17,104 nt of DNA from assembly GCA_016839945.1 (NCBI GenBank), contig JAEOTE010000058.1:1-17104 (forward strand), written 5' to 3'. This document shows positions 1 to 17,104 of the stretch, in pieces; the first letter of the stretch is position 1, and every line of letters begins with the position of its first letter. This stretch comes from Candidatus Heimdallarchaeota archaeon. Lineage in GTDB: Archaea; Asgardarchaeota; Heimdallarchaeia; Heimdallarchaeales; Heimdallarchaeaceae. The notes below the pieces were generated by a model. The model had not been told where the DNA came from. It was given only the letters and a program-made list of their open reading frames with translations, and did no database searches. A program made the position numbers and the translations under genes.

Positions 1-1
1 C

Positions 2-313
2 TCTTGATAGTTTTATAGCTAGAACACCTAGAAATTGAAAAACTCCTGCTTCATCTGATATTTGTACTATAAACATCAAACTAACAATCAAAATTAAAGA
101 GTGTAGATTGACAAAACCATCATCTGGGGTTCCAAATAACAATTCTACCATTACAGAGAAATCCTTATTTTCTATGAAAACCAAAACAAAGTAAGAAATC
201 ACGGCTGCTGTTAAAGAGGCTATAGCTCTGTTCAATTTATTTGAAAATATCAGAATTACTACAATAAGGAAGCATAGAATAATTATTATTTTACTTGCTA
301 GAATCTTTGACAC
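2..313 (-). CDS. ArsB/NhaD/P-protein (ion transporter superfamily) permease, N-terminal part; runs off the left edge
   Basis: Not in the ORF track. Manual translation from GTG at 313: MSKILASKIIIILCFLIVVILIFSNKLNRAIASLTAAVISYFVLVF...LHSLILIVSLMFIVQISDEAGVFQFLGVLAIKLSR. It has three hydrophobic helices and the 'NRAIASL' and 'EAGVFQFL..AIKLS' segments typical of this family. Start codon uncertain. Confidence 0.8.
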   Translation of the reverse strand, partial: MSKILASKIIIILCFLIVVILIFSNKLNRAIASLTAAVISYFVLVFIENKDFSVMVELLFGTPDDGFVNLHSLILIVSLMFIVQISDEAGVFQFLGVLAIKLSR

Positions 314-549
314 CTCACTGTAGTTCGATAATTGTATTGGATTCCTTAAATGAATTAGCTTTTAAAAAAGTTAGGGATTAATTAATTCTAAAATATGTCG
401 GAATAACGATAATATGAAAATAGAGATTGGAATGAAATAAGAAGCTGGATAAAAAAAGTTAGAGAGGTTTTTTTTCATTAGCTGATAATATCTCCTTACA
501 AACAGAATTATAAATTAAAAGCTTAAACTATTAATTGTGATTCAAGTTT

Positions 550-1605
550 ATGTTTGAAGTTGAGCAAAAAACAATTAATTGGTTATTAAAAAACAATAAT
601 CAACCTGTGAAATACTTAACTCAAATAAAGATATTAGATATCGATGAACAAGATAAGACTGTTTTATCTTCTAAGAATCAAATCATGAATTATCAACCAA
701 TTAAAGAAATTCTGGAAAACCAAATAGATAATAGATACTGGTTTGATGCAAAAAAAGATCAGAATTACAAGAAATATTTAGGAACTTTTTGGCAGTTAAT
801 CTTTCTCTATGAGTTAAATGCTTTAAGCAATATACAAATCGAAAATGCAATTGAGCATATTTTTTCTACTGGTCAAGCTCCAAATGGTGGATTTTCTGTA
901 ACTGGCACAAATAGTGGAGTAATAACTTGTCTTACATCAAATATTCTTCGAGCATTAATCCATTTTAACTATCTAAATGATGATAGAACTCAAGCAGCAT
1001 TGGAACATTTAATGTCTGATTATGTTGACAAAGAAGGATATATCCGTTGTAGAATGTATGGTCTGGCAAGTAGTTGTTATATGACTATACCAAAGATTCT
1101 CCACGCTTTAACTGCTATCCCCTCGAAAGAACGTACTCCACGCGTAAAGAAGGGAATTGATTTGTGTGTGAAACTACTTTTAGAAAATCAAATTTACAAG
1201 TATGTTCCAGAAAAGAATAGAGAATGGTTGAAATATGCAAATGAGAAAAAATTGAAAGGCAGTCAATTTTTTGAAGAGAGAAAAGAATTCCTTGAAAAAA
1301 ATCTTTCAATGAAGAAAGTAGAAAAAGCTGGTTGGATGAAATTTGGTTTTCCACTTAATTATAATTCAGATGTGCTAGATGTTATGAGATCTTTAGTTTC
1401 TGCTGATGTAAAATACTCCTCTGAGATGGATTCAGCTTTAGAATTAATAAAAAACAAGCATAGAAAGGGAAAGTGGATTAATGAGAAACAGTATAAATCA
1501 CCAATGTACACACAAATAGAACTTTATAAAGAAAAAAGTAAATGGATTACATTACATGCTTTAACAGTTCTGAAGCATTTTAAAGGATTAAAAATTATTT
1601 CATAA
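550..1605 (+). CDS. Uncharacterised alpha-helical barrel protein, terpene cyclase/prenyltransferase-like fold family
   Basis: 351-aa ORF with YKKYLGTFWQL, QAPNGGF, CLTSNILRAL, FGFPLNYNSDVLD and SKWITLHAL, matching a conserved family with prenyltransferase/squalene-cyclase-like repeats. No DXDD catalytic motif. Confidence 0.65.
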   Translation: MFEVEQKTINWLLKNNNQPVKYLTQIKILDIDEQDKTVLSSKNQIMNYQPIKEILENQIDNRYWFDAKKDQNYKKYLGTFWQLIFLYELNALSNIQIENAIEHIFSTGQAPNGGFSVTGTNSGVITCLTSNILRALIHFNYLNDDRTQAALEHLMSDYVDKEGYIRCRMYGLASSCYMTIPKILHALTAIPSKERTPRVKKGIDLCVKLLLENQIYKYVPEKNREWLKYANEKKLKGSQFFEERKEFLEKNLSMKKVEKAGWMKFGFPLNYNSDVLDVMRSLVSADVKYSSEMDSALELIKNKHRKGKWINEKQYKSPMYTQIELYKEKSKWITLHALTVLKHFKGLKIIS

Positions 1606-2004
1606 AATATATTGGCATTTTAAAATATTATTTTCAATTAATCAAAGAAAAAATATCATCTTTTAAGCTTTGCTTTATAGTAATTACTGTTGAAAACAAC
1701 ATATTATCTGTACTTTATATTAATTAATTATAGATTCTTCACATTATTATTTAATACTATTTATAAGTATTTGTTAAGATATATACTATTAAAAGAATAA
1801 CTATTTAAAGATACGAATAATTATATAATTGACTGGCTATAATACTAATGTACAGGGAATATCTCTATTGAAAAAATACTTCTTTTGGGATATTTATATA
1901 TTAAAATCAATCTCTTTAGTTAGAAAAGTTTTAACTACAGAAGATAAAGAATGCTTCTTACTTAACCACTAATTCAATTCAGAGACAATTACCAAGTGAA
2001 AACA

Positions 2005-2139
2005 ATGTATAAGGATACAATATGCACTGAAAATCATCATTACATAGAATTAGTGTATAGATTCGGTTTTTTTACGAGAACAGCTGTTTGTATTCTAAAA
2101 TCACCCCTCTTGCTTAAACCAAAGTGGGTGATTAGATGA
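2005..2139 (+). CDS. Putative 44-aa upstream ORF overlapping the opine dehydrogenase start (ATGA)
   Basis: ATG at 2005 (in-frame GTG at 1996) is open for 44 codons: MYKDTICTENHHYIELVYRFGFFTRTAVCILKSPLLLKPKWVIR. Its TGA (2137-2139) overlaps the ATG at 2136. No clear SD and no recognisable homology. Confidence 0.35.
   Translation: MYKDTICTENHHYIELVYRFGFFTRTAVCILKSPLLLKPKWVIR
2099..2133 (+). promoter_or_regulatory. RNA hairpin sequestering the Shine-Dalgarno sequence of the opine dehydrogenase gene
   Basis: AATCACCC (2099-2106) is the exact reverse complement of GGGTGATT (2126-2133), and TTG/CAA extends the pairing inward. The 3' arm carries the archaeal SD-like GGGTGAT just before ATG 2136. 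Confidence 0.55.
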
Positions 2140-3260
2140 ATATTGCTGTGATAGGAGCTGGATGTGGAGGTCAAGCTATTGCAGGTTATCTAGCAGCTAA
2201 AGGAAATGAGGTTAATCTTTACAATAGATCCATAGATAGAATTCGTCTACTTCTGAAAAAAAAGGAAATTGAATTAAAAGGTGAAATACAAACAAAAGGA
2301 AAATTAAATCTAGTTACAACAAATATTTCAAAAGCTGTGAGAGGGACAGAATTGATTATGGTAGTTACTACAGCTAATGGACATTATGATATTGCGTCTG
2401 CATTAGCTCCACACCTTCAAGACGGACAAATAATTGTTCTAAACCCTGGAAGAACTTTTGGTAGTTTAGAATTTATGAACACACTTTTAGAAAAAGGTTT
2501 AGATGCAGATGTCACTATAGCAGAAGCTAATACTTTAATCTATGCTACAAGGATTATAAAACCTGGTTTAAGTGATGTTAAAGGAATTAAGAATTCTGTT
2601 TCTGTATCAGTTATTCCTAATCATCGCACTTCTTATGTAGTTTCTATATTGAATGAAAATTATCCACAATTTTATGGGACAAAGAGCTTTTTATCAACAA
2701 GTTTAGGAAATATTGGAGCAGTATTCCATCCTACTATAACTCTGTTAAACAGAGAGAAAATAATTAGGAAAGAAACATTTGATTTCTACAGAGACGGAGC
2801 TACAAGAGAAGTAGTTGATTATATGAAACAAGTTGACAATGAAAGACGAACTCTCGCTAGAAAGTTTGGAGTAAATGTTCAATCAATAAGAGAATGGTTG
2901 TGTGAAAGATATAGTCTTCCAGACTCAAATCTTTTTGATGCTTTACATAACAATCCTTTTTATGCAGGATTAGCAGCTCCTACAACTTTCGATATGAGAT
3001 ATTTAACAGAAGACATTCCTACAGGTCTTGTACCCTTTTCTGAGCTTGGTAAATCAGTAAGGATTGATACAAATTGTATTGATGATTTGATAAGTAAAGC
3101 TTCAATGGAACTGAAGGTTGACTTTAGAAGTCAAGGAAGAAATTTAAAAAGGTTAGGACTTGATGCTAGCACAATTTTTGAAGATTTAAGAAGAGTGTCT
3201 GAACTTGAAACACTAACAGAATATAAAGCTGCAGTTGGAGCTTCCGTTGGAGGAGATTAA
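2136..3260 (+). CDS. NAD(P)-dependent octopine/nopaline (opine) dehydrogenase family protein
   Basis: Rossmann motif IAVIGAGCGG followed by YNRS. Family motifs LNPGRTFG, AEANTLIYATR, GAVFHP (catalytic His), DNERR and RYLTEDIPTGLVP (catalytic Asp). Confidence 0.92.
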   Translation: MNIAVIGAGCGGQAIAGYLAAKGNEVNLYNRSIDRIRLLLKKKEIELKGEIQTKGKLNLVTTNISKAVRGTELIMVVTTANGHYDIASALAPHLQDGQIIVLNPGRTFGSLEFMNTLLEKGLDADVTIAEANTLIYATRIIKPGLSDVKGIKNSVSVSVIPNHRTSYVVSILNENYPQFYGTKSFLSTSLGNIGAVFHPTITLLNREKIIRKETFDFYRDGATREVVDYMKQVDNERRTLARKFGVNVQSIREWLCERYSLPDSNLFDALHNNPFYAGLAAPTTFDMRYLTEDIPTGLVPFSELGKSVRIDTNCIDDLISKASMELKVDFRSQGRNLKRLGLDASTIFEDLRRVSELETLTEYKAAVGASVGGD

Positions 3261-4784
3261 ATGAAAAAAATACTTGGAGCTTGTGTTGGAGATTGCGTTC
3301 ATATTGCAGGAATTCATAGATTTTTACAATTAGCAGAAAAACAAGGATATGAAACAATTTTCTTGGGACCTGCTGTAGAAACTGAACAACTCATTAATGC
3401 AATTAGAGAACATAATCCTGACATAGTAGGTTTGAGTTATAGATTGACTCCAAAAGCAGGAATTAAAATTCTAAAGCAATTGAAAAGAAGAATTATTGAA
3501 GAAGGATTAAATGAAAGAGAATTTATTCTAGGAGGTTTACCTGAACTTGTTCAAAGCGAAAAACAAGATGGTTTTTTTAGTGTTTATTTTAAAGGAGATG
3601 ATGCAGAACAAGCAATAGCTTATCTTAAAGGTGGGATTGTTGAAGCTAAAGATAGGATACCTACTCAAAATATCATAGATAGGATAGAATCTAAAAGTCC
3701 TTATCCTGTTTTAAGGCATCATTTTGGATTATCTTCATTAGAAGAGACAGTTGGGGGAATTAAGAAAATTGCTGAAAGTAGATGTCTGGATGTAATCTCT
3801 TTAGGTACTGATCAAAATACACAAGCACATTTTTTCCATCCTGAAAGAATGAGTATTGGTGAAGGTGCTGGAGGAGTTCCTGTAAGATCAAAAGAAGATT
3901 TTGAATTGCTATTTCAAGCTTCAAGAAGAGGAAATTATCCTTTGATGAGAACCTATGCTGGAACCGATGATCTGATCAAATTAGCTCAGCTTTATGTTAA
4001 CACAATAAATAACGCTTGGGCTGCAATACCTGTTTTTTGGTACAATCAAATGGATGGAAGAGGTCCAATGGATTTAGAAACTTCAATACAAGCTCATCTT
4101 GATGCAATAAAATGGCATGCGAAAAGAGATATTCCTGTTGAAATTCTTGAATCACATCAATGGTCAATGAGAGATGCTAAGGATGAGATAGCAATCGCTG
4201 CAGGATTTTTAGGAGCATACATATGTAAAGAATTGGGAGTTAGAACATTTATTTCACAATATATGTTTAATACACCTCCTCAAACAAATCAAAGAGATGA
4301 CTTAGCAAAAATGCTTGCTCAAAAAGAAATGATTGAATCGCTGCAGGATGATAATTTTGTAGTTTTTACTCAAACAAGAACAGGTTTGTTTAGTTATCCT
4401 ATCGATTTAGACATGGCAAAAGGGCAACTTGCTCAATCAGTTATGCTACAAATGCAACTCAAACCACATATTGTTCATGTTGTTAGTTATAGTGAAGCAA
4501 ATCATGCAGCTACACCAGGGAATGTTATTGAGAGTTGTAAAATCGCCAAACAAGTAATTACGAAATGTCTAGAAGGTCAACCTTCAATGATCTGGGATCC
4601 TTATGTTCTAGAGAGAAAACAAGAACTAATTGAAAAAGCAAATTTCATTATTAATGCAATAAAATCAAAAGGATCATTATTGGATGCTAATGTTCTATAT
4701 CAAAGTGTAGAAAGCGGATTATTGCATGCTCCTCAGCTTGATTCTTATAGAAGCAAAAAAATAGGAGAAATCTATTTGCATTAG
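3261..4784 (+). CDS. Cobalamin-binding protein: N-terminal B12 domain fused to a glutamate mutase E-like TIM barrel (putative AdoCbl-dependent mutase)
   Basis: The N-terminal ~120 aa has GDCVHIAG (His-ligand motif variant), FLGP, VGLS and ILGG. The remainder is co-linear with GlmE as recalled (DVISLGTDQNTQ, GGVP, AGTDDL, KELGV, SYPIDLDMAKG, VVSYSEANHAAT, CLEGQ, SVESGLLHAP). Strong SD GGAGGAG lies in the end of the upstream gene, with a zero-base gap. Confidence 0.8.
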   Translation: MKKILGACVGDCVHIAGIHRFLQLAEKQGYETIFLGPAVETEQLINAIREHNPDIVGLSYRLTPKAGIKILKQLKRRIIEEGLNEREFILGGLPELVQSEKQDGFFSVYFKGDDAEQAIAYLKGGIVEAKDRIPTQNIIDRIESKSPYPVLRHHFGLSSLEETVGGIKKIAESRCLDVISLGTDQNTQAHFFHPERMSIGEGAGGVPVRSKEDFELLFQASRRGNYPLMRTYAGTDDLIKLAQLYVNTINNAWAAIPVFWYNQMDGRGPMDLETSIQAHLDAIKWHAKRDIPVEILESHQWSMRDAKDEIAIAAGFLGAYICKELGVRTFISQYMFNTPPQTNQRDDLAKMLAQKEMIESLQDDNFVVFTQTRTGLFSYPIDLDMAKGQLAQSVMLQMQLKPHIVHVVSYSEANHAATPGNVIESCKIAKQVITKCLEGQPSMIWDPYVLERKQELIEKANFIINAIKSKGSLLDANVLYQSVESGLLHAPQLDSYRSKKIGEIYLH

Positions 4785-4785
4785 T

Positions 4786-5433
4786 CTACTTTTTTCTACG
4801 ATATGCACAATTTATCATATCACAAGTTTCACAATCTCTTACACCTAAATCCCTGTCTACTTCTGTTCCAATGTTGAATGCAAATGAAACTGATTTTACA
4901 GGTTTCATCATCATCGACACGCTTAATGTAACATCAATAAATTCTGTTGGTAATGAATTAAAAATTAATTGTTGCCCTTCCTCTAAAACCCATTGACAAT
5001 AACCTGGACTAAATCTGCAAGTCACTTCTTTGTCTTTTATTTGTTTCTTGATTTCTTCCAATATGATTTGATTAAACTGCTCTGCTGTTTCTTCTGCTGC
5101 ATGAGATGCTATAGCATCTAGAATGACGCCTTTAGCTAATTCCCCCTCATCCATAATGCTCGATATTTTATCCTCTAACTCCTTTCCAATTGTACATACA
5201 GCAATAACAGTTTTTTCTGATTTTCTAAAAAGAAATTGAGGTTGCAGCTCTTTACTATCAAATAAATCATAAACTCCCATAGGTTGTATGAGTTCCAATG
5301 CTTTCTCTTTCATATGATTGATATCATCAACCATCTTTTGTGTTGGTTTCTTGTTCATAGATTTCTTACTTTGTAAAAACCTGATAATTTCCTCGTTATC
5401 AAGTGTAATTGCAATATTTTCAAGGATCCTCAT
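4786..5433 (-). CDS. Stand-alone B12-dependent methionine synthase reactivation (SAM-binding activation) domain protein
   Basis: AVCTIG, LDAIAS, RFSPGY and MMKPVKSVS motifs, plus C-terminal CETCDMINC. SD AAGGAG upstream of the ATG. Confidence 0.9.
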   Translation of the reverse strand: MRILENIAITLDNEEIIRFLQSKKSMNKKPTQKMVDDINHMKEKALELIQPMGVYDLFDSKELQPQFLFRKSEKTVIAVCTIGKELEDKISSIMDEGELAKGVILDAIASHAAEETAEQFNQIILEEIKKQIKDKEVTCRFSPGYCQWVLEEGQQLIFNSLPTEFIDVTLSVSMMMKPVKSVSFAFNIGTEVDRDLGVRDCETCDMINCAYRRKK

Positions 5434-5437
5434 CAGG

Positions 5438-6322
5438 CTACTCCTTAATTTGTTGATTTATTTTTTCAATAAACTCTGGTCTTGTTCCACAACATCCACC
5501 AACAATTCTCGCCCCATTTTTTACCATTTGTTTAATATCCTTAGCAAAGCCTTCTGGTGTAGCTTGGTAGACTGTTTTTCCCTTGATTAATTCAGGTTTT
5601 CCAGCATTTGGTTTTGCTATTATAGGCAAACTAGTATGTTGTTTAATTTCAGATATCAAATCAACCATTTCTTCACTACTAATGGTACAATTAGCACCTA
5701 TTGCATCTACTCCTAAATCTTGAAGCGAGATGGTACATTCTTCTACTGAATTTCCCATAATAGTAAAATATCCTCTCTTTGTTTTTTGATAGGAAATAGA
5801 TGCGAATATTGGAACTTTGGAAACTTCTTTTACAGCTTTTACTGCAGCTTCAGCTTCTTTGAGATCAACCATTGTTTCAATAAAAAATAAGTCTACTCCT
5901 GCTTTAGTCAAAATCTCTGCTTGCTCAAGAAAGTTTTCTTCAAAACCTTCAATTGTTCCATCTCCCACTGGTGGAAGAAAGACTCCAGATGGACCTATAT
6001 CTCCAGCAATATAACATTTTTCTGGACAAACTTGTCTAGCTATTTCTACAGCTTTTCTGTTATAATCCTCAATACTGCTGCCATGTTTATGTGCCATTAA
6101 TTTTAATCCGGATCCACCAAACGTATTAGTAAGAACAACATCTGAGCCTGCATCAAAATATCCTTTGTGAACATTTTGAACCTTTTCAGAATTAGATACA
6201 TTCCACATTTCAGGAGGAGTTCCTGGTGGTAAACCTTGATCCATCAATAAAGAACCCATTGCTCCATCTAGAAGAACTACTCGTTCTTCAATCAAATCAA
6301 GAATGGTTCTCTTATTTTGCAG
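5438..6322 (-). CDS. Homocysteine S-methyltransferase domain protein (Hcy-binding module of a split MetH)
   Basis: LLDGAMG, AGSDVVLTNTFG, AGDIGPSG, IETM and Zn ligands GANC and GGCCGT. Start extended from the track's TTG (6295) to an in-frame CTG at 6322, which sits 6 nt after SD AAGGAGGT. Confidence 0.92.
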   Translation of the reverse strand: MQNKRTILDLIEERVVLLDGAMGSLLMDQGLPPGTPPEMWNVSNSEKVQNVHKGYFDAGSDVVLTNTFGGSGLKLMAHKHGSSIEDYNRKAVEIARQVCPEKCYIAGDIGPSGVFLPPVGDGTIEGFEENFLEQAEILTKAGVDLFFIETMVDLKEAEAAVKAVKEVSKVPIFASISYQKTKRGYFTIMGNSVEECTISLQDLGVDAIGANCTISSEEMVDLISEIKQHTSLPIIAKPNAGKPELIKGKTVYQATPEGFAKDIKQMVKNGARIVGGCCGTRPEFIEKINQQIKE

Positions 6323-6334
6323 AAAGAAACCTCC

Positions 6335-6970
6335 TTACAATCCTAATAGATTTCTTGCTAATTTAACAGCACTAATGGCATTTTCTGCAGTTCCATCAGC
6401 TCCAATCTCCTCAGTCCATTTCTTTGAAACAGGAGCACCACCAATTAGAACTTTAAACTTATCACGGATGTTCTTTTCTTCTAGAGTATCTATTAACCTC
6501 TTTTGACCAACCATTGTTGTAGTAAGAAGTGCAGAGATACAAATAATGTCTGCATTGACTTCTAAAGCTTTATCGATAAAAGTGGATATAGGAACATCTG
6601 CACCAAGATCATGAACATCAAATCCTTCAGCTGAAAGCATTGAAGCTACGAGAGTTTTACCAATATCATGGATATCTCCTTCAATGGTTCCTATTACAAT
6701 TCTACCTAGTGATCTGTCTTCCTTACCTTCAGAAATAATGGGATCGAAAATCGTCATGGCAGCTTTCATAGCTTCAGCACTTCTCATAAGTTCTGGCAAG
6801 AAGAATTCTCCTTCTTCGAAAAGATCTCCTGCTTCTCTGATAGCTAAAGAAAAAGCATCTATTGCAGCATTGATGTCAAGATTATCGGTAACAGCTTTTT
6901 GAGCAAGATTTTTAGATAAATCTATGTCTCCTGCTAAAATTGCGTCTTTACATTTTTCTGGGAAACTCAT
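6335..6970 (-). CDS. Methyltransferase cognate corrinoid protein (MttC/MtbC-like; cap + B12-binding domains)
   Basis: GEFFLPELM cap motif, canonical EGDIHDIGK (DxHxxG), DLGADVP, SALLTTTM, IGGAP and IGADG. Confidence 0.95.
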   Translation of the reverse strand: MSFPEKCKDAILAGDIDLSKNLAQKAVTDNLDINAAIDAFSLAIREAGDLFEEGEFFLPELMRSAEAMKAAMTIFDPIISEGKEDRSLGRIVIGTIEGDIHDIGKTLVASMLSAEGFDVHDLGADVPISTFIDKALEVNADIICISALLTTTMVGQKRLIDTLEEKNIRDKFKVLIGGAPVSKKWTEEIGADGTAENAISAVKLARNLLGL

Positions 6971-7025
6971 TGTGTGTCAAATTATCTCAGATTATGAGGA
7001 TAAAAAAGTTTGCTCTTAAAAATGA

Positions 7026-7409
7026 TCATTTCTTTTTATTTTCTTCATGACACGTTTTGATGGTCCAATCTATTAATGGTTTAAGAGCTTGAGATAATTG
7101 CTCTCCTTTTTCAGATAAGGCGTATTCAACTTTTGGAGGTATCTCTGGATAAATCTCACGTTCTAAAATCCCTTCTTCAGATAATTCTGTTAAACGAGCT
7201 GAAAGTGTTGCGTCACTGATTTTATTCTTTTTCCATCCTCTATGAAGCAACTCCCTTAAATCATTATAGCGAACTTTTTTACCATCACTTAGGACTTTAA
7301 TTAGCTGTATACTCCATTTTTTCCCAATTAGATTCAATACTCGTTGAGCGGGTATAAAACATGGAGATCCTATTTGGTTATGAGCACAACTCTCTTTGGT
7401 TTTATTCAT
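7026..7409 (-). CDS. HxlR/DUF24-family winged-helix transcriptional regulator
   Basis: C-x-x-x-x-x-x-x-x-LIGKKWSIQLI, RYNDL, ISDATLSARLTEL and YPEIPPKVEYALSEKG. N-terminal cysteines. Confidence 0.92.
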   Translation of the reverse strand: MNKTKESCAHNQIGSPCFIPAQRVLNLIGKKWSIQLIKVLSDGKKVRYNDLRELLHRGWKKNKISDATLSARLTELSEEGILEREIYPEIPPKVEYALSEKGEQLSQALKPLIDWTIKTCHEENKKK

Positions 7410-7454
7410 TTTACTTCACACTATCTGAGTTACTTAAGAAACTATTAGAGAGAC

Positions 7455-7466
7455 TTTATATATAAA
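7455..7466. promoter_or_regulatory. Palindromic TATA box TTTATATATAAA between divergent genes
   Basis: Perfect 12-bp palindrome roughly midway between the hxlR-like ATG (7409) and the small-ORF ATG (7519). Confidence 0.55.
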
Positions 7467-7508
7467 TACTTTCATATCTAAAGTAATAACACTTTAAAAA
7501 CTAAAGCA
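7467..7508. promoter_or_regulatory. Tandem inverted-repeat operators, likely bound by the HxlR-family regulator
   Basis: TACTTT-N7-AAAGTA (7467-7485, perfect) and CACTTT-N7-AAAGCA (7490-7508, degenerate), starting 23 bp apart, directly downstream of the TATA box. Confidence 0.6.
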
Positions 7509-7518
7509 AGGTGAGAAA

Positions 7519-7674
7519 ATGAAAGAAGATTGCAAAGGAAAACATCGAAAGTGCGGTGAATTTACCGGAGATGAAGATAAAGAAACAAAGCTCAAACATC
7601 TAAAAGAATGCAAAGAAGATTTGCTAAAAAAGATAAAAGATATTGATGAAGCAATAAATAAGTTAGAGAGTTAA
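7519..7674 (+). CDS. Small 51-aa Cys/His-containing protein with C-terminal coiled coil
   Basis: Not in the ORF track. MKEDCKGKHRKCGEFTGDEDKETKLKHLKECKEDLLKKIKDIDEAINKLES. SD AAGGTGA upstream, purine-rich coding-like composition, and a T-rich tract after the TAA. Confidence 0.8.
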   Translation: MKEDCKGKHRKCGEFTGDEDKETKLKHLKECKEDLLKKIKDIDEAINKLES

Positions 7675-7675
7675 A

Positions 7676-7696
7676 TCTCCTTCTTATTCTTTTTTG
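7676..7696 (+). terminator. Pyrimidine/oligo-T archaeal-type terminator
   Basis: TCTCCTTCTTATTCTTTTTTG immediately after the stop of the small ORF. Confidence 0.45.
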
Positions 7697-7744
7697 AAAG
7701 TATTTGTTAATTCTTAAAAATGGGAAATAGTTCAAGTTCATCTA

Positions 7745-8710
7745 TCAATATTCTAGCAACTCAAGAATCCTCTTCTTAGCTTCAAGATATTTCTCTACTT
7801 GGTTAGAATTACTAAAGAAACCTGCAGCTGTCATACCTATGAATATCTTGTAGCACAATAACCTATAATCGTAATTTTCAAAATCTATTTTTTTATCATC
7901 TTCAAACATTTTCTTGTAGAGCTTAGCATAATGATTTTCTTCTCTTATTTGCCAGAAATCTAACCAAGCAATATCATATGCAAAATCACCAAATAATGAA
8001 TGTTCCCAATCAAAGACAGCTGATATGTCTCCATTAATATCTACCAGAACATTATCATAACCATAATCACCATGAACCAAATATCGGTGTTTTGAACAAA
8101 ATTGAACTAGCTCTTGGATTCTTTTTGATCCTTTAATGTAAAGATCTTTTTCAAAAATTCCAGTAGAAAATCTCTTGTTTGTGTAGATTCTTAATCCTTC
8201 TATAACATCTAAAATATGTTCACTCATAGAATCGAGTTTTGCTTCTTGCAAGTTTGACCAATTTCCATACCCTCTTGTTTTTGAAATTTCAATGGAATGA
8301 ATATTGTGTAGCATTCGAGCTAAATTATCATCCGCTTTCTCACTTCTTTCTTGAGGAAAAAGATGAGAATTTACTCCAGTAGCTTTTTCAACAATACAGT
8401 AAAGTATCCTCCTTTTCTTTTCAAAACCAAAAATTCCTTTTTCAACAATATTTGGAATTGGAATTGTATTATCTCTTGATTTTACATACTCATATGCAAG
8501 AAGCTCTTTTTGGAAAGGATTCTTTCCTGTAGTACTTGCCTTAGTTTTCCTAATTTTAATTACATAACTTCCTTTCTCATCATCAAAGGAAAAAACTTGA
8601 GACAACTCTCCTCCTTTCAAGAATTCTAGATTCTTTATTTCAGAACTGAAATTTTCCGTGAGGAATTGTCTAACATCTCCAATCTCAATTGATGTTTTTG
8701 CCTTTGACAT
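7745..8710 (-). CDS. Aminoglycoside phosphotransferase family kinase, APH(4)/hygromycin B kinase-like
   Basis: Brenner motif LVHGDYGYDNVL, metal-binding VFDWE..FGD..YDIA, and N-terminal GGELSQVFSF..YVIKI. Start set at ATG 8710 (MSKAK, GGAG upstream) rather than the track's 8785. Confidence 0.85.
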   Translation of the reverse strand: MSKAKTSIEIGDVRQFLTENFSSEIKNLEFLKGGELSQVFSFDDEKGSYVIKIRKTKASTTGKNPFQKELLAYEYVKSRDNTIPIPNIVEKGIFGFEKKRRILYCIVEKATGVNSHLFPQERSEKADDNLARMLHNIHSIEISKTRGYGNWSNLQEAKLDSMSEHILDVIEGLRIYTNKRFSTGIFEKDLYIKGSKRIQELVQFCSKHRYLVHGDYGYDNVLVDINGDISAVFDWEHSLFGDFAYDIAWLDFWQIREENHYAKLYKKMFEDDKKIDFENYDYRLLCYKIFIGMTAAGFFSNSNQVEKYLEAKKRILELLEY

Positions 8711-8797
8711 TAAAGATTCAACTCCATTAAGAGATTTAATTCTTTTGTTGAATATTTTACGGAATAAATATAAGTCTAATATCAATTATGTTATTTT

Positions 8798-10294
8798 GTG
8801 ATTATAATGAACAATGAAAAGAGAAAAATCCTTTCAATTAGCACTCTTCTTTTAATCTTCTGCATCTTATACACTGTTCCTGAAATCAATGTTTCTGGAG
8901 ATATTCTTCTCGATTCTTGGACTTGGGCGGCAGGTAGTAATTTAGATGATCAATTCCCAACATATGGAACAAAAGGAGAAGAAGATCCAAGCAATGATCC
9001 TGGAGGAAGACAAGGATGTGCTACTTGGATAGATGATGAAGGAAATTACTGGGTGTTTGGTGGTCTTGGTTATGATAGTGGGAACGATTTTGGGCTTCTA
9101 AACGATTTATGGAGATACAATATAACAAGTCATCAATGGGCATGGATAACTGGCTCAAATTTAATTAATCAACCTAGTATTTATGGTGCCAAAGGCGTTT
9201 TCCATGAAAATAATCAACCAGTTTGTAGATATGAATGTACATCATTCAAGGATAATGATGGTCATTTTTGGCTTTTTGGTGGATCTACAACAGGAGGTGC
9301 TTATAGAGGAGATTTGTGGTGCTATAACACAACATTAAATGCTTGGGCTTGGATTGCAGGAAGCGACACAGATGACGATCCTGGAAGTTATGGAATATAC
9401 AGAATTTTTGATGTGAATAACTTACCTCCAGCTAGAACAATATGTTGTTCATGGGTAGATAGTAATAATCTATTCTATATCTTTGGAGGTCAAGCTCCTG
9501 GTTCAGCTTATTTCAACGATTTATGGTGCTATAACTCGTCACTTCTGCATTGGGCATGGATATCAGGTAATAATGCAACAAATGAGAATGGTGTTTATGG
9601 ACTTAAAGGAATAGAAGATACTTCAAATCATCCTGGAGCAAGAAACATATTCACATCTTGGAAATCTACTGATGACTATTTGTGGTTGTTTGGAGGATGG
9701 GGTAGAAGCTGGACTGGAGCAACTGGAAGATTGAACGATTTATGGAGATACAATAAAACAACAGATATGTGGGCTTGGATGTCCGGAAGTAATGCTACAA
9801 ACGATTTAGGAAACTGGGGTACTAAGGGTGTTCCTCATGATCTTAATCAACCAAGAGCGAGATATCTAGCTGCATCTTGTGTTGATAGCAACGGTAATTT
9901 TCTACTATATGGAGGTAATTCTCCAGATACTTCTATGTTAAACGATCTTTGGAGATATGATTTGAGTTTAGGTCAATGGGTTTGGATATCAGGGAACAGT
10001 TCAACAAGCGTTATAGGACTATATGGAACTAAAGGAGTAGCCAACACAAGTACTTATCCTGGGTCTAGACAAAGAGCCTCTATGAATTGTGATGATAGTG
10101 GTTACATTTGGGTATTCGGAGGATATGGTGTTAGTAGCATAGGAGATTTAGGTTTACTAAGTGATTTGTGGATGTACACTCCTGCAGATTTAGTTATTAT
10201 TAATGAATACAATAACGTACAAAACATACTTCTATTCTTTTTGGGAACCTTAACAGTTAGTCTAGTATTTACAAGAAAGAGAAGGAAAAAATAA
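8798..10294 (+). CDS. Secreted, membrane-anchored Kelch-type six-bladed beta-propeller protein
   Basis: Signal-like N-terminus (KRKILSISTLLLIFCILY). Six ~70-aa repeats (P..R..W.D..G.W.FGG..NDLW.Y..W.W..G). C-terminal INEY, then a hydrophobic helix and RKRRKK. ATG 8807 is an alternative start. Confidence 0.88.
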   Translation: MIIMNNEKRKILSISTLLLIFCILYTVPEINVSGDILLDSWTWAAGSNLDDQFPTYGTKGEEDPSNDPGGRQGCATWIDDEGNYWVFGGLGYDSGNDFGLLNDLWRYNITSHQWAWITGSNLINQPSIYGAKGVFHENNQPVCRYECTSFKDNDGHFWLFGGSTTGGAYRGDLWCYNTTLNAWAWIAGSDTDDDPGSYGIYRIFDVNNLPPARTICCSWVDSNNLFYIFGGQAPGSAYFNDLWCYNSSLLHWAWISGNNATNENGVYGLKGIEDTSNHPGARNIFTSWKSTDDYLWLFGGWGRSWTGATGRLNDLWRYNKTTDMWAWMSGSNATNDLGNWGTKGVPHDLNQPRARYLAASCVDSNGNFLLYGGNSPDTSMLNDLWRYDLSLGQWVWISGNSSTSVIGLYGTKGVANTSTYPGSRQRASMNCDDSGYIWVFGGYGVSSIGDLGLLSDLWMYTPADLVIINEYNNVQNILLFFLGTLTVSLVFTRKRRKK

Positions 10295-10322
10295 CCTCTC
10301 TTCCTCAATTTTTTCATTAGAT

Positions 10323-11210
10323 TTAACAATCAAAAGTAAATTTATCTCCAACCATGAAAGGTTTAACGATTTCTTTCCCAAATCGTTTAGTAAAGAAATC
10401 TATAGCTTTTTTGCCTGTACAGTGACTAAGATAAAGTAGAGGTTTATTGTAATCATCCTCCAGTTTTTTCGCTACATATTCCAGATCAGATTCTTCTTCA
10501 AAAGCAACAAGATGAGTTCCACCTATTATAGATTTTATTTCACTATCTGGGTAAAATTCTTTAGCTCTAGCACAAATATTCAAGATGCCTGAATGACCAC
10601 ACCCGAAAATAATGACAATCCCTTCCTTAGTTTTAAGCACAAGTGAAAGATCATCTAATTGATTATCTGAAACGTATTTTTTTCCTTCTTTGATTTTAAG
10701 TTTATCAACAGTACAGGCTTTTTCTTTCCTATCAGAGATAGAAATTTCTCCAGTTGTTTTCAAGAAAGGTGTGATTTCATAAGGATCAGTAGTAGGTTCA
10801 AGAATAATCTTATCTTTTAAAGATTTAGGAAGTTTTGGAAAACCAAAATTATACATACGAAATTTGATTAATGCTGGAATTGTCAATAAAAAATTTGCAA
10901 TTCTTCTCTTACGAAAAGCATGAGGATGAGCAACAATCTTAAGTTTTTTAGAACTATCTCTAGATCGCAAAAAAGCTCCTAAACCTGTAGTATGATCCCA
11001 ATGACCATGACTAAGAATAAGCATCTCTATTTCATCTGGATTTATTTCAAGGAGCTTCATGTGATGCATCAATATATTTTGCTGATCTCCTACATCAAAC
11101 AAAATCTTCCTTCCTTCTAATTCTAATAAATAAGATAACGTGTTTGTTGGAAAGAAATCACTGTTAATTTTTACAGTATTATCCATAACATTAGTAAGTG
11201 TAACTTTCAT
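10323..11210 (-). CDS. Metallo-beta-lactamase-fold hydrolase (COG1237-like)
   Basis: ILFDVG, SHGHWDH, DDLSLV, GCGHSG, GGTHL and SHCTG motifs. Start set at ATG 11210 (MKVTLTNVMDN). Confidence 0.9.
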   Translation of the reverse strand: MKVTLTNVMDNTVKINSDFFPTNTLSYLLELEGRKILFDVGDQQNILMHHMKLLEINPDEIEMLILSHGHWDHTTGLGAFLRSRDSSKKLKIVAHPHAFRKRRIANFLLTIPALIKFRMYNFGFPKLPKSLKDKIILEPTTDPYEITPFLKTTGEISISDRKEKACTVDKLKIKEGKKYVSDNQLDDLSLVLKTKEGIVIIFGCGHSGILNICARAKEFYPDSEIKSIIGGTHLVAFEEESDLEYVAKKLEDDYNKPLLYLSHCTGKKAIDFFTKRFGKEIVKPFMVGDKFTFDC

Positions 11211-11241
11211 ATAATTCAATTAAGTTTGATAATAATATTAT

Positions 11242-13338
11242 TTAACTTTTAGTCTCAAGATATATATTTTCAATTGGGTGTGGTCTTCCTCTACAAATAG
11301 AAAGATCTTCTATACAAAATTCTAAATTAAGATTTTTCAATGTCTCTTCTTTTGGTACTCCGTCTTCTCTAAATCCAGTGTATTTGTAATAACCTTGAAT
11401 CATCTCTTCTGCAGGCAAAGAAACACCTTTCAATGGGCCTTTCTTCAATGGTGGATCCCCTACAAGTCTTTTTGGGATTTCGTGCCTAATAGCTCCCTCT
11501 CGAGCATTAAACATTTGACGTAAGGTTTGTATTCTCCAACCAATTGCTATAAATTCTTCAGGAGTAATTTTCCATCCAAACACACTTTTTATTAACTCAA
11601 ACAATGGGTATTCTCCACAAGCTAAGGAATAGGAACATAATCCTAATGCATTAAAAGTTTGAGTGAACTTCACAGCCTCTGCATGGTTTTTACTGGTTAC
11701 TTCCATGTTCCTGTTAGCTTTAAACTTGAATGCTTTAGTAAATCGTGCAACAGGGTGTAACAACAAAGTATCAATACCTCCAGCAGTATGTCTTCCTGGT
11801 GTTGGATCAGCTACATAAGTTGCAGTAAACCAATTAATATATCTAGGATCATGCATAGGTACCTCCGAACCACCAGTATTCATAGCATAAGGTTTAGATC
11901 CTTCTATTTTTTGAGAAGCAGCCCATGTTCCATCTGCTAATAAATCTCCAATTCCCTCACGATTAACCATCATCTCTAGTAAAGGAAAAATATAATCAGA
12001 TTCATACCACTGTGGTAGAAATCCTTCTGGATATTTCTCACATTTAAAATCCTCTTGCTTAAGCAAACCTTTCTCCACGCATTCTAATACATAGCTAAGA
12101 GTGACTCCAGTGGATATTGAATCTAAACCTTGACGATTAAGGTAATCATTAATTTGAATCATTAAAATAGGATCGTCATTTAATATGTTGCTGCTAATAG
12201 AAGCAAGTGTTTCATATTCGGGTTTATGAGAATCCTTAATGCCAATCTCAGGAACTGAAATCTTCTTGCCACAACGTAATGGACACCCATAACAACCATA
12301 AGGTTGAGTCTCGATTGAAGAAAGTTTTTTTGCAACTTTTTTCAAAGCTTTTTCTTTAGGATAATCAACAAAACTGATCCCATCAAAGTTCTTCACTGAA
12401 GCATCCCCTACAGCTATTGATATTGGAAGAGTGAAACCTGTTCCATATCGATGTAAGTAATTTGCTGAGAGAGCTTCTGCTTTGATACCAGGAGTTTTCA
12501 TAACCATCTGAACACTGTTACCAAAGCTCATTTTCATTAACCTCATGAGTTCACCAAATTGAGGTACTGTTTTGAGACCATTACCAAGCAAATCTCTGCT
12601 TAACATTTTCTTCATTTTATCTCGATAATCATTAGACAGAGAAAAAGATGTTTCTTTATCAGCTAGATTAAGTTGAGTTTTACCTTTCAGACAGATAGCT
12701 TTCAATTTCTTTGAACCCATTACTGCTCCGAGGCCACTTCGTGCAGCAATACGACCATAATCATTGACAATCCCAGTAATTAGGGATTTATTTTCTGCTG
12801 CTACTCCAATAGTAACGACATTGACGTTTTTGCCATGCTTTTCTTTCAACAAATCTTCTGTTTCGAAAGAATCCTTCCCCCAAATTTCTGAAGCATCCTT
12901 CAATTCCTTAGTTTCTTGATCAATGTATAAGTAAACAGGTTTTTCTGATAATCCTGTTACAAAAATAGCATCATAGCCTGCACGTTTAATGGCAGGACCA
13001 AAATATCCTCCAGAATTACTATCACCCCAACCCCCATTGCAAAAATCTCCATCAACAGTTATACCTTTGCCTGTTAAAGGACTCTTACCGCATGCCATCC
13101 ATCTACCAGTAAAAGGAGCAATTGTTCCAGTGAGTAATCCTGGACAAAAACCAAGTATATTGTCTGGACCTAAAGGATCACAATGAGATTTAATTCTCGA
13201 ATAAATATAGTAAACTCCTAGTCCATATCCTCCTAAAAAGCTACGGTAAATTTCATCTGAGGGAAACTCTTCTTGAATCTCTCCAGTAGTGAGATTTATC
13301 CAGAGTATTTTACCTGTGTAACCATAGGGATATTTCAT
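11242..13338 (-). CDS. aor: Tungsten-containing aldehyde:ferredoxin oxidoreductase family protein
   Basis: GYTGKILWINL, FLGGYGLG, KSPLTG, AARSGLGAVMGSKKLKAI, 4Fe-4S motif CYGCPLRC plus distal LGLC, PEYET, GLDSIS and HDPR. Start set at ATG 13338; the track's 43-codon extension looks non-coding. Confidence 0.93.
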   Translation of the reverse strand: MKYPYGYTGKILWINLTTGEIQEEFPSDEIYRSFLGGYGLGVYYIYSRIKSHCDPLGPDNILGFCPGLLTGTIAPFTGRWMACGKSPLTGKGITVDGDFCNGGWGDSNSGGYFGPAIKRAGYDAIFVTGLSEKPVYLYIDQETKELKDASEIWGKDSFETEDLLKEKHGKNVNVVTIGVAAENKSLITGIVNDYGRIAARSGLGAVMGSKKLKAICLKGKTQLNLADKETSFSLSNDYRDKMKKMLSRDLLGNGLKTVPQFGELMRLMKMSFGNSVQMVMKTPGIKAEALSANYLHRYGTGFTLPISIAVGDASVKNFDGISFVDYPKEKALKKVAKKLSSIETQPYGCYGCPLRCGKKISVPEIGIKDSHKPEYETLASISSNILNDDPILMIQINDYLNRQGLDSISTGVTLSYVLECVEKGLLKQEDFKCEKYPEGFLPQWYESDYIFPLLEMMVNREGIGDLLADGTWAASQKIEGSKPYAMNTGGSEVPMHDPRYINWFTATYVADPTPGRHTAGGIDTLLLHPVARFTKAFKFKANRNMEVTSKNHAEAVKFTQTFNALGLCSYSLACGEYPLFELIKSVFGWKITPEEFIAIGWRIQTLRQMFNAREGAIRHEIPKRLVGDPPLKKGPLKGVSLPAEEMIQGYYKYTGFREDGVPKEETLKNLNLEFCIEDLSICRGRPHPIENIYLETKS

Positions 13339-13442
13339 CAGTATATAATATAGTAAGAAAAGCAATAAGAAGTCAGATGAAACGTTAATAGTTAGTTTTA
13401 GAAGTTGATACAATAAAATAGAAGAGAAGAAAAAATGGTTGC

Positions 13443-13459
13443 AAAAGAAGATATAAAAA
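13443..13459 (+). promoter_or_regulatory. Putative BRE/TATA promoter for the aldo-keto reductase
   Basis: Purine-rich AAAAGAAG followed by ATATAAAAA, about 55-60 nt upstream of ATG 13515. Confidence 0.35.
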
Positions 13460-13514
13460 GCATTCAAAAATAGGGAAGGTGCAATAAGATTTTATTTAAT
13501 AGGATTAGAAAGAT

Positions 13515-14474
13515 ATGTTAGAAAAAAGAACACTTGGAAAGACAAACATTAAGGTGTCACCAATAGGAATTGGTGTAATGATGTGGATGGGCGGAAGAGG
13601 TTTGATTGGACGTATTGCACCTGATGTTTCTGATGTGGTTAAGAATGATATAATCAAAGAATCATTTGCTGGAGGAATCAATTTCTTCGATACTGCTGAA
13701 TTTTATGGTTTTGGTAGATCTGAAACTAATTTGGCTAATGCATTGAAAGCAAACAATGTTGAAGATAAAGATGTAGTTATTGGTACAAAATGGGCTCCTG
13801 TTCTTAGAAGAGCTAGAAACATGCGAAGAACTATTAATAATAGAATCAACTATCTTGGAGGTTATGCTATAGATCTCTATATGATTCATCAACCTATCAG
13901 CTTCTCTTCGATCAAAACTGAAATGAAAGAACTTGCAAGACTTTTGGAGAACAAAAAAATTAGATCTGTAGGAATAAGCAACTATAATGCCAAACAGATG
14001 CGTACAGCTCATGAAGAATTAGAGAAGCTTGGTATCCCCTTAGCTGCTAATCAAGTTCATTACAGTCTTGTAAGGAGAAATATAGAAACAGATTGTATAC
14101 TAGATACTGCTAAAGAGCTAGGTGTAACAATTACTGCTTATACTCCGCTTGCTGGAGGACTATTGACTGGTAAACTCCACAACAATCCAGAAGCTTTGAA
14201 GAACAAATCATCAATGTATCGAATGGTTGCTAAAAGAAATTTGGAAGAGAGTATTCCTTTAGTTGAGACTTTAACTGAAATAGCTAAAACACATGACGTT
14301 CTTCCAGGTCAGGTTGCGCTCAATTGGTTGGTCAACTATCATGGAGATACTGTTATAACCATTCCAGGTGCGACAAAAGCTTACCAAGCTAAGGAAGCAG
14401 CTGGAGCAATGACTTTCGAGTTAAGTAAAGCAGAATTAGATGAGATAGCTGATATCTCAGAAAGGTTTCTTTAA
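13515..14474 (+). CDS. Aldo/keto reductase
   Basis: Catalytic tetrad in FDTAEFYG (D,Y), GTKW (K) and LYMIHQP (H). Also VGISNY, NQVHYSL, AYTPLAGGLLTGK and IPGA. Confidence 0.95.
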   Translation: MLEKRTLGKTNIKVSPIGIGVMMWMGGRGLIGRIAPDVSDVVKNDIIKESFAGGINFFDTAEFYGFGRSETNLANALKANNVEDKDVVIGTKWAPVLRRARNMRRTINNRINYLGGYAIDLYMIHQPISFSSIKTEMKELARLLENKKIRSVGISNYNAKQMRTAHEELEKLGIPLAANQVHYSLVRRNIETDCILDTAKELGVTITAYTPLAGGLLTGKLHNNPEALKNKSSMYRMVAKRNLEESIPLVETLTEIAKTHDVLPGQVALNWLVNYHGDTVITIPGATKAYQAKEAAGAMTFELSKAELDEIADISERFL

Positions 14475-14477
14475 GAT

Positions 14478-14504
14478 CCTTTTTTCTTTCTCTTTTTCAT
14501 TTTC
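14478..14504 (+). terminator. Oligo-T archaeal-type terminator
   Basis: CCTTTTTTCTTTCTCTTTTTCATTTTC right after the AKR stop codon. Confidence 0.55.
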
Positions 14505-14573
14505 ATCGTTTAAGACAAATAATATATATCACAAGTATTTGGTTTCTAATGCTAAAGAATTACTTTAAGCTAG

Positions 14574-16211
14574 GTGACAATGAAATTGACTCAAGAATTT
14601 GACCTAGGTGATGACACCGAAGATATTATTGGTCGTGGAACATGGATTGACAAAATAGCTCTCGATGTCATAGAAAGAAAAGATAAACTTGAAGGAGATC
14701 ATCCTACTCTTATCAGAACTGAAAGTGGTCTAGGAGCATCTGGTTTTCCGCATATAGGTTCTTTTGCTGATGCTTCAAGAGGATATGCATTCAAACTAGC
14801 TATTGAGGAGCAAGGAAGAGAATCTGAATTTATTCCATTTGCAGATGATATGGATGGTCTTAGAAAAGTACCTGTAGGAACTCCTCCAGAATTGGAAGAG
14901 CATTTAGGGAAACCAGTCAGTACAATTCCAGATCCCTGGGGATGTCATAAGAGCTATGGAGAGCACATGTCTACTTTGTTACTCGAATCTTTAGAAGATG
15001 CAGGGATTGAATTTAATGCTCAGTCAGCTTACAAGCTCTACACATCTGGCAAATTAGCACCAAATGTTAAAAAGATATTATCCAATGCTAAACTTGCAGG
15101 CGAAATAATTAAAGAAATAACAGATCAAGACAAATATCTTGAAGTTTTACCTTATAATCCAATTTGTGAAAATTGTGGAAGAATCTACACTACACAAGCA
15201 ATCAATTTTGATGAAAAGAAGGGATTAGTTGAATATATCTGTGGTGGAGAAGAAATTGGTGGTAGAAAGTATGAAGGTTGTAACCATAGAGGTTGGTCCG
15301 ATATATCTAAAGGTGAAGGAAAACTAACTTGGAAGGTTGAATTCGCAGCAAGATGGGATTTACTGCAAATTGATTTTGAAGCTTTTGGAAAAGATATCTT
15401 TGAATCAGTTATGTGTAACGACAGAGTTTGTAAGGAGATACTCGGATATGAACCACCTGCACATGCACGTTATGAAGTGTTCTTAGATAAAGGAGGTGCA
15501 AAAATATCCAAATCTAAAGGAAATGTTATTACACCACAGGATTGGTTAAAATATGGTTCAGCTCAGTCACTAGCTTTACTAACATACAAAAGAATGACTG
15601 GTACTCGATCTTTAGCAATTGATGACATACCAATTTATATGAAAGAAATGGATTACTTGGAAGATGTTTACTTCAATAAAATTAAAGAAAGTAATCCAGC
15701 TCGAAAGAGAAAATTAACTGGTCTATATGAATACTGCTGGCATCTTAAACCACCAGAGAATCCAACATTGCAAGTTCCTTATAATTTAATAGTAAATCTT
15801 GTAGCTGTTGCTCCTGAGAAATCTCGAGAAGAATTTCTTGAATCTAGATTGATGGAATATGGATATCTAAAGGATGGTGCAAAACTTAGTGATATTAAAG
15901 ATAGATGTGATTATGCTACAAATTGGGTAAATGATTTCAAGAGTGTAGAAGATATCAAAATAGATTTGATTAATGAACAAAAAGCAGCAATTAAAACTTT
16001 GACAGAATCTCTTAAAGGATTAGAAGAAGCTGATGCAATTCAAAACGCAATCTTTGAAACAGCAAAAAGTCATGACATTAAACCAAGAGATTTCTTCAAG
16101 CTATTATACCAAATATTACTTAATACTGATCGGGGACCAAAACTAGGACCCTATATCCATACAATTGGAGTAGATCATGTAATTAAAACATTAAATAAGA
16201 ACCTAGAATAA
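14574..16211 (+). CDS. lysS: Class I lysyl-tRNA synthetase
   Basis: SGLGASGFPHIGS (HIGH-like), DDMDGLRKVP, Zn-knuckle cysteines CENCG and C..C, GKLTWKVEFAARW, EAFGKD, KISKSKGN (KMSKS-like) and GPKLG anticodon domain. ATG 14580 is an alternative start. Confidence 0.97.
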   Translation: MTMKLTQEFDLGDDTEDIIGRGTWIDKIALDVIERKDKLEGDHPTLIRTESGLGASGFPHIGSFADASRGYAFKLAIEEQGRESEFIPFADDMDGLRKVPVGTPPELEEHLGKPVSTIPDPWGCHKSYGEHMSTLLLESLEDAGIEFNAQSAYKLYTSGKLAPNVKKILSNAKLAGEIIKEITDQDKYLEVLPYNPICENCGRIYTTQAINFDEKKGLVEYICGGEEIGGRKYEGCNHRGWSDISKGEGKLTWKVEFAARWDLLQIDFEAFGKDIFESVMCNDRVCKEILGYEPPAHARYEVFLDKGGAKISKSKGNVITPQDWLKYGSAQSLALLTYKRMTGTRSLAIDDIPIYMKEMDYLEDVYFNKIKESNPARKRKLTGLYEYCWHLKPPENPTLQVPYNLIVNLVAVAPEKSREEFLESRLMEYGYLKDGAKLSDIKDRCDYATNWVNDFKSVEDIKIDLINEQKAAIKTLTESLKGLEEADAIQNAIFETAKSHDIKPRDFFKLLYQILLNTDRGPKLGPYIHTIGVDHVIKTLNKNLE

Positions 16212-16227
16212 AAGAAAGGAAGAAAGA

Positions 16228-17103
16228 TTAAATTTGGATTGAAAACAATTTTCTTGAGCTATCTGCTTCTTCAAATTGTACATCTGCCAATCTCTCTTTT
16301 TTGATATCAGAAAATGTTTCATCCAGTTTAACGATTTCAATTTTCTTAGAAAGAGAAACAGGGGTTTCTTCCAGAGCTTTCAGCTCAATAGCTTGTTTTG
16401 CTAGTTTTTCCTTTTCTTGAAGTATCTTGATTTCTAATCTGCTTAGCTCTCTGTCTTCAGCAATTTTCAAAGATTGCGATAGTAGTTTTTTTGCTTTATC
16501 CACATCTAATTCCACTAAAGCTAACTGTGATTGCAGAATGAGAGATTCTGCTAGAAGTGGATAAGCGTTATTCTTTTTTGCTAAGTCATGCATCTGAATA
16601 ACATACTTCTCTACTTTCTGTAGGTTCTCTTCTTTTCCTGAAATCTTTAAGTCTTTGAGAAGAAGATCACAAAGATTTAACAAAATATCATTTTGTAGCT
16701 TGTAAGGTATCTCTTCTTCCAGAAGACTTTCAAACAACACTTCAGACCTCATACGATCCTTGGAATCTTCACTTTCTTTTAAGAAGAAAGCTTCTGAAAA
16801 TCTATAACGTTGATTAAGAGGTTTGTTTCTAACTTCTGTATTAATCAGCTTAAATTGATCAAGGTATTGCTGAGCTAAATCTTTCTGATCTAATTCAGTA
16901 GTGTAGTAAATTAACTGCTGAAGGATAAAAGAAATCCAAATTTTGTTCCCAATTTCTTCATATAATTGTAGACTTCTTTGAGCAAGTTCTAGTGCTTTCT
17001 GTTTTAAGCCTTTTTGCCAGTAGATAAAACTGATTTCAAAGGATAGCTGACTTATCCCTGCACTAGCTTTTAGATTTTCAGACACTTTCAACCTCTCTTC
17101 TTT
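16228..17103 (-). CDS. TPR-like helical repeat protein, C-terminal part; runs off the right edge
   Basis: The frame stays open past the track's TTG (17091) to the window edge. Contains TPR-like helices (ALELAQRSLQLYEEIGNK; AKKLLSQSLKIAE). Confidence 0.8.
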   Translation of the reverse strand, partial: KEERLKVSENLKASAGISQLSFEISFIYWQKGLKQKALELAQRSLQLYEEIGNKIWISFILQQLIYYTTELDQKDLAQQYLDQFKLINTEVRNKPLNQRYRFSEAFFLKESEDSKDRMRSEVLFESLLEEEIPYKLQNDILLNLCDLLLKDLKISGKEENLQKVEKYVIQMHDLAKKNNAYPLLAESLILQSQLALVELDVDKAKKLLSQSLKIAEDRELSRLEIKILQEKEKLAKQAIELKALEETPVSLSKKIEIVKLDETFSDIKKERLADVQFEEADSSRKLFSIQI

Positions 17104-17104
17104 A

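Follow-up and report, generated by a model that had tools for sequence, protein, structure and literature searches.

An acid-type opine dehydrogenase gene abutting a gene for a candidate single-chain B12 radical mutase in a Heimdallarchaeota archaeon

Two abutting genes in a 17,104-nucleotide stretch of DNA from a Heimdallarchaeota archaeon (the whole of which is called the window here) probably serve to make a small molecule against salt stress. It is well supported, on residue evidence, that the first encodes an opine dehydrogenase (ODH) of the acid type, which would join pyruvate to aspartate or glutamate. Fold modelling likewise gives good support for the second as a single-chain adenosyl-B12 radical mutase of the GlmS plus GlmE type. 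Known adenosyl-B12 enzymes fall into only about a dozen families, and this mutase family has been without a function since it was predicted in 2009; the pair in the window is one more copy of a published pair. If our reading is true, the pair would carry out a novel radical rearrangement and probably yield a compatible solute that is also new. The acid-type signature of the ODH narrows the substrate to two opines, already made preparatively by a published enzyme, and this makes the question of function directly testable.

The gene pair, its junction and its leader

The features on which the analysis bears are the following.

2005..2139, + strand: leader ORF of 44 codons, in a conserved frame; it spans the hairpin, and its TGA overlaps the ODH start (ATGA)
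2099..2133, + strand: hairpin (arms 2099-2106 and 2126-2133) that sequesters the ribosome-binding site (GGTGA) of the ODH gene
2136..3260, + strand: ODH gene, 374 aa; CENDH family, acidic-amino-acid type, probably NADPH-using (Pfam, PDB and residue evidence)
3249..3263, + strand: ODH/mutase junction; Shine-Dalgarno (SD) motif inside the ODH end, stop then start at once (sequence)
3261-4784, + strand: B12 protein gene, 507 aa, single chain
3261..3638, + strand: cobalamin-binding Rossmann domain, mutase residues 1-126, His-on type (Pfam PF02310 and GlmS/OraE alignments)
3657..4748, + strand: GlmE-like TIM barrel, mutase residues 133-496 (AlphaFold, Foldseek, VIA-align, profile mapping and conservation)

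The ORF list and the sequence leave a gap of 0 nt between the two genes: the TAA of the ODH gene lies at 3258-3260 and the ATG of the mutase gene at 3261, with GGAGGAG at 3249-3255, 5 nt ahead of that ATG. The preliminary description, made from the letters alone, had reported two abutting genes with this embedded SD, and coordinates and sequence agree with it. A zero gap or near-overlap was seen again at this junction in relatives, and translation of the mutase is probably coupled to that of the ODH in the archaeal family.

Upstream of the pair, the leader frame was open for 37-74 codons and ended in the same ATGA-type overlap in 18/18 Heimdallarchaeia loci examined. Its indels are multiples of 3 and it shows no codon-position bias (25/27/21 variable states). 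Since the frame is kept without such a bias, it seems to be the act of translation that is conserved and not the peptide. The hairpin had a stability z of -2.95, with equally stable shuffles in 2 cases out of 200, and its 6-bp core is kept in 12-14/14 loci, with C-to-U wobble changes only and no compensatory change. Among 1345 sites of this kind genome-wide, 32 have a comparable anti-SD upstream. In the archaeal family, ribosomes translating the leader ORF probably open the hairpin and so gate expression. An Rfam scan of the window gave 0 matches, riboswitches included, and sigma-70 and terminator scans of it stayed at chance level.

Fold and active site of the B12 protein

Pfam placed a B12-binding domain at residues 3-119 (E 4.5e-13). 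It is of the His-on type: of 325 sequences, 99% have H14 and G17, while the canonical Asp of the DxH motif is C12 here (Cys in 94% and Asp in 6% of these sequences). GlmS/OraE alignments put A25 at the position of the PLP lysine, which is therefore absent (Ala in 95% of the same set), and the loop that bears it in OraE (Lys629) and KamE (Lys144) is four residues shorter here. Pfam found no B12-binding_2 domain (the four-helix cap) in the chain.

A PDB sequence search with the mutase matched the B12 domain only, and the barrel needed fold or profile comparison. In the AlphaFold model (pLDDT 91), the top fold match was 1CB7_B (GlmE) with both Foldseek and VIA-align, at Z 34.4 and rmsd 3.0 Å over 345 residues (15% identity, range 133-496). 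The next-best barrels were those of two B12 aminomutases (Z 30.6 and 29.4), followed by MCM-type barrels at Z about 20 and, at 15.4 or less, the barrels with which cobalamin methyltransferases (MetH, MtgBC, MeTr) bind pterin or homocysteine. The MutE Pfam match of the barrel was weak (E 5e-5; 22.3 bits against a cut-off of 26.6), as was a shallow profile comparison with GlmE (probability 52%); deeper alignments raised the latter to 96.6% (E 6e-10, 361 columns). These values bear out the earlier proposals that the domain is co-linear with GlmE end to end and that the protein is a single-chain mutase rather than a methyltransferase, since pterin and methyltransferase folds did not match better than GlmE. 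Eight motif pairs had been offered in favour of the former: seven are in register, and the first (residues 117-124), which falls in the last B12-domain helix, outside the aligned range, is probably chance.

We then mapped active-site residues by a profile alignment (17% identity, as opposed to superposed coordinates), which is uncertain around GlmE 171-181 and 291. The adenosyl-site residues G156, G205 and E412, corresponding to GlmE Gly68, Gly124 and Glu330, are kept in 99-100% of sequences. E412 itself is conserved at 99%, and the role of its counterpart Glu330 in Co-C homolysis is published. Asn123 and Lys326 of the GlmE adenosyl site are replaced. So are Arg66, Arg100, Arg149, Glu171 and Tyr181 of GlmE, which we take to be its glutamate-binding residues: the three arginines map to H154, Q188 and Y232, Glu171 to a small residue near 254, and Tyr181 to a residue other than Tyr. 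Where Arg66 and Arg149 have become His and Tyr, the strands concerned carry invariant arginines two residues further in, an arrangement that would fit a longer substrate. The result is a rebuilt, Arg-rich pocket comprising R152, H154, Q185, Q188, R230, Y232, R267, E294, R373 and H406.

The kinship with GlmS/GlmE (EC 5.4.99.1; PDB 1CB7, 1CCW, 1I9C; Pfam PF06368) thus extends to the His-on B12 domain, the co-linear barrel, the G68/D96/G124/E330 equivalents and, now and then, a GlmL neighbour. In contrast to the separate S and E chains of that enzyme, there is one chain here, with the B12 domain first; Y177 is replaced along with R66, R100, R149, E171, Y181 and K326, and the DxH Asp is Cys. Ornithine 4,5- and lysine 5,6-aminomutase (PDB 3KOW, 1XRS, 8T0V) have similar barrels (Z 29-31) and a conserved homolysis Glu, but their PLP lysine and its four-residue loop are missing here. 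Collectively, with E412 kept, the glutamate-binding residues replaced and the PLP lysine absent, the protein has the residues expected of an adenosyl-B12 radical mutase and, judged by the same residues, is not a glutamate mutase. True GlmE co-occurs with the single-chain family in several genomes. The present genome encodes a CobA adenosyltransferase and a class II ribonucleotide reductase; PduO, MutL and methylmalonyl-CoA mutase were not found in it, at 88% completeness.

The partner dehydrogenase and the spread of the pair

The ODH matched Pfam Octopine_DH (PF02317) at E 6.7e-40 (137 bits against a cut-off of 30) and PDB 1BG6 at E 1e-67. It keeps the His-Asp dyad (H198, D293), R288, W254 and the Rossmann GxGxxG, and its cofactor site carries an NADPH-type motif, N30-R31-S32. 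By alignment, R106 and G194 correspond to ArODH positions 111 and 198, that is, the Arg/Gly signature of the acid type. All 152 mutase-paired ODHs bear this signature; in a control set of 15 unpaired Asgard ODHs, 14 lack it and have Asn198 instead. Mutagenesis in the study of acid-type metagenomic ODHs (mODHs; Telek et al. 2024, PMC10787698) showed that Arg111/Gly198 selects Asp/Glu, with Asp plus pyruvate preferred and 2-oxoglutarate barely accepted. The fold, the dyad, the signature and the NADPH-type motif are common to mODHs and our protein, whereas gene context and physiological role are absent from that paper (PMC10787698). Arthrobacter CENDH (PDB 1BG6) also shares fold and dyad, but prefers apolar amino acids and NADH.

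A neighbourhood survey of 127 mutase loci found an ODH in 120, within 300 nt in 114; both gene orders occur, and both were found in bacteria. Among Asgard carriers of the mutase, 82/85 have an ODH and 79/85 have it adjoining. When the identity matrices of mutase and ODH are compared, they are correlated (r 0.67 for divergent pairs), and the two proteins share their nearest outside neighbours. The two genes do co-occur elsewhere, and the functional linkage first proposed from the window is supported. GlmL/MutL adjoins the pair in 6/127 loci and in one further Asgard locus. The mutase family comprises at least 6,661 sequence clusters; in our samples, 38% of Asgard genomes have it, as does about one-fifth of a Bacillota phylum. 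Its members are often mislabelled methionine synthase.

The pair had been thought undescribed, and this did not stand. Zhang et al. 2009 (PMC2667541) predicted a B12-dependent family, uncharacterised and always next to octopine/nopaline dehydrogenase, and Mavromatis et al. 2009 (PMC2626281) reported the pair Hore_09740/09750. The H. orenii protein P0039, beside an ODH, is 52% identical to our mutase. The family predicted in 2009 has the same N-terminal B12 domain and PF02317 neighbour, with Ddl-like and asparagine synthase genes in some genomes. In their passages on the pair, the two papers (PMC2667541; PMC2626281) deal with 11 bacteria or a few genera and a MetH likeness, and name neither a function nor a kinship with glutamate mutase; the mutase fold, the acid-type ODH, a riboswitch and archaeal copies are likewise absent from these passages. 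Literature searches, whose coverage left out subscription papers, returned no biochemical study of the family. New here are the mapping at residue level, the control set of unpaired ODHs and the conserved uORF/hairpin leader.

A possible osmolyte route and its alternatives

A c-di-AMP riboswitch precedes the operon in a minority of loci (10/127, and 5/20 further Bacillota loci). Neighbours with TrkA-C domains include a Na+/H+ antiporter, a CLC channel and a GntR-TrkA-C regulator. Three unrelated amide-forming modules recur near the pair: AsnB-like proteins, Ddl-like ATP-grasp proteins, and RimK-like ATP-grasp proteins with a C26 glutaminase. The riboswitches and the ligases together suggest an osmolyte, on evidence that comes from bacterial loci only. 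The Cys is kept in about half of the AsnB-like partners; a Cys-less one, considered as a beta-lactam synthetase, matched asparagine synthetase better (E 4e-53 versus 1e-17). Our genome gave no close match to the ATP-grasp and AsnB partners, only a distant Asn_synthase-domain gene elsewhere; nor was a diadenylate cyclase found in its 88% complete sequence. The metallophore role earlier suggested found no support, as against this osmotic control in bacteria. Staphylopine and pseudopaline synthases share the opine-forming reductive condensation, but their Pfam family was not matched in a Pfam search, and nicotianamine-synthase-like or metal import/export genes were not recognised among annotated recurrent neighbour clusters.

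The route that we put forward, tentatively and as the leading one, is that the ODH makes the opine and the mutase then isomerises it into a small anionic solute. In the first step, which is well supported, the ODH would use NADPH to couple L-aspartate or L-glutamate with pyruvate; the product would be a tricarboxylic opine, N-(1-carboxyethyl)-Asp/Glu. The mutase would bind adenosylcobalamin His-on, E412 would aid the Co-C break, and a radical 1,2-shift of the opine, its presumed substrate, would follow. The isomer would escape reversal by the ODH and, by analogy with the bacterial context, accumulate, serving as osmolyte or as counter-ion to K+. In many genomes an amide ligase step would be added, though apparently not in this one.

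Within this route, the shift we slightly favour, though with considerable doubt, is X-CH(CH3)-COOH to X-CH2-CH2-COOH on the pyruvate arm, X being the amino nitrogen, to give N-(2-carboxyethyl)-Asp/Glu. MCM, glutamate mutase and methyleneglutarate mutase interconvert such branched and linear forms and favour the linear one, so this direction would run downhill. The longer substrate that the deeper arginines of the pocket would fit also speaks for this shift. We know of no His-on mutase in which a secondary amine migrates without the help of PLP. The next candidate, an unlikely one, is a glutamate-mutase-like shift turning the glutamate arm into a 3-methylaspartate arm. Loss of Glu171 fits an N-substituted glutamate equally well and counts against the favoured shift. 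On the boldest reading, a rather unlikely one, the reaction would belong to a new class: the mutase, His-on and free of PLP, would use adenosylcobalamin to move amino-acid nitrogen along the pyruvate arm of an opine, and many anaerobic bacteria and Asgard archaea would have a hitherto unrecognised osmolyte in N-(2-carboxyethyl)-Asp/Glu or the corresponding amide. An uncloned B12 leucine 2,3-aminomutase and an alanine to beta-alanine route were considered and dropped, the ODH being of the acidic type.

ODHs are reversible enzymes, and the direction is therefore not fixed by gene content. The pair might serve catabolism, the mutase acting on an environmental iminodicarboxylate (a branched opine or N-(2-carboxyethyl)-Asp/Glu, for instance) and so supplying the ODH with a form it can oxidise to pyruvate and Asp/Glu. 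The mostly anaerobic heterotrophic carriers and the two-gene core often standing by itself speak for this; yet no uptake system for amino acids or opines recurs among the shared neighbours, the cofactor motif is of the NADPH type, and ATP-consuming amide ligases and c-di-AMP control fit synthesis, which makes catabolism unlikely. A rather more doubtful idea is that the mutase acts first, on a free 2-oxo acid or acidic amino acid analogue, and that the ODH traps the product by reductive condensation. NADPH reduction would then pull an uphill branching, and the two gene orders would allow it. However, the small-substrate contacts of GlmE are all replaced, the pocket has more invariant arginines, several genomes carry true GlmE besides, and acid-type ODHs barely take 2-oxoglutarate (PMC10787698).

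The remaining alternatives carry still less weight. Pyruvate could replace PLP, with Glu held as an opine or imine while its nitrogen moves from C2 to C3, the ODH freeing beta-glutamate and the ligases making beta-glutamine. Both are known osmolytes, matching the c-di-AMP control and the amide ligases, but known 2,3-aminomutases are radical-SAM/PLP enzymes and the ODH would need to take a beta-amino acid, so we judge this improbable. Moreover, Asp is the better acid-type substrate (PMC10787698). A building block of a cell-surface polymer or peptide, instead of a free solute, would suit the recurrent ATP-grasp ligases; it is quite improbable, as glycosyltransferase-like neighbours are rare in the 127 loci and absent from the window, and the ATP-grasp partner is missing from this genome. 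Least probable is a methylcobalamin methyltransferase, as the methionine synthase labels imply, working with the genes for a corrinoid protein, a homocysteine methyltransferase and a MetH activation domain at 4786-6970. The B12 domain is slightly closer to corrinoid proteins by sequence, and similar genes lie near one distant Asgard locus (L228). Against it stand the mutase-type barrel (Z 34 against 15.4 or less), the retained adenosyl-site Glu and the missing cap; the 4786-6970 cluster itself lies on the opposite strand, convergent with the pair, and accompanies it in 10 close relatives only of the 127 loci.

The gene pair and the fold of its B12 protein

The window is a complete 17.1-kb contig (C26) from a 3.0-Mb genome, 88% complete, whose nearest relatives are Candidatus Heimdallarchaeota. 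It contains two adjacent ORFs:

2136-3260 (+): opine dehydrogenase (ODH); Pfam E 6.7e-40, Arthrobacter CENDH (1BG6) E 1e-67
3261-4784 (+): B12 protein, 507 aa; B12-binding domain at residues 3-119, sub-threshold MutE match

As the preliminary description stated, the ORFs abut with no gap; GGAGGAG lies 5 nt upstream of the second start. The B12 protein is ~35 residues shorter at its C end than bacterial members, but since all its close relatives are shortened likewise, it is not broken.

The AlphaFold model of this protein (pLDDT 91.4, pTM 0.89) combined a Rossmann domain with a TIM barrel. In Foldseek, glutamate mutase E (GlmE) was the top match, followed by the aminomutases for lysine and ornithine and by the methylmalonyl-CoA mutase (MCM) family. 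VIA-align gave Z 34.4 against GlmE (rmsd 3.0 A, 345 residues), 30.6 and 29.4 against lysine and ornithine aminomutase, 19-22 against MCM-type barrels, and at most 15.4 against pterin or methyltransferase barrels. Profile-profile comparison of the mutase family with a GlmE alignment, whose first row was numbered as 1CB7_B, was co-linear across 361 columns (probability 96.6%, E 6e-10). The proposed co-linearity with GlmE was thus upheld by both profile and structure.

In the profile mapping, the GlmE positions that we take to bind glutamate were all exchanged (Arg66 to H154, Arg100 to Q188, Arg149 to Y232, Glu171 to a small residue, Lys326 to Val), whereas the barrel and the adenosyl-site residues Gly68 (G156), Gly124 (G205) and Glu330 (E412) were shared, as was Asp96 (D184). 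Invariant arginines stand two positions earlier, R152 for Gln64 (strand 1) and R230 for Gln147 (strand 3), and R267 and R373 are also invariant. The cobalt ligand H14 is retained, with the motif Asp being Cys in 94%. In the alignment, the mutase lacked the loop that carries the PLP lysine in the aminomutases, the next-best barrels. A role in promoting Co-C homolysis is documented for Glu330 and its counterparts (PMC4413051, PMC3958899). An adenosyl-B12 assignment is supported by GlmL/MutL, which adjoins the pair in seven loci, and by the CobA adenosyltransferase and class II ribonucleotide reductase encoded in the source genome. The protein is very probably an adenosyl-B12 radical enzyme. With GlmE at Z 34.4 and the homolysis glutamate present as E412, the single-chain mutase first suggested is supported, and a methyltransferase is extremely improbable. 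Hardly more credible is a canonical glutamate mutase; several Bacillota genomes carry both this family and true GlmE. The enzyme is predicted to work like a GlmE-type mutase, yet lies outside the GlmE family.

Linkage and distribution

Clustering at 90% identity divides the mutase family into at least 6,661 clusters. A neighbourhood survey confirmed conservation of the pair: ODH was present in 120 of 127 mutase loci, within 300 nt in most (ODH first in 64, mutase first in 50), further off in 3 and on the opposite strand in 3. The other loci were cut short (4) or had no ODH nearby (3 Coprothermobacterota; L025, L026 and L041, within retrieved flanks). Among 221 Asgard genomes, 85 had the mutase, 88 ODH and 82 both, against 34 expected under independence, although kin are not independent; the genes were adjacent in 79. 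In one Bacillota phylum the mutase occurs in about 50 of 251 genomes. In a quick tree, Asgard mutases formed at least four separate groups amid bacterial sequences. ODH and mutase identities correlated (r 0.67, pairs below 70% identity), and both had identical nearest outside neighbours. Such tracking and scattering is the pattern expected of a cassette moving as a unit.

Locus L224 (G359:C23) carries the full pair twice; 10 kb separates the copies, and an AsnB-like gene lies between them. Divergent family members include open frames of 1,230-1,245 aa (G128:C5, G163:C59, G087:C156) and proteins of 620-745 aa in which an insertion separates the B12 and barrel domains. Divergent GlmE-like proteins at L233-L247, some altered at substrate positions in profiles, are possibly further mutase subfamilies.

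The pair is known but unexplained. Zhang et al. 2009 (PMC2667541) predicted the family, placing it invariably next to PF02317 and listing Ddl-like and asparagine synthase genes as neighbours, and Mavromatis et al. 2009 (PMC2626281) noted the operon in H. orenii. The claim of an undescribed pathway therefore fails for the pairing, in print since 2009, and stands in that we found no biochemical study of it in the open-access literature.

Substrate, product and rival readings

Arg111 and Gly198 switch ODHs to aspartate/glutamate (Telek et al. 2024, PMC10787698); such enzymes use pyruvate and mostly NADPH (PMC10787698). The window ODH has R106 and G194 there, and the signature occurs in 132/132 mutase-paired ODHs (152/152 in an extended set), while 14/15 unpaired Asgard ODHs have Asn198. 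By sequence, the window ODH is predicted to be of this acid type, and should make N-(1-carboxyethyl)-L-Asp or -L-Glu; as a tricarboxylate, such an opine would fit the Arg-rich barrel.

A c-di-AMP riboswitch precedes the operon in 10/127 loci and 5/20 more. Recurrent neighbours carry TrkA-C domains (antiporters, channels, a GntR-TrkA-C regulator). Accessory genes vary (AsnB-like; Ddl-like ATP-grasp; RimK-like ATP-grasp with C26 glutaminase), and would converge on amide formation. Together these suggest osmotically controlled synthesis of a solute; for the window archaeon this would be an extrapolation. The nearest sister groups of its clade have four genes (ODH, mutase, ATP-grasp, C26), and the two-gene core was found without ATP-grasp/C26 partners in the 88% complete source genome. 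The four-gene form is unfused in L107, L283, L284 and L285; L047:1174-3765 encodes an 863-aa mutase/RimK-like ATP-grasp fusion, followed by a C26 peptidase. In three Firmicutes loci (L043, L044, L045) a Crp/Fnr regulator follows the mutase, and in L045 then a hybrid-cluster protein gene; these neighbours may be unrelated to the pair.

Beyond the enzyme classes, the ODH-mutase linkage and the acid-type ODH, all established by computation, we consider it probable that the mutase acts on the opine, in either direction; that it does so in synthesis of a solute has a little under an even chance. To our knowledge, all B12 carbon-skeleton mutases convert X-CH(CH3)-COOH to X-CH2CH2-COOH, downhill. The 1-carboxyethyl arm would offer this unit with nitrogen as X, for which we know of no precedent; the deeper arginines would then come within reach of the carboxylates of Asp/Glu, and the amine could be held during migration by H154, Y232 or E294. 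This chemistry is possible, if somewhat unlikely. The competing chemistry, rearrangement of the glutamate arm as in GlmE, is rather unlikely: the reaction type is precedented and loss of Glu171 leaves space for an N-substituent, but this reaction runs uphill, and one would expect it to have preserved the arginine claw.

That mutase and ODH instead break down opines is unlikely, and rearrangement of a precursor before ODH condensation is quite unlikely. A beta-glutamate shuttle is improbable, and a surface building block as product highly improbable.

Leader and neighbouring genes

Other features of the window were:

550-1605 (+): 351-aa protein, no Pfam or NCBIfam match; beside the pair in L001 and L002 only
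2005-2139 (+): 44-codon leader ORF, traversing the hairpin, ATGA overlap with the ODH start
2099-2133 (+): hairpin pairing (burying) the ODH ribosome-binding site, z -2.95
4786-6970 (-): corrinoid protein, homocysteine methyltransferase and stand-alone MetH activation domain, convergent with the pair
7745-8785 (-): APH/fructosamine-kinase-like phosphotransferase, PF01636
8798-10294 (+): Kelch beta-propeller, N-terminal signal-like and C-terminal membrane segments

The leader frame, the ATGA overlap and the hairpin core were conserved in 18 Heimdallarchaeia loci. Indels there left the reading frame intact; variation showed no bias towards any codon position, and compensatory pairs were absent. 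The frame thus appears to be kept, with the peptide apparently not under codon-level selection. Translating the leader would open the hairpin, making the two a possible archaeal translational control element.

The corrinoid protein best matched MtgC, below cut-off. Being convergent and limited to close relatives, the 4786-6970 genes look incidental to the pair. Contig C185 of genome G000 has an MttB-family gene; in close relatives (L003-L009) such a gene lies beyond the far side of the pair, on the strand of the 4786-6970-type genes, so the pair appears to split a methyltransferase operon leading from methylamine/betaine to methionine. By eye, the 550-1605 protein may be a prenyltransferase/squalene-cyclase-like helical barrel. 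The Kelch gene has GC above its surroundings and occurs only in the two closest relatives.
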